A stretch of 64,000 nucleotides of DNA from Candidatus Cloacimonadales bacterium. Its GTDB lineage: Bacteria > Cloacimonadota > Cloacimonadia > Cloacimonadales > JAIOQZ01. The stretch lies in NCBI GenBank assembly GCA_963665815.1, contig OY762463.1:992001-1056000 (forward strand), given 5' to 3'. The notes beneath the pieces are model-generated. The model saw only the letters and a program-made list of their open reading frames with translations. It searched no databases and was not told the origin of the DNA. The translations under genes were made by a program, and so were the position numbers. Of this stretch, positions 1 through 64,000 are shown one piece after another (the first letter of the stretch is position 1; each line of letters begins with the position of its first letter).

Positions 1-10
1 ACGTTCCAGA

Positions 11-1321
11 ATGCAGAAATATCTTGATTATTACAGAGATGACTGCAGTTCCTATATAAAATCGGAAATAAGTAATCTGGTCAATCCTCAGGAAAGTACA
101 GAGTTATGCAAATATGTTGAACACGACAATATAACCAGCAGAATGATAGACTCAATTTCATTAATATTCAAAGAAAAAGTAAATGTTTCCATAAGCTGCA
201 GCACAGAAACAGATACAGAGAAAGCTCAGGTTCTGCTCAATGATTTACTGGATGGTCTGAACTTTCATGTAACTATGAAGGAAGTGGAAAAACTGTCGAA
301 ACTGGTATTTGATATAGCAGTAATTCCACAAATAAGAAACAACAAGATCGAACTTGATATTATAACACCAGAAAAGGCATTCGTAAAACAAAGCAATGAA
401 GATCCGACAAAAGCTGAAGCCTTCTTCTATCAGACCGGAATTCTCACAAATACCACATCCCCCAATCCTATTCATGAATACCATTTCTGGACCAGAGAAG
501 GTAAGTTCTCATGTATGATTGATGATACAGGCAATCCATTTAACATAACACTGTTAATGGAGTGGAATCATCCTGAGATTTTTCCGGTTATCATGTTCAG
601 AAATTATCTTCCTATTGATTCTTTCTGGTATGATGGTTTAAATCCGATAGTTGAAAAAAACATTATCATCGATTTAAAAAGAACTGATATGTCTATGGCT
701 GAAGCCTATAATATACCCCAGAGAATTAATCGTGGTGTACCTGAGGAACAGGAGATAAAGCTAGGCAGAACATTTGCAATGAACATACCACTGCCTGAGA
801 ACGAGCAACCCCTTGGTGATGCAAAATACATTAAGCCTGATGAGAATCTTACAGAGCTTGATAAATGTATACTGAACAGAATAGAGCAGCTTGGTCTTTC
901 CCTGGGACTGTCAAAATCCATAATTACGGGTCAATCGGCAACATCCGGATATGAACTTGCCTTATCGAAATACGAGATTGTTGAGAGAAATAAGTCTGAG
1001 CGTGATTACTATATTCAGCCTTTAAGGGATCTGGTCAGGTTAATAATTATCATGACGAAAGATTGCAATGGATACGACTTTCCCGATAACCCCGAGATAA
1101 AAGTAGACTTTGGAGAGATCAGATTCTCGCAGTCCGAACTTGAGAAAGCAAGAACCAGATATTATAAGCTTGTTTATGGAATTGCTTCAAGAATAGATAT
1201 AATTATGGAGGATAACCCTGATTTAACAAGAGAACAGGCAATTGTAAAAGCAAAGCAGATTGACAGAGAAGAATTGGATTTTGGTAAGAAATTCGATAAT
1301 CTGTCTATCTCAAGCTTTTAG
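11..1321 (+). CDS. Phage portal protein, SPP1 Gp6-like (frame open to the window start, may be 5'-truncated)
   Basis: 436 aa; portal-like motifs DYY near the N-terminus, N-I-T..ID, FPVIMFRN, SATSGYELAL, IKVDF, GIASRIDII..NPD. Confidence 0.75.
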   Translation: MQKYLDYYRDDCSSYIKSEISNLVNPQESTELCKYVEHDNITSRMIDSISLIFKEKVNVSISCSTETDTEKAQVLLNDLLDGLNFHVTMKEVEKLSKLVFDIAVIPQIRNNKIELDIITPEKAFVKQSNEDPTKAEAFFYQTGILTNTTSPNPIHEYHFWTREGKFSCMIDDTGNPFNITLLMEWNHPEIFPVIMFRNYLPIDSFWYDGLNPIVEKNIIIDLKRTDMSMAEAYNIPQRINRGVPEEQEIKLGRTFAMNIPLPENEQPLGDAKYIKPDENLTELDKCILNRIEQLGLSLGLSKSIITGQSATSGYELALSKYEIVERNKSERDYYIQPLRDLVRLIIIMTKDCNGYDFPDNPEIKVDFGEIRFSQSELEKARTRYYKLVYGIASRIDIIMEDNPDLTREQAIVKAKQIDREELDFGKKFDNLSISSF

Positions 1322-1349
1322 TCGTTAACCTCAGTGTAAGTATGAAAAG

Positions 1350-1379
1350 AAAAAGCTCCGTTACAAACGGAGCACTTTT
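1350..1379. terminator. Bidirectional intrinsic terminator between the portal gene and the convergent TPR gene
   Basis: Stem GCTCCGTT/AACGGAGC with flanking A and T tracts. Confidence 0.7.
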
Positions 1380-1424
1380 CATAACCAAATATATTTTTGC
1401 ATAAGCTTATTCTATTATCGGCTA

Positions 1425-2129
1425 TTACAGAATATCTTTAATTTTTTTTGTATTTAAAGAATCAATTTCAATTATTTCCAAGCCATTAATAAAGCTAAGC
1501 GTTTCTGCATCATCATGATAGCGTCTGTAAATTTTTTCTATCCTGTCGACAATTCCTGGTTCGTGAGGAAATTTTCTGAGAGCTTTTTTCATATATTCAT
1601 TTCCAAAGCTCTCTCTTTTAAAACTGTAGTATGTCTTTGCCAAATCAAAATAAAGATCAATATTCTCAGGTTCAATGTCATGGGCTTTTTTCAGGTTTTC
1701 TACTGCAAGATCATATTTTCTGGAAACAGCGTAATAAAGCCCCATGTTCCTGAAAGACTCCATGTAGTAAGGATCAATTTCAAGAGCTTTCATAAAATAA
1801 TTAATAGCATTATAATCTGATACAGAAAATGTCTTTCCGATAAGGTTATAAGCTTCAGGATCGCTTGCATTCTTCATCACATAATCTTTAAGTAACTTCT
1901 GCGCTTTGTTAAGATCATCCAGACCATAATAACATTGAGCTATACGTTTTTGAAAAATAAGCTTATTGGGGGCTTTTTTCTGTCCCTTTTCAAACATAGA
2001 AAGAGCTTCTTCATATTTTCCTTCTTCAAACAATTTCTGCCCTTTGACATAATAATCTCTGTACTGATCTCCACAAGCCATCAGAGAAAGCAGTAAACAA
2101 ACAATGAATATTGATATTTTTTTATGCAT
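1425..2129 (-). CDS. TPR-repeat lipoprotein
   Basis: Lipobox LMAC; repeated TPR helices (A..L.P..Y..LG). Confidence 0.85.
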   Translation of the reverse strand: MHKKISIFIVCLLLSLMACGDQYRDYYVKGQKLFEEGKYEEALSMFEKGQKKAPNKLIFQKRIAQCYYGLDDLNKAQKLLKDYVMKNASDPEAYNLIGKTFSVSDYNAINYFMKALEIDPYYMESFRNMGLYYAVSRKYDLAVENLKKAHDIEPENIDLYFDLAKTYYSFKRESFGNEYMKKALRKFPHEPGIVDRIEKIYRRYHDDAETLSFINGLEIIEIDSLNTKKIKDIL

Positions 2130-2588
2130 TTTAAACCTTTTCTTTTTTTTATGATATACGCTTCAATCAGTGTTTTGCAAAACTCATAGAACACATCTCA
2201 GTTTTCTGAATTACAACGTAAATATAAATTTCTGTAAAAAAAACATATTATTAAAATTTTGGCAAGTAATTATTGCTGAATTTACATTAGTAATACTGAT
2301 ACAAGTTGTTTCATCATGCAATCTTTTGGTATGCAGCTACATTAGAAAAGACTTTTGTATAATTTGGGTAGCTGACTCGATTCTAGAATTCATCTAATAA
2401 TCTCTCAAAGCAAGCATTCCTGATAAGTTTTCCTGATGAATACAAAAATCTCATTGATACTTTTAGCAAAAATTACTGATTTCACTGTTACACATAGTAC
2501 TCAGCAGATAAACTGAGTGAAGAAATATCTTAAAGTTATTGACAAAGTTCGAACATAATTAATTATAAAAAATAAAACAGAGGTGCTT

Positions 2589-5500
2589 ATGAAATACATT
2601 ATTCTATCATTTCTTTTCATTTTCTCACTCTCCTTATGTGCATTTTCAACTCATATCGGAACAATATCATCCAATGAAACATGGACAGCTCAATCTGGTC
2701 CACATCATATTACAGGCGATATTGACGTTGTTGATGGAGTCACTCTCACAATTAATCCAGGGTCTGTTATTTATTTTTACGGAGACTACTCAATAACCAT
2801 ACACGGTTGCCTCATTGCAGACGGTACGGGAAGTCAGATAATTTTCGACTATTACAATCAGCTATTTCACGATCCCGGTGAATGGGGCAGGATTCTATTT
2901 TCATCTGCTGATGCAGGATGTATAATGGATAACTGTGATATCAAGTATGGTGGTTCGGGTGTTGCTATGGTAGAAATATCCAACTGTCAGGATCATGTCA
3001 CTATCCAGAACTCTTCACTGTCTTACAGTGCATCCATGGGTATTAAAGTGTTAGATGATGCTTCTGATCCCGATTTGCATAACCTTTCATTCGGGTCTAT
3101 AGCCAGCTATCTTATTGAATCACATGCAAAACCTCTTGCAGACTATTTTGTTAATGGATATTCAAGCTGCCCGAATCCTTATATTTCAGTCAGAGGCGGT
3201 AGTATTGATCCCGGATTAATGCAGAGGCAATATGCTCCAATCCTCGTAAACGGCGATATTATGGTTGCTAATGGCAATATGCTAACGATTTACGAAGGGA
3301 ATGAATTCTTCTTCAATGGAGACTATGAATTCAGAGTTGAAGGACAACTTCATACATCTGGAACTGCTGCAAATCCAGTCGTTTTTACTTCGACTTCAGC
3401 AGTTGAAGGTTCATGGGAAGGACTTGATTTTAATGGCGTTGACGGAAACTGTAACATGGATTACTGCGAAATCCGATATGCCGGCTCGAATGGACAGGCT
3501 GTTCAGATTACAAGCTGTGATGACGATATTTCATTCGACCATGCCCTTATTGATAACTCAGGCTCAAAAGGAATAAGCTTCGACTCTTATTCTTCACCAA
3601 GTATAACTAATTCAACTTTTTCCAATAATGCAAGTCACAGCATCGCAGGTAATGCACCTGTTGTAATTCAAAACATTACAGGAAATACCTTTACAGGAAA
3701 TGATATTGATGCCGTTTTACTGGAATCAGGCAGTTTCTCGACATCAACTATTCATAGAAATTCCAATCTGGAATATCATGTAGGCAGTATGATTTATGTA
3801 TCTGAGGGTGATACATTAACTATTGAACCGGGTGTAACAATGAAGTTTAATTCACAAGCCGGAATGACTGTAAATGGGTCTATTATTGCAATGGGACAAT
3901 CAGGAAATGAAATTACTTTTACATCTTCAGCCTCTACCCCATCAGCAGGAAACTGGACAAGCATTTACCTTTACAGAATTGATGCTGACTGTTACTTTGA
4001 TTACTGCTACTTTTCTTATGGTGGTCAGGATGTTTACAGTAATCCTGCACATGAAAAATGTCTTCTGGCAATGTATCAGACATCTGCAAACACAAATCAT
4101 GCTTATGTGACAAATACACACTTTTCACATAGTGGAGGAATGGGAGTAAAAGCATTAAGTTATGCAAGATTTGTTGTTGATAATTGCAGCTTCAGTAATA
4201 TTAGTTCCTATGGAATCTACTCAAATAACTCATATTCATATTATGTTGTAAGTAATTCAAACTTTAATACAATCGGTGATTACCCTATTCAAATATATTT
4301 TAAAAATGCTGTCAGAATGTTCAATCTTACTTTTGCAAATCTTACAAATAACTATATAAATCTTAAAGGAAGCCCTGTTACATCAGGAACTCTCTCAAAC
4401 TTTGGGATTCCATATATAGTTGAAGGCGCTGCCACTGTCAGTGATGGTGAAGTATTATCCATTGAACAGGGAGTTCAGTATTATGCAGATACTATTTTGA
4501 ATGTAGAAGGTTTACTGATGGCTGATGGATCTCAGGCAGAGCCAATTCTGCTAAGTTCTATCACCGGTAATACGGATGGTTGGTATGGCATAAATTTCTC
4601 AAATTCTGATAATGGTAGTATGATGGATTACTGTACAATCGAAAATGGTGGAAAAAATGCATATGGTACATATTTTGATGAACAGGCTGTCTTATATTTC
4701 AGAAATTCCGGACAAACAACAATCACAAATTCCACAATTGGACCAAGTTCAAGATATGGTTTAAAAATATCCGGTTCAACAGATTTTACTCTAAGCAATG
4801 TTGAAATTACCGGTTGTCAGCAATCAAGTATACATTCATCAAGTAATACTCCAAATTTCTTACTTGATAATGTGACATTCTCTAATAACGTAAGTTATCT
4901 TGGTGAATTATACCCAAAACATATTTATATGATGGATAATATAAATATAGTAAACAACTCAGATAACACAATTAAACTCAGCTCTGGTACCATCGGAACC
5001 GGTACAATACATAACTTTGGTATAGATTATTTCCTAAATGGAACAACAACTGTCTCCGATGGCCATACTATGACAGTTGAACCGGGAGTTAAATTTTATG
5101 CTGATAATACATCTTTAACGGTTCAAGGTGCATTAATCGCAGTTGGAACAATCACAGATTCAATAATTTTCAGAGCTAAAGATAACTATGCCGGACAATG
5201 GTATGGTTTAATTTTCGACAATCCTGATGCAGGTTCCTCGCTTCAATATGTTGATATCAGTGGAGGTGGAAGAAACACCTATGGTACATACTGGGATGAA
5301 AAATCTAACATTGCAATTCGAAGTGGAACAGGCGGTCCAGTTATTTCAAATTGCACAATCCGGAATTCCGGAGCAGATGGTATAAGGTTGGCATCAGGAG
5401 CATCTGCATCATTTTCTAACACAATCATTGAAAATGGTGCTGAAATAGGTATCAATACAATGAGCAGTAGCGCAACCGCAACCTTTGATAACTGTGAGAT

Positions 5501-6545
5501 TACGGGGTTTACAGGTTCTCCGGTATACACATATTCCAATTTAATCGGTAGATACACTAATATGAATATTCATGATAATACTGATGATTTTTTCGAAGTA
5601 GCCCCTATAAACATCTATAGTGACACTTGGAAAAACAATGGAGTTCCATATAGAATGAATGGTGGCTTCGCAATATACGATGGACACACAGTAAACATTG
5701 ATCCCGGGGTAGAGATCCAATTCAACGGTATCAGTACTCTCAGAATTGAGGGGAAACTAATGTCAAATGGAACAGCATCAGAACCTGTTCATTTTACTAC
5801 ATCTAATCCGTCACCTGCAGTTGGACATTGGGGTGGATTGTACTTCTATAATGCTGATGACACATCAAGAGTAAATCATACAATTTTGGAATATGGAGGT
5901 GTTAACTTTACATACACTCCATTTGAAGAATATTGTCAGCTTGCCGTATCCAGATCCCAGGTAGAGCTTAGAGATTGCATTATCAGAAATTCATATCACG
6001 GAATCAAAGCCGGATATAATGCAAATCTTAACTTAATTAACTGTAAAATACAGGACAATACTCACAATGGTATATATGCATCCAGTAACAGTATCGTGAC
6101 TTTCGGAAGTCAACTCTCAGAATGGAACGATATATACAACAATGGAGATTATAATTTTTATAATGAAAGTACCGTCGGAAAGACAGCTAAATATGTTTAC
6201 TGGGGAAATGACACACTATCTGTTATAGATGAGAACATCTATGATTATTTTGAAAATCCATCATACGCAAAAGTAAGTATTCTTCCCTATACTGACTCCA
6301 CTCACAGTCTGGAACTCGGAGCTCCTGTTGCTCCTGAAAACATCCAGATTGTCTATAATGCAGGTAATACTGAAATCACATGGGATGCTGTTTCCGGTTC
6401 AGGATATCAGGTTTATTCTTCAACAGATCCGGAACTCCCGACTGATCAATGGACTCTTGAAGCAGATAATCTTTCTGCAAATACGTGGACAGATTCATCA
6501 CCCGGAACGAGAAAATTCTATTTCGTTAAATCGAAAAGAGATTAA
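2589..6545 (+). CDS. Large secreted right-handed beta-helix repeat protein (six ~200-aa repeats) with a C-terminal Fn3-like/sorting-like domain
   Basis: Signal peptide; six G.L.A.GT...I.F...G.W.G..F...Y..I.YGG repeats; ends TWTD..TRKFYFVKS; GAGG RBS before ATG 2589. Confidence 0.8.
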   Translation: MKYIILSFLFIFSLSLCAFSTHIGTISSNETWTAQSGPHHITGDIDVVDGVTLTINPGSVIYFYGDYSITIHGCLIADGTGSQIIFDYYNQLFHDPGEWGRILFSSADAGCIMDNCDIKYGGSGVAMVEISNCQDHVTIQNSSLSYSASMGIKVLDDASDPDLHNLSFGSIASYLIESHAKPLADYFVNGYSSCPNPYISVRGGSIDPGLMQRQYAPILVNGDIMVANGNMLTIYEGNEFFFNGDYEFRVEGQLHTSGTAANPVVFTSTSAVEGSWEGLDFNGVDGNCNMDYCEIRYAGSNGQAVQITSCDDDISFDHALIDNSGSKGISFDSYSSPSITNSTFSNNASHSIAGNAPVVIQNITGNTFTGNDIDAVLLESGSFSTSTIHRNSNLEYHVGSMIYVSEGDTLTIEPGVTMKFNSQAGMTVNGSIIAMGQSGNEITFTSSASTPSAGNWTSIYLYRIDADCYFDYCYFSYGGQDVYSNPAHEKCLLAMYQTSANTNHAYVTNTHFSHSGGMGVKALSYARFVVDNCSFSNISSYGIYSNNSYSYYVVSNSNFNTIGDYPIQIYFKNAVRMFNLTFANLTNNYINLKGSPVTSGTLSNFGIPYIVEGAATVSDGEVLSIEQGVQYYADTILNVEGLLMADGSQAEPILLSSITGNTDGWYGINFSNSDNGSMMDYCTIENGGKNAYGTYFDEQAVLYFRNSGQTTITNSTIGPSSRYGLKISGSTDFTLSNVEITGCQQSSIHSSSNTPNFLLDNVTFSNNVSYLGELYPKHIYMMDNINIVNNSDNTIKLSSGTIGTGTIHNFGIDYFLNGTTTVSDGHTMTVEPGVKFYADNTSLTVQGALIAVGTITDSIIFRAKDNYAGQWYGLIFDNPDAGSSLQYVDISGGGRNTYGTYWDEKSNIAIRSGTGGPVISNCTIRNSGADGIRLASGASASFSNTIIENGAEIGINTMSSSATATFDNCEITGFTGSPVYTYSNLIGRYTNMNIHDNTDDFFEVAPINIYSDTWKNNGVPYRMNGGFAIYDGHTVNIDPGVEIQFNGISTLRIEGKLMSNGTASEPVHFTTSNPSPAVGHWGGLYFYNADDTSRVNHTILEYGGVNFTYTPFEEYCQLAVSRSQVELRDCIIRNSYHGIKAGYNANLNLINCKIQDNTHNGIYASSNSIVTFGSQLSEWNDIYNNGDYNFYNESTVGKTAKYVYWGNDTLSVIDENIYDYFENPSYAKVSILPYTDSTHSLELGAPVAPENIQIVYNAGNTEITWDAVSGSGYQVYSSTDPELPTDQWTLEADNLSANTWTDSSPGTRKFYFVKSKRD

Positions 6546-6576
6546 ATAATCCCTAAGACCGACGACATAAATAGAG

Positions 6577-6608
6577 GACTGTCTTATCTGATAAGGCAGT
6601 CTTTTTTT
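6577..6608 (+). terminator. Intrinsic terminator
   Basis: GACTGTCTTATC-T-GATAAGGCAGTC followed by a T run. Confidence 0.8.
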
Positions 6609-6745
6609 CAAATCAGACACACTTTAGGGGACGGTGCCTAAAAAAAGCCTGAACTCAAAGAATTCAGGCAACAAGGTTTTCAAAATTAGAGTGAGCTTTA
6701 CATTATAGCAAAATCGAGTCAACTACCTCGATCATGTAAAGCTAT

Positions 6746-7090
6746 CTACAATATAAACTCATTCAGTTCATTATTTTTATACCTCTCATAAGCTTCTTTA
6801 ATAGTGTTACCGGAAGCTCCAACGTAAATCTTAAGATTCATATGCTGTAGAACCATGGCAGCACTGCGTCCCGGACCGTTTCCTGTTACGATTGCGTCAA
6901 TTTCTGTTTTTGCAATCTTTTCGGCAGTTTTTGGACCTGCACCATGTTCATACTGACTTATTTCTGTGTTATCAATTACTTCCAGATTATCTGCAGCGCT
7001 GTCTACAATACAAAGATATTCTGCTCTACCAAATCTTGGATCAATTTCTGAGTTCCATTCGCTGCCTTTGGCTGTAAAAAGTATTTTCAT
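6746..7090 (-). CDS. NifB/NifX-family (dinitrogenase FeMo-cofactor-binding-like) protein
   Basis: DPRFGRA, HGAG, TGNGPG motifs. Confidence 0.9.
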   Translation of the reverse strand: MKILFTAKGSEWNSEIDPRFGRAEYLCIVDSAADNLEVIDNTEISQYEHGAGPKTAEKIAKTEIDAIVTGNGPGRSAAMVLQHMNLKIYVGASGNTIKEAYERYKNNELNEFIL

Positions 7091-7125
7091 TTATCCTCCT
7101 TGGGGAAAATAATGTTGAAAGATCA

Positions 7126-8001
7126 TTATTCAAAGATCTTATTATAGATTTTACTCCATGAATTTTTGATTATATCTCTGATTTCTTCTGAGCAATATTC
7201 ATAAGGAGTTTTAAGGTTATTTAATGCTTCCGGAAATGACATATCATAAGGAACCTCAGCTATAAGGTCTATGGACTGCTCTCTGCAATAGTCCCTTAAG
7301 GAAGCAGTTTTGTTCAAGTTCAAATCGAATTTATTAATTATACATCCTGCTGAGATATTGAATTTTTTTATCAGTTCAAACAGTCGTTTCAGATCATGAA
7401 TACCTGACACGGTCGGTTCTGTAACAATAACAATATAGTCAGCACCAGACAAAGATGATACGACTGGACAGCCTATTCCGGGGGATCCGTCAGCTATGAT
7501 CAGTTCAACTCCGGTTTCTTCCGCTTTTGCTTTGGCTCGTTTTTTTACTTCAGCAACGAGCTTTCCTGAGTTATCCGCTCCGATTGCGAGACAAGCATGA
7601 ATCATCGGGAAACCGAATTCAGTCATTGATGAGTAGAGATTACCAATTTTCTGAAGCTCCATATTGATTGCTTTTTGAGGACATACTTCTGAGCAGTATC
7701 CGCAACCTTCACAGCTGATTAAACTAATCTCATATCTGTCTTTTCTATTCACTGCATCAAACCTGCACACATCCTGACATTTACCGCAGTCTATGCACTT
7801 TGTGTAGTCAATTACAGCTTTTGTTCCGCTGTAGAAATCTTCTCCATTCGTAAAATCAGGTTTAAGCAGCAGGTGAAGATTGGCAGCATCAACATCACAG
7901 TCTGCAACAACGGCTTTCTTTCCTGCAAGAACAGCAAAGGAAGCTGATAACGATGTCTTACCGGTCCCTCCCTTACCTGAGAGTATTACTATTTCTTTCA
8001 T
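7126..8001 (-). CDS. MinD-superfamily P-loop ATPase with inserted 2x[4Fe-4S] ferredoxin domain
   Basis: SGKGGTGKT, DCDVDAAN, two CxxCxxCxxxC, DGSPGIGCP, TEPT; start moved to MKEIVIL. Confidence 0.9.
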   Translation of the reverse strand: MKEIVILSGKGGTGKTSLSASFAVLAGKKAVVADCDVDAANLHLLLKPDFTNGEDFYSGTKAVIDYTKCIDCGKCQDVCRFDAVNRKDRYEISLISCEGCGYCSEVCPQKAINMELQKIGNLYSSMTEFGFPMIHACLAIGADNSGKLVAEVKKRAKAKAEETGVELIIADGSPGIGCPVVSSLSGADYIVIVTEPTVSGIHDLKRLFELIKKFNISAGCIINKFDLNLNKTASLRDYCREQSIDLIAEVPYDMSFPEALNNLKTPYEYCSEEIRDIIKNSWSKIYNKIFE

Positions 8002-8863
8002 CGTATTCACCTTTCAGATTTGTAATTTTCTTCAGCAGCATATCGAATCCTGCTTTGATTTCACCGGAAACAGAATGGATTAATTTGCCCTCAGAGTAAT
8101 TCTCTGCAGCTTTCTTATCAAAAGGAATTCTACCTGCAATATCAATATCATTACTTTTGCAATAATCTTCTATGATAGGATTAGCCTGATCATCTTTGTT
8201 GATAACAATGCTGAATGGTTTGTCAAGTTGTTTGACTACATCAACAGCAAGGTTCAAATCGTGAAGTCCTAATGGAGTGGGCTCTGTAACCAGCATTATA
8301 TAGTCTGAGTTTACAGCTGTTTCAATAAATGGGCATGCTGTTCCGGGCGGTGAATCAAGAATTACAAGCTGATCGCTATTGTATTTATTTTCAATGAAAT
8401 CGAAAGCCTGTTTTATCAATGGTACAGCCTGTTCTTCTCCAATATTAAGCCTACCTTCGATGAACTCGAAATTGCCTGCATCACTGAAATGATTCAATTG
8501 TCCAATAGTAATAAGCTTCATTTCGAGAGCATTTTCAGGACATAATTCAGCACAGGCAAAGCAACTGTGACAAAGCTCATTCAAAATGATAATATGGGTT
8601 GTTATATTAAGAACTGCGTTGAAATTACATAGTTTACTGCATTTCCCGCAGAAAGTGCATTTATCCCGATTCCATACCGGAACAGATTTGTTGATATCAA
8701 GTGACTGTTTTAGGGGGGTATTAAAAAAAAGACCTGAGTCAGGTTCTTCAACATCAAGATCTACATGTAGAGTAGAAATTGAGTTTGCCAGAAGCTGACT
8801 CAGATTTGCAGAGACGGTTGTTTTTCCGGTACCGCCCTTACCGCTTGCAAAGGCAATCTTCAT
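7973..8863 (-). CDS. MinD-superfamily P-loop ATPase with inserted ferredoxin domain (paralog)
   Basis: ASGKGGTGKT, DLDVEEP, two Cys clusters, DSPPGTACP, TEPTPLGLHDL. Confidence 0.9.
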   Translation of the reverse strand: MKIAFASGKGGTGKTTVSANLSQLLANSISTLHVDLDVEEPDSGLFFNTPLKQSLDINKSVPVWNRDKCTFCGKCSKLCNFNAVLNITTHIIILNELCHSCFACAELCPENALEMKLITIGQLNHFSDAGNFEFIEGRLNIGEEQAVPLIKQAFDFIENKYNSDQLVILDSPPGTACPFIETAVNSDYIMLVTEPTPLGLHDLNLAVDVVKQLDKPFSIVINKDDQANPIIEDYCKSNDIDIAGRIPFDKKAAENYSEGKLIHSVSGEIKAGFDMLLKKITNLKGEYDERNSNTLR

Positions 8864-8883
8864 AATCGTAATCCTGCAAGAAC

Positions 8884-9216
8884 TTAGTGATCACAAAGAT
8901 TTTCGCCTGATTTAAGATTTCCTGCCAGATACATGTCTACAAGCTCTTTAAGGCTTTCAGTTCTGCATCCGATAATTACTTTAACATTGTTTTGTGCAAA
9001 CAGACCTTGAGCCCTGCTTCCCATTCCACCTGCAATAATCAGATTACATCCGTTTTCAGCGAGGAATCTTGGAAATGTTCCCGGTTCATGTGGTGGTGGG
9101 ACAAGTTCAGTCTCGTTTACTATCTTGTTATCTTCAACTTCAAATACTCTGAATACCTGACAATGTCCGAAATGTGGACTTAACACACCATTTGTTGTTG
9201 GAATGGCTATCTTCAT
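8884..9216 (-). CDS. NifB/NifX-family protein
   Basis: SPHFGHC, PPPHEPG, AGGMG, C-terminal CDH. Confidence 0.9.
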   Translation of the reverse strand: MKIAIPTTNGVLSPHFGHCQVFRVFEVEDNKIVNETELVPPPHEPGTFPRFLAENGCNLIIAGGMGSRAQGLFAQNNVKVIIGCRTESLKELVDMYLAGNLKSGENLCDH

Positions 9217-9302
9217 AGTCTTTTCTCCTCTATGCTTTTCTTTACTTTTTGTAAGTTCACTTGAAATTGCACGAAAAAACTATGTAAACACTCTTTTATA
9301 AG

Positions 9303-9752
9303 CTATTTTTCCTGTAACTTTCTTCTACAGCATGGACCATGACCATATTGAGCAGCAATACTTTCAAGGTTATCTGATCCGCATTTAGGACATTCATCTG
9401 CGTCATTTTCGAATGATTCGATAAACTTCAATCCGCAGTCTTTGCATATCAGTAAATCTTCCTTAAAGTGTACAAGACCACCATCAATATGAAGCTTCTT
9501 TTTTTCCAGAAGGAAAGATGATACTTTCTTATGGGCTTTTTGTATTACTCTGGTAAAAGTAGGCCTGGAAATATCCATCTTAACAGCAGCCTCTGCATGT
9601 TCAAGTTCTTCATAATCTGCAAGTCTTATTGCTTCGAACTCATCTATTGTCAGATTGATTTCCTCAAGATTTCTTGCAGGTACTCCAATAGGTTTAAAAC
9701 TCCGTTGAACAGGTGGCAATTCCACCATTCTGCATTTTCTTGATCTTCTCAT
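9303..9752 (-). CDS. DUF134 (UPF0251) putative DNA-binding protein with C-terminal zinc ribbon
   Basis: FKPIG, DEFEAIRLAD, MDISRPTF HTH; CKDCG...CPKCGS. Confidence 0.9.
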   Translation of the reverse strand: MRRSRKCRMVELPPVQRSFKPIGVPARNLEEINLTIDEFEAIRLADYEELEHAEAAVKMDISRPTFTRVIQKAHKKVSSFLLEKKKLHIDGGLVHFKEDLLICKDCGLKFIESFENDADECPKCGSDNLESIAAQYGHGPCCRRKLQEK

Positions 9753-9764
9753 ACAATCTCCTCT

Positions 9765-9806
9765 ATGAACTTATTTTCATCGAAATAAGTTGGTTATTTT
9801 TGTCAA
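9765..9806 (-). promoter_or_regulatory. Candidate promoter/operator of the DUF134 operon
   Basis: TTGACA on the minus strand (9801-9806); overlapping palindromes ATGAA-N6-TTCAT and AACTTATTT-N6-AAATAAGTT. Confidence 0.5.
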
Positions 9807-10182
9807 TCATTATTTCTCAATTTTATATATTATAAGTTAAATGACAAGTATTAATTGTACTTATGTAATTCACTGAACTTAATTTCTGTTATCATCAATA
9901 CTTTTCAAGTTCACATATTATCCAGCTCTAATTTTAAAGAAACTATAGTAAAATTACTCATAGGCAGGAAAACTGTTTAATAAAGCCAGTTCTTTGCACA
10001 AACTAAGATAAAATTATTGTTAATAACCCTTCAAAAATTGCACAAGAAACTCTTCACAGTTTATGTTTAACACACTAACTATTCTGTTGGAAAAATGTGA
10101 CACATATTCATTATCAGTAAGTAAGTTCTTGACTTAAAACAAAGTTTCATGTAAAAATGTTGGAAAAATTCAGGAGATACTG

Positions 10183-13100
10183 ATGAAATATTACTTAACT
10201 CTATTTTTTCTTATTACATGCTTATCTGTTTTTGCAATTTCCTCTACAACTTCAGGGGGAAACTGGGCTGATACCTTAACCTGGGTTGGACACCAGATAC
10301 CCGGAGTGAATGATAATGTTACAATTAATGGACCTGTTCACATAACAGATACAAAAACGGTCGCCTCTCTTTTTATCAGTTCAGGGGGGGGAATAAGAAA
10401 CGGTTCAGGCTATTATGGTGCTATCAAAGTTATGGGTAGCTTCACAAACAATGGATATATTGAAAATCACCCTACAAACTATTCTCTGTCTTTATACACT
10501 TATGGAGATGTGACTAACAACGGGACTTTCAACATCAGCACACATTATATTGAGGGAACAGGATCAAGGAAGTACTATTGTAGTTCATCTCACCCATTAC
10601 AAACATCCTCTGAACATAGAGTTAATGCAATTGTTGACACGATTTTTGCTGAATCAGATTTGTATTTTGCCAGCGGAAAGATAACCGGAGTAAACGGAAA
10701 CGCAGAAATTATGCTTACCAGTCCCACATATGGGACATATAATAATTTACATCTGGATGGAACAAACTTACAAAACACAACTATTTATGGAGCATCTACA
10801 AATAGTATTTATATTACTGTAAATGAAATGTCCTCAGCCATAATTCATGATGTAAATATCTATGGTGAAATTAATATGGTTAACTCTGAATTCCATAATA
10901 TTGTAAATTATGGTACTGTGCATAATAAATCATCGTACTACTATAGTGTTAACATATATGGAAACCTTACTAACTATGGTACTTTCAGGAATAATCCCGG
11001 TGGATACACACTTACAATTAACAACTACGGAAACTTTTATAACTATGGCACAGTCACACCGGGAAGATTTGATTTCTTTGGAGATACTGCACAAACAATT
11101 GATTTTGACAGTGGACACCCAATGAGTGCAGCAACTGTAATAGATCAGGTTGCTTCATCCCCTATTATATCTAACAATGATCTGTACTTTGAGAACAATT
11201 CATATATAGATTTTAACTATGCTCAGTTGGATATTACTGATCCGAATGCTGACCTTTATTTAATTAATTCCGAGTTCAGAGATGCTGACATTCAATCAAC
11301 AATATCAACAGAAATTCATTCCGATGATAACTCAAAACTATACAATTCAGCTTTTACTTCAGCGACTCTCTATGGAGTTCTCAATTTTAACTCACTGACT
11401 CATTTCAATGGAGACATAATTAATAATGGTATTATCCAAAATAAGGACTATTCTTATGATCTTCACTTCCATGGAGATCTGGATAACAACGGCGTTATCA
11501 GGGATAATCCCAATGGTTATGTTCTTACAACATACTTATATGGAAACATTATAAATAGTGGAGAGATTATAAACTACAAGATTTATACAACCGGTACTGA
11601 TACTCAGGATATTACATCATCACTAAACAGTTTATGGAGTACAAATTACTTCTACGATAATGTAGATTCTTCAGCAGTTGTTTTGCAAAGTGATCTATTT
11701 CTTGATCATACTATTACTGACTTGAACTATTCTGATATTGATTTAAACGGTTATAAACTCACATGTAATGGCGGTCAATTGAGAGACCTTCAGATTATTG
11801 GTGGAAATGGTTCGACTTTGCGGATGGATTCTTTAGCTTACGTTCAAACTATGACTGCTGATGATCTTATAACCGAAGGAACAACACTTATTGCCAGTTC
11901 TGTCACAATAGATAACCTGGTCAACAATGGTTTACTATACAATTATAACGGCAATTCTTATACTTTTGTCGTGAATGATGAAATTGTTAATAATGGAACT
12001 ATTGGAACAAATCCTGCCGGCTATACTCTGACAGTTGATCATCATGGTGATCTCAGTAACTATGGTGTATTCAATCCCTACACTTATAATCTTCGCGGAG
12101 CAACTGATCAGGAGATTTTTTCAGATATCGGAACTATTCTTGAGCCGGATTATGTCCATGACAGAGTCTCAACATCAGCAGTAATTATGAACTCAGATTT
12201 AATTTTTGATAATACTTATATTGATTTAAATTATGCTGAACTTGATATGAGTAACTCAGGAGGAAGCGGCTTCACATTGTCATTAATGAATGGATATTGC
12301 AGGGAAATAAATATTGATGGAAATACCGGAGCAACGATATTATCTGACGGAACCGGATACTTCCTTAATATGACGGCCGATACCCTTATTACCGACGGCA
12401 CAATAGAATTCAGCTCAGGTGTTTCTGTTGATAAACTTACTAACAACGGAATATTGCAGAATCAAGGCAGTAACACACAAGAATTTATAGTACATGATGA
12501 ACTGATAAATAATGGGACAATAAGAACAAATCCACAAGGTTATCTTTTCAATATCAGTTTAAGAGGCAACCTGACTAACCATGGAGTAATGGATTTATAT
12601 CAGCTATACCTTAACAGTGCAACTGATCAACATATCTTTGATGATGGTTCAATTGCTGCAGATTACATTACAGATCAGAATGGAGCGTCTAAAGTCATTC
12701 TGGACAGCGATGTAACACTAACAGGTACATACATAGATCTTAACTGGAACGAGCTCGTTTTAGTATCATCTCTGGATAACAATCCGGTTAATCTTACCCT
12801 GGATGGCAATTACATGAAGGAAGCTGTGATAAACGGTACTACAGGCTCTTCATTGACATGTCTCAATGGTAACTATATATACTCTGTTAACGCTGATACT
12901 CTCGATTTTACAGGTAATACTCTTATCCATTCCAGTGTTACAATAGGAGAGCTGATAAACCACGGAACATTTACAAGTGGAACTAACGGAGGTTATACTC
13001 TGGAAGTTGATGGAAATATTACAAATTATGGAACTATGTCGAATTCTACTAATGGTCATCCATTAACAGTAAACCTGGATGGTAATATCTACAACGAAGG

Positions 13101-14073
13101 TGTAATGGATTTCTATGCTCTCAACCTTAATGGAGATGATCAGCATTTTGATTTCAATACTGATAACAATGATATCACTCTCAACTATCTGACGAAAAAT
13201 GGAACGGGAAATGTTTATTTCGACAGTAATCTTTTTGTTAACGGAGCAGTAACCGATTTCAACAACCATGATATTCATCTATATAATGGAACTGCTCCAA
13301 AACTGTATAAGCTTTCAGGCGGCTACTTTAAGGAAACAACAGTCAGGACTATCGATGGTTCTTCTGTAGAGATGGAGAATAATGCTTACGCCACAACCGT
13401 AACATTCGAGGATATAGATTTATACGGCACAGTTGAAGTCAGATCAGGAGTGACATTCAATAAAGTTGATAATCATGGAACACTAGGCGCGTATTATGCT
13501 GAACTGATTGTAAACGGTCCAATGATGAATTATGGAGTTATTGATCATCCTTCATATTCTTTTAATGCGAAATTCTATAGTGATTTTATTAATCTTGGCA
13601 GCATTCATATCTATCAACTTGAGTTCAGAGGTACTGATGATGTTCATATAAATTTTGATGGAGTTCAGGATGTTTATTCTACATCAATATACTCAGGAAT
13701 AGGAAATGTTCAATGGAATAATGACAATGCCTATACCGGTTTGTATGATGATGTTTTAGTGATTTATCCGAATAATCCTTCTTATGCAGGTTACTATCAG
13801 GCAGGTACAGGAAGAAAATTTTATATTACAATGGATCTAATGGAAACAAGTGTACAGAATGTACAGATAACTGCTGATAATGGCAATGTGCAGTTAATCT
13901 GGGATGAGATCCCCGGTGTTCTGACATATAACATATACGAAACCAATTCAGAAGGAACGGTCACTAATCCTGTTCATTCAGTTGATGATGATAACATTGG
14001 CAACGGTACAGTCACAACCCAGTTCACTGATTCAGATGAGAGGAAATTCTATCTTGTGAAAGCTGAGAACTAA
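10183..14073 (+). CDS. Large secreted Asn/Gly-rich beta-solenoid repeat protein (about seven repeats) with a C-terminal Fn3-like/sorting-like domain
   Basis: Signal peptide; SGGNW..TW...P..D.V.I N-terminal motif; repeated NNG.I..NP.GY.L....G.L.NYG; ends ERKFYLVKAEN. Confidence 0.8.
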   Translation: MKYYLTLFFLITCLSVFAISSTTSGGNWADTLTWVGHQIPGVNDNVTINGPVHITDTKTVASLFISSGGGIRNGSGYYGAIKVMGSFTNNGYIENHPTNYSLSLYTYGDVTNNGTFNISTHYIEGTGSRKYYCSSSHPLQTSSEHRVNAIVDTIFAESDLYFASGKITGVNGNAEIMLTSPTYGTYNNLHLDGTNLQNTTIYGASTNSIYITVNEMSSAIIHDVNIYGEINMVNSEFHNIVNYGTVHNKSSYYYSVNIYGNLTNYGTFRNNPGGYTLTINNYGNFYNYGTVTPGRFDFFGDTAQTIDFDSGHPMSAATVIDQVASSPIISNNDLYFENNSYIDFNYAQLDITDPNADLYLINSEFRDADIQSTISTEIHSDDNSKLYNSAFTSATLYGVLNFNSLTHFNGDIINNGIIQNKDYSYDLHFHGDLDNNGVIRDNPNGYVLTTYLYGNIINSGEIINYKIYTTGTDTQDITSSLNSLWSTNYFYDNVDSSAVVLQSDLFLDHTITDLNYSDIDLNGYKLTCNGGQLRDLQIIGGNGSTLRMDSLAYVQTMTADDLITEGTTLIASSVTIDNLVNNGLLYNYNGNSYTFVVNDEIVNNGTIGTNPAGYTLTVDHHGDLSNYGVFNPYTYNLRGATDQEIFSDIGTILEPDYVHDRVSTSAVIMNSDLIFDNTYIDLNYAELDMSNSGGSGFTLSLMNGYCREINIDGNTGATILSDGTGYFLNMTADTLITDGTIEFSSGVSVDKLTNNGILQNQGSNTQEFIVHDELINNGTIRTNPQGYLFNISLRGNLTNHGVMDLYQLYLNSATDQHIFDDGSIAADYITDQNGASKVILDSDVTLTGTYIDLNWNELVLVSSLDNNPVNLTLDGNYMKEAVINGTTGSSLTCLNGNYIYSVNADTLDFTGNTLIHSSVTIGELINHGTFTSGTNGGYTLEVDGNITNYGTMSNSTNGHPLTVNLDGNIYNEGVMDFYALNLNGDDQHFDFNTDNNDITLNYLTKNGTGNVYFDSNLFVNGAVTDFNNHDIHLYNGTAPKLYKLSGGYFKETTVRTIDGSSVEMENNAYATTVTFEDIDLYGTVEVRSGVTFNKVDNHGTLGAYYAELIVNGPMMNYGVIDHPSYSFNAKFYSDFINLGSIHIYQLEFRGTDDVHINFDGVQDVYSTSIYSGIGNVQWNNDNAYTGLYDDVLVIYPNNPSYAGYYQAGTGRKFYITMDLMETSVQNVQITADNGNVQLIWDEIPGVLTYNIYETNSEGTVTNPVHSVDDDNIGNGTVTTQFTDSDERKFYLVKAEN

Positions 14074-14097
14074 CAACTGATAAATTCCTAAATTTTT

Positions 14098-14129
14098 AAC
14101 AGGCATTGTTTTAAGCGATGCCTGTTTTT
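14098..14129 (+). terminator. Intrinsic terminator
   Basis: AACAGGCATTG...CGATGCCTGTT followed by a T tract. Confidence 0.75.
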
Positions 14130-14194
14130 ATATTAAAAGTCCCTGAAAATTCTTGTGACACAGAATAAATGGAAGAGGGTAGGTGACCTTTCCC

Positions 14195-14497
14195 CTAAAA
14201 TTGTACCATTCTGAAGTTTAGTAAATTTAGGTTATCTTTTGCTATCCAGTTTTGCAGGTTGTCTACACATACATCCGAGATATCGTAAGAATAAACATTC
14301 TAACCTAACTTGGAGAAGACTACACTCCAATGACCTCCACCAAAACCAAAATCCAGGATGTTTACAATGTTCCATTGTTTCAACTTATCTGTGAAGCTGC
14401 TCCAATCCTTTTTTGAAAGCATCTCGAAATCCATCTGAGAATTCTCAAATACTGTATTCCAGCAGTTTTTGCTGATTCCAGTCAAATCCAGACTCAT
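14195..14497 (-). pseudogene. Class I SAM methyltransferase, N-terminal fragment with in-frame TAG
   Basis: Motif I ILDFGFGGG; after TAG (14300-14302) the frame continues NVYSYDIS (motif II) and stops at 14195. Confidence 0.7.
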
Positions 14498-14632
14498 GAG
14501 TGTCTACCCCATATCATGCAATAATTTATTGTCACTAAATAGGGACTATTATGTATGATTTCATTTTCACAAGTCAAGAGATATAGATCAGCAATAAAGA
14601 TTTTTTCAGAATCTTGCAGAAATAGTAAGAGT

Positions 14633-15502
14633 CTATGAACTTGATAAAATGTTCATGGTTAACAGCAATTCTCTCAATATCTTGGCTGCGAAAATTGTGG
14701 AGACTTTGGTAGTGTCAATCTCCGGAGCTAATTCTACAACATCTGCTCCAATGATATTGACTTTTCTCTCAATCAATTTATCTAACAAATCCAGAAAATC
14801 ATTATATCTTTTTCCACCGGGTTCCGGAGTACCTGTTCCTGAAAAATATCCGGGATCAAAGAAATCTACATCTATAGTCAGATATACATTTTCCCCTTCC
14901 TTAATAATATCGTCTAATTCGGCAACATCATCTACAGGGTAAATTCTGTTATCATGCTTTCGCAGTAGGTATTCCTCTCTCGTCCCGGAACGTATCCCCC
15001 ATTGTATAAGCTTATTCAAACCTGAATCCAGACAAAGTTTCATCACTGAGGCATGGCTCAGGGAATCACCGGCATAAGCATCTCGCAGATCAGCATGAGC
15101 ATCCAACTGAATGACTGTGATATTCTCATATTTTTCTTTGTGGGACAAATAGACTGGATAAGTAATAAGATGTTCACCACCAACCACCAACACACGCTTA
15201 TCAAACTCAAGAATTGCTGAAATCTCATTTCTTACGGTTTCAACCATTAATGCGGGATTTCCAACCATAACCGGAAGATCACCGATATCCGAAAACCGTA
15301 CATCTTCCAGTCCAAGTCCGAAGTGAAAAGAAAAATCTTCTATACCTTCCCAGGCATAGTTACGGATTTCTCTCATGGCAAAACGGGAACCTGATCTAAA
15401 TGATGAAGTGCAATCATAAGGCAATCCAAGTAAAATTATATCTGATTCATTAAAATTATCTTTTGATCCTATAAATCTGGCAATTTCAGTTCTGTGATTC
15501 AT
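14633..15502 (-). CDS. speB: Agmatinase (ureohydrolase)
   Basis: GGEH, DAHADL, SHAS, DVDFFDP, GTGTPEPGG. Confidence 0.92.
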   Translation of the reverse strand: MNHRTEIARFIGSKDNFNESDIILLGLPYDCTSSFRSGSRFAMREIRNYAWEGIEDFSFHFGLGLEDVRFSDIGDLPVMVGNPALMVETVRNEISAILEFDKRVLVVGGEHLITYPVYLSHKEKYENITVIQLDAHADLRDAYAGDSLSHASVMKLCLDSGLNKLIQWGIRSGTREEYLLRKHDNRIYPVDDVAELDDIIKEGENVYLTIDVDFFDPGYFSGTGTPEPGGKRYNDFLDLLDKLIERKVNIIGADVVELAPEIDTTKVSTIFAAKILRELLLTMNILSSS

Positions 15503-16338
15503 TATTCTGTTCCTGTAATTCTTTTTAGGAAATTAGGAATGGCAAAGCATCCCGAATGTAGATCTTCATTATAATATCTGCATGATTCTGAGATAAGAAC
15601 TGCTCGCTCTGCATCGAAATCCATTGGATCATGAACATTCGACATGTATGCAAAAGTCCAGAAACCGGATGGATATAGCGGAATAAAAGCTGAATATGAT
15701 TTTGTTATATCGAAGACTGAAGAGATCTCTTTGTAGTGATCTTTCATCACATCTTCATAATACCAGGGGGACTCAGATTGAGAAACAGCAATTCCGTCTG
15801 GTTTCAGCGCTTTTCTGATCAGCTCAAAATACTTTCTTTTGAACAGTTCCACACCAGGTCCGATTGGATCACTTGAGTCAGTCAGGATTACATCAAAATA
15901 GTTTTCATACTGATCCAGATATTTGAATCCATCTTCGAAAACTACTTTTACTCTGTCATCAACAAGACTACCTGAAACAGAGGGTATTAAATCTTTACAA
16001 GCTTTCACGACTAATTCATCTATTTCGCATAATACGACTTCCTTGACACTGTTATACTTCAGAGTTTCACGAACTGCACCACCATCTCCACCGCCGATAA
16101 TTAATACTCTTTCAGGATTTGGATGTGAACACATTGGCACATGGACTATCATTTCATGATATACAAACTCATCTTTTTCGGAAAGCATAACAAGACCATC
16201 CAGGGTCAGAAGTTTACCAAAAAACTCTGTTTCATATATTTCGACTAATTGAAATTTACTTTGTTCTTCAAAAACTTTTTCTTTAACCTTAATTCCCAAT
16301 GACGCTCTATTATCATAATTCTCGATGAACCACATCAT
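15502..16338 (-). CDS. speE: Polyamine aminopropyltransferase (spermidine synthase)
   Basis: LDG..M....DEFVYHEM, IGGGDGG, CEID, DSSDP, YPSG.W; GGAG RBS before ATG 16338. Confidence 0.95.
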   Translation of the reverse strand: MMWFIENYDNRASLGIKVKEKVFEEQSKFQLVEIYETEFFGKLLTLDGLVMLSEKDEFVYHEMIVHVPMCSHPNPERVLIIGGGDGGAVRETLKYNSVKEVVLCEIDELVVKACKDLIPSVSGSLVDDRVKVVFEDGFKYLDQYENYFDVILTDSSDPIGPGVELFKRKYFELIRKALKPDGIAVSQSESPWYYEDVMKDHYKEISSVFDITKSYSAFIPLYPSGFWTFAYMSNVHDPMDFDAERAVLISESCRYYNEDLHSGCFAIPNFLKRITGTE

Positions 16339-16828
16339 ATTCTCCGGCAACTTCTTTGTAGTTTAAGACTACTCCAGCAAAAACTGTCGCACATTCCTTT
16401 ACTGTAGTTTCAATACCTTCACTTCTTACAGAATACTCATCAATCCCTCTCATTGCCATAGCTTCTGAAGCCATTCTTCTTACTCTTGCCTCAACATATT
16501 CCAATGGTTGTGAATTAGAATATTCCATAATTACGCCATTTAAGTCTCTGTTATCAGGAATAGCAATAGCTACGGCAGCGCTTATGACTTCGTTTTTGGT
16601 TTCCGAGCTTTTTGCAGCATAGGCAATTGGAATAAATGACCCGGGAGTTAAATCTAAAGGTGAAACTTCTCTGCATTGAGGAGGAAGAATGCTGCTTAAT
16701 TTAATAAGATTTGTGTTACCAATACCTGATGCTAATAAAGCTCCATCGAAAGAAGTTAACTGGGAATTGCCTTCACTGGAACCTGAGCATATAAAAAATA
16801 TATCCGGATTTTTATCAAAAAGAAACAT
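16313..16828 (-). CDS. pdaD: Pyruvoyl-dependent arginine decarboxylase
   Basis: SFDGALL.SGIGN.NLIKLSSILPP self-cleavage motif; GVIMEY. Confidence 0.9.
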   Translation of the reverse strand: MFLFDKNPDIFFICSGSSEGNSQLTSFDGALLASGIGNTNLIKLSSILPPQCREVSPLDLTPGSFIPIAYAAKSSETKNEVISAAVAIAIPDNRDLNGVIMEYSNSQPLEYVEARVRRMASEAMAMRGIDEYSVRSEGIETTVKECATVFAGVVLNYKEVAGEYDVVHREL

Positions 16829-16841
16829 TGTATATTACCTC

Positions 16842-17222
16842 TTACTTATTCTTTTTCTTAGTCGATTTGACTTCACTTAATATTCCTCGATCCAGTTCTT
16901 TAACAACTTCTTTATCGGCATGGAATATGTCTTTTAACATCTTAAAAGCCAGCATAGGACTTACGTTATCTCCGCACGTAAAAAAGTCCATAGCTGCATA
17001 GCCCAATTCAGGCCAGGTATGAATTGTGAAATGTGATTCGGCAATTACTATTGCTCCACTCACCCCCTGAGGTGCAAATTTGTGGAAAACTATACCAACT
17101 ATTGTTGCTCCGCATTTTTCTGCAGCAACAACCATCGCTTCACGGATTCTTTCTTTGTCGTTAAGAATCTGCTCATCGCAACCATAAAGTTCGACTATAA
17201 GATGTCGACCAAGTTTTTTCAT
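16842..17222 (-). CDS. speD: S-adenosylmethionine decarboxylase proenzyme
   Basis: LGRHL, HKFAPQGVS, IAESH, HTWPE, DFFTCG. Confidence 0.95.
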   Translation of the reverse strand: MKKLGRHLIVELYGCDEQILNDKERIREAMVVAAEKCGATIVGIVFHKFAPQGVSGAIVIAESHFTIHTWPELGYAAMDFFTCGDNVSPMLAFKMLKDIFHADKEVVKELDRGILSEVKSTKKKNK

Positions 17223-17761
17223 CGTTACTCCTTGATATTAATGACCATGAATAAAAAATCTTGTGCAGAACTTTTATCAGGTGAGACATAAATTTTCCAA
17301 GTGTATTTTTCTAACAAGAAATTTTGTTACAAACTTGCATAAACTTGGTTTCACCATGAAAACTATATAAGCTAAATCGTTATTTTACAAATATTTTCTG
17401 GAATTACTATTTTCGATTAAAATGTGGTCTTTTTATGCTGTAAATGAGGGTTCCAGAATGTTAGTTCTATTTTATTATCCGAAATTTTGGGAAGGATTTT
17501 ATTCTTAAGAGTTCTGTACAGACAGTTCAGAAGTAAAAATGATAATTTAAACTTATTCACAGGAAGTCTTCGTCATTTTAAGACTGAAATCACAGATTTT
17601 TTTTTTCGTAACTACCCCGAGAAACAAAAAATATACTTTTGCTTTAGCCAACCTATATATTTTTTTTAATGTATTAAGTTCCGATATCAACGAAGTTCAA
17701 TTATAAAAAAACATTTACAAGTTATCTTTTGAATGCTAATTATGCAAAAAGGAGAATGAAA

Positions 17762-18976
17762 ATGAGAAAACGAATTATCACTTTAGTTATGGTATGTATT
17801 TTTTCAGCAATGATTTTGCAGTCTTTATTTGCATCTGAAGGTGTTGTTTTTAATGAGAATTTTGATAACAACAACAATGAGTGGATTGTAGGAGATTATG
17901 ACAATTACAACACTAAAATTGAAAATGGGAAAATGATCTTTTCATACAAACTTGATAGAGAGACCGGCTATAACTGGCAAAAAACTAATTTGGATGGTGA
18001 TAAACCTTATACTATCGAAACATCTATTCAGCAAACAAGTGGAGTACAAAACTATGGACATGGAATAGTTTGGGGAATAAAAAATCTAGATAACTTTTTT
18101 TCATTCACAGTTACAAATAATGGATATTACCGTATTGCAAAAATGGAAAACAAAGTATTTAGCCCGTACTACACAGGATGGACAAAAACAAGTTTTTTGA
18201 AATCAGGAAAACCAAATAAACTGAAAATTGTAAATGATGGTGATCATATAAAGTTTTATATTAATGATAATTTTCAAAATGAAATTAAAGCAACAGAAGT
18301 GTTTGGAGGTGGTGTAGGATATATGATTTCACGAAAACATGCAATTGAAATTGATTACTTGACCGTCAATGGAGAAACAACTGATGAACCTGTAATGTTC
18401 TCAATGAAAGAAGAGTTTGATAATAATGACAACAAATGGTTAACAAGAGATGATGAATCTGTTACATTGAGTGTTAAAGATGGAAATTATGTGTTGCAAA
18501 ATAAAACTGAAGATAAAGGCTTTTTTACCTGGAGTAATTTTAAAGTCTCTGAGAACAAGCCATTTACAATAGAAACAACCATAAAACATCAAAATAGTGA
18601 ATCAGTTTTTGCTTATGGACTTATCTGGGGAATTAGCGATGTGGCAAATTTATATACATTTAATATTTCAAACAACGGATATTACAGAGTTGGCAGAATC
18701 AAAGACAATGTTTGGCATGGATATTTCGATTGGACTGAATCAAAACATATATACAAAAATGGGAAAAGTAACAAACTTACAATTAAGAAGGTAGATAATA
18801 AACTCAAGTTTTATATTAATGATAATTTTGTTAACCAGATTAATTTTGAAAACTTCTTTGATAGAGGTTTCGGTTTTGCATTTTGGAATAAACAAAAAAT
18901 AGAAGTTGAAAACATGGTAATTAGAGGAAAAGAAAAAATGTCTGTTTATGATGACATTATGGAAATGTTTCAATAA
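17762..18976 (+). CDS. Secreted protein with two tandem lectin-like beta-sandwich domains
   Basis: Signal peptide; duplicated E.FDNN.N.W ... G.IWG ... NNGYYR ... NKL.I ... KFYIND. Confidence 0.7.
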   Translation: MRKRIITLVMVCIFSAMILQSLFASEGVVFNENFDNNNNEWIVGDYDNYNTKIENGKMIFSYKLDRETGYNWQKTNLDGDKPYTIETSIQQTSGVQNYGHGIVWGIKNLDNFFSFTVTNNGYYRIAKMENKVFSPYYTGWTKTSFLKSGKPNKLKIVNDGDHIKFYINDNFQNEIKATEVFGGGVGYMISRKHAIEIDYLTVNGETTDEPVMFSMKEEFDNNDNKWLTRDDESVTLSVKDGNYVLQNKTEDKGFFTWSNFKVSENKPFTIETTIKHQNSESVFAYGLIWGISDVANLYTFNISNNGYYRVGRIKDNVWHGYFDWTESKHIYKNGKSNKLTIKKVDNKLKFYINDNFVNQINFENFFDRGFGFAFWNKQKIEVENMVIRGKEKMSVYDDIMEMFQ

Positions 18977-19165
18977 TATTTGAAATATGAGGTTTACACT
19001 GTCCCTATTGTCAAGACCATATTTACTCATTCGAAGCCTATCACCTTTAATGAATTTAGCTGAACTCAGTAGGCTTGCATATCTTAGTATATCTATAAGT
19101 TAAGTTGGTTGAATTCCCTGGAAGTAGAAGTTCAAGAAATGGAGTTATTGCAGTAGAAGCATAAC

Positions 19166-19489
19166 TCACTTCATTAGCCACAAAGATCTTCTTCCTCTTT
19201 TTGATACGTTGAAAGAAGATATTTCAAAATCTTCAAATAGTTCTTTGATTTCATCATTCTTGTAGTATTTACAGATTAGTCCTTTGTTTGAACCCTCAGT
19301 AAACAGCTTTAAACCATTTTCAAGTTCTTCGAATGAATCCAAATCTGTATCATCAGAATCAAAAGATAGAAACACTACTCCGTTATCATTAAGCTTGTGA
19401 TAAAACATATTAATTGTTCTGTCTAACACTTGTTTTGGTAAGTGGTCAAGCACTGAGTTGCAAAAAATTAAATCAAACTCATGAGTCAT
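19166..19489 (-). pseudogene. Class I SAM methyltransferase, C-terminal fragment
   Basis: FDLIFCNSVLDH and KLNDNGVVFLS motifs; SAM-binding motif I absent; frame closed just upstream. Confidence 0.65.
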
Positions 19490-19748
19490 ACTCCAAGTTT
19501 GTCGTAATTTGAACTAGTAAGAATAGTATATTATATATGTTTTTACTTTCATAGGCCAAGAGATATTCTACAATAAGCAAAAACATTCAATCGTGAAAAC
19601 ACTCTCTTTTCAAAACCCAATCGCATTCATTCAAATCAGGCTTTTGAATAGCTACAGGGATTTTCCTTTCAGCAGTCTCAAAAAAGTCTCTCAATTATAT
19701 GCTTCATCTTAGAGTTCTCTTGCACATTAAAGGGATGTCATTAAGACA

Positions 19749-20738
19749 TTATTCTTCAATAATACTCCTGATCTGTCTTGACTTCTTCAGAATTTTTTTA
19801 AGAAGATCAATATCAATTGTCTGGAAACTGTCTACAGGTGTAGAATCGGGATCTATCTCTGTCTCAATAAGAAGACCGTCCGCTCCGGCAGCTGCAGCAG
19901 CATAAGATATAGATTCAACGAGAGAGCGTTGTCCGGTACTATGAGAAGGATCGACCAGAATAGGGAATCCTGTTTTAGCCTTAATTATCGGAATAGATGT
20001 AATATCTATCGTATTTCTTGTTGATTTTTCAAATGTTCTTATCCCTCTTTCACAAAGGATAATCTTGTTGTTTCCTTGTTTTTTAATATACTCAGCAGCA
20101 AGAATCCATTCTCTGTAGTTACTGCACATACCTCTTTTAAGAATAACAGGATTGTCAATCTTCCCAAGCTCAGATAAAAGATTATAGTTGAACATGTTTC
20201 TCGTTCCAACCTGTACAATATCGACAAGTTCAGACATCATTTCAACATCCTTCTCGCTGATAATCTCAGAAACAGTAATAAGACCTGTTTCTTCACTTAT
20301 CCGTTTAAGATACTCCAGTCCCTTCTTACCAATTCCGGAAAATGAATAAGGTGAAGTCCTGAGCTTGTATGCTCCACCACGGAAAAACTGAACTCCGGCA
20401 TCTTTCAAGGCTAAAGCTGTTTCAAAAAGTCTATCATAGTTATCAATAGCACAAGGTCCGGCAATGACTGTGAAATCATTGCGGCATAATTGTCTGCCAT
20501 TTATCTCTATACCCGAGTATTCATCTTTAATCAGTTCACTTTCTTCAAACAAAACTGTATCAACATCTTCATTAACTTCAATTCTATGAAATACCGGAAG
20601 AGGTACTTCCGAGGAAATACTTATTGTTTTCCTGCCATGAGTGCAGCCTCTTGTACAGACAATATCATTATCAGAGAATATATCTTCTATTCTTTTTAAT
20701 GCTTTTTCATTACTCTGTTTCTTTAAGATAATTATCAT
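19749..20738 (-). CDS. aroF: DAHP synthase, class I-beta, with N-terminal regulatory domain
   Basis: IAGPC, RGGAYK.RTSPYSF, GTRNM, LKRG, CERGIRTF, DPSH. Confidence 0.88.
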   Translation of the reverse strand: MIIILKKQSNEKALKRIEDIFSDNDIVCTRGCTHGRKTISISSEVPLPVFHRIEVNEDVDTVLFEESELIKDEYSGIEINGRQLCRNDFTVIAGPCAIDNYDRLFETALALKDAGVQFFRGGAYKLRTSPYSFSGIGKKGLEYLKRISEETGLITVSEIISEKDVEMMSELVDIVQVGTRNMFNYNLLSELGKIDNPVILKRGMCSNYREWILAAEYIKKQGNNKIILCERGIRTFEKSTRNTIDITSIPIIKAKTGFPILVDPSHSTGQRSLVESISYAAAAAGADGLLIETEIDPDSTPVDSFQTIDIDLLKKILKKSRQIRSIIEE

Positions 20739-21182
20739 CAATCTTCTCCAAAATCCACAAGATACATATTCAGACAACCGTATAATCGGAGTATTTTTTA
20801 CTTCTACTTCTGATATTATGCAAAGTTCCCATTTTTTACCAGATTATAGTTTTTGATAAATAAATCAAATTACACTGTCAACAAATATTATCTTTATTTT
20901 CCTGTTTGTATAGGAAACGAATTAATTTCAAAGTGTTTTATGAATGTCAGCATCTCATAATCCTAATGTGAGGATAAATTCAAAATCCTCAAACAATAGA
21001 TGTATGTACAAACAGCTTTCATCACTATATTGAACGATATTTACCTGTTAGCTCGGATAATCTACCAGATTAATATTTTCTGTAAAAGACTGATAAGATT
21101 TTACTTGACTTTAATATACATTTACAAGGACTTGAATGTATAAATTTATTCAACTTTTTGTTGGCTGTACAAAGGAGAATTT

Positions 21183-21599
21183 ATGACAGTTAATTTAATG
21201 CTGAAAATAGCTCTTCATGCTATTTCTATAGGTATTTCAGTATTGATCCCCTGGATTTCACAATACGTTGCCATTGTCGTCGGTTATCCGATAACTGGTA
21301 TTTTTAGAAAAATTACAAAAGCAAAACACTATCGTATTGATATCAGCTTCATTCAGATTATGAACTATATTTTCGATGGTTTGCTTTGCGTTTTTGGATC
21401 CTATATTATTTCAAGAATTTTTGAAATCAGATTTATGGTTTCCGTTGTTGTAATCGTGGGTATTTTCAGAATTGGACTCAATATATACAAGAATGACCTT
21501 GGAAGTGCTAACTCAGGAGAATTTCTGGAAGAAATTATTCACATGATTCTTTTTGTAATGGGATTAGTTTTCGGTGGAATGATTTTCCTAAGATTCTAA
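21183..21599 (+). CDS. Hypothetical integral membrane protein (about 4 TM)
   Basis: AGGAG RBS; hydrophobic segments. Confidence 0.6.
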   Translation: MTVNLMLKIALHAISIGISVLIPWISQYVAIVVGYPITGIFRKITKAKHYRIDISFIQIMNYIFDGLLCVFGSYIISRIFEIRFMVSVVVIVGIFRIGLNIYKNDLGSANSGEFLEEIIHMILFVMGLVFGGMIFLRF

Positions 21600-21689
21600 T
21601 CAATATCTAAAGCTTAACAAAAAAAATCTTTGACTAATTGATTTATTCATTAACTTATTCCTGTAATCAAAATATTGACTGGAGATATT

Positions 21690-22058
21690 ATGGATAAGAA
21701 ACCACGCTTAAAAAGAGATAACCTGATTGTTTATCCCAGAATCTTAAGTAAATCTGATAATGAATGTATTGGAGTTCTGGCTGATATTAATCTCACAGGT
21801 CTTAAAATTGTTTGTGAAAATAAACTTGAAAAAGAAAGTACTCTGGAAATTATGATTGAACTGCCCAGGAAAATCGGTGGAAATCAATATATTGATATCT
21901 CCGGAACTGTTAAATGGGCTGCTAAAGACATAAATCCTGACTATTATGCAATAGGTATTCTTTTTGATGATGTTTCTGTCAAAAACTCTAAGCTGATAAA
22001 CGTTCTTATTAACGACTATCACTTTGAAAACGAAATTAATCTCTATCAGGAAGACTAA
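21690..22058 (+). CDS. PilZ-domain protein
   Basis: RxxxR-like N-terminus, DIN.TG, G.VKW, GI.F. Confidence 0.8.
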   Translation: MDKKPRLKRDNLIVYPRILSKSDNECIGVLADINLTGLKIVCENKLEKESTLEIMIELPRKIGGNQYIDISGTVKWAAKDINPDYYAIGILFDDVSVKNSKLINVLINDYHFENEINLYQED

Positions 22059-22076
22059 TTTTTATAAATTTGTAGG

Positions 22077-22105
22077 AGCCTGTCGAACTAACGACAGGCT
22101 TTTTT
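22077..22105. terminator. Intrinsic terminator
   Basis: AGCCTGTCG-aactaa-CGACAGGCT followed by a T run. Confidence 0.8.
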
Positions 22106-23189
22106 AGTTACTCTTTTCAAGTAATTCTGAAAAAATCTCCATCATAAGCTTTCCATTGATTACATGAGCTCCATCAAATGTATATCGTTTTACATTATAA
22201 CCCTCTTCCCTGAATTTATTAAACGCTTTGTCGGATTCCCCATAATTCACAACCTTATCCTCGTTACCATGAATTATATGAACAGGAATCTTCGAAGCTT
22301 TTCTGAACTGTTTTTCCGTAAACAAATTTGTATCAAGAAATCCCCCCATAGGTATCATGGCATCAATGGTTTTGTAGTTACGTATACCATACAGATATGT
22401 TAGCCAGCCTCCCTGAGAAAAACCGGTGATAAAAGTTTTGTCACAGTTATATTTTTTTCTCACATCCTTCACAGCTTTTTCCGCATATTCAACCATTGTA
22501 TTCCTTGTTATATCAGCAAGTTCCGGCTTATCCCCTCCAAATCCTTCAGCCCAGGAATATCCAATATTCTTACCTGTCTTGAATGCATAAGGAGCCTGTA
22601 TTGTAAGGAAAACAACGTTATATTCATCAAACAGTTTTCCGATTTTTGAAAAGTTGTCAACATTGTCACCCCACCCATGAAACGCAACAACTAATGCAGG
22701 ATCAGTATCCGCATTGAAGCTTTTGCTTTCATATATCCTGCTCTTACAGTATATCTCTACAGGATAGTAAACTACTTCTCCAAAGGTTTTCTTTTCTGGA
22801 ACAAGACTTTTTATTTCTTCCACTGCTTTTTTAAATACATCAGTATCCCTGACTCTTTCAAAATCAGGATCATTCTCAATATGGTTAATATCGGTAAAAC
22901 CTTTTTTGTATGCCACCACAAGAAACTCTGCTGCTTCCTGTGGTTGATTATTCAAACCATAGCAACAGGCAAGATTGTACATATTCCCGGAATCATTCAC
23001 ATTCGCATCAATATACTCGCGGTATAGTCTAATCGCTTCAGAATAGTTCTTTTCGTTGTAAAACTGATAGGCAGATTTTAATTTCTCATTATAGTCTGTT
23101 CTGATTTTATCTACTAAATTATCTGCCTGAGCAAAAGAAATTGTTATTACTAAAAGCAGTGCAGATAGCATCCAAAAATTAGTTTTCAT
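22104..23189 (-). CDS. Secreted TPR + alpha/beta hydrolase (phospholipase/carboxylesterase)
   Basis: YNLACCY...DPDF TPR; HGWG, GFSQGG, HGNED, C-terminal His. Confidence 0.85.
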   Translation of the reverse strand: MKTNFWMLSALLLVITISFAQADNLVDKIRTDYNEKLKSAYQFYNEKNYSEAIRLYREYIDANVNDSGNMYNLACCYGLNNQPQEAAEFLVVAYKKGFTDINHIENDPDFERVRDTDVFKKAVEEIKSLVPEKKTFGEVVYYPVEIYCKSRIYESKSFNADTDPALVVAFHGWGDNVDNFSKIGKLFDEYNVVFLTIQAPYAFKTGKNIGYSWAEGFGGDKPELADITRNTMVEYAEKAVKDVRKKYNCDKTFITGFSQGGWLTYLYGIRNYKTIDAMIPMGGFLDTNLFTEKQFRKASKIPVHIIHGNEDKVVNYGESDKAFNKFREEGYNVKRYTFDGAHVINGKLMMEIFSELLEKSN

Positions 23190-23254
23190 ACGTAACTCCT
23201 TGTTATTCAAACTAGTATTTTCTAAAATGAATCTGTCAACAATATTATGCGTAC

Positions 23255-24192
23255 TTACAAGACTTTAAATTTATAAACTACTCCATTATCTAAAGAGTAA
23301 ATAAACGTATTTTCACCATCAAAACCCCAGCAGAAAGGAAAAAATAGCCTGTTGGGTAATCTGAAAATCATTTCGATCTCACCTGCCATATTGTATCTGA
23401 TGAGGGAGTATTCCAGTATCTGATTATCCTCATTCGGTTTAACGGCATTAGTAACTAAAACAAGTAAGTCATCGTCTATTCTGTGAGGAGCATTATGGGT
23501 CACGTAATCTGGATTCATCCCTTCTTCCAGTTGATAGTTTGTCTTTGTTCTTGTATCTCCATGGAACCTGTAGAAGAAACTATCTTCGGTGAAAGATAAC
23601 AGGATGTCTCCATCTATCAATAAGACATCATACACTTTCTTCCTGTTATCATCAATATCTTCCTCTTCGAACAAGTTTCCTACATCTATAACCTTTGTTA
23701 GTGAGTCATTATCAAATCTGTATATAGATGCACCGGGAAACAGAGGATGCGTGCACACATGAACAATTTCCGGACCTCCGAATAATAAAAACGGAGCAAA
23801 CTGTTTAACACTGTTTGAAAATTTGTAATTTTTATCAAAGAACTGTAATCTTCCATTCAGCATATCTGAAACAACGCAGCCATTTCCTGTGTCTGCAAAA
23901 CTGTTAGGCAACAGGAATTCACCCGGGGCACTGCCTTTTCCACCAAATTTGCTAATAAACTGCATGTTATCAGCATCGTATATCTTGATCTCATGAGACT
24001 CATCTGCAATATGAAGTTTTCCATCCATGATTGAAATAAATGAAGGATTAGAAATCATATAGCTGTCGTCTTCCTGCCATCCAAGAGAATCAACAGGACT
24101 TAAATGAATAATTTCAGCTTTGTATTTATATGAACAGGATGATGCTATAAATAGTAATATTAAGTATAGTGGAAAAAAAATACTTTTTTCAT
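23255..24192 (-). CDS. 6-bladed beta-propeller (NHL-like) lipoprotein; the natural start appears frameshifted in a T8 tract
   Basis: FGGKGSAPGEF..P; lipobox ASSC; GGAG-N6-ATG at 24192 is out of frame with the body. Confidence 0.7.
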
Positions 24193-24386
24193 AAAACTCT
24201 CCATTTTGTTTTGACATTAGCAGAATATTATGTATTAGCAAGTCAAGAAAATTTCATTACCCAATAAGTGATCATTCGAATTTTACTGTTTCTTATAGAA
24301 ATTAACTCGACATAATTTCTTAAAAATAATTTTGGTAAATTATAATATTCAGATAGTTTATAATAATCAGATAAAAGGAGAATATA

Positions 24387-25235
24387 ATGAAAAAAATTTT
24401 AGTGCTTTCTTTTCTGTTAGTAGCAGTATTTCTGCAAAGTGAAGGCTGGAAACTCAGTGGTACTTCAGGATTAAATGTGAATCAGAGTTATTACTCAGAT
24501 AACTGGGAATCTGGTGAATCAGGATCGTTTAACTGGATAGCAAACATTGATTTCAAAGCAGAGAAACAGATGCATGAAAAATTCCTCAGCAAAAATAAAC
24601 TTCTACTTGAGTTCGGACAAACTCATACTCAGAATAAAGATACTGACGAATGGGAAAAACCATCTAAGACAACCGATAACATAGAATTTGAATCGTTAGG
24701 TTTGTTTACTTTAAATTCATATGTAGATCCGTTTGCAGCATTTAAATTCAAATCACAATTTCTTGATGAAAGTGATCCTGAAGAAACCAAATCTGTTAAT
24801 CCCATAACTCTGACTGAGAGTTTTGGTGTATCCAGATTCTTCATAAAAAATGATATGCAGGAGCTTTCCAGTAGATTTGGCGGTGCGTTCAAGCAGAACA
24901 TCAATTCTCATGATGATATTGATAATACAAATAATGGTGGTCTTGAGTTTGTAACTGATTACAATATAACATTCTCTGAAAAAAATGCTGATTTCAAAAG
25001 CAGCCTTACATTATACAAAGCATTGTACAACTCTGAATCAGATGATCTTGAAGGAACTCCTGAAGAAGATTACTGGAAAGAAACAGATGTTGACTGGCAG
25101 AATACTTTAACATATAAACTGAACTCTTTCATCAATATTAAGTTCAGCACTCAGCTACTTTATGACAGAGAAATCAGTGCAAAAGGAAGATTCAAACAGA
25201 ATAGTTCCGTTGGCTTATCTTACAAATTTCTGTAA
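24387..25235 (+). CDS. DUF3078-like outer-membrane beta-barrel protein
   Basis: NQSYYSDNW..G, K..D, F.SQF, C-terminal YKF. Confidence 0.75.
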   Translation: MKKILVLSFLLVAVFLQSEGWKLSGTSGLNVNQSYYSDNWESGESGSFNWIANIDFKAEKQMHEKFLSKNKLLLEFGQTHTQNKDTDEWEKPSKTTDNIEFESLGLFTLNSYVDPFAAFKFKSQFLDESDPEETKSVNPITLTESFGVSRFFIKNDMQELSSRFGGAFKQNINSHDDIDNTNNGGLEFVTDYNITFSEKNADFKSSLTLYKALYNSESDDLEGTPEEDYWKETDVDWQNTLTYKLNSFINIKFSTQLLYDREISAKGRFKQNSSVGLSYKFL

Positions 25236-25581
25236 AGTTATAAATCAGCATAAATATTTCATTGGTGGTTTCATTTGCAGGAATGCCTTAATTTTTAGTG
25301 ACTTATTCTTAAAGGAAGATTTTACTTGAATTAGTATATCGTAACATACGGACATGTTATACTCAAATGCTTTCTGTTATTGGTCATGTTTAGAGATGTC
25401 CGTATCAATGGAAATTATTGAGATATGGACATAAATTGTTAGAATTTAAGGAACTATACATATTGACTGAAAACTTCATGTAAGCTATATTCAAGATTGA
25501 CATATTTTGCTGTTTACAAATATCTCATGATTTTTCTTTGTTAAAAAGGATAAATAGACTATACTATCAGAGGAGGTAGAA

Positions 25582-26058
25582 ATGAAAAAAATATTACTTT
25601 TATCACTTTTTGTTGTTTGTGTTACCGGTGCATTATTCAGCAGTACTGAGAACATTCAGCTTTCCTTGTTCAATCCTGTGCAGCTTCATCCTGAGTCAAC
25701 AGATATCAGGGGATTCAGGCTTAATATTTACGGGAAAAACAACAGTCTTACAGGTGTTGATTTAGGTTTCTTTAATCAACTTGGTAATGGGAAATCATTA
25801 GGTGTTCAATGGGGACTCGTTAATATGGTATCAGGTAGTTTCACTGGAGTACAGTTTTCCGAAGGTATTAACTACACAATTGACATGGAAGGTGTACAGT
25901 TTGGACCGGCTAATTATACTGAAAACATGCACGGAATTCAATTTGGCTTAGTTAACTATGCAAAATCCATTACCGGAGCACAACTTGGAATTCTCAACAT
26001 TATAAGTGATAACGGATTCCTGCCTGTGTGTATTATTTTCAATTTTGGAAATTTATAA
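25582..26058 (+). CDS. Exported repeat protein (LA_2272-like G.Q.G.VN repeats)
   Basis: QLSLFNPVQL, GFRLN, repeated GVQ.G..N. Confidence 0.75.
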   Translation: MKKILLLSLFVVCVTGALFSSTENIQLSLFNPVQLHPESTDIRGFRLNIYGKNNSLTGVDLGFFNQLGNGKSLGVQWGLVNMVSGSFTGVQFSEGINYTIDMEGVQFGPANYTENMHGIQFGLVNYAKSITGAQLGILNIISDNGFLPVCIIFNFGNL

Positions 26059-26074
26059 GATATTTTCATAATCT

Positions 26075-26362
26075 TTAATGATTGGAGTTCTTCGTTGCCC
26101 AATTCAAGGCTGATTTGAAAATTTTTGCAAAAATAACAATAAGTACTATTGCACCAATAATGAAAGAAAGCCCTATGAAATTGCTTGCTATAAGAAAAAG
26201 AACTCCAATCATTAACACAGGAAAAATAATCAAACCCATAATTAAACGAATCAAACATCCTGTAATTACAATTGAAACTTTGAAAAAAGCAACAATAAGT
26301 GAAAGACTTACAACAGCAAGTGTCATTGCAACTGCTAAGATCACAATTAATTCTATCATCAT
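26075..26362 (-). CDS. Small membrane protein
   Basis: GGAGG RBS; highly hydrophobic. Confidence 0.65.
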   Translation of the reverse strand: MMIELIVILAVAMTLAVVSLSLIVAFFKVSIVITGCLIRLIMGLIIFPVLMIGVLFLIASNFIGLSFIIGAIVLIVIFAKIFKSALNWATKNSNH

Positions 26363-26371
26363 TCCTCCATG

Positions 26372-27514
26372 TTAATTTACTGCTTCCGGTGTTAAAAATT
26401 TGAAACTTTCCTGTCTTCCGTTAATCATCTCAATAATTCCAATATCTCTTCTTACAATACTTCCCTTTGAGTCGATTCTGAATTTACCGGTAATCCCGTT
26501 ATAAGAAGTTGACAAAAGTTTTTCTGTTAAATCAACTCCTTCCGATTCGTGAGCTTTCATCAGGAACTTAAGGAAATCATATTCAATTGCAGGAGTATCG
26601 GAAACTAATTCGCTACCACATTTTTGCTGATACACTCTTTTGAACTCCCGTGTACTATTGTTATCAATCTCAGAATGATTTAAATATCCTGCAAAATAGA
26701 TCTTCCCTTGAAACAGCATTGATAAATCAATCATTTCCTTATATTCCAGTTTCGTATCACAATACAATGGGAGTCCCTGAGGAAGAACATCATTCAGATC
26801 CTTGATAATTCCTGTCAGTTTCCCCTTAGAAACAGCAACATAATAATTGTCAGGTTTGTTAGCCATAATATTGTACTCTTTTTTTAAAGAATATGTATTA
26901 AGGTTATTGCTTTTTACATCTTCCCTCAACATAACAGCTCCACCAATTTGAGTAAATCTGGACACAAAAGCATTTCCCTTCCTCAGAATATCTGAAACAC
27001 TTTCTTCAATAAACACCCAACTGTTCTTTCTATCTACAGCATATTCTGCAAGAGCATAAGTTGTTACAGTATTAGAAAGCTTGCAATAAAACACATTCCG
27101 GTAGTCTGAAGTCCTTCTTAATGGTTCTTCAAGCCAGGGAGTAAAAATTGGTATATTCATTTTTCGTGTATGAAAAGCTGCCTCTTCCAGCATCCATGTT
27201 TTGTCAAAACCATATATTAAATCTACTTTTTCAGAAATAATTAAACTATCCAATACAGACAGTAGCTTTTCTTTATCTTCTGCAACAGCTTTGTAAACTA
27301 AAACATCGGTATCAACAGGTGAGTTGTAGTACTCAGAAACGCCAATGTCGAATCCTCTCAGATATTCACATTTATTATCGAAGTTTTCTGAGATAACTAC
27401 CCCTATTTTCAATGGAGATTTATCTTCTCTTAGTAAAAAGCATCCTGAAAACAGCAAAGACAGCACTATCAGCAATACTAGAAAAAAGAGGATTCTTTGA
27501 TATATTCTTATCAT
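26372..27514 (-). CDS. Periplasmic-binding-fold lipoprotein (LppC / branched-chain SBP-like)
   Basis: Lipobox FSGC; KIGV; YNGITGKFRID..G. Confidence 0.7.
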   Translation of the reverse strand: MIRIYQRILFFLVLLIVLSLLFSGCFLLREDKSPLKIGVVISENFDNKCEYLRGFDIGVSEYYNSPVDTDVLVYKAVAEDKEKLLSVLDSLIISEKVDLIYGFDKTWMLEEAAFHTRKMNIPIFTPWLEEPLRRTSDYRNVFYCKLSNTVTTYALAEYAVDRKNSWVFIEESVSDILRKGNAFVSRFTQIGGAVMLREDVKSNNLNTYSLKKEYNIMANKPDNYYVAVSKGKLTGIIKDLNDVLPQGLPLYCDTKLEYKEMIDLSMLFQGKIYFAGYLNHSEIDNNSTREFKRVYQQKCGSELVSDTPAIEYDFLKFLMKAHESEGVDLTEKLLSTSYNGITGKFRIDSKGSIVRRDIGIIEMINGRQESFKFLTPEAVN

Positions 27515-27515
27515 A

Positions 27516-28793
27516 TTATCCTACTATCCTTCCGGCAAGATCGTAGTTCCAGGATTCATCAATATGAACATTTACAATATCACCAATATTCGCATTACCT
27601 TCCAATATATATACATATCCATCTATTTCAGGTGCATCATATTCAGAACGGCCAAGATACTTGAACTCACCATTACCTTCTTCTTCAATCAGAACTTCAA
27701 TCGTTCTTCCTACAAAGCTTTCAAGATTTGAAGCGGAAATCTCCTGCTGAATCATCATTAACTCGTCTTTTCTTTTCTCAGCAGTCTTGCGTGAAATTTT
27801 CTCCTCAAAATCAGCAGCAGGTGTATCTTCCTCTTCCGAATAGGCAAATATACCAACTTTATCAAATCTTATTTCTTCTATAAATCTTTTCAGTTCATTG
27901 AAGTACTTTCTCTTCTCTCCCGGAAATCCAACAATAAATGTTGTTCTGATTACAGCATCAGGAATCTCCGTTCTTAACTCATCGATCATTGACACAAGTT
28001 GTTCCTTAGTCGTCTTTCTGTTCATCAGCTTCAGTATTTCATTGTTGCAGTGTTGCAGCGGAATATCGAAGTAGTGACACACTTTCTGAATATGCAATAT
28101 CCTATGGAAAAAACCCTTATAAATATTAGCCGGGTGCATATACATCAGTCTGATCCATTCCAGTCCATCTATATTATTCAGTTTCTCAAGTAGATGAACC
28201 AGTCCATCTTCCTTTTTCTTGTCCCTGCCATACTGCATAATATCCTGAGCAGTTATTATCAACTCTTTAACGCCTTCTGAAACAAGACGTTCTGCTTCAG
28301 AAACAAGACTGCTTTCAGTCTCACTTTGTAGTTTACCTCTTATTGACGGAATAGAGCAATATGTACAGTAGTTTTCACATCCGTCACTTATTCTGAGGTA
28401 TGCTGTTTCTCTTCTTCCTAAAAGTTTTCTGCTGACAGATTCTTTTTTAAGATTCACAATATTTTTAATTTCCTCAAAATCCTTGAGCTGAACAATATGA
28501 TCAACCTCTTCTATTTCTTCTTTAAGATTATCCGCATATCTTTTTACAAAACAGCCCGTTACAATAAAAGTATCACACTTACCCGTTTCCTTGTACTCAA
28601 GTAACTCAAATATCGTGAGAATAGTCTCTTCTTTTGCTTCCTGAATAAAAGCACAAGTATTTACAATAATAATCTCAGCATCTTCAGGTTCAGTCGTAAT
28701 AATCATTCCTGCTTCGTGCAGAATTCCATTTATTAATTCACTATCAACTAAGTTCTTGGGACATCCCAGACTTTCAATGTAATATTTTCTCAA
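27516..28793 (-). CDS. rimO: Ribosomal protein S12 methylthiotransferase
   Basis: SLGCPKNLVDSE, NTCAFI, CxxxCxxC, APEIDG TRAM domain; TTG start with GAGG RBS. Confidence 0.95.
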   Translation of the reverse strand: MRKYYIESLGCPKNLVDSELINGILHEAGMIITTEPEDAEIIIVNTCAFIQEAKEETILTIFELLEYKETGKCDTFIVTGCFVKRYADNLKEEIEEVDHIVQLKDFEEIKNIVNLKKESVSRKLLGRRETAYLRISDGCENYCTYCSIPSIRGKLQSETESSLVSEAERLVSEGVKELIITAQDIMQYGRDKKKEDGLVHLLEKLNNIDGLEWIRLMYMHPANIYKGFFHRILHIQKVCHYFDIPLQHCNNEILKLMNRKTTKEQLVSMIDELRTEIPDAVIRTTFIVGFPGEKRKYFNELKRFIEEIRFDKVGIFAYSEEEDTPAADFEEKISRKTAEKRKDELMMIQQEISASNLESFVGRTIEVLIEEEGNGEFKYLGRSEYDAPEIDGYVYILEGNANIGDIVNVHIDESWNYDLAGRIVG

Positions 28794-28800
28794 ATGAACC

Positions 28801-29748
28801 TCAAACTTTCTTAAGCAATATGTAGTTTTTAAATTCTCCAAGGTATTTTCCACCGAAAAGATACTTCTGAATAAAAGATATTAATCTATACTTGAATCTT
28901 TCGTGCTTATGTTTTTTTCGTGTAGGATCCGGTGAACCTGAATACTGCAGCTTTTCTTTCCAATGGAACCTGCTTATCATTTCTTTCATTACAGCAGGAT
29001 GTGTACCTTTATAAATCCCAAGAAGATTCAGTGGACCATAATCAAATTCTCCCGGTTCAAGCTTGTAGTTCTTCTGGACTTGTTTCTTACCTTTATGCAC
29101 AGTATCCAATGCTTTTTTCTTATTCATCATGTAATGTGGAGGTCTCACCCATCCATAATGGAAGACTTCAGCTTCAACCCTTGCAACTTTCAGTTTATGC
29201 GTTCCTTCTTTCTGACGAGGATTATCGTAAAAATCAAATCTCCTGAAAGATTGAGCTGACTGATATGAATGAATATCAGGTCTGTTTCTAACAATCCTGA
29301 TCTCATTAGGATACCATCCATGGCCATCATGATAATGATCATAATCACCCCAGAAATGCTTATATCTGAACAATAATCCTTCTACTTCCTGATTATCAAC
29401 GAGCTCTTCACATCTTTTTTTTATCACGGGAAGATATTTTTCATGTATCACTTCATCAGCCTGTAGATAGAAAACCCAGTCACCGGAGCAGGCATCTTTA
29501 GCAACGTCCGTTTGGATTGCATTAATAATCCCACCTTTGAAGTACTTTTCTTCCCAAACTGTATCTATAATTTTTACTTTAGGGTCTTTTATCTCGGCTA
29601 TCAGCTCTCTTGTTGTATCATCTTCATCCCCTTTCCCTATTGCTATCACGAACTCATCGACAATAGGTAATATCGATTTTACCGATTCCACAATCGGATA
29701 ATACAGTTTACTTCCATTTCTAACCATTGAGAAACCGCTAATTTTCAT
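28801..29748 (-). CDS. Glycosyltransferase family 2
   Basis: ISGF..VRN, DEFVI, YLQADE, HYGWVR. Confidence 0.85.
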   Translation of the reverse strand: MKISGFSMVRNGSKLYYPIVESVKSILPIVDEFVIAIGKGDEDDTTRELIAEIKDPKVKIIDTVWEEKYFKGGIINAIQTDVAKDACSGDWVFYLQADEVIHEKYLPVIKKRCEELVDNQEVEGLLFRYKHFWGDYDHYHDGHGWYPNEIRIVRNRPDIHSYQSAQSFRRFDFYDNPRQKEGTHKLKVARVEAEVFHYGWVRPPHYMMNKKKALDTVHKGKKQVQKNYKLEPGEFDYGPLNLLGIYKGTHPAVMKEMISRFHWKEKLQYSGSPDPTRKKHKHERFKYRLISFIQKYLFGGKYLGEFKNYILLKKV

Positions 29749-29762
29749 TATATCTCCTAAGA

Positions 29763-31676
29763 TTACTTTTTTTCTTCCGGGGCATGTTCCTGTGAAAACT
29801 GCAAGTTATATAAATGTTGGTATCTGCTGCAGGTTGCAAGCAGCTCTTTGTGCGACCCAACACTGATTATTTCACCTTTATCCATAACAACAATACGATC
29901 AGAAGACAAAATTGTGGAAAGTCTGTGAGCTATCATTACTACAGTTCTGTTCTGTGTTGCTTCCTCTATTGCCATCTGTACTTTTTTCTCAGATTCAGTA
30001 TCCAGAGCACTTGTTGCTTCATCAAAAATCAGAATAGGAGGATCCCCTATGATTGCTCTGGCAATGCATAATCTCTGTTTTTGTCCACCGGAAAAATTCG
30101 ATCCCCTTGAATGTAAAACGGTGTCATAACCATCAGGTAAATCTTCAATAAACTCAGCAGCATGAGCTATCTCAGCAGCCTTCTTTACTTCCTCCAGAGT
30201 AACATCACGGTGAGATCCATAAAGAATATTATTATATACAGAGTCACTGAATAATATAGACTCCTGTGTCACGATTCCAAAGAGTTTTCTCAATGAAGAT
30301 ATTTTCAGATCCCTGATCGGAACTCCATCGATAAGAATATCACCTTCCTTAATATCATACAATCGAGGTAGCAGATTGACAAGTGTTGTTTTTCCTGAAC
30401 CGGAACCTCCGACAAGTGCGATCTTCTCCCCTTTTTTGATTTCCAGACTAATATCATTAAGAACTTTCTTATCTTCATATGCAAATGAAACATTCTTAAG
30501 TTCAATTGATGCATTAAATTCATTTATCTCTACCGGATTCTGTTTTTCAATAATTTCAGGTTCTAAATCCAGTACCCAGGAAATCCTTTCCAGAGAGACT
30601 CTGGCTTTCTGAATATTACTGTAGGACTTAGCTATATCTTTAATTGGATGAAGCAGAGAAAACACAGCTGATGCGAATAAGAAAAATTGACCAAATGTAA
30701 AACCAATATTCGGATCAAGCACCATTTTTCCACCAATTAAAATCATTATAACACCGGTAGTTGTAGCATTAATTTCCGATAAAGGAAAATTTATAGCTGC
30801 ATAAATTTCTGCTTTTCGCCAGAATCTGTAGTGTTTTGTGTTTATCCGCTTGATTTTATTAATCTCTTTTTCTTCTTTTGAGAATGCTTTAACAATCTTC
30901 ATACTATTCAAAGCTTCTTCAATTGAAGAAAACATATCTGAAAACTGTCCCTGTACTCTTCGGGCATATTTTTTAATCTTCTTACCAAGATAATTGATGC
31001 AGATTGTAAAAATTGGTAATACTATTATACTTATAAGCAGAAGCTTCCAATTTATAAGAATTGCCATGAAGAGGTATACCAGAACAAGACCTGTTTGTTT
31101 AAATATACTGAAAACAGGAATAAAAAAGCCATTACTGACCTGCTCGACATCATTAACCATTCTGACAAGTGAATCACCTGCTCGATTCTGGTTGAAGAAG
31201 GCTATTGTCTGTCTTGTATAGTTCTCAAACATCAGGTTTCTGATATCCTTTACAGTCTTTCCTCTGAGATTGGTAAACATAACCTTATTCCCATAGAAAA
31301 ATGCATTTTTAAGAATAAATAAGATAACCGTAAGACTTGAAATTATTTTAAGGAGCAAATATGAATCTGTCCTGTTCATCACTCTGTTCAGTATCTCAAG
31401 CACAGGTTTATGGGTATCAATTTTCAATAATGATGTATCTTCATCAATCCCGGAGTAATAGCTTTTTATTTCCCCTGCAAGTTCACCTTTGAATTCCGAA
31501 TAAGTTGTCAATTCAACCTTCTTATCCTGCACCTTGAAAATATTATCCATAATTGGGACAATAACTGTAATGCTGGCTCCACTGAAAGCGGCAAAACCTA
31601 TCATAAATATAAAACCAACAGTTAATGATCCCCAATACTTAAACATTATTCTGTATATACGTAACAGATTTTTCAT
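29763..31676 (-). CDS. ABC transporter permease/ATPase, MsbA-like
   Basis: TM domain; GGSGSGKTT, FSGGQKQR, DEATSALD, IAHRLST. Confidence 0.9.
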   Translation of the reverse strand: MKNLLRIYRIMFKYWGSLTVGFIFMIGFAAFSGASITVIVPIMDNIFKVQDKKVELTTYSEFKGELAGEIKSYYSGIDEDTSLLKIDTHKPVLEILNRVMNRTDSYLLLKIISSLTVILFILKNAFFYGNKVMFTNLRGKTVKDIRNLMFENYTRQTIAFFNQNRAGDSLVRMVNDVEQVSNGFFIPVFSIFKQTGLVLVYLFMAILINWKLLLISIIVLPIFTICINYLGKKIKKYARRVQGQFSDMFSSIEEALNSMKIVKAFSKEEKEINKIKRINTKHYRFWRKAEIYAAINFPLSEINATTTGVIMILIGGKMVLDPNIGFTFGQFFLFASAVFSLLHPIKDIAKSYSNIQKARVSLERISWVLDLEPEIIEKQNPVEINEFNASIELKNVSFAYEDKKVLNDISLEIKKGEKIALVGGSGSGKTTLVNLLPRLYDIKEGDILIDGVPIRDLKISSLRKLFGIVTQESILFSDSVYNNILYGSHRDVTLEEVKKAAEIAHAAEFIEDLPDGYDTVLHSRGSNFSGGQKQRLCIARAIIGDPPILIFDEATSALDTESEKKVQMAIEEATQNRTVVMIAHRLSTILSSDRIVVMDKGEIISVGSHKELLATCSRYQHLYNLQFSQEHAPEEKK

Positions 31677-31872
31677 ATATTTTCCTTGAATTTTTACAAT
31701 TTATCTCATTATCCAAAAATAGTATTCTGTTTTATTGTCAATGAATAATAACCTTACAATCACCTTTTTTGCTTTAATATTACGGTTTTTTGAAAAAAGT
31801 CTAAAACAAATTGACAATCAATACAGCATTACAACATAAATTTACACAAATTAAAGATTAATAAGGTGATAC

Positions 31873-33009
31873 ATGAAGAACATATATCTTGATTACAATG
31901 CAACTACTCCATTACATCCCGAAGTTAAAACATGTATGATAGAGGCTATGGAGTATTTCGGAAATCCATCAAGCACACATAAATTTGGTATTGAAGCAAA
32001 GAAAATCATAGATGAAGCACGACTATCGGTTGCTGAATGCATAAATGCCGATCCTCCTGAGATAATATTTACCTCAGGAGGAACAGAGTCAAACAACTAT
32101 GCATTAAAAGGTTATGTCTATGCAAATCGAGAAAAAGGAAATCATATCATCACCTCACAAACGGAGCATCCGGCAATAATGAATGTGTGCAGGCAATTAG
32201 AAACAGAAGGATTCGAGGTTACATATATACCCGTCAACAGAAAAGGCTATGTTTCACTTGAGTCAATCAAGGACACAATTACCAAAAAGACAATACTTAT
32301 ATCAATAATGCATGCCAATAATGAAACAGGATCCATTCAACCAATTGAAGAGATTGCAGAAATAGCTTTAAAATACAACATCTGCTTCCATACTGATGCA
32401 GCTCAGTCATTGGGTAAAATCCCTGTTGATGTCAGAAAAATGGGAGTTTCCATGCTTTCCATAGCAGGGCATAAAATATACGCACCAAAAGGAATTGGAG
32501 CACTTTATGTAAAAAACGGAATTGTTCTGAAAAACCTGTTTAATGGTGCCGGACATGAGAAAGGAAAGCGTCCAGGGACTGAAAACACTATTCATATTGC
32601 CGGGTTTGGCAAAGCCTGCGGCATCATATCAAACTGTTTTGAAAAGAATGTTGATCATTATAAGAAACTTAGAGATATGCTTATTGATGAGCTGCAAGAC
32701 AAGAATATTGATTTCATTATTAATTCCGATCTGGAAAAATGCCTACCCAACACTGCCAGTATAAGCTTCAAAGATATACAGGCTTCCTCAATTATATCTG
32801 CAATGCCTGAGATTTCAGTTTCGGCTGGGTCCGCGTGCCATTCTAAGTCTACTAAGATTTCGTCAGTTCTGAAAGCTATGAAAGTGCCATTTAATCATGC
32901 AATGGGGACAATCAGATTCTCAACGGGCTTACTTACAGACGATGACGAAATTTCCTATACTTCAAAAAAACTGTCTGAGATTATTATTTTTTTAAAATCT
33001 CAGCAATAA
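31873..33009 (+). CDS. iscS: Cysteine desulfurase (IscS/NifS group I)
   Basis: YLDYNATTP, HTDAAQS, GHKIYAPKG, SAGSACHS. Confidence 0.88.
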   Translation: MKNIYLDYNATTPLHPEVKTCMIEAMEYFGNPSSTHKFGIEAKKIIDEARLSVAECINADPPEIIFTSGGTESNNYALKGYVYANREKGNHIITSQTEHPAIMNVCRQLETEGFEVTYIPVNRKGYVSLESIKDTITKKTILISIMHANNETGSIQPIEEIAEIALKYNICFHTDAAQSLGKIPVDVRKMGVSMLSIAGHKIYAPKGIGALYVKNGIVLKNLFNGAGHEKGKRPGTENTIHIAGFGKACGIISNCFEKNVDHYKKLRDMLIDELQDKNIDFIINSDLEKCLPNTASISFKDIQASSIISAMPEISVSAGSACHSKSTKISSVLKAMKVPFNHAMGTIRFSTGLLTDDDEISYTSKKLSEIIIFLKSQQ

Positions 33010-35914
33010 CTCTACTTAGTTTCTCCTTTTTGTATGGTTTAGTGAGGAATCCATCCACTTTCTGCCTCAACAAGGTATCTGAATCATTCTTTTCAGTATA
33101 GCCTGATGTCAGCAAAACTTTTGCATTTGGATTAATTTTCTTTATTTCCTGAAATACTTCTGCCCCACTCATTTCAGGCATAATCAGATCAAGAATTATC
33201 AGATCAATCTGTGATTTCATAAGCTTATAGATGTTTAATGCCTCAACAGCTGATCCAGAATCAAAAACATCATATCCCAGATCTTCGAGCATCATCCTGA
33301 CGGTTGTTAGAATAACTTCCTCATCATCAATAACAAGAATCCCGCCTTCTCCTATAACAATGCTTTCATCTTCCTCATTAAGATCAACACTTCTTTCTGC
33401 TACAGGCAGATAAATACAGATTTCTGTTCCTTCGTTTAACTCACTGTCTACAGTTATCGCTCCATCATGTTCCTGCACGGTTCCATAAACAGCCGCCAGA
33501 CCAAGTCCGGTTCCTTTATTTTTCTCTTTAGTTGTAAAAAAAGGTTCAAAAATTCTATTTATATTCTTCTCATCAATACCGATACCTGTATCCTTAACGC
33601 ATATTTTCAAGAATTTTCCGGGCACAATCTCAAAAATAGAGTCTTTACAGAATTCCATAGATAAATCTACATTCTCTATAGAAAAAGTAATCAAACCTCC
33701 GTCGGGCATGGCATGACTTGAGTTTATTCCGAGGTTCATGAATACATTCTGCAATTGTGTATAGTCACCATTAACAAAATAACAATCCGCATTCAACTTC
33801 ATAGAAATTCTTGTCTTTTTATCAAGACTTCTGCTCAGTATCATTTTAGTATCATTCAGAACATTTTCAAGGTTAATGACAGTTCTTTCAATAGTACCTT
33901 TTCTACTGAATGCAAGTAACTTAGAAGTCAAATCAGCCGCTCTTTCTGCAGTTTGAGTAATCAGATCAACAAATGTAATCGAATCTGAGTCCTCCTCTTT
34001 GAGCAGTTGATTCAAAACTTGAGCAGAACCAATTATTCCTGTCAGCATATTGTTAAAATCATGTGCAATCCCCCCAGCCAATTGTCCAATTGCGTCCATC
34101 TTGCTACTATGGATCATAGCATCCTGTTCCTCAATCATTTTAGTGATATCGCTGAAAATATAGAGATTTGTATTCTCAGAAAAATCAACACTGCTGTGAT
34201 ATGAAGAAACAACATTGAGTATCTTTTTTTCTCCATTTTCTGCAATAATGTTTAGATTGAATCTTCGAATTTGATCCGTTTTGTTAAAAATTGAATTGAA
34301 AGCAAAAGACGTGTGTTCATTTTCCTGAATAAAATCGAATATAGACCTTTTTACAAGATTTTTATCGGTTTCGAATATGTCCTGCATCATTGGATTTACA
34401 AAACGGAAGATTCCTTTTCTATCAATAAGACAGATTCCTTCCCCAAGATTCTCAACAAGTTTCCTGAATGTCTCTTCACTTTTTATCAAGGCAGTTTCAA
34501 TATTTTTTCTGTCATTAATTTCCTGTTTCAATGATTTTGTAGTCTCATTTAATTTACTTAATATCTTAAGGTTTGATAATCTCTGTTCCTCACTCTTTCT
34601 ATACTGTTTAATCAACTCCAGAGAATTATTTTCAATAACTTTTTCCCTTTCAATGTTTTCAGAAATATCAATCGCAAAGCATAGAATTCCGTTTTTTGAT
34701 TCTGTAGTTGCATTAATTGTCCAATATGTAGTAATACCAATTTTCTGTACAAAACTTACTGTTAGAACAGTATGATCTCCTTGAGAAAGACTAAGCAGTT
34801 TTTCTTTTATTTTTTTAGTCTGTTCAGATTCAAAAATATCTGATACATTTTTACCAAGGAGTTCATCTCTGGAGTATCCTGCCATGTTTTCAGCCGCATC
34901 ATTCAGTTCCAGAAAAATTCCTTTTCTGTCCAGCAGAAACACACCAACCGGGGCATTGTCGAGATAATTCTTATATCGGGATTTGCTTTGAGAAATTTCA
35001 TCAGTTCTCATCAACAATTGCTTTCTTAACCGAACAACCCATATAAGAATTATTGATAGAGCGATTAATGAGATAATTGTAATTACAACAATCATAGTTA
35101 TGTTCAAATTGTAATCTGTTTTTACACCAATATTCACCCATTTGTGATAAATTTTTTTTCGTGTTCTCTGGTCAATTTTCTTAACTGCTTTATTCACTAT
35201 GGAGGAAAGAATAGGATCTTTTGTTGATACTGCTGCCCGTAAAGAATTCAAATATCCACTGTCATCGGCAATTCTTAAATTTGTAATTCCCTGCTGCTCT
35301 ATGATATAACTCGCATACATCTGACTTATAATCACTGCGTCATATATACCTGTTGAAACCCTTCTTAATCCCTCAAGATTTTCATGTACCGGTATCGGGG
35401 AAATTGCAGGATATTTTTCCCTAATAAAATCATTAACAGCACTGTCCTTTACAGTGCATACAATTTTATCTTTCAAGTCTTCCATACTATTTATTTCAGA
35501 CTTGTTTCTGACAACGATTACATATGGTACGTTTATGATATCGCTTGAGAATGAAAGATAATTTGATCTATTTAGAGTGTGAGCAATTCCAACAATAATA
35601 AAATTATTATTATTCTCTGAGTAATCTAACAAATCACCTTTTGTTTTAAAAGATTTTGTTTTGAAATCAATACCTATCAATTCTGCAATAGTATAAGAGT
35701 AATCCGGAAAAATACCAACATACTCATTCATATCATTTTGAAACATATTAGGTGGAGCTCCATCGCTGAAAAGTATGTCAATATTGTTCTGATGCTGATT
35801 AAGCCAGGCTTCCTCAACAGGAGTTAAATCAATTGCATCACTGTTCTTGCATGCAAAAACGTTAATCAAAATAATGATAAGAAATACATATAGAATACAG
35901 CTTCTTATATTCAA
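32984..35914 (-). CDS. Hybrid sensor kinase (periplasmic SBP, 2 PAS, HisKA, HATPase, REC)
   Basis: GGIAHDFNN, EPFFTTK..GTGLGL, REC DLIMP. Confidence 0.92.
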   Translation of the reverse strand: MNIRSCILYVFLIIILINVFACKNSDAIDLTPVEEAWLNQHQNNIDILFSDGAPPNMFQNDMNEYVGIFPDYSYTIAELIGIDFKTKSFKTKGDLLDYSENNNNFIIVGIAHTLNRSNYLSFSSDIINVPYVIVVRNKSEINSMEDLKDKIVCTVKDSAVNDFIREKYPAISPIPVHENLEGLRRVSTGIYDAVIISQMYASYIIEQQGITNLRIADDSGYLNSLRAAVSTKDPILSSIVNKAVKKIDQRTRKKIYHKWVNIGVKTDYNLNITMIVVITIISLIALSIILIWVVRLRKQLLMRTDEISQSKSRYKNYLDNAPVGVFLLDRKGIFLELNDAAENMAGYSRDELLGKNVSDIFESEQTKKIKEKLLSLSQGDHTVLTVSFVQKIGITTYWTINATTESKNGILCFAIDISENIEREKVIENNSLELIKQYRKSEEQRLSNLKILSKLNETTKSLKQEINDRKNIETALIKSEETFRKLVENLGEGICLIDRKGIFRFVNPMMQDIFETDKNLVKRSIFDFIQENEHTSFAFNSIFNKTDQIRRFNLNIIAENGEKKILNVVSSYHSSVDFSENTNLYIFSDITKMIEEQDAMIHSSKMDAIGQLAGGIAHDFNNMLTGIIGSAQVLNQLLKEEDSDSITFVDLITQTAERAADLTSKLLAFSRKGTIERTVINLENVLNDTKMILSRSLDKKTRISMKLNADCYFVNGDYTQLQNVFMNLGINSSHAMPDGGLITFSIENVDLSMEFCKDSIFEIVPGKFLKICVKDTGIGIDEKNINRIFEPFFTTKEKNKGTGLGLAAVYGTVQEHDGAITVDSELNEGTEICIYLPVAERSVDLNEEDESIVIGEGGILVIDDEEVILTTVRMMLEDLGYDVFDSGSAVEALNIYKLMKSQIDLIILDLIMPEMSGAEVFQEIKKINPNAKVLLTSGYTEKNDSDTLLRQKVDGFLTKPYKKEKLSRVIAEILKK

Positions 35915-36057
35915 ATCAATGTCTCCATAATATGTTTATGTTATACTTCACAGATTAGATTTTTACCCTTTTTAAAATAGTAACATTTATCCAAAAAATG
36001 TCAATAAAGAAAAACCAGAATACTCATAAAAATAAGCTTGAAATACATGAACTGCAA

Positions 36058-36094
36058 AAGACAATACCTGCTTTGTTTCAGCAGGCATTGTCTT
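36058..36094 (-). terminator. Terminator of the redox operon
   Basis: Long stem AAGACAATACCTGCT/AGCAGGCATTGTCTT. Confidence 0.65.
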
Positions 36095-36140
36095 ATGAAT
36101 CCTTTTACATCGAAAAAAGGTCTTATTTATATCTTAAGTT

Positions 36141-36974
36141 CTATTTACCTTCAAGAGTTTCCCTGATTACTTTATCTATCTCGGAAATCATTTCTTCAGC
36201 AAAACCAACTTCTTTTTTTACTAATTCACCATTTTTCCCGATTATGTACGTTGCAGGAATACTCTGAATTCTGTACATTGCTGATACTGAAGAGCTGGAT
36301 TTTGAATCAACTAATAGCTGGTAATTTATATCTACTCCCTGAGACTTCATGGATTCCACGAACTTCTTTTGTGTAGCGACATCCTCATTGGAGATACCAA
36401 TTATGGTTAAATCCTTATACTTTTTCTTCAAACTAACAAGAAACGGTATTTCCTTTTTACATGGTGGACACCAGGTTGCCCAGAAATCAAGAACAATCAC
36501 TCCCTTTATATCAGATAGAGTAACAGATTTTCCATCAAGATCTTTTAAAGTAAAATCATATGCTGTTTTGAAGTTGACCTTTCCTGTATCTGATTTTCCG
36601 GTATTTCCCACAAGAAATTTGTGAATGGATTCTTCAGGTAATGCACCGGTAAAAGAATCAACCATATTTCCATTATGGAAAAGAGCAACATAAGGTATTG
36701 ATCTTATATTGAATTTTTTCGCAAGATTTTGATTCTCATCAGTATTGACTTTCACAAACTTTACATGAGGATAATCTTCTGATATTTTATCTAAAACAGG
36801 ACCGAGTCTTTTACAGGGACCACACCATGGAGCCCAGAAATCAACAAGAACATATCCTGAGGAGATCTCAGCAGCAAAACTGTTTTCATTTATAGATTTA
36901 ACATTCCCTGCAAACAGTGACATAATATTAATCACTAACAGAAATAGCATAATCCATTTCATATTTATTTTCAT
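36141..36974 (-). CDS. Exported thioredoxin-TlpA fusion
   Basis: Signal peptide; WAPWCGPC and WATWCPPC domains. Confidence 0.88.
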   Translation of the reverse strand: MKINMKWIMLFLLVINIMSLFAGNVKSINENSFAAEISSGYVLVDFWAPWCGPCKRLGPVLDKISEDYPHVKFVKVNTDENQNLAKKFNIRSIPYVALFHNGNMVDSFTGALPEESIHKFLVGNTGKSDTGKVNFKTAYDFTLKDLDGKSVTLSDIKGVIVLDFWATWCPPCKKEIPFLVSLKKKYKDLTIIGISNEDVATQKKFVESMKSQGVDINYQLLVDSKSSSSVSAMYRIQSIPATYIIGKNGELVKKEVGFAEEMISEIDKVIRETLEGK

Positions 36975-37396
36975 TGTTTCTCTCCGTTAATGTAAATTTC
37001 CGCAGATAATTCGGCAGCTTTAGAAAGCATCGCACTGACCCCACAATATTGAGTTTCGGAGAGATGTACAGCTTTTTGGATCTTATCAAGGCTCAGGTTC
37101 TCACCCTCAAAACGATATTTTACAACAATCTTTGTGTATACTTTCGGATGCTCATCTTTTTGAAATCCTTCAACCTCTACACTAAGTTTGAACTCAGGTA
37201 ATTTCATTTTCTTCAGAATTGATACTACATCCATTCCGGTACAACCACCCAGGGCACTTAAAAGAAGCGGTTTGGGAGTAGGTCCTTTATTCTGTCCACC
37301 ATACTCCGGAATAGAATCTATTGTGAAGTTATAACCTGAAAGCTCAACATTGAAAGACATGCCGTCAAGATGAGTTACAACAGATTTTGTACTCAT
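36971..37396 (-). CDS. OsmC-family protein
   Basis: GPTP..LL.ALGGCT..DV; YCGV. Confidence 0.9.
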   Translation of the reverse strand: MSTKSVVTHLDGMSFNVELSGYNFTIDSIPEYGGQNKGPTPKPLLLSALGGCTGMDVVSILKKMKLPEFKLSVEVEGFQKDEHPKVYTKIVVKYRFEGENLSLDKIQKAVHLSETQYCGVSAMLSKAAELSAEIYINGEKQ

Positions 37397-37398
37397 AC

Positions 37399-37848
37399 TT
37401 ATTCCTCAGTTTCACTGATAGTTTTCTTGAATGCGTCAATATACATTTCAAGATACTTTATCACGTTATCAGCTTCAGCAGAAGGTAAATGCTGCATGAT
37501 CCTTTCCTGAAGTTCTTCATTTTCAGCCTCAGCACTTTCTGCAACTTCAATACCAAGATCATTAATCTCAGTATACCAGCGTCTTCTGTCAACTGTTGAA
37601 GGATAACGACTAACTAATTCCTTTTTTACAAGATTATCAACAATTCTTGTAATTCGGCTGTGAGAAACATTGAGATGAGAAGAAAGGTCATTCATGCAGA
37701 TAGGTTTAGCACTTTTATATAAATGCTCAAGAAGTCCACACTCCATTCTTCCGATCTTCCTGCAATGTCTAAGCAGAATATCATTCTCATTGAATAAAGC
37801 CTGCAATTTTTTATTAACACTGATCAATTTACTTACTTGGTCCTTCAT
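37399..37848 (-). CDS. MarR-family regulator
   Basis: SHSRITRIVDNL, DRR wing. Confidence 0.88.
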   Translation of the reverse strand: MKDQVSKLISVNKKLQALFNENDILLRHCRKIGRMECGLLEHLYKSAKPICMNDLSSHLNVSHSRITRIVDNLVKKELVSRYPSTVDRRRWYTEINDLGIEVAESAEAENEELQERIMQHLPSAEADNVIKYLEMYIDAFKKTISETEE

Positions 37849-37850
37849 AT

Positions 37851-38102
37851 CTAACTCCTTTTTATTTTAAGTAATTCACAAATTTTCCCCTCATCATATC
37901 CAACAATAGGATAGTTATTTATCCATACTTGTGGAACGCCCTGTTTACCTGACTTTTTTATCATATCTCTCAAAGCTTTTTCATCCCTTGAGACATCTAC
38001 TTCTCGATATCTTATATCATTTTTACGAAGAAAATTCTTCACTTTCCTGCACCATGAACAGGTTGGTGTTGTAAAAACAATCACCTTATTCTGAGTCTTC
38101 AT
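37851..38102 (-). CDS. Glutaredoxin-like (YruB/NrdH) protein
   Basis: TPTCSWC, GVP, IVGYD. Confidence 0.9.
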   Translation of the reverse strand: MKTQNKVIVFTTPTCSWCRKVKNFLRKNDIRYREVDVSRDEKALRDMIKKSGKQGVPQVWINNYPIVGYDEGKICELLKIKRS

Positions 38103-38368
38103 TTCTACTCCAGATAATTTTACCATGCAAACTTTACTAAATTATAAAATATATATATTAAAAAAACAAATCTTTTTTTATATGATACTCAAAATATTTA
38201 TTCTGAAATATATGACAACATCAATAAAGCAGTTCATATAAACGTTAATCAATATAACATTTTTTGTTTCTTTTATGCAAGTTTTTTTCATCACAAATTA
38301 TTATCTCAAACAATAATGATACCATCAAAGTTGATAAAGATTAATATTTTACTTCAAATTATCAATAA

Positions 38369-38398
38369 AAAAAAGCCTGTCGAACAATCAACAGGCCT
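38369..38398 (-). terminator. Intrinsic terminator
   Basis: GCCTGT...ACAGGC stem; A tract gives a U run on the minus strand. Confidence 0.65.
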
Positions 38399-38416
38399 AG
38401 AAACTCTTATCTTTAA

Positions 38417-38809
38417 CTAATCTCTATCTCTTTCTATTGCTGTATTTATCAGCTTTTTCAATTCCCGCGTCTCTCTTTGACAATGCTTCACATAATCATT
38501 TTTTGACTCATATTGTCTTGACTTAGCAAAATCATCAAATTCGTAAACTCCAACATTCATTTCAGATCCATCTTTTCTCATTACAATAATCTCTACATTT
38601 AACGTTGTTGCTTCCGGATATTTAACTCCGAGATCGAAAATTTTCTTCAACATGAAAACAGTGATATTCGCAGCACCATTATTCTGTGCAGTATAAATTG
38701 CTTTCAATGAAGATCCGTTATCCTCAACTATTTCAAAATCTCCGAAACCGCTACAACCGGCAATTAAAAGAAAAACCGGAATTATTAACAAAAAAGCAAA
38801 TTTTTTCAT
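38417..38809 (-). CDS. Hypothetical lipoprotein (paralog of 38834-39256)
   Basis: Lipobox IAGC; YTAQNNG, GVYEFDD. Confidence 0.75.
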   Translation of the reverse strand: MKKFAFLLIIPVFLLIAGCSGFGDFEIVEDNGSSLKAIYTAQNNGAANITVFMLKKIFDLGVKYPEATTLNVEIIVMRKDGSEMNVGVYEFDDFAKSRQYESKNDYVKHCQRETRELKKLINTAIERDRD

Positions 38810-38833
38810 AATTTCTCCTCAAATCTATCGTGT

Positions 38834-39256
38834 TTATATTGTTCTTCTTACAAATCTACTTGCAATATCGCGTCTCAACAGAGATCTCCACTTTGAAGGT
38901 TCTTTTGCAAACTCAGTTTTACCTTCAAAAGATCTTACCCAGTCAAGATCATCAAACTCATATTCACCCATTTCAATTACATCACCGTTTTTGGATTCTA
39001 TAAACAGGTTCATTCTAATTGTACTTACATCTGCATACCAGACTGCCTGACTATGAAGTTCCATAAGAATAAAACGGGCAGTTGCTATTTCTCCATTATC
39101 CTGAGTTGTATACTTAAAAGATAAGGTTGAACCATCTGCGCTGATTTCCTTCTTCTCAATCTTTCCATAATAACTGTCACATCCAATAATGAAAGTAAAC
39201 ACAATTACAGTAATACAGAGCAGCCAAAAAGCTCTCTTATTCAATAGAAATGTCAT
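38834..39256 (-). CDS. Hypothetical lipoprotein
   Basis: Lipobox IIGC; YTTQDNG, GEYEFDD. Confidence 0.75.
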   Translation of the reverse strand: MTFLLNKRAFWLLCITVIVFTFIIGCDSYYGKIEKKEISADGSTLSFKYTTQDNGEIATARFILMELHSQAVWYADVSTIRMNLFIESKNGDVIEMGEYEFDDLDWVRSFEGKTEFAKEPSKWRSLLRRDIASRFVRRTI

Positions 39257-39271
39257 TTATCCTCCGAATCA

Positions 39272-41860
39272 CTAATTCTTCAATATTAGTTTCAAATCTT
39301 CAATAATACTCATTTTATATCCATGTGTCTCATATACAAGTTTATTGTCCTTGTTAAAGGTTAATACAAATGGATAAGAATTTAACTCTTCTGATAACTT
39401 TTCGCCATAGAATACTTGAACTCCATCAGGAATTTTCTTATGAATATTATTTTCTGTTCCAGCCTGATAAACAACAAGCTGAATATTCTTGTTCTCAACT
39501 GCATAACCAAGCAGTTGATTCCAGATTCTATCCTGAGGTTCAGATGTCTCTTCAGCAAATCCAACAATTATTTTATTCTTTTTAATATTTCCGTTTTCAG
39601 TCAAGAGTTTTCCGAGCTTATCCTTAATTTTCTGTGCTACAGTTTCATTTTTACGTTCTGGAGCAGGATGTTTAATCTCCGGTATTTTCAAATCTACATG
39701 TATCGTTGCAGAATCGTTGATATCCTCAATACTCTTACAGAAGAAATTGTAATCACCGTTTTTATTTCGGACATAAGATTGCAGCATTATCCTGGATTCG
39801 GGAGTTTTATAGAAGCTGCATTTAACTGTAAGAGAATCCTTTTCCTTTACTTCAAAATAAGTATAGCTATATATACCCTCTTCACTTTGCGACGCCACAA
39901 GGAAATTTTTATACTGATCAGGTTTAATACTTTCACCATCAACACTCATGGTTAAGAAGAAATGTTTGAGAACCCTTGATTTCTGTTCTTCACTGGTTTC
40001 CTTATCTATGGGCACTGGTATAAAATCATTTCCATTATAATACTCAAGAATTCCTTTCCATCTCAAAGGAACTCCGGCAAGAGTTAATGCACTCTCGAGC
40101 AATACAAGTCTGTCGGTTTCACTTATGTACTTATTATTAAGGATATCAAGTGGATTTCTTGTACCTGTAAAGTATGTATATACAACATCCTTATCAAGTT
40201 TTGTGGATTTCATCACCCATTTGGAAAGATTTCCAACAGTTTCATCGATACTATCAGTTATCTTGTCCTCGATCATCGTTTTCAAGTTTTTCTGCCACCC
40301 ATTTTGAGGACTTAATCTTGAAAATACAGGATCAATCACATGGTTAACCCAGATACTGTCGGTATATTCCGATTTGTTTTTATTTATTGAGTAGATATCC
40401 ACAATGTTTCTAATTGATTCGGAATCAGGCAGCTCAATCAAATCTTTCAGATCCCACTTAAGTATAAGGCTATTCAGCACATATGTACCTGTAGAGTTAT
40501 CTTCAGCTTTCAAAGCTTTATATACTTTCAAGTAATCTTCTGTAGCACCATATAACTGATTTGCCTTATCAAGATACTCTCTTCTGTAATCCTTTTCATC
40601 ACTTCCATAATATTTGTCTTTCCCAGGAAGTTCGAAATACTCAAGAAATTCAATATCTTTCATTTGCTTTTGCAGTTTATTTTCCCTTGTAAGAGTAGAA
40701 ATTTTTGCTCGGTATTCATAATCATCAAGAATATCAGCTTCTTTTTCATGATCTTTGACAACATAGTTGAAATAGACATTATATCTCTTTTCAAACTGCT
40801 CATAAGGAGCAATTGTAATTTTAACTTTATCATCTTCTACAGTATCCAGAGTCGCCATACCTATTTTATCATCTTTTACTGCCATAACAAAACAACCTGT
40901 TAAGCCTAAGGTGAGTACAAGTTTTCCGTCCTTATCTGTTTTTTTGCTGAGGAATGGAAACAAACCACCAAATGAAGCTGCATATAAAGTAATTTCAGCA
41001 TTTTTTACAGGTTTTGATTTTTCATCAACTACAGATAATTCTGTTCGAACAACATCTGAATAGTATTTAGTAGTGATCAACTTTGTTACATTGTTTTCCT
41101 GAAGGACAGTATCTGAGTCCTTAAAATTACCGAAAACATTTGAAGTGACCATTGTAGCTCTGCTTGTTGCCTGGGTAAACCAGGTGTCATTCAGTCTGTT
41201 AGCAATTTCCCCAATATATTTCCATCCTGTGGGAGTCCAGACTTCAATCCAGGCATGATTACTGTCAGTAAAGTTCCAGTAAGGAGCTGATGCAGTCCTT
41301 GCCGGAATACCAACACTTCTTGCTGCAGCGATATAAATGATCATTGTTTCTTCACAACGACCTTTACCTCTTCTTATTGTAGTAAGAGGTCCCTGATCTC
41401 TTCCGGAAGTCTGTTGAAACACCATCTGTTCGTTACACCATAAGTTAACCAGAACAATTGCCTCTTCCATAGTTTCAGCATTTTGGACAATTGGATAGAG
41501 CTCGTCATAGAACCTTTTTCTCCAGTTTTCAAGCGGTTCTTGGGACACTCTATGTGGAAGTACAAAATGTTTGAAGAGCTTTTCGCTCATCTGACTTGAG
41601 TACTTGAACTCTCTAGTCCTTATTGCATACTCAATGTTTGTTTTAAGGTATTCAGCAGTCAGTACTCCCAGATCCTGATCCGATGCGTTTTCCAGAATAA
41701 ACTGAGCGTATTCTGCAGTTTTTGGGTCTTCATACTTAGTTAATTGAATCAGCGCTTTAGCATTTTTCCCGGAATATTTCTTAATTCTCTTAACTAAACT
41801 GCCGGCATTCAAGTTAAATGCTAATACAGCAATAAAAAATAAAATGGTTAGTTTTTTCAT
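39272..41860 (-). CDS. Secreted transglutaminase-like domain protein
   Basis: VLP.RV..E.LE.WR; GRCEE; RSVGIPAR; NHAWIE. Confidence 0.85.
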   Translation of the reverse strand: MKKLTILFFIAVLAFNLNAGSLVKRIKKYSGKNAKALIQLTKYEDPKTAEYAQFILENASDQDLGVLTAEYLKTNIEYAIRTREFKYSSQMSEKLFKHFVLPHRVSQEPLENWRKRFYDELYPIVQNAETMEEAIVLVNLWCNEQMVFQQTSGRDQGPLTTIRRGKGRCEETMIIYIAAARSVGIPARTASAPYWNFTDSNHAWIEVWTPTGWKYIGEIANRLNDTWFTQATSRATMVTSNVFGNFKDSDTVLQENNVTKLITTKYYSDVVRTELSVVDEKSKPVKNAEITLYAASFGGLFPFLSKKTDKDGKLVLTLGLTGCFVMAVKDDKIGMATLDTVEDDKVKITIAPYEQFEKRYNVYFNYVVKDHEKEADILDDYEYRAKISTLTRENKLQKQMKDIEFLEYFELPGKDKYYGSDEKDYRREYLDKANQLYGATEDYLKVYKALKAEDNSTGTYVLNSLILKWDLKDLIELPDSESIRNIVDIYSINKNKSEYTDSIWVNHVIDPVFSRLSPQNGWQKNLKTMIEDKITDSIDETVGNLSKWVMKSTKLDKDVVYTYFTGTRNPLDILNNKYISETDRLVLLESALTLAGVPLRWKGILEYYNGNDFIPVPIDKETSEEQKSRVLKHFFLTMSVDGESIKPDQYKNFLVASQSEEGIYSYTYFEVKEKDSLTVKCSFYKTPESRIMLQSYVRNKNGDYNFFCKSIEDINDSATIHVDLKIPEIKHPAPERKNETVAQKIKDKLGKLLTENGNIKKNKIIVGFAEETSEPQDRIWNQLLGYAVENKNIQLVVYQAGTENNIHKKIPDGVQVFYGEKLSEELNSYPFVLTFNKDNKLVYETHGYKMSIIEDLKLILKN

Positions 41861-41881
41861 TAAATCTCCAGTTATCTATTT

Positions 41882-42037
41882 TTAAATGAGATCTTTGCAT
41901 AATTTGGGGCAGTTGATTCGATTATAGAATTCATCAAATTCTGATTCAAAATGAACTTCTCTGAGAAGCTTTCTTGATGATTTCAAGAATCTCATCGATA
42001 CTTCATCCCAAAGCTGCTTGATTTTACTATTATGCAT
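41882..42037 (-). CDS. Small 51-aa hypothetical protein (below the ORF track cut-off)
   Basis: AGGAG RBS; fills the gap between co-oriented genes; MHNSKIKQLW...NCPKLCKDLI. Confidence 0.55.
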   Translation of the reverse strand: MHNSKIKQLWDEVSMRFLKSSRKLLREVHFESEFDEFYNRINCPKLCKDLI

Positions 42038-42044
42038 AGCTCTC

Positions 42045-43535
42045 CTAATATATAAAACAATAATCTATCAACGCTCTTGTAGAGTCGTAATTAATAAGTG
42101 AATCATCATTGTACTCAAGCGACAGTTTTACCTGATGGTGCCTGTTTGGCCTCCAGGTTAAAACACCTGTAATAGTCTGTTCATCTGATTTTTCACCGTC
42201 AAGCCACCTTGCTTCATCAGACTGACGTGTATTGTAGTTCAATAATGCTGAATTTCCTGTACTTCCTTTTTTTACCATAGAATATGCCATATCAAATTTT
42301 ATTCGCTTGCAGATTCTCAGATTCAGTTCTGTTGTAAAGTCAACAAAGTTTGCTCCATCAGGATGCCCAAGCGATATCTGATCATGAGTAAATTTGTTTT
42401 CCTGAATCTTATGAGTATATAACCATGGTCTGGCAGCAGTATACTCGAATGTTAATTTTGGTTTCATCAAGAATTCTGATTTGAAGGAAACACCTGTCTG
42501 TAAAGCGTATTTATTGCCCCACCAGTCAGATGTCAGTTCAGATTTTCTTAGTTCATCAAAAATAAAACTGCCATAAAATGTCATCCAGTCTTTTGGAATA
42601 TATCTGTAACCTGCAAAGATCAGTATGTTATCTCTGTCTCTGAGGTTGTGTTCAGTAACCCTGTAAAATGTATGAGGAAGAAGATAGCTGAGATCAGCTC
42701 CCCTACCGGAATAAATAACTTCTTCACCTACGTACATCATGAATTTTTCAGAAGGTTTCCAAGATAATTTGTGATAAACAAGGTGTTTATCTTCGTAGTC
42801 TTTCGGGTGATCTCCATCTTCGGAAAGGTATGATCTCGTACTGTCCGGAATCAACATGGCATCTGCAAAATCTATCTCGAAATCCCCCATCTGATAAGTC
42901 CACTTGAAAAATCCGTACTCATTGCAGTCATCATTCAGAATAATACTTCCTGAGATATTATCTCCTATAGATAAAGAAGATCTTCCAAGTTTGAAAGTTC
43001 CAAATTTCGTCTCAGCCTGAATCCAGGCAGTTAAATTATCCGTCTGAATTTTATCCGGACCATCCAGCTTGTAGAATGAATCTAATATTTTTGTAGATTC
43101 CTTAACATACTCAACATCTCTTTTAAAATATCCTGCCCACCAGTTTGCATGAAGCTTAACATTCTCGCTCATCTGAGAATTCAATATAAGCCCTCTGTAT
43201 GTGAAATAGTAATCTGCATCCTTATTATATCCAAAGCTCGCCCCACCCTGAAATTGTAATTGCAGAAAAGACTCATTATTGTTCCAGCTGTATCGCCATA
43301 AAGCACCTTCGTCGGTTCTGATAAAATCACTAAAATTCTTTTTTAAGTTATTAACAGAAGAAAGAGCAAATCCATCAGTTGTTGTGATAATTTCATACTT
43401 ATCAATATAATCTCTATCGGATAAGGTGAATTTATTAATTCTTGAATTGATGGAATTCTCTGCAGTTAAAAAGCTGATAAACATTAAAAGTATAAGTAGA
43501 TACAATGTCTTTGTCATTTTTGGATAATCCTTCAT
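42045..43535 (-). CDS. Wzi-like outer-membrane beta-barrel protein
   Basis: Signal peptide; E.VIY, SYLLP, YG.FIFDE, RPWLYTH, LGHPDG.N. Confidence 0.7.
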   Translation of the reverse strand: MKDYPKMTKTLYLLILLMFISFLTAENSINSRINKFTLSDRDYIDKYEIITTTDGFALSSVNNLKKNFSDFIRTDEGALWRYSWNNNESFLQLQFQGGASFGYNKDADYYFTYRGLILNSQMSENVKLHANWWAGYFKRDVEYVKESTKILDSFYKLDGPDKIQTDNLTAWIQAETKFGTFKLGRSSLSIGDNISGSIILNDDCNEYGFFKWTYQMGDFEIDFADAMLIPDSTRSYLSEDGDHPKDYEDKHLVYHKLSWKPSEKFMMYVGEEVIYSGRGADLSYLLPHTFYRVTEHNLRDRDNILIFAGYRYIPKDWMTFYGSFIFDELRKSELTSDWWGNKYALQTGVSFKSEFLMKPKLTFEYTAARPWLYTHKIQENKFTHDQISLGHPDGANFVDFTTELNLRICKRIKFDMAYSMVKKGSTGNSALLNYNTRQSDEARWLDGEKSDEQTITGVLTWRPNRHHQVKLSLEYNDDSLINYDSTRALIDYCFIY

Positions 43536-43580
43536 TTAGTATACAGTATGAAAATTATATTACTGTGATTCAGTCTATAA

Positions 43581-44333
43581 TTATTTTTTAAGCGTATTTA
43601 TTGCTTCATGTACTGTTTGTACAGTAAATTTTCTATCTTTCACAAAATCCATTATCTTTATGAAATCATGAATCTGGCAGACATCCGGATAACTCCAGTC
43701 AATGTTTTCGAATACTCTGTGGAAACCGATTATTATCAGGTCTTCCCCACTGTTTACTCCATGGATAATCCTCTGAATCACATCATCTGCCCGGTAATCA
43801 GTCTGATAATAGAAATATCCCAGGTATTCCTGATTCACAGGTACTCTCATACTCAAATCAAGACTTGTCCTGATTATTGAGTAATAATCATTGATTAAAT
43901 CAAAATGCTCAGGAGTAGCATGTCCGGAAGGAAGTGCAAAACTATGCATTACAAAACCCTGTTTCCTGAAAAAGTTGTAATCTTCTTCAATCTGGTACTT
44001 CGCTTCTTCATAGGTGAAATCGGGTAGATTAACATGATCAATCGTATGACCGCCTATTTCCCATCCATCATTATACATTTCGTGAAGCCGATCTATTGTC
44101 ATGTCATTCCCAAGTCCAACAGACCCGGAATTAAGATAAAGTGTCCCCTCAAAATCATAGTCCTTCATGATACGATAAGCATTCTCATATATAGTTTTGT
44201 CTCCGTCATCGAAAGTGAAGACGATTATAGGGTCAGAGTTTCTTACTTCCTGACATCCTGAAAGACAGAAAATCAGGAGTGCTATACTAATCCATCCAGG
44301 AAGACCATGAAACCAGTGTCTGTAAGCCGACAT
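43581..44333 (-). CDS. Polysaccharide deacetylase (CE4) lipoprotein
   Basis: FTFDDG, WEIGGHTIDH, FALPSG, GFH; lipobox LSGC. Confidence 0.85.
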   Translation of the reverse strand: MSAYRHWFHGLPGWISIALLIFCLSGCQEVRNSDPIIVFTFDDGDKTIYENAYRIMKDYDFEGTLYLNSGSVGLGNDMTIDRLHEMYNDGWEIGGHTIDHVNLPDFTYEEAKYQIEEDYNFFRKQGFVMHSFALPSGHATPEHFDLINDYYSIIRTSLDLSMRVPVNQEYLGYFYYQTDYRADDVIQRIIHGVNSGEDLIIIGFHRVFENIDWSYPDVCQIHDFIKIMDFVKDRKFTVQTVHEAINTLKK

Positions 44334-45405
44334 AATAGGAATCATCTCCGTAATTGCATGAATTGTATGCCCCTTCCAGACCAACAGTCCAGAAATGAGC
44401 AACTTTGTAGTTAAGTATTGTAGAAACATCTCTTTCGATTGAGTAATCAGTTTCATTATATATAAATGTGTTAATTAATTCAAGTTTTTCGAAACTTGAT
44501 TTAGCCTGAGCAGATATCCTGCTTGTATATTTAGAATCATCTTTTTCTTCTCTGAGATAACCACATGATAGTCTGATAAATTTATCAATCCTGTAATTCA
44601 GTTCTGTATAACCGCTTAACATGCTTTTTCTTTTCGTTCTCGTGCCCTTCATCATGTCTTTATAACAAAGATATGTCTTAACATCAGTATTATAGAATGA
44701 TTTCTCAAGTTCAATATCAAACATGTTTGTAGACTGGTTATAATCGTTATCTCTCCCAATATACAAAAAACCTATTTTAAGCAATTCAAGTGGTTTCAAG
44801 GTGGCACCAATAAGTACTCTATTTATTGAATTAGTCCCTCCATATAATGAAGGCAAAAATCCTTTTTCATTTAAATTCTGCAAATGCAAACCATTAAACC
44901 GCATCTGGTCAATCATAGGCTTGTTGTAAAAGCCTGATCGTACTGTTTGATTATCTATCTCAGATTCTTTCCCAACATTCAGGTATGAATAGTTATAAAT
45001 AATATCATAATCCGTATCAAACATTTGTCGACGAATCTCTATTCTATTCAGTTCGACGGCTTCTTCCAAACCTTTCTGATAATTCTTCAGCTCTATATTG
45101 AAATATGTTTTTGATTTGTGATAATATGAGAATCCCGGCATAATATGAAAATCGTCTCTCATTGTCTGCTTTTTCTCTTTTCTTGGACGATAATAATCAA
45201 CACCATATCTTGAACCCGTTTTAAGGTAATATTCATGTGTCATTGTATTCGTACGACGATGTAAAAAATGATGTGAAAAAGCTACTTCTTGGTCCTTCAA
45301 TCTTGACAAAACACTCTCATCCTGTATATAAAAACAGGAAATGGGGGAAAAAATCCCCCATATTATAATAGTAATTAAAATATATTTGAATAATCCGTTT
45401 GGCAT
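44287..45405 (-). CDS. Probable outer-membrane beta-barrel protein
   Basis: Signal peptide; amphipathic strands; aromatic C-terminus. Confidence 0.55.
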   Translation of the reverse strand: MPNGLFKYILITIIIWGIFSPISCFYIQDESVLSRLKDQEVAFSHHFLHRRTNTMTHEYYLKTGSRYGVDYYRPRKEKKQTMRDDFHIMPGFSYYHKSKTYFNIELKNYQKGLEEAVELNRIEIRRQMFDTDYDIIYNYSYLNVGKESEIDNQTVRSGFYNKPMIDQMRFNGLHLQNLNEKGFLPSLYGGTNSINRVLIGATLKPLELLKIGFLYIGRDNDYNQSTNMFDIELEKSFYNTDVKTYLCYKDMMKGTRTKRKSMLSGYTELNYRIDKFIRLSCGYLREEKDDSKYTSRISAQAKSSFEKLELINTFIYNETDYSIERDVSTILNYKVAHFWTVGLEGAYNSCNYGDDSYYVGLQTLVSWSSWMD

Positions 45406-45410
45406 TTTTC

Positions 45411-46133
45411 TTAGAATGTTTCTTCTGGATATTTCTTTTCGAGTTTCTTCTTCAGCTTTTTGTATTCTTTATTCTTATCGTTATGCTTAAGAATTCTGAG
45501 ATGAATTTTGCCTTCGGAAACGGAACTTAATTCTTCTTCTGCATCTTCAATATCCTTACCTTTATATGAAAGACCTGTTTTAAAAGTCTCAAGCGCTTCC
45601 TCGTATTTTCCCATCTCATCCTGAACATCAGCAAGCATAATGTATGCATCGTAATGTTCTTTTCTGGTTTCGATTGCTTTTTTCAGAGCAACTTCTGATT
45701 GTTCAAGTTTTCCGCTTTTGAAATAAGCCTCGCCTTTATGTCGCCAAGGGCAGGACCATTTTGGAGAAGCTTCGTTTATCTTGTTATAAACTTCAATACT
45801 TTCATCAAACATATTGAGACTGAGAAGAAGATTAGCATAACCGAACTTTTCTCCGGCATTGAGTGAATCCATATTGGTATCAAAGTAATCAAGCTGCTGA
45901 CCTAATTCGGTAACAAGAACATAAGCAGCCATCAGATGACTTCTGGAATCAAAATTGTTTTTGTCTATTTTGCTATAGAAATGATCCATTGCACTCTTGA
46001 AATTTTCATAGGATTTATCAGCGGAATAAATCTGGAAAGGATCTTTCTGTTTCTGCTGTTCCTGTTTCTCAGCTTCTGCTGAAAGCATCATGAATATCAT
46101 TGTAATACTAAGAAATAAAATAAATTTTTTCAT
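45411..46133 (-). CDS. Exported TPR protein
   Basis: Signal peptide MKKFILF; TPR repeats. Confidence 0.8.
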   Translation of the reverse strand: MKKFILFLSITMIFMMLSAEAEKQEQQKQKDPFQIYSADKSYENFKSAMDHFYSKIDKNNFDSRSHLMAAYVLVTELGQQLDYFDTNMDSLNAGEKFGYANLLLSLNMFDESIEVYNKINEASPKWSCPWRHKGEAYFKSGKLEQSEVALKKAIETRKEHYDAYIMLADVQDEMGKYEEALETFKTGLSYKGKDIEDAEEELSSVSEGKIHLRILKHNDKNKEYKKLKKKLEKKYPEETF

Positions 46134-46207
46134 ATTTTCTACCTTTATCCTCTTTTTGTTAAAAAAACTATAGACAAGTAATTTAGTCAAAATATTTTTG
46201 CAGAGTT

Positions 46208-46284
46208 GCGCCTGTGGCTCAATTGGATAGAGCATCTGACTTCGGATCAGAGGGTTAGGGGTTCGAGTCCTCTCAGGCGCGCCA
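46208..46284 (+). tRNA. tRNA-Arg, anticodon UCG, encoded CCA
   Basis: Acceptor GCGCCTG/CAGGCGC; anticodon arm TCTGA-CTTCGGA-TCAGA; GGTTCGAGTCC. Confidence 0.95.
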
Positions 46285-46294
46285 TTCTATTGTT

Positions 46295-46582
46295 TTATAT
46301 AATCTTACGACAAACATGCACTTCCGACTTAGCATTTGCCAACTCACCAATTTCAGGAACTAATCTTTTAAAATGTTCAGCATTGAAATGTGCTTCAAGA
46401 TGTTTCTCAGACTCCCATTCCTCTACTACAATAAGAAAATGTTTTTCCTTCATGTTCTGGATAATATCGTACTTAAGGCAGCCTTTTTCTTTTCGTGTTT
46501 CTGCAGCCAGTTCTGCATAAAGTTCTATTGCTTTACCAATATTTTCAGGTTTGATATTTGCTTTGGCAATTACATTTATCAT
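46295..46582 (-). CDS. Antibiotic biosynthesis monooxygenase-family (putative quinol monooxygenase)
   Basis: TRKEKGCLKYD, EEWES..L.AH...HF. Confidence 0.88.
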   Translation of the reverse strand: MINVIAKANIKPENIGKAIELYAELAAETRKEKGCLKYDIIQNMKEKHFLIVVEEWESEKHLEAHFNAEHFKRLVPEIGELANAKSEVHVCRKII

Positions 46583-46731
46583 CAAAACCTCCTTATAAAT
46601 GCAGATTGTCAGTGATTGAATCAGAGTCAATATTTTTATATGGAATATTATTATCTGATATTCAATTCTTGACAGTAATTTTTAATTTACAATATTTATT
46701 TTAGAAAATCAAATCAAAAAAAGAGGTAGAT

Positions 46732-48234
46732 ATGATTAGAAAATACTTACTTATTTTTACTTTACTGGCAATGAGCTTCATGCTGTTTGCTGAAGAAGAA
46801 AAGGAAAACGACAAAAGCTACGGAATGGGACTTGGTGTCGGTTCTGTGATGATCAATGGTAACTCATATACAAGACTTCGTCTTATGCCTGAAATATCTT
46901 TCTGGAAAATAGGAATCGGTCTCGATGCAGATATCCTTATAGATGAAGACGGTAACCTTAGAAAAGAAGACTGGGATGAAGGCGAAGACTGGCTCAACAA
47001 GATATATTACATCAGATATGGTCAACGCGGAGATTCCTTCTACGGAAGATTCGGTGGATTCAAAGATTTTTCAATGGGTAAAGGACTTGTTATGTCCGGT
47101 TACTCCAATATGCTGAGATATCCTGAACATAGACAGCTTGGTCTGCAGCTTGGTGGAAAACTTCCAATTATGAATATTACTATGGAAGGTTTCACCTCCA
47201 ATATTCAGGAAAATGATATCATGGCCGGAAGACTTACAATACAGCCACTCACAAAAATGTCTTTACCAATCCTCAGCAATATCACATTTGGTGGAACATT
47301 TGCTACTGACCAGAATCAACTCAATGGTCTCATTGATACAGATGGAGACGGTTATGCAGATGCTCAGGATTTTAAACCTTTTGATGATTCAGTATGGAAT
47401 GAAATAGATACTCATTATGAAACTGCTCGAAGAGAGTATTTCAGGAATTATAATGTAATTACAACTGAAGACAGTTTAGAGTTTGAAGAATATTTCGCTA
47501 CAGATCCATATTATCAGAGCAGACGAAGTACAAAAATTAGTGAAAAACCTAGGAGAGTTGTTAATGTATTTGGTATTGATTATGACCTGCCAATCATTAA
47601 GGGAGACTTATTCAATCTTTCACATTATGGTGAAGCTGCAATGATTCAGGACCATAATATGGGATTTATCTTTCCTGGTTTCTACTCCAAATTCTTGATT
47701 TTTGATATTAATCTTGAATTCAGAATGTATCAGGATGATTTCGAGCCGGCTTTCTTCGATGAGTTATATGAAGAAAACAGATCTGCTTTTAAAAAAGCTC
47801 CGGACAGTACCCAATATATTGTAGCCAAATCAGATTTGATTAAGTTGAATACAGAATCTAAAGGCTGGTATGGTAAAATCAGGGCTGACCTCTTTAAAAC
47901 TCTTTACTTCACCGTAGATTATGAAGATATGCAAGGAGATGATAATCTGGATAATCAATCTTTCAGCGCAGCATTAGAGCTCCAAAAAACATTTATACCT
48001 AAATTATCTACAGCTAAAATTGAGTACATTCAACGAAATGAAGATCAAGTTCTGAAGGACTTTAAAACACCTAACACATATCTTATCGGAACAATTGCAT
48101 ATAATCTGGCAGACAACGTAAATTACGTTTGGAGATATCAGGAAAGATATATTGATAAGAATGATAATGGTGAAATCAAGGGTAAGGAAGAAACGATAAC
48201 AACAACATCAATGGGTGTAGAAATTAGATTCTAA
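46732..48234 (+). CDS. Outer-membrane beta-barrel protein with Ca-binding DxDxDG inserts
   Basis: Signal peptide; KIYYIRYG; DTDGDGYAD; C-terminal Phe. Confidence 0.65.
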   Translation: MIRKYLLIFTLLAMSFMLFAEEEKENDKSYGMGLGVGSVMINGNSYTRLRLMPEISFWKIGIGLDADILIDEDGNLRKEDWDEGEDWLNKIYYIRYGQRGDSFYGRFGGFKDFSMGKGLVMSGYSNMLRYPEHRQLGLQLGGKLPIMNITMEGFTSNIQENDIMAGRLTIQPLTKMSLPILSNITFGGTFATDQNQLNGLIDTDGDGYADAQDFKPFDDSVWNEIDTHYETARREYFRNYNVITTEDSLEFEEYFATDPYYQSRRSTKISEKPRRVVNVFGIDYDLPIIKGDLFNLSHYGEAAMIQDHNMGFIFPGFYSKFLIFDINLEFRMYQDDFEPAFFDELYEENRSAFKKAPDSTQYIVAKSDLIKLNTESKGWYGKIRADLFKTLYFTVDYEDMQGDDNLDNQSFSAALELQKTFIPKLSTAKIEYIQRNEDQVLKDFKTPNTYLIGTIAYNLADNVNYVWRYQERYIDKNDNGEIKGKEETITTTSMGVEIRF

Positions 48235-48258
48235 GCCTGTTTACAGATAAAGTATTTT

Positions 48259-48287
48259 AAGCCTGTAATGATTATTGCAGGCTTTTC
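48259..48287 (+). terminator. Intrinsic terminator
   Basis: AAGCCTGTAAT/ATTGCAGGCTT followed by T tract. Confidence 0.75.
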
Positions 48288-48461
48288 TTATTCGTATTAT
48301 GAACGGTTATTGAAATACAGAACATTATGAATATAATTCAACATTAACTGTTATTCAAGCAAATATTTAAAACAAAAAAATAAGTAGATTAACATTTTTT
48401 CCTTGCATTGTCACAACAAAAAAAATTCTTGGACGTAAATCTTAAAAAGAAGCAGGTAATT

Positions 48462-49433
48462 TTGACTAGGTATCTAATTGTATGTATGGTAATTGTGTTT
48501 GTTGCTCTATGCAGTTGTGAGAAAAAGAACGAACATGAAACAGGTGAAATTTGTATTGTAGACTCTCTTGGCTGGCAGGAAAGCTCCGACTATGCATTTA
48601 CAGGTTTATGTTCGATAGAGTCATATAAAGGTGAATTATACATTCTTTCCACTTATATGTCCGAATTCTATGTATATGATCTCAAGACACTCGAGTTTAA
48701 AAGAAAATTTGGTATTAAAGGCAAGGGACCTGGTGAGATTCTTCATGCCTATTATTTTACATTTGACGATGATGGAAATATCGTAGTTGCTGATGAAGAG
48801 AACAACAGAATCTCCTGGTTCTCAAGAGAAGGTAAATTCCTTAAAGAGCTTAAAGCCTCTGCCCCGACAGTAATTCATAATTATGATGGAACTATATACT
48901 ATGCAAATATCTCGACTGATCCGAAGTTTGGAATTTACAAACTCGAAGAAGGTCGTAAAGTCAGGATATTTAATTTAAAGAAACTCGCTGAGAATTATGA
49001 ACTTCCATTGCTGAAAAGAAATATGGATTTCATAGTCAAAGATGGATTTACTTTTGTTTCCTTCCATCACTATCCGGATAAGTTGTTCAAATTCAAAGAC
49101 AATACTCTTGTTACTCTGAAAAACTCATGCAGCTTCACACCTCTTGGTTCATCAGATCTGTATGAAGGTACGGACCTTTTTGCACAAATACAATATAGTA
49201 TCAAAAAACCCGATTCTGGTGAAAAACTGACTTCAGCTCAAGAATGTGCTGAATTGGTTGGAGTTGACGGTAAACTCGTCGAATATGATTATTCTGGAAA
49301 AATACAGTGCGAATATAAGCTACCGGAAAAGATATTCTGTCATATTTATTCATTCAACAGATCAGGCAATACTGTAATTATGCAGGACATGTATTCAGGA
49401 ATTGTATATAAACTCAAACTAAAAAGAACATAA
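48462..49433 (+). CDS. 6-bladed beta-propeller (NHL-like) lipoprotein
   Basis: Lipobox LCSC; FGIKGKGPGE; DEENNRI; shares VDSLGWQE with 23255-24192. Confidence 0.75.
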   Translation: MTRYLIVCMVIVFVALCSCEKKNEHETGEICIVDSLGWQESSDYAFTGLCSIESYKGELYILSTYMSEFYVYDLKTLEFKRKFGIKGKGPGEILHAYYFTFDDDGNIVVADEENNRISWFSREGKFLKELKASAPTVIHNYDGTIYYANISTDPKFGIYKLEEGRKVRIFNLKKLAENYELPLLKRNMDFIVKDGFTFVSFHHYPDKLFKFKDNTLVTLKNSCSFTPLGSSDLYEGTDLFAQIQYSIKKPDSGEKLTSAQECAELVGVDGKLVEYDYSGKIQCEYKLPEKIFCHIYSFNRSGNTVIMQDMYSGIVYKLKLKRT

Positions 49434-49500
49434 AAAAAGCTGATGAAAATATCACCAGCCTATATTCTACATTAGAAGTATATAAACAGAAATTCTATAC

Positions 49501-50031
49501 TTAATTCAGATCAAATACGTTATCAAATAATACCCAGCCTCTCTCAGTATGGATCATTGCGTCAAATCTGAAGTGATATTCCTTATCCATTGATTTGAAG
49601 TAAACTCTTGGATTCTCAACGATTCTGAGTTCAATAGGCATCCCTTTGTCTTCAACAAGGTCTTCAATGTCGTATCTGATATATTCTACAGATTTCCAGT
49701 CAATATTGTATTGTTTACCAGCATCTTTCATACTTGTAAATAATTCGGCAACCATCTTTTTCTGTTCTTTTTCTCTTTTCTCAAAATCTTCTTTTGTCGA
49801 CTTCTTTTCTTCTTTTGACAAATCATTATAATCTTTACTGAGTTTATATTGAGAGAAAAAGAAATCAATATCATTTTTATTCATGCAGCAATCTTCGAAT
49901 TTTTCCAAAGAATCATTTTTCAATGCATCAATAATTCCTGACATTAAAGCTGTTTCAGAATTATCCTTTGAACAAGCTGCTGCAATCAGTAAAACAAACA
50001 AAGAAAAGGTAAATATTAAAATCTTTTTCAT
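49501..50031 (-). CDS. Hypothetical lipoprotein
   Basis: GGAGG RBS; lipobox AAAC. Confidence 0.7.
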   Translation of the reverse strand: MKKILIFTFSLFVLLIAAACSKDNSETALMSGIIDALKNDSLEKFEDCCMNKNDIDFFFSQYKLSKDYNDLSKEEKKSTKEDFEKREKEQKKMVAELFTSMKDAGKQYNIDWKSVEYIRYDIEDLVEDKGMPIELRIVENPRVYFKSMDKEYHFRFDAMIHTERGWVLFDNVFDLN

Positions 50032-50156
50032 AGTTCCTCCAAAGTACATTCAAGGAATTAGCTGTCCAGCGTCAATTTTTTTCTTCATCTCTAATCAAAA
50101 TACATTATGTTATCTGTGTATTTGCTAATGATGAATAGTATTAAGGTTAATCATAT

Positions 50157-50903
50157 ATGAAAGTAATCAGTAGAACCGAAAAGGGATACAAATCCGGAAA
50201 ACACAAGAATGAAGATAGCTTCCTGATTATTAATGGAGCAGGAAAGAACTTGCCTGAGAACCAATCTCTTTTTGTTGTCTGTGACGGTCTTGGAGGAATG
50301 AAAGCGGGAGATATTGCCAGCAAATTATGCTGTGATGAGTTAGGAAAACCTCTTGAACATACTGACAAGTATACTGATAAAACGATCTTAATCAATAAAA
50401 TGCTGGAAAATGCCAATCTCCAAATCTACACCAGACAAGCAGAAAACAAAAATTTGTCAGGAATGGCAACAACAGCAGTTTTATTAATGCTCTGTGAAAA
50501 TATGGCATACATAAATTCTGTCGGAGATAGCAGATTATACTTGTTACGCAATGGAATAATTTCTCAGATAACCGAGGATGAAACTATTGTCTGGGATCTC
50601 TTTAAAAGTGGTAAGATCACAAAGGATCAACTTGTGAATCATCCGCAAAGCCATTTATTGACCAATGCTGTGGGTTCCAGTAAAGATATTTCTCTGAGAC
50701 CTGTTATAACTTTTGCATTTGAATCCGGGGATATATTCCTTCTCTGTAGTGATGGCTTGCATGATCATATCACAGACAAAGTAATAGAAGCAATTCTTAA
50801 TGAAAACGTAACACTTGATGAAATATCTGAAAAACTGATTTCTGCAGCAAGAGAATCAAAATCTGATGATGATATAACGATTGTACTGGTTTCTATTGAC
50901 TGA
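50157..50903 (+). CDS. PP2C-family Ser/Thr protein phosphatase
   Basis: NED, CDGLGG, GDSRLY, LCSDGL, DDIT. Confidence 0.92.
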   Translation: MKVISRTEKGYKSGKHKNEDSFLIINGAGKNLPENQSLFVVCDGLGGMKAGDIASKLCCDELGKPLEHTDKYTDKTILINKMLENANLQIYTRQAENKNLSGMATTAVLLMLCENMAYINSVGDSRLYLLRNGIISQITEDETIVWDLFKSGKITKDQLVNHPQSHLLTNAVGSSKDISLRPVITFAFESGDIFLLCSDGLHDHITDKVIEAILNENVTLDEISEKLISAARESKSDDDITIVLVSID

Positions 50904-50981
50904 ATGAAAGCTCATCACCAAATTCTTCATCAGTGCAAATATTTATTGACTTAATCTATAATAGTTACTTAATTAACAATT

Positions 50982-53015
50982 ATGATACGAAAATGTGTAA
51001 TCTTTATATTAATGCTCTCGGCTATTGCCATTAGTTTATCTGCACTGGAAATTCTTGACCCGGAAAATCCTGATTTTCTGGTAATTGACAATACAAGATT
51101 CCAGTTAAACCCGGTTATCAAAATTTCCAATTACCCACAGGCTGGTAACTATATACCGCAGCTTGTGTTTAGAAATATATCATCCCGGGCAGACACTACT
51201 TATATCGTTTATGAATATTCAATATGCAGATTAACTCTTAAAATATCAGAGTATCCATTTATTGATAATGCGTACAGTTTTGAATACCACTTATCAGGCA
51301 GGCAGGAACTCAAATTAAAGGATTTATTTATAGAATTTTCTGCAGATAATATTTCTAATACTTTATACGGACCGGAAGCAATCTATTATAATGATTCTTC
51401 CTATAATCTGCCAACAGTTCCGTTCAAAGATAGAATTGTAAAATATGAGATCGGAAATCGACAGCTATACATTACAGGTTCAAAATATCCAGGAACATCC
51501 AATATTGAAGTGATTAAAGATAATAACATTTTCATTTACGACAGTGATTTCCATAAGGCATTCTGGGGAAAGGGAAATGTCTGGCTTGACTGGAAAATAC
51601 TTTCTGAGCAGAGAAGAATCTCAGGTTCATTTATTATCTCTTCCGAAAATCCTGATTATCCGCTGTTCAATTATTTTCCGAAAGGTAAAAAAGCGGCTTT
51701 CACATTATCAAGTGATGCTGATTATGAAACAGTAAATCGTCTGAGAGCAATATTCTTCGGAAGTAATATCACCAGTCATCCTGACTATGGTACAAAAGGT
51801 CTGGTAGCAAACGATCTAAGAGTAACAAATTCGATTTTCGGTTATCACTGGGAAAGAGATGCAGCAGTACATCAGGAGATTATAGCTGCAGGTAACAGAA
51901 TTGCTTATCATACATATTACTCAATGAAAGACGAAAGAATAGACCTGATTAACAATTTACAGAATGAAGTTTCTGATTTAGGCATAAACTACTGGATAGA
52001 CCATAATGCTGGACTAAATCCGGAAGACCTTGCAGCAAATGGAGCGGTGCCGGGAAGTGACAACTATATTCTTGATATCCTGGAGGATGCTTCATTTAAA
52101 TATGCCTGGATTACAGATTCAAAAAATTATAAACGCAATGCTTTCGATGAATATTTTGAGTTACCTCATCATTGTGAAGCAATGACCGGAGACTATGAAT
52201 TATATATTCTGGGGCGTCGTTCCGGTATAAACTGGGAATGGATGTCCGATTCATATCATTTGGGATTTAAACCAAATGTAACAGATTCCACAATAACCGA
52301 TTTGTTAGCCCACAGAGGGCTCATGCATATGTATACTCATTTATGTATGCCTAATACAGGTGGCACTATAGGATTTCTTGATTTTATTGATTCGGATTCA
52401 AGGTACGAAATTAAACCCGATGTTGAAACATGTTTCAGGATGCTGAACTATCATCAGACATTTTCAGGATTATGGGTTGCTCCGGCAGAAGAAATATATG
52501 ACAGAATGTTTATCGTAGACTCACTTAAGATTACCTTTATACGTAATCTTAGTGACAGAACAATATTTGATATTCACAATCCGACTGATCAGCATCTGAC
52601 AAATATGGAAATAAGTTATATGAATAATGACTTTGTTTTAGATCTTCCTCCCGGTTCAACTGAAACTATAATGTTCAGACATCCATTAAATGTTGATTCA
52701 GACGAACAGATTCCTGATGAGAATACTCAGTATGTAGATATTACTGAAGATGAAAACGAAAAACAAGATGGGATACTGGTAACAACACATATCGTAGATA
52801 GTAGTCTAATAATAAAAGTTATGCTTGCCAAAAAAGAGCATTCAACCAATATTAATATATATAACATAAAGGGGCAGAAAGTTCTGTCAAAATTGCTACC
52901 GGCAGGAATTCAAACTCTCAGATTGCCGATCTCAGACCTTTCAACAGGAATGTATCTGGTCAGATGCAAATCCGGTAAGCAGACTAAAATCGTCAAAGCG
53001 TTGATATTAAAATAA
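50982..53015 (+). CDS. Secreted protein with a deacetylase-like barrel and a T9SS type A-like C-terminal sorting domain
   Basis: P.GKKAAFTL..DAD, IAYH, YWIDH; IYNIKGQKV...LSTGMYLVR. Confidence 0.7.
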   Translation: MIRKCVIFILMLSAIAISLSALEILDPENPDFLVIDNTRFQLNPVIKISNYPQAGNYIPQLVFRNISSRADTTYIVYEYSICRLTLKISEYPFIDNAYSFEYHLSGRQELKLKDLFIEFSADNISNTLYGPEAIYYNDSSYNLPTVPFKDRIVKYEIGNRQLYITGSKYPGTSNIEVIKDNNIFIYDSDFHKAFWGKGNVWLDWKILSEQRRISGSFIISSENPDYPLFNYFPKGKKAAFTLSSDADYETVNRLRAIFFGSNITSHPDYGTKGLVANDLRVTNSIFGYHWERDAAVHQEIIAAGNRIAYHTYYSMKDERIDLINNLQNEVSDLGINYWIDHNAGLNPEDLAANGAVPGSDNYILDILEDASFKYAWITDSKNYKRNAFDEYFELPHHCEAMTGDYELYILGRRSGINWEWMSDSYHLGFKPNVTDSTITDLLAHRGLMHMYTHLCMPNTGGTIGFLDFIDSDSRYEIKPDVETCFRMLNYHQTFSGLWVAPAEEIYDRMFIVDSLKITFIRNLSDRTIFDIHNPTDQHLTNMEISYMNNDFVLDLPPGSTETIMFRHPLNVDSDEQIPDENTQYVDITEDENEKQDGILVTTHIVDSSLIIKVMLAKKEHSTNINIYNIKGQKVLSKLLPAGIQTLRLPISDLSTGMYLVRCKSGKQTKIVKALILK

Positions 53016-53110
53016 TTTTCAGATTTTAAATTGTGTAGAAAATTAATTCGTGTTATATTATTTTTGTAAAAATATTAACAATATAGTGAATCTATATTCA
53101 AAGGATTGTA

Positions 53111-56100
53111 ATGAAAACTAGTCTTCAGCTTAAAATAATCGCAATCTTCTTAGTTTCAGCATTTATTGCGATTTTATCAATGAGTTTTTTCTCTCTGAAC
53201 AGTATCAAAAAAATCAGTTCTACAGCAATTAGTTCAATAGACAGTCTTGGTAACAAGAGTCTTGCAACTCTACAGGCTACTGGAAACCAGAACATTAAAC
53301 AGAGTACTCATGCTCTTGATAAAAAGTCTATCGAAACTCAGCAGCTGAGATGTACTGAAATTGCTTATGATGTATCAAGATTCCTTTATGAGAGAGATAA
53401 AGATCTTAAGATACTGGCAATGATGAATCCGGAAGCGAATACTTACCTGAAATTCTACAAGAATTGTAATGGCAAAGTAGTAGAAACAACTCCCGATTAC
53501 GATAAAGCACAGGAAAAAATCCAATGGAACCCAAAAGGCAGAACTAGTATCGATCCAATAAATCAAAAACAATTCACATACTTTGATTCATTACCATTTA
53601 ATACGAAAACAATACCATTATATAAAGAAATTACTTTTTATGATCTCAATGGTAAGGAAAAAATTAAAATAAAGAATGGAAAGATATCATCTGACCTCCG
53701 CAATATAAGCTTGAGACGAAACACTTATTGCAAAGCTGAAATTTACAGAGAACTCCTGGTTGAAGATGTAGAGTTAAACTCAAATCATTACTACGAAATG
53801 GACGATAAAAACATTCAGGGGTTAATTGAAGAACTTGAAATCCCCAGAGACAAAAAATGGATGAAAAAAAGATACTTTTTCAAGCATGACAAGAATGGCA
53901 ATGTTATTGAAAAAACCTATTTTGAGCATTGCAAGTCACTTAAAAAAGGTGAAATCTACGTTTCAAGAGTAATTGGGGAATATATTCCAACACATATTAT
54001 CGGCAATTACACTGAAGAAAATCTTAAGAAACTTGGAAAACCATATAATCCTGAACAAAGTGCGTATGCAGGTAGAGAGAATCCCGCTGGAAAGAAGTTT
54101 CAGGGTATTGTAAGATGGGTAACTCCGGTTTATCAAGGCAATACGAAAATTGGTTACGTTACAATGGCATTAGACCATACACATATCATGGAGTTCACAG
54201 ATCATATTGTACCAACAGATGAAAGATTCACTGAAGTAACTGATCCTGGTTCAGGAAACTATGCTTTCCTGTGGGATGATGCTCACAGATGTATTTCTCA
54301 TGGCAGGGATTATTTCATCATGGGATTTAATTCCAGAACAGGTAGAGAGATACTTCCCTGGAACCCCAAAGACTGGATGAAGCAGATAAAATCAGGTTTT
54401 GTTGGATTAGATGGTAAATACCTGAAAGAAAAAGCCCCTCAATGCGATGGTTGGATTAACTGCACCGAGTACGGAGGATCAGGTTCATTTCTGATATACT
54501 GGAGCGGACTATGGAAGTTCACTGCTGTTGCTTCGGTACCATACACAACCGGACATTACAAAGACTATCCTCGAGGATTCGGATATGTAACATTAGGTGC
54601 TGAAATTGCTGATTTTCACAAAGATATATCAATAATGGAAAATGATCTTAAGACTCAATATGCAGCATTCGAGAATGAAATTCAGCAATCAAACATTGAT
54701 GCGAAAACTCTGTTTAATTCAATTGCAAGCAAAAATATGAATGCATTGATTCTTATTTCATTCCTTATATTTATTGCGATTATTATCATAGGCTATTATA
54801 CATCTAAAAAACTTGTTCAACCTGTTAAAGCTCTCACGGATGCTGCTCAAAAAATATCAAAAGGTAATTTTGAAATTAGTGTTGAAAACAAAAGTACGGA
54901 TGAAATCGGTTTCCTCAGTCAAACCTTTGAAGCTATGGCAAAAGATCTGAAGGACGGTTTTGATAAAATAGAATATCAGAACAACAGACTTGTTGAGCTG
55001 GATAAGCTTAAAGATGACTTTCTGGCAAATACCTCACATGAATTACGTACACCATTAAATGGAATTATTGGAATTGCCGAATCTATGGTTGATCCTTCAA
55101 GAGGCTTTTCCAAGAATGATATAAGCAGAAACCTTATGATGATTGTTTCCAGTGGGAGAAGACTGGCAAGCTTAGTTAATGACATCCTTGATTTTTCCAA
55201 ACTGAAAAAGAAAGATATTACTCTGAGTATTGCTGCTATTGACCTTTATTCTGTAACTGATGTTGTTTTAAAACTTTCTGCTCCGCTTGTTGGTAAGAAA
55301 AAGCTTAAGCTTCTCAATGAAGTCCCCGGAGATATTCCTTTAGTTCAAGCAGATGAAAACAGACTTCAGCAAATTATGCATAACATTATTGGTAATGCAA
55401 TTAAGTTTACGGATGAAGGATATGTTAAAGTAAAAGCTGAGAAGCAAAATAATAAAATTATGGTAGCAATATCAGATACCGGTATTGGTATTCCTGGAGA
55501 AAAACTGGATACTATATTCGAATCATTTGAGCAGGTTGACAGCTCTGTATCAAGAATATACGGAGGTACCGGACTGGGACTGGCTGTATCCAAGCAACTT
55601 ATTGAACTTCATGGTGGAAATATAACAGTTGAATCTGAAATCGACAAGGGATCTGTCTTCTCGTTCACATTGAGGATTTCTGAAGATCAGTCTAAAAAAT
55701 CCGAGATTACTGAAATGAAAGAACAGGATTACGTAAGTATCATAAATCCTGAATTGCTGAGTGAAATTAACGAAATCCAGGACTCTCTTCCGGAAGATGG
55801 TTCTCAATACAATATTCTTGCCGTTGATGATGATCCGATAAACTTACAGGTTCTGGAGAATTTCCTTAATCAGGAAAAATTCAAAGTGATTTGCGTTAAT
55901 AATGGATTTGAAGCTCTTAAAGCAATTGATGAAGGATTCCAGCCTGATCTGATTCTTCTGGATATAATGATGCCTAAAATGTCGGGTTTCCAAGTACTTG
56001 AAAAAATCAGAGATAAATTCCAGCTTCACGAATTACCGGTTGTTCTATTGACAGCCAAAAATCAGGTAAATGATGTTATTCAGGGATTTAATACCGGTAC

Positions 56101-56617
56101 AAATGACTATCTTACAAAGCCAATATCAAGAAACGAATTGCTGGCACGATTAAGAACCCACCTGTCTCTTCTTGAAACCAATAAAAAACTGAAGAAACTT
56201 AACACAGAACTTGAATCAGCAGTCAAGGAACGAACAAATAAGATTCAGACACAGAATGATAAGCTGGAAAATACACTTAATCGACTTAAAGATGCTCAGG
56301 ATGATCTTCTTCAGCTTGAAAGAACCAAAGCAGCACTGGCAATGGCAGTGACAGTCAACCACGAGATAAATCAGCCTCTTATGGTTCTTCAAGGTAATCT
56401 TGAAATGCTTATAATGAAGCTATCTGATGATCTTGAACTGGTGAAATACGGTAAATATGTAGATTCAATTAAAAGATCTATTGAAAAAATAAAATCAATC
56501 TTACATGGATTCAGAAAAGCTGACTATATAGAATTCACTGATTATATTGATGGAACCAACATGGTTCAGATTGAAAAAATACTTGTTCCAGATCCAGATA
56601 ATGAGGATAATGAATAG
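53111..56617 (+). CDS. Hybrid sensor kinase (large extracytoplasmic sensor, HAMP, HisKA, HATPase, REC, second HisKA-like)
   Basis: SHELRTPL, GGTGLGL, DIMMP, terminal NHEINQPL. Confidence 0.92.
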   Translation: MKTSLQLKIIAIFLVSAFIAILSMSFFSLNSIKKISSTAISSIDSLGNKSLATLQATGNQNIKQSTHALDKKSIETQQLRCTEIAYDVSRFLYERDKDLKILAMMNPEANTYLKFYKNCNGKVVETTPDYDKAQEKIQWNPKGRTSIDPINQKQFTYFDSLPFNTKTIPLYKEITFYDLNGKEKIKIKNGKISSDLRNISLRRNTYCKAEIYRELLVEDVELNSNHYYEMDDKNIQGLIEELEIPRDKKWMKKRYFFKHDKNGNVIEKTYFEHCKSLKKGEIYVSRVIGEYIPTHIIGNYTEENLKKLGKPYNPEQSAYAGRENPAGKKFQGIVRWVTPVYQGNTKIGYVTMALDHTHIMEFTDHIVPTDERFTEVTDPGSGNYAFLWDDAHRCISHGRDYFIMGFNSRTGREILPWNPKDWMKQIKSGFVGLDGKYLKEKAPQCDGWINCTEYGGSGSFLIYWSGLWKFTAVASVPYTTGHYKDYPRGFGYVTLGAEIADFHKDISIMENDLKTQYAAFENEIQQSNIDAKTLFNSIASKNMNALILISFLIFIAIIIIGYYTSKKLVQPVKALTDAAQKISKGNFEISVENKSTDEIGFLSQTFEAMAKDLKDGFDKIEYQNNRLVELDKLKDDFLANTSHELRTPLNGIIGIAESMVDPSRGFSKNDISRNLMMIVSSGRRLASLVNDILDFSKLKKKDITLSIAAIDLYSVTDVVLKLSAPLVGKKKLKLLNEVPGDIPLVQADENRLQQIMHNIIGNAIKFTDEGYVKVKAEKQNNKIMVAISDTGIGIPGEKLDTIFESFEQVDSSVSRIYGGTGLGLAVSKQLIELHGGNITVESEIDKGSVFSFTLRISEDQSKKSEITEMKEQDYVSIINPELLSEINEIQDSLPEDGSQYNILAVDDDPINLQVLENFLNQEKFKVICVNNGFEALKAIDEGFQPDLILLDIMMPKMSGFQVLEKIRDKFQLHELPVVLLTAKNQVNDVIQGFNTGTNDYLTKPISRNELLARLRTHLSLLETNKKLKKLNTELESAVKERTNKIQTQNDKLENTLNRLKDAQDDLLQLERTKAALAMAVTVNHEINQPLMVLQGNLEMLIMKLSDDLELVKYGKYVDSIKRSIEKIKSILHGFRKADYIEFTDYIDGTNMVQIEKILVPDPDNEDNE

Positions 56618-56628
56618 TCATCAGACAT

Positions 56629-56660
56629 AAAAAAACGGCAGTCACATGACTGCCGTTTTC
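56629..56660. terminator. Bidirectional terminator
   Basis: AAAACGGCAGTCA/TGACTGCCGTTTT perfect stem. Confidence 0.85.
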
Positions 56661-56680
56661 TTATATTTCTAATGTGTTTT

Positions 56681-58090
56681 TTAGTTTACTGTCATGATTG
56701 CTTCAAAACCATAAGGACCTTTCTTAATCCTGTTTACCTTAAGAGGAGCGTTAGATGGTGAAGATATTTTATCAACTCCCGGAAGATTCTTTATATTTAC
56801 ATTGAAACTTTTCATTTTTCCACTGATTGATGATCTTATTCCTTTCGTCAGTCTATCAGGCAGGAACGGAAGAGAAAATCTCTTAATTGAGAACTTTTTA
56901 AGAGTAAGTCCATTCCTTGAAATCTCCCAGTCACAAATCATTTCAAGAGTGAGATCAACATGGTGACCCAGGCATTCTATTCTATTAATAATACCTACTA
57001 CAAGCTGTTTTCCATCTGTTGGCTCAAACTTCATTTTCTTGAAATCAACTTTGAAAAGCCTGTCTATAGTCTTAGCTTTTAATTGATCATAAAGACTTTC
57101 TTCATTAGGAAACCCAATAGTAAAAGTATATTTATTACCAACTTTTTCGAGGGAAATCATATTGTTTGCTAATGTATTAAGTCCACTATTTACTTTACCC
57201 ATAACAAAATTGCCTACTTTTTTAGCAATAACACCTAATTGATCTGTAACCTGCTGAGTCATTTTGTGAACTTCCATTGCTCTCTTTTCAGCCATATCTC
57301 TGGTCGATTTTACTTCATCGCCTGTGGCAATGTATATCATTTCCCATTGCTGAGCTAAAGTATTGTTCTGCTCCCACATTTGAACTGCTGTACCATTAGT
57401 GTTGTTTCCACCTCTTGCATCAATAACAAGGTTGTTCATTTTTGAAACAAATACGAATCTATTCTTACCAACATTCTGTATTCTCCATTGATATGAATTG
57501 GCTTGAGGATCATTGCGATTATTAATATCGTATCCAGAATTAAGTATAATCTGCTGACCATGATCCTGAGCTTGAACCCACATACCAGTTTTACACTGAA
57601 CCCAATAGTATCCAAAATCATCTGGATGCTTTGTTCTTTCATAAACAGATACAAATCTGTAACGTCTGTCAGCAGGAGGATATTCCTGAAATGTTATTCC
57701 CCATAGCATTATAGGCTTATTGGGACCTTCACATTCTTTACCATTTCCTGCAATATCCCAGAAACGACCTATATCATGTTTATCTTTCTTTAATGCCGGG
57801 CGAATTGCCACCCATCTTTCTTCTTCGGGTACAAATGTATCTCCCCAGCAGAGAATATATCTGTCCCAGCCAAGTTTATGTTCTACTTTCTTCTTAACGG
57901 TCTTAGCACCTTTTTCTACTTCCTTTGCCCCTTTATTGGCTACTTTATTAACCTCTTTTGCGCCTTTTTTAACAGTCTTTCCAACTTTTTTCCCAACTTT
58001 TTTCGCTTTCTTACGAATACTATCAAAGGGATCTGCACTTAAGCTGATTGCAACAAATAAGATCAATATCAATGCTAATTTTCTTTTCAT
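56681..58090 (-). CDS. Secreted ricin-type beta-trefoil lectin domain protein
   Basis: Signal peptide; VIDARGG..NGTAVQMW, QQW; Lys-rich N-terminal repeats. Confidence 0.75.
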   Translation of the reverse strand: MKRKLALILILFVAISLSADPFDSIRKKAKKVGKKVGKTVKKGAKEVNKVANKGAKEVEKGAKTVKKKVEHKLGWDRYILCWGDTFVPEEERWVAIRPALKKDKHDIGRFWDIAGNGKECEGPNKPIMLWGITFQEYPPADRRYRFVSVYERTKHPDDFGYYWVQCKTGMWVQAQDHGQQIILNSGYDINNRNDPQANSYQWRIQNVGKNRFVFVSKMNNLVIDARGGNNTNGTAVQMWEQNNTLAQQWEMIYIATGDEVKSTRDMAEKRAMEVHKMTQQVTDQLGVIAKKVGNFVMGKVNSGLNTLANNMISLEKVGNKYTFTIGFPNEESLYDQLKAKTIDRLFKVDFKKMKFEPTDGKQLVVGIINRIECLGHHVDLTLEMICDWEISRNGLTLKKFSIKRFSLPFLPDRLTKGIRSSISGKMKSFNVNIKNLPGVDKISSPSNAPLKVNRIKKGPYGFEAIMTVN

Positions 58091-58203
58091 TTATTTCTTC
58101 CTTAATTTTTTTTACTTCAATTGCAAAGTAATTTCAATAATCTAAAAAACATTTATATTGGTCAACCGAAAATGTATATCAATATTCAAACCAAGTGAGA
58201 ATA

Positions 58204-59412
58204 CTAAAATAGGTTATGTCTCACAAATAAGTTAATTCCACACCCGTTTTTATTTTCTTTCGGAATTGAATAATCTTCAACTCCATCTAACCTTATTTCC
58301 GGGAAAATAACCCTGTTTACAAGGATGTCAGCTCTTAAACCAAAAATCATCCTGTTTTTCTCAACTGAAAAACCAACAGCAAATCCAATATCGTCTATCT
58401 CAATATCATCATCAGAAACCGTTTGCTGTATTCTTGGTTCCCAAAAATCCATTTCAACTGTCCTTTCTGAATTCACAATATGATTTATCTTCAATCCACC
58501 AAACAGAGAAAATTGCTTAACCGGAGAATATACAATGAAAGCCGGTATCTCAAGCAGATTTATCATTGTCTTTTCCTCATAGGAATCATAATCATCAATT
58601 TCTTTTTCATAAGTCTTTACGAGCGGTTTCATTAAAACACCAGTCCTGATTTCGAAATGTTCCTTAATGGGATAATCATATGTTAATCCGGCATACAAAC
58701 CCCTTAAATCTCCAATGCAAAATCCATATTCCAACCTTAAACTTGACTCCTCCATCTCGTCAGCAGGTCTGTAATAAGGCTTTACGCACTTCATAAAATC
58801 AAATGGAAAATCAACTTCTATTGCCAGCAAATCATAGTCAGTATATATAAATCTATCCTGAGTATATAAAGGATTTAAATCATCTTCAGACAATATGTAT
58901 GATTTCCCCCTGAAATAAGAACCGAGACTTAAACCGCTCTTAAAACGAACATTTTGAAAAAAAGAGTAAGAGAACCTGAAAGAAACTCCCAAAGCGTGCT
59001 TTGATTGTTCTACTAAAGGTTCTTTTTCATAATAAGGTCCATCATAATCCCCACCAGGAAGTGAAAATTTACAGTCATATCCTCTTAAACCTTCTTGATT
59101 ACAGTAACGATAGAACACTCCTGTTTCCATCATCACGTCCACACCATACACATCTGATGTATAGAAAATATGAGAGCACTTTACATCAGTAATCTGATAA
59201 TTGTATCTATGATATGCAAATGCTGATTCTGCGTATCTGAATCCATACAACAATCCGGAAAATCTGTTAAGAACTTCTGCTTCACCGTTTACAGGAGTGA
59301 AGAGAGAACCTTCGTATTTCAAACTGAATCTGAACTGCTCTAAATCAATAGCAAATGAAAATACAGGAATAAATAAAAGGACAAAAACGTATGTAAGTAA
59401 AATCTTTCTCAA
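58204..59412 (-). CDS. Outer-membrane protein, probably two tandem beta-barrel domains
   Basis: Signal peptide; LEIP motif; C-terminal Phe. Confidence 0.6.
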   Translation of the reverse strand: MRKILLTYVFVLLFIPVFSFAIDLEQFRFSLKYEGSLFTPVNGEAEVLNRFSGLLYGFRYAESAFAYHRYNYQITDVKCSHIFYTSDVYGVDVMMETGVFYRYCNQEGLRGYDCKFSLPGGDYDGPYYEKEPLVEQSKHALGVSFRFSYSFFQNVRFKSGLSLGSYFRGKSYILSEDDLNPLYTQDRFIYTDYDLLAIEVDFPFDFMKCVKPYYRPADEMEESSLRLEYGFCIGDLRGLYAGLTYDYPIKEHFEIRTGVLMKPLVKTYEKEIDDYDSYEEKTMINLLEIPAFIVYSPVKQFSLFGGLKINHIVNSERTVEMDFWEPRIQQTVSDDDIEIDDIGFAVGFSVEKNRMIFGLRADILVNRVIFPEIRLDGVEDYSIPKENKNGCGINLFVRHNLF

Positions 59413-59685
59413 AATCTCTCCTGATGTAATGATAACATAAGATGTTTTGTTACAAATCATTTGTCAAGCAAAGTCTCATATGATTACTAACTCCTGATCA
59501 CATTTCACTTAGTTTCATCACTCATGTAATAGCTCTTCATTTACATAATTGAAAAAATCTTGATTCGGCATAGTTAGTGTACACGTCTTTTAATATCTAA
59601 ACAATTTATTGACTTTCTTGTTGTACATTCTTTTTTATAACTACTACTCATTTTTACACAATTAAATCAAAAAAAGGATAAATCT

Positions 59686-60669
59686 ATGAAAAAATCACGA
59701 AATTGTCATGCAATGGATTACATCCAAATGGATTAATGAACCAATCAAAGTGTTTTACAGACTTGGTATCCCTGATTTTTTAGGCAATACTTCTATGACT
59801 CTAGAGGAATTATCACTGTTGACACAAACGATTCCAGAAAAACTGATCAGACTATTGCGAGTCCTTGAATCAGTAAAAATTGTAAGTGTAACTGATAATG
59901 ATATCAGTCTGACAGAAACAGGTAGTTTGTTTCAAAAAAAACAACTTGGCTGTATTGCCGGTATGATATTTTCAGACTGGCATGATTCTGCCTGATCACG
60001 ATTAGATGACTGTCTTAAGTCAAATGAAAATGGTTTTGAGTTAGCTCACAATTCTGAAGCATTCGACTGGCTTTCTAAGCATCCGGAGTATATGCAACAA
60101 TATAATTCAGCCAATAGGATGAAATCACAAATGATTAGCCATATCTATTGGAGAATTATGACTTCTCAACTACGACATCTATTGTTGATATCGGAGGAGG
60201 AAATGGAGGAATATCAATTACTTTAAAGAATATTTTTCCAGAGCTTGAAGTAGTTCTGACTGATTCCGAAACTGTGATATCACATCTTGCGTCTGATATT
60301 CACTTTCAGGAGTCCTCAATCGTTCTCGAAGCTTGTAATTTCTTTGAATCAGTCCCGTTCATATCCGATAAAGCCCTGTTATCAAACATTCTTCATGACT
60401 GGGATGATGAAAGATGTGCTGAAATTCTTAAGATTCTTAAGGATAACTCTGCTGCATCCAACAAAATCCTGATTATGGAATATCTTGTACCTGAAGATTC
60501 ATCTTTCAATGTGAGTAAATTGCTTGATATTGAGATGATGGTAATGGGAAGCGGTAAAGAAAGAACGCTATCTGAATATGAAAATTTGTTTGCTCAATGT
60601 AAATTTAAAATATCCAACCTGATCAAAACAAAATCTGGATTATCAATCATTGAAATTTCACACAGCTGA
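59686..60669 (+). pseudogene. O-methyltransferase (family 2, dimerisation + SAM domain), disrupted
   Basis: Frameshift in A6 after ATG 59686, TGA at 59993 at a likely Trp position, frameshift near 60145; VDIGGGNG, NFFESVP, ILHDWDD, G.ERT..EY. Confidence 0.85.
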
Positions 60670-60774
60670 CACCATTAAACGTCAACACCTTTTTTAATCA
60701 CACTTCAAACACAATTTTCATGCAATTCATTGATTTTCTTGACTTGAAAATCGACAATCCCAAAATCCATCTAT

Positions 60775-61425
60775 ATGGATAATCAGATATTTCTTTATTA
60801 TTACAGCTTCAAGGATATCGAAGAAGATTTTTCTATCAGCAATAGAAGGCCATTGATTGCATCCTTACAAAAAGAAGCAGAACGCTACCGTTTTATTGCC
60901 GATCGCAACAGATTTATTACCGGTAGACTGCTTATAAGACACGCTTTGAGTCAACATGGATTTGAGGATGTTACATTATCTGACATACTTTACTCTGACT
61001 GTCTTAAACCCAGGTTTGATTTTCCATTTTACTTCAATTTAAGTCACTCCGGTAAATATATCATTCTTGCTGTATCTCTTAACAATGATGTTGGTTGTGA
61101 TATAGAGTTCCATAACCCCAATCTTGACTTCAGCGAGTTTTCTTCATTCTTTACGGATGAAGAACTGAGTTTAATTTCAACCTCTCCCCTACCTGTGAAA
61201 TCCTTTTTTGATTTATGGACAATCAAAGAATCCCTGCTTAAAGCCGACGGTCGAGGAATGCACTTCCCTCCCAAATCAATCAGACTTCAAAATAATTATG
61301 GAATGCTGGACAACGAAAAAATCTACTTCAGAATCACTGAAATTGCTGAGCAATACTCAACATCAATTGCATGCACAGAAAATTTTGATACTATTAAATT
61401 TATAGAAGTAACCAATTTGATTTAG
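60775..61425 (+). CDS. Sfp-type 4'-phosphopantetheinyl transferase
   Basis: FNLSHSG, VGCDIE, WTIKESLLKADG.G. Confidence 0.92.
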   Translation: MDNQIFLYYYSFKDIEEDFSISNRRPLIASLQKEAERYRFIADRNRFITGRLLIRHALSQHGFEDVTLSDILYSDCLKPRFDFPFYFNLSHSGKYIILAVSLNNDVGCDIEFHNPNLDFSEFSSFFTDEELSLISTSPLPVKSFFDLWTIKESLLKADGRGMHFPPKSIRLQNNYGMLDNEKIYFRITEIAEQYSTSIACTENFDTIKFIEVTNLI

Positions 61426-61568
61426 TTCTGATAATTGTCTGATTATCTCCGACAGTGTAATTACACCCGGTAAATTACTTAAAATCAGGCGTTGACAGCA
61501 TGTTCAATCACACACTTCTGGCACAAAAATAAACAATAAAAGCACCAGCATGCTTTACAGGAGATATT

Positions 61569-62417
61569 GTGTTATACTTATTATTAGTGTCCTTTACTTG
61601 GGCTTTTTCTTTCGGTTTAATCAAAGGTATCCTAACCGGTGTTAACCCGATTCTCGTTTCATTCATCAGACTCAGCATTTCTCTGGTGATTTTCATGCCT
61701 TTCCTCAGGATTTCAAAACTAAACTTCAGGCAAATGAAGAGTCTATTCCTCATTGGAGCAGTGCAATTTGGAGTAATGTATGTTTCTTACATATCTGCAT
61801 ACAAGTACTTGCTTGCCTGGCAGATTGCTCTTTTCACGATTTTTACACCGATTTACGTAACAATTATTAACGATTTATATAAAAAGAAATTTTCTATTAT
61901 CCCGCTTTTCGCTGCAATACTATCAATTGTTGGAACGCTGATTATTATGTTTAAAACAGGCGAACCTGGACCATTCCTTAAAGGTTTTACTCTTGTGCAA
62001 ATATCTAATATCAGCTTTGCCTGGGGACAGATTGCTTATAAAAAAATGAATTTTCCTGTAAATTTCAAGCAGGTTAATGCATTTGCCATATCCTATCTTG
62101 GAGCAGTAGTTCTGACAGGTATTTCTGCAGCACTTACAGTTGATTTCTCTGTAGTAGCATTCACTGCAAAACAAGTTTATACATTAATCTATCTCGGTGC
62201 AATAGCTTCTGGAATCTGTTTCTTCCTCTGGAACTATGGAGCAAAGAAAACAAGTGCAGGCTTACTTGCAGTAATGAATAACCTGAAGATACCTTTGGCT
62301 GTAGTCTGCTCACTACTTTTCTGGCATGAACAGGCAAACATTACAAGACTTGCACTTGGCTCTGTTGTCATCGTAGCTGCTATGATGCTGAACAAATTTA
62401 AACGTAAATCACTATAA
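61569..62417 (+). CDS. EamA/DMT-family transporter (YigM/BioP-like)
   Basis: WAFSFGLI, FT.FTP.Y, SG..FFLWNYG, MNNLKIP; about 10 TM. Confidence 0.88.
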   Translation: MLYLLLVSFTWAFSFGLIKGILTGVNPILVSFIRLSISLVIFMPFLRISKLNFRQMKSLFLIGAVQFGVMYVSYISAYKYLLAWQIALFTIFTPIYVTIINDLYKKKFSIIPLFAAILSIVGTLIIMFKTGEPGPFLKGFTLVQISNISFAWGQIAYKKMNFPVNFKQVNAFAISYLGAVVLTGISAALTVDFSVVAFTAKQVYTLIYLGAIASGICFFLWNYGAKKTSAGLLAVMNNLKIPLAVVCSLLFWHEQANITRLALGSVVIVAAMMLNKFKRKSL

Positions 62418-62593
62418 TCATTTTGATATAAGACATTAAGAAAGGCTGTCCTGTGGGCAGCCTGTTTCACTCTCACAAAGAACGATCCCCAGACAACTAT
62501 AGCAGCAATTATCAGCAACCCGGTGAACAATTTTCTTGACCATTTTCCACTCATGAGCTCAATTTAGTCATAATATGGAGTAAGGAGACAGGA

Positions 62594-63523
62594 TTGTACG
62601 TAGGTAACACAGCTTTAGTTGTCCAGGAAGACCACTACTACCCGTTCGGAATTAGGTTAGTCGGAATGTCCACCGATACCGGGCAGAATAATAAATTCCT
62701 TTACAACAATAAGGAATACGAAAATGAAAATAAGGTACCTCCTATGGTCTTCGAACTGACGTTCTACAGACTTCGGAGTGGAGACTCTCGCCTACGGCTA
62801 CGAGCTCATTTTTGGAGACTTTCGGGCTATGCCCTGCAAGCTCATTGCTGGATGGCAGTTGATCCAGCTGATGAGTTTTTTAGCCCTGAAGGTGTCTCTT
62901 ATGGTTCTCGGATCGGAATCCTACGAACTTCAGAGACGAGACTCTCGCCTTCGGCTACGAGCTTATATAATGACCCGGTGAACTTCCTTGATCCGGATGG
63001 GGCGGAGCAAACTCCAGCTTACTTAGTTGTAGATATAATGTTGGACTATGTTGAATTAGATGGGAAACTAAGTAACTCAGGCGTAATAGCAAAACTAAAT
63101 GAAGCTGCATCTATTGCAGAGGGTAGATTCAATAGACATAATCCAAATGATTCAGACATACTAAAGGCAAAATATCTGCATGACGGTAAATTTTTAAGAA
63201 GTTGTGCAACAATATCTTCTTCTAACAGTACTATAAAAGGGATAGATACTGGAAAAAAAATAACAGTAGGAGCTGGGGCTCTTGCAGTCGGAGGAGTCGG
63301 TATAAATGCAGCACGAATGGGGGCAAAGCATATGGCACAGCCTTTACTGAATGGTACATATGATCTTATGGCTGGAGGAACTGATGTTCTAAGTTTGGGT
63401 ACAACACTTTTTATAGAAACTCCTCATGTTGACCACAAGGCAATTAAGAAAGATTGGAACTTAAGATATAAATATCAAGATTATGACAGAGGAGATGATG
63501 GATATGATTTTAATGAACTTTGA
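62594..63523 (+). CDS. Orphan RHS-repeat core with C-terminal toxin domain; core interrupted by hairpin elements
   Basis: HYYPFG, FLYNNKE, W.AVDP, NDPVNFLDPDG; TAAGGAG RBS before TTG. Confidence 0.75.
   Translation: MYVGNTALVVQEDHYYPFGIRLVGMSTDTGQNNKFLYNNKEYENENKVPPMVFELTFYRLRSGDSRLRLRAHFWRLSGYALQAHCWMAVDPADEFFSPEGVSYGSRIGILRTSETRLSPSATSLYNDPVNFLDPDGAEQTPAYLVVDIMLDYVELDGKLSNSGVIAKLNEAASIAEGRFNRHNPNDSDILKAKYLHDGKFLRSCATISSSNSTIKGIDTGKKITVGAGALAVGGVGINAARMGAKHMAQPLLNGTYDLMAGGTDVLSLGTTLFIETPHVDHKAIKKDWNLRYKYQDYDRGDDGYDFNEL
62732..62807. repeat. 76-nt structured palindromic element, copy 1
   Basis: Aligns without gaps to 62889-62964; nested stems with compensatory changes. Confidence 0.85.
62815..62843. 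repeat. Partial copy (second hairpin only) of the structured element
   Basis: GAGA-CTT-TC-GGGC-TAT-GCCC-TGC-AAG-CTC, same architecture as 62781-62807. Confidence 0.75.
62889..62964. repeat. 76-nt structured palindromic element, copy 2
   Basis: Same length and stem layout as copy 1. Confidence 0.85.
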
Positions 63524-63553
63524 AAGTTCAATAAATAACAAAAGGAAATATCA

Positions 63554-64000
63554 ATGAGGTACTTACTGATTACTATAGTACTTTTTATAGGTACATTTAC
63601 TCTATATAGTGTTGAACTATTATCCGTTGAACAGTTAAATGAATTTGCGGATTCAATTCGTAGTAAGATGGTAGCAAATGATTTTACTGGAATCTGTATG
63701 ATGGAAAAAGGAATGAGAAACTTTATAACAAATACAGATCAATTATATATGAAGTATGAATCCTTTGATGTTCTTGCAAAGTCATTTATCTTGATCAATG
63801 AATATAGTAAAGCTAAACAATGCTATAGCGACATAACAAAAATACTATCAGTCACTCAAAATACAGTTTACTGTAAATATTGGGTAATTGCTAAATTCAA
63901 AACAATAATTGCAAATAAAAAGCTTAGTTTTGAAGAAAAGATGAAGGAATTAGAAAGATTTAGAGTTTCTGATTTTAAGAATCTTAATGTGACATGCTAT
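63554..64000 (+). CDS. Putative immunity protein with signal peptide (runs off the window end)
   Basis: AAGGA RBS; MRYLLITIVLFIGTFTLYS...; open to 64000; directly follows the RHS toxin. Confidence 0.6.
   Translation, partial: MRYLLITIVLFIGTFTLYSVELLSVEQLNEFADSIRSKMVANDFTGICMMEKGMRNFITNTDQLYMKYESFDVLAKSFILINEYSKAKQCYSDITKILSVTQNTVYCKYWVIAKFKTIIANKKLSFEEKMKELERFRVSDFKNLNVTCY

Follow-up and report, generated by a model that had tools for sequence, protein, structure and literature searches.

A modular bulged-hairpin repeat concentrated in the core ends of silent rhs toxin cassettes in one genus of Cloacimonadota

Introduction

Why should a short rhs reading frame that lacks conserved motifs of the Rhs core carry several hairpins whose stems differ in sequence and yet stay paired? 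The question is raised by the end of a 64,000-nt stretch of a Cloacimonadota genome (the window), where a first-pass annotation had noted two copies of a covarying hairpin element and a third hairpin of the same design, and had proposed a structure-selected family that targets rhs cores and possibly marks or recombines interchangeable toxin-immunity cassettes. To our knowledge, orphan rhs and other polymorphic-toxin cassettes have been thought to be reshuffled by ordinary homologous recombination only. Here we describe a repeat family whose known range is a single genus of uncultured Cloacimonadota. In its behaviour it resembles a selfish or recombination-prone repeat of a new kind; nothing in the results shows it to be a toxin-switching device.

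Results

The reading frame that contains the hairpins (Table 1) encodes the final ~90 residues of an Rhs core, continues through three in-frame repeat modules to a DPDG motif and then enters a toxin-like tail of ~175 aa; Pfam reports no domain in the ORF and no match for the tail. By tblastn, a full-length rhs gene of the source genome matches genome positions 1054615-1055004, which correspond to 62615-63004 of the window. With core-end homology over ~90 residues, a DPxG motif, a variable tail, a small downstream ORF and no long frame upstream, the locus is an orphan rhs C-terminal cassette, and the downstream ORF, judged by position only, is probably its immunity gene. The sequence just upstream, a presumptive leader, also precedes orphans at 3361482, 2012499, 1057796 and 2108078 of the source genome (G000, to which positions without a genome label refer) and orphans of a congeneric genome (G001).

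Both reported elements are present, at 62732-62809 and 62889-62966, and they align in register over 78 nt, ungapped and 76% identical. For each copy the RNAfold minimum-energy structure has three nested stems in one hairpin and then a small second hairpin, the third hairpin proves to be a solo copy of the element's second half (module B'), and the frame is open through all three modules up to DPDG. The further claim that the elements sit in place of conserved Rhs motifs holds for one of them: the SP-YVYCH stretch is indeed replaced by copy 2, which substitutes for 15 nt (YVYCH) of the core end with a net gain of 66 nt, at an insertion position occupied in the window cassette only. The YHYGVRYYDPQLG segment, in contrast, was lost by deletion. 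It lies 5' of the (C)WMAVDPADEFFSP remnant in paralogues, and comparison with 2012499, 2110342 and 2108078 places the deletion next to or between B' modules.

Table 1. Features of the orphan rhs cassette at the end of the window (window coordinates).
Feature	Position	Strand	Description
Conserved leader of family-1 orphan cassettes	62528..62596	+	TAAGGAG at 62581-62587, six bases 5' of TTG; putative function
Orphan rhs C-terminal cassette ORF	62594..63523	+	309 aa, TTG start
Module A, copy 1	62732..62780	+	Three-tier hairpin: outer CTCC/GGAG, TAT bulge, GGTCT/AGACT, TC and TAC internal loop, GAAC/GTTC, loop TGAC
Module B, copy 1	62781..62809	+	Hairpin GAG-A-CTC-TC-GCC-TAC-GGC-TAC-GAGCTC
Solo module B'	62813..62845	+	GACTT-TC-GGGC-TAT-GCCC-TGC-AAGCTC
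Core-coding remnant (C)WMAVDPADEFFSP	62846..62888	+	From paralogue comparison and tblastn
A+B copy 2	62889..62966	+	Stems GTCTCT/AGAGAC, GGTTC/GAACT, GGAT/ATCC
DPDG motif, core-toxin boundary	62990..63001	+	
Downstream ORF	63554..64000	+	149+ aa, continues past the window end; no Pfam match

The repeat is GC-rich, hairpin-forming and modular. Module A is a three-tier hairpin of ~48 nt, and module B, a hairpin of ~28 nt with the same TC/TAC internal loop, is also found alone or in tandem. Among 28 distinct copies of module A, 88% of all cells pair, and 98-99% of those in the two inner helices, as against 21-52% when the partners are slid; for module B the figures are 93% and 22-53% (26 units). 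The covariation scores of the two modules were each reached by none of 500 shuffles, so that the compensatory stem changes with conserved asymmetric internal loops, inferred at first from the window alone, do mark a genuine element family. There are at least four alleles of the mid stem, four of the inner stem and five of the B stem, all of them pairing, and the bases of the TAT, TC and TAC bulges, common to modules A and B, show little or no variation across 16 to 28 copies. Loop sequences are hypervariable, in contrast to the stems and bulges, which are kept. A G-U pair at columns 15-41 is retained in 24 of 27 copies, and wobble cells, counted as a guide to the strand that folds, number 29 G-T against 19 A-C in module A and 5 against 6 in module B, which favours neither strand clearly. 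Folding energy is ordinary (z = +0.08 to -1.06 as DNA, -0.55 to -2.3 as RNA), and the structural evidence is therefore the covariation and not stability. As much of this covariation is exchange among a handful of pre-existing hairpin alleles, it reflects few independent compensatory events, roughly 10 by allele count. A pattern for TC/TRC-bulged hairpins gave 37 matches in the genome and 12-19 in shuffled sequence, and the excess consists of known module A cores and not of a second family.

The source genome (3.96 Mb) holds 24 full A+B copies, located with blastn and a covariance model, together with about 20 extra B units, and the congeneric genome holds about 10 copies. The repeat is present in two of 41 relatives and in two of 151 genomes of the phylum, the source genome included, both of one genus; the other 149 Cloacimonadota genomes lack it. 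The module A pattern had no match in JGI metagenome contigs or in viral contigs, and the repeat is absent beyond the genus from 5.8 billion protein clusters. A protein search with the element-encoded stretch returned eight proteins, seven from the source genome and one from a contig of 1,283,203 bases, a length that contig C8 of G001 also has. A loose module B pattern gave 118 single matches in contigs of unrelated, mostly GC-rich genomes; they were taken as chance and were not used. In Rfam, the best matches overlapping the window stretch have E values of 0.39 or worse, far below gathering scores, and the same holds for the copy away from rhs genes. We found no account of the repeat among the papers listed, judged by their titles and the opening of their abstracts, and to call it undescribed rests on that literature search and on Rfam. 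The first-pass annotation had been prepared to give up the family if there were no other copies, if they were generic intergenic REPs, or if they matched a described family; none of these is the case.

The expected enrichment in rhs cores is strong. Of the 24 copies, 19 occupy orphan rhs cassettes, where they are found in the conserved 5' arm at no fewer than six positions spread over about 300 nt of core end; four more lie between cassettes of orphan arrays and one in unrelated intergenic DNA, antisense to both neighbouring genes. All cassette copies are in the sense direction, and orientation follows the cassette and not replication: with the cumulative GC-skew minimum at 2.70 Mb taken as origin and the maximum at 0.52 Mb as terminus, about 12 copies fall on the leading strand and 10 on the lagging strand, with 2 ambiguous. 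Whereas 19 of 26 orphans in the source genome are occupied, none of its two full-length rhs genes is, nor is the single one of G001, where a copy that had seemed to mark the end of a full-length gene (L161, ~8066) belongs, by tblastn, to an orphan with a longer arm. In a genome of a sister genus (G006), all 16 core-end matches leave no room for an insert. The elements occupy the interior of the silent cassettes' homology arms, neither at the arm ends nor at the joints where toxins are exchanged.

The effect on reading frames depends on the type of cassette. In DPDG-type cassettes, whose orphans share a conserved TAAGGAG-N6-TTG start, all four insert types are multiples of three (+69, +36, +33 and +66 nt), an outcome with a chance of 1 in 81 if frames were free, and eight of the 10 cassettes occupied at site 1 are open from the TTG through element and toxin. 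In LDGA-type cassettes the element stands exactly before the toxin, a TAG stop forms at the junction, and the inserts shift the frame or carry stops; five of seven downstream toxin frames are nonetheless open for 320-405 codons, and, as read from the sequence, the frame would be regained if the 80-nt insert were cut out exactly. Individual copies are also broken, by a frameshift at 2125070 and by a stop at 8099-8101 of L161 in G001.

Copies exchange their hairpin cores by short-patch conversion. Over 304 nt the cassettes at 2008409 and 2010550 differ by 11 changes and no others; these are confined to element positions 17-37 and exchange one paired hairpin core for a different one, which recurs at 2110344. 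Between G000 and G001 one and the same toxin is preceded by arms and elements that differ, which puts the exchange joints at DPDG rather than at the elements. Deletions between repeats are evident when the window cassette and 2108078 are compared with 2012499 and 2110342, and when type X cassettes (332830, 2074593 and 2059917) are compared with L031 of G001, which has A+B on both sides; an A-B fusion in L040 is a further case. Recombination between copies thus deletes core-coding DNA, and this accounts for the missing YHYGVRYYDP motif of the window cassette. At a similar locus away from rhs genes, module B occurs five times in tandem in G000 and twice in G001. No insertion site has a target-site duplication; instead, 3-16 nt of target are replaced. 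Contigs of one sample gave no excised or empty variants, and three rows of them show a skip of 119 nt and a jump back of 475 nt, which are expected from paralogous cassettes and silent on excision.

Of the linked enzymes that the first-pass annotation had suggested looking for, no HUH/RAYT nuclease and no reverse transcriptase appeared, and no tyrosine recombinase of integron type. The source genome has two Y1_Tnp genes, both flanked by hairpins unrelated to the repeat, no rayt gene flanked by repeat copies and no reverse transcriptase. Among its four tyrosine recombinases, one integrase, accompanied by an excisionase, lies 1.4 kb away from the orphan that ends the large rhs array; as a candidate IntI it scores 76 bits against a TIGR02249 cut-off of 265, and it is of phage type. 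With the element as query, blastn finds small copies only and no related full-length IS. No mobilising or hairpin-binding protein was found in the source genome, and a primary insertion was never observed.

Discussion

On balance we lean towards a repeat that is non-autonomous and constrained in structure, and that is spread both along with silent cassettes and from one to another. Its unit is a short hairpin with the conserved TC / T(A/G)C internal loop, one such unit being nested, in module A, inside two more stems, and the family would have established itself in silent rhs toxin cassettes, in their conserved 5' homology arms. Multiplication may have come about through duplication of cassettes, local duplication within an arm and short-patch conversion between cassettes with shared flanks, and the repeat itself would not move by cut-and-paste transposition. 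Copies would be excluded from the full-length rhs genes that are expressed, or would disappear from them, the direction of gain or loss not being inferable from two genomes, and copies in direct repeat cause the deletions of core-coding DNA. The DPDG-type inserts, stop-free multiples of three, would add 10-26 residues wherever the frame is expressed, and the structure may be maintained by a trans-acting host factor or by hairpin-templated repair. A selfish or neutral element likewise seems a better guess than a useful one, but this does not by itself explain why at least six positions in ~300 nt of core end are occupied against one copy in the ordinary intergenic DNA of a 4-Mb genome, why unpaired bulge bases are so strongly conserved, or why the DPDG-type insert types are all in frame.

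A first alternative places a function in the DNA. The hairpins might be cis-acting signals of toxin-cassette management, read as ssDNA or cruciform by a recombinase or nuclease. They would either set off the gene conversion by which an orphan enters the expressed rhs gene or keep orphans silent for as long as the element stays in place. We regard this as unlikely, although the near-exclusive occurrence in orphans and absence from full-length genes would fit, as would the LDGA-type elements placed directly before toxins that are mostly open, with their junction TAG and a frame restorable by exact excision, the bulge bases conserved as in protein-recognised hairpins, and the integrase and excisionase beside the large array. 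Against it stand the lack of an integron-type integrase, of a RAYT associated with these repeats and of a reverse transcriptase, the exchange joints at DPDG with elements inside the arms and not at their ends, and the absence of excised variants in the sampled contigs. The fuller version, in which the bulged hairpins are recognition sites of a system that manages a silent Rhs toxin library, with a frameshift or stop as the lock and structure-specific removal or cleavage licensing conversion, we consider quite unlikely. An action as RNA, transcribed together with the orphan arrays and binding a protein or shaping mRNA processing, stability or translation, for instance by insulating orphan toxins or stabilising immunity-gene transcripts, is improbable as well. 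The sense orientation of the cassette copies tracks the cassette and not replication, the RNA minimum-energy fold is the structure supported by covariation, and the retained G-U pair and hypervariable loops amid kept stems and bulges are all as an RNA would have them; yet descent and conversion would produce the sense orientation too, the sense strand folds with a z of only -0.55 to -0.79 while the antisense does better (-2.1 to -2.3), Rfam has no match, and the copy outside rhs is antisense to both its neighbours.

Two other explanations do without a nucleic-acid signal. Covariation might arise in a neutral palindrome without any selection, through hairpin-templated repair (quasi-palindrome correction) and exchange of alleles, and both the 11-change patch, a whole hairpin core moved in one event within 304 otherwise identical bases, and the unremarkable folding energy could be read in this way; we find it very doubtful, given that template-switch correction should erase the asymmetric TAT, TC and TAC bulges, yet these are near-invariant, and that the many alleles of the mid, inner and B stems are all paired. 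Selection for the peptide, as a loop (NVPPM...SGDSRLRLRA and variants) in stand-alone mini-Rhs proteins made from each orphan's own start, appears highly improbable. The conserved start, the mostly open site-1 cassettes and the four in-frame insert types speak for it, but compensatory stem changes rewrite the peptide (VFELTFYRL, VLGFKSYEL, VLGLTSYEL), which places the constraint on pairing and not on residues, and the LDGA-type inserts are out of frame or carry stops, as do the broken copies at 2125070 and in L161.

At the least, a non-autonomous repeat of this kind is a natural example of a small repeat spreading by conversion through a paralogous gene family, and it shows how such repeats erode or remodel toxin reservoirs by conversions and deletions. 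It also carries a warning for annotation, in that 'missing' Rhs motifs can be repeat-mediated deletions. If the hairpins were recognised by a protein, they would be a pointer to programmed control of toxin switching, and if they were recognition sites of a cassette-managing system, polymorphic toxins would have integron-like or pilS-like switching.

How, then, does the repeat compare with known elements? In integrons, the attC site stands at the 3' end of each cassette and acts with an adjacent IntI integrase. The present elements resemble attC in their variable sequence, conserved bulged-hairpin design and arrays of promoterless cassettes, but their place is the cassette's 5' arm, and the one integrase close by is of phage type, a contrast of position and enzyme. 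The GC clusters and byp elements of yeast mitochondria are GC-rich hairpins in an AT-rich genome, sometimes within coding sequence; they spread by gene conversion and are recombinogenic, and byp elements are skipped by the ribosome. The present repeat is likewise a GC-rich hairpin of an AT-rich genome, spread by conversion and recombinogenic, but it belongs to other organisms, has no homology to those elements and gives no sign of ribosome skipping. Features of MITEs are absent, there being neither a target-site duplication nor a related IS nor, with repeat ends compared by eye, terminal inverted repeats.

Rickettsia palindromic elements (RPEs) are introduced in PMC10969869 as small palindromic repeats inside coding frames, often in frame, adding peptides and confined to one genus. 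Ours is similarly small, palindromic, located within coding frames and restricted to a genus; RPE inserts are often in frame; ours are so in all four DPDG-type insert types, while those of the LDGA-type are out of frame or carry stops. RPEs are about 150 bp long and occur in many unrelated metabolic genes, whereas the present repeat is modular, measures 28-80 nt and sits nearly always in orphan rhs ends, the two being set apart by description. Pneumococcal BOX elements, outlined in PMC3049150 as boxA-boxBn-boxC, are also modular, with one module varying in tandem number and a predicted stem-loop, much as our stem-loop repeat has one to five B modules between genomes. BOX has terminal inverted repeats and target duplications and is scattered near many genes, and the present repeat shows neither feature. 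With REPs the repeat shares a short imperfect palindrome whose pairing is kept by compensatory changes, but it is not extragenic, numbers tens and not hundreds, has direct and not inverted units, and flanks no rayt gene. The REP head is given in PMC2817692 as GT(A/G)G, and in the window a GTAG, only 4 nt long and overlapping the stem, stands on the complementary strand at the foot of three units of copy 1 and two units of copy 2.

An orphan rhs cassette in the window

The 309-codon open frame near the end of the window is a free-standing orphan rhs C-terminal cassette, since its first ~135 residues correspond to the final ~90 residues of full-length Rhs proteins from the same genome plus interrupting extra sequence, and the gene upstream of it encodes an EamA-type transporter rather than an rhs protein. 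Its ~175-residue tail after DPDG gave no Pfam match. The two repeats described in the first-pass annotation are present, 78 nt each in register and 76% identical, and the third hairpin proves to be a solo variant (B') of one of their two modules, with a compensated C-G to T-A change in the neighbouring stem. A conserved leader, found also before other orphans of the same DPDG type, places TAAGGAG six bases before the TTG start; given this shared leader, the "silent" cassettes that carry it may, judging from their sequence, be translatable alone as ~300-residue proteins.

Coordinates of the features discussed (G000, the window's own genome)
Feature	Position	Strand	Remark
Cassette open frame	window 62594-63523	+	309 codons, TTG start
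Leader	window 62528-62596
Element copy 1	window 62732-62809
B' hairpin	window 62813-62845		stem GGGC/GCCC
Element copy 2	window 62889-62966
DPDG	window 62990-63001		in the 309-codon frame
O-methyltransferase, two frames	window 59708-60669	+
Dimerisation domain	window 59708-59995	+
Catalytic domain	window 60148-60669	+
Y1 gene 1	G000 2133689-2134177	-	own flanking hairpin pair
Y1 gene 2	G000 3509383-3510015	-	own flanking hairpin pair
Phage-type tyrosine integrase	G000 2057416-2058504	+	locus L192, 3417-4841 together with the HTH gene
Excisionase-like HTH gene	G000 2058514-2058840	-	locus L192, beside the integrase
Non-rhs copy	G000 ~3455980-3456201	-	outside the window; module A, five exact 30-nt tandem B units
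Elements at the small opposite-strand ORF	G000 2712-2830, 5025-5140, 3963437-3963550, 3358278-3358350; congener locus L037		adjoin its 3' end
LDGA-type orphans with TAA in DPQIG	G000 335236-335300, 2395344-2395400

Anatomy and covariation

Alignment of 16, and later 28, distinct copies resolves two modules, A (~48 nt) and B (~28 nt), and RNAfold folds both window copies into exactly this aligned architecture. Module A comprises AAKGT, an outer stem, a TAT bulge, a five-pair middle stem (GGTCT/AGACT, GGTTC/GAACT, GATTC/GAATT or GGTCC/GGACT), an internal loop of TC on the 5' side and TAC or TGC on the 3' side, a four-pair inner stem (GAAC/GTTC, GGAT/ATCC, GGAC/GTCC or GGGT/ACCC) closed by 3-4 variable loop bases, followed on the way out by a TC bulge. 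Module B runs GAG-A-CTC, TC, a stem of 2-4 pairs (GCC/GGC, GGAC/GTCC, GGGC/GCCC, GGGT/ACCC, ACC/GGT or AC/GT), a loop, TAC/TGC and GAGCTC, and as both modules combine a TC/TRC internal loop with a short stem, B is a repeat of A's inner design. Bulge bases are near-constant among the aligned copies and loops are free to vary.

The compensatory stem changes around unchanged internal loops that had been noticed in the window are borne out across the family. In 28 distinct module A copies from two genomes, 88% of cells are paired (98.5% in one inner helix and 99.1% in the other), as are 93% in 26 module B units, against 24-52% and 22-53%, respectively, when the 3' partners are slid; these cells are not independent events, the copies being related to one another. 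Both-sided changes occur at 11 of 19 pairs in A and 7 of 10 in B, and for neither module did any of 500 shuffles reach the observed covariation score. Folding energy, by contrast, is ordinary both as DNA (z +0.08 to -1.06) and as sense RNA (-0.55 to -0.79), the antisense strand folding somewhat better than the sense.

Range and residence

A covariance-model scan of the 3.96-Mb, 36% GC genome, as the first-pass annotation had proposed, found 24 full A+B copies, with weaker matches at solo B units; a regular-expression pass and locus listings add ~20 more B or B' units. Only a congeneric species also has matches (~10 copies), so that, counting this genome itself, carriers number 2 among 41 relatives and 2 among 151 members of the phylum, both sets screened under stricter filters. 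The element has no match in Rfam, and the module A pattern none in JGI metagenome or viral contigs. The element-encoded stretch matched eight proteins among 5.8 billion protein clusters, seven on this genome's single contig and one on a 1,283,203-base contig. The family is thus known from two genomes.

Besides two full-length rhs genes (1354 and 3337 codons), the genome holds 26 counted orphan cassettes in nine islands, 19 of them with at least one module (10/13 DPDG-type, 7/11 LDGA-type and 2/2 site-5 orphans). The expected enrichment in RHS cores was found, 19 of the 24 copies lying in rhs-type cassette arms, but not at the same positions, these copies being spread over sites 1, 3, 4, 5 and type X. 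No element interrupts either full-length gene, or the one of the congener (a 2951-codon frame matched gaplessly), and in one sister-genus genome none of 16 core-end matches leaves room for an insert (13 are contiguous over the query; the single split pair is 8 nt apart). All cassette-borne copies are in sense orientation; with respect to replication, ~12 copies lie on the leading and ~10 on the lagging strand, with 2 ambiguous, so that orientation follows the cassette.

Insertion sites, with net length and reading frame
Site	Position	Copies	Insert, net length, frame
1	between ...GKE-EDEN and LWYHYG, DPDG-type	10/24; also solo B or B' directly after A+B	A+B +69 nt, in frame; B' +36 nt, in frame
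2	between DPQ(L/I)G and RW, both families	solo B or B'	DPDG-type B' +33 nt, in frame; LDGA-type B +34 nt, shifted
2a	LDGA-type, congener		A+B +69 nt, junction stop
3	between FFSP and YNDP, DPDG-type	1/24 (window copy 2)	A+B +66 nt, in frame
4	between NNPAN and LDGA, LDGA-type	3/24	A+B +77 nt, shifted
X	between FLD and LDGA	3/24
5	immediately before LDGA, degenerate leader in front	2/24
Inter-cassette	orphan arrays, adjoining small opposite-strand ORF	4/24
Non-rhs	unrelated intergenic DNA, then five tandem B units	1/24

Comparison of filled with empty paralogues revealed no duplicated target site; 3-16 nt of target give way to each insert. Eight of the ten site-1 DPDG-type cassettes have inserts without stops, the exceptions being a 75-nt frame-shifting copy at 2125070 and a truncated one at 1057796, and one congeneric copy has TAA in its 3' bulge. 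Immediately ahead of LDGA at sites 4, 5 and X stands a TAG, set there by the junction GAGCTCATAG|CTTGACGGAGC; beyond it five of seven toxin frames are still open (320-405 codons). Two LDGA-type orphans have TAA in place of the core codon CAA in DPQIG, a second inactivating change where a B insert already shifts the frame.

Conversion, deletion and tandem change

Over 304 nt the neighbouring cassettes at 2008409 and 2010550 differ by 11 substitutions only, all within element positions 17-37, by which one fully paired hairpin core is swapped for another identical to that at 2110344; the swap is a single short-patch event and not stepwise compensatory evolution. Similarly, the adjacent, near-identical cassettes at 335348 (filled) and 337943 (site 4 empty) differ by the insert and a few converted flank bases. 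Of the RHS motifs reported missing from the window, only the SP-YVYCH stretch was replaced by an element (copy 2); the other was lost by deletion next to or between B' repeats: B' flanks YHYGVRYYDPQLG on both sides at 2012499 and precedes it at 2110342, whereas the window and 2108078 cassettes have one B' and lack the YHYGVRYYDPQLG segment. Type X is likewise the congener layout A+B ... WHSLDP...NNPAN ... A+B less all between the two copies, and in one congeneric copy (locus L040) B's tail is fused to A's inner hairpin.

Tandem B units at similar non-rhs loci number five here against two in the congener (locus L038), and the ~190-nt unit that follows is single-copy here and repeated about five times in tandem there; the two loci have no flanking genes in common. 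The reading frame of the small M-RPDINITGVIGKTLILEFKGKS... ORF extends into the element, and at 3358278 an in-element stop parts it from a same-frame 265-codon stretch, ending in what we take to resemble a T9SS sorting signal.

Candidate enzymes

Of the linked enzymes suggested at first pass, no reverse transcriptase was found in the genome, and both of its Y1 (IS200/RAYT-like) genes are flanked by hairpins unlike the element (CCATTCGCAAGG/CCTTCGCAATGG and CATCGAC...GTCGATG), which are separate REP-like families of the same genome. Read on the complementary strand, every unit opens with GTAG, which recalls the REP head described by Nunvar et al. (PMC2817692), a likeness we treat as a lead only. 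One of four tyrosine recombinases does lie near the cassettes, paired with the HTH gene 1.4 kb past the last orphan at the far end of a 34-kb rhs array, but it is a generic phage-type enzyme, with 76 bits where an integron integrase needs 265. Its presence more likely flags the large array as belonging to an integrated island, and the whole array may be such an island. The integrase adjoins an oxaloacetate decarboxylase alpha-subunit gene.

Interpretation

The simplest account is that of a non-autonomous, structure-constrained repeat residing in the genome's one multi-copy, mostly silent sequence family. Copies would multiply when cassettes or local stretches are duplicated and when flanking homology allows conversion, selection would purge them from expressed genes, and recombination would be provoked as a side effect of the repeats. 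Such a repeat explains the sense-only orientation, the absence of duplications and enzymes, the occurrence of one hairpin allele at several sites and of several alleles at one site, and the restriction to a genus.

It leaves unexplained the frequent primary insertion at the rhs end, the constancy of the bulges and the preservation of frame by every DPDG-type insert listed in the table, and we therefore retain three functional alternatives, in which the elements may work at the DNA level as a switch or lock, at the RNA level in cis, or as a translated insert. A role as exchange joints is argued against by the occurrence of the same toxin (RAVAYAFTSARWNVGY...) behind arms and elements that differ between the two genomes, and by LDGA-type cassettes in which homology to the expressed gene runs on past the element at both sides.

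Closest in working are the Rickettsia palindromic elements, themselves in-frame palindromic inserts (PMC10969869), and closest in build the modular BOX elements (PMC3049150); the likeness to REPs lies in conserved structure. Among the tests run, the family fails those that define REP/RAYT, MITE and integron attC elements. It belongs with the small structured bacterial repeats, and what is unusual about it is that it resides almost exclusively in silent rhs toxin cassettes.

Elsewhere in the window, an O-methyltransferase is seemingly divided between two ORFs, one with the dimerisation and one with the catalytic domain; a frameshift may account for the split, or the gene may be a pseudogene.
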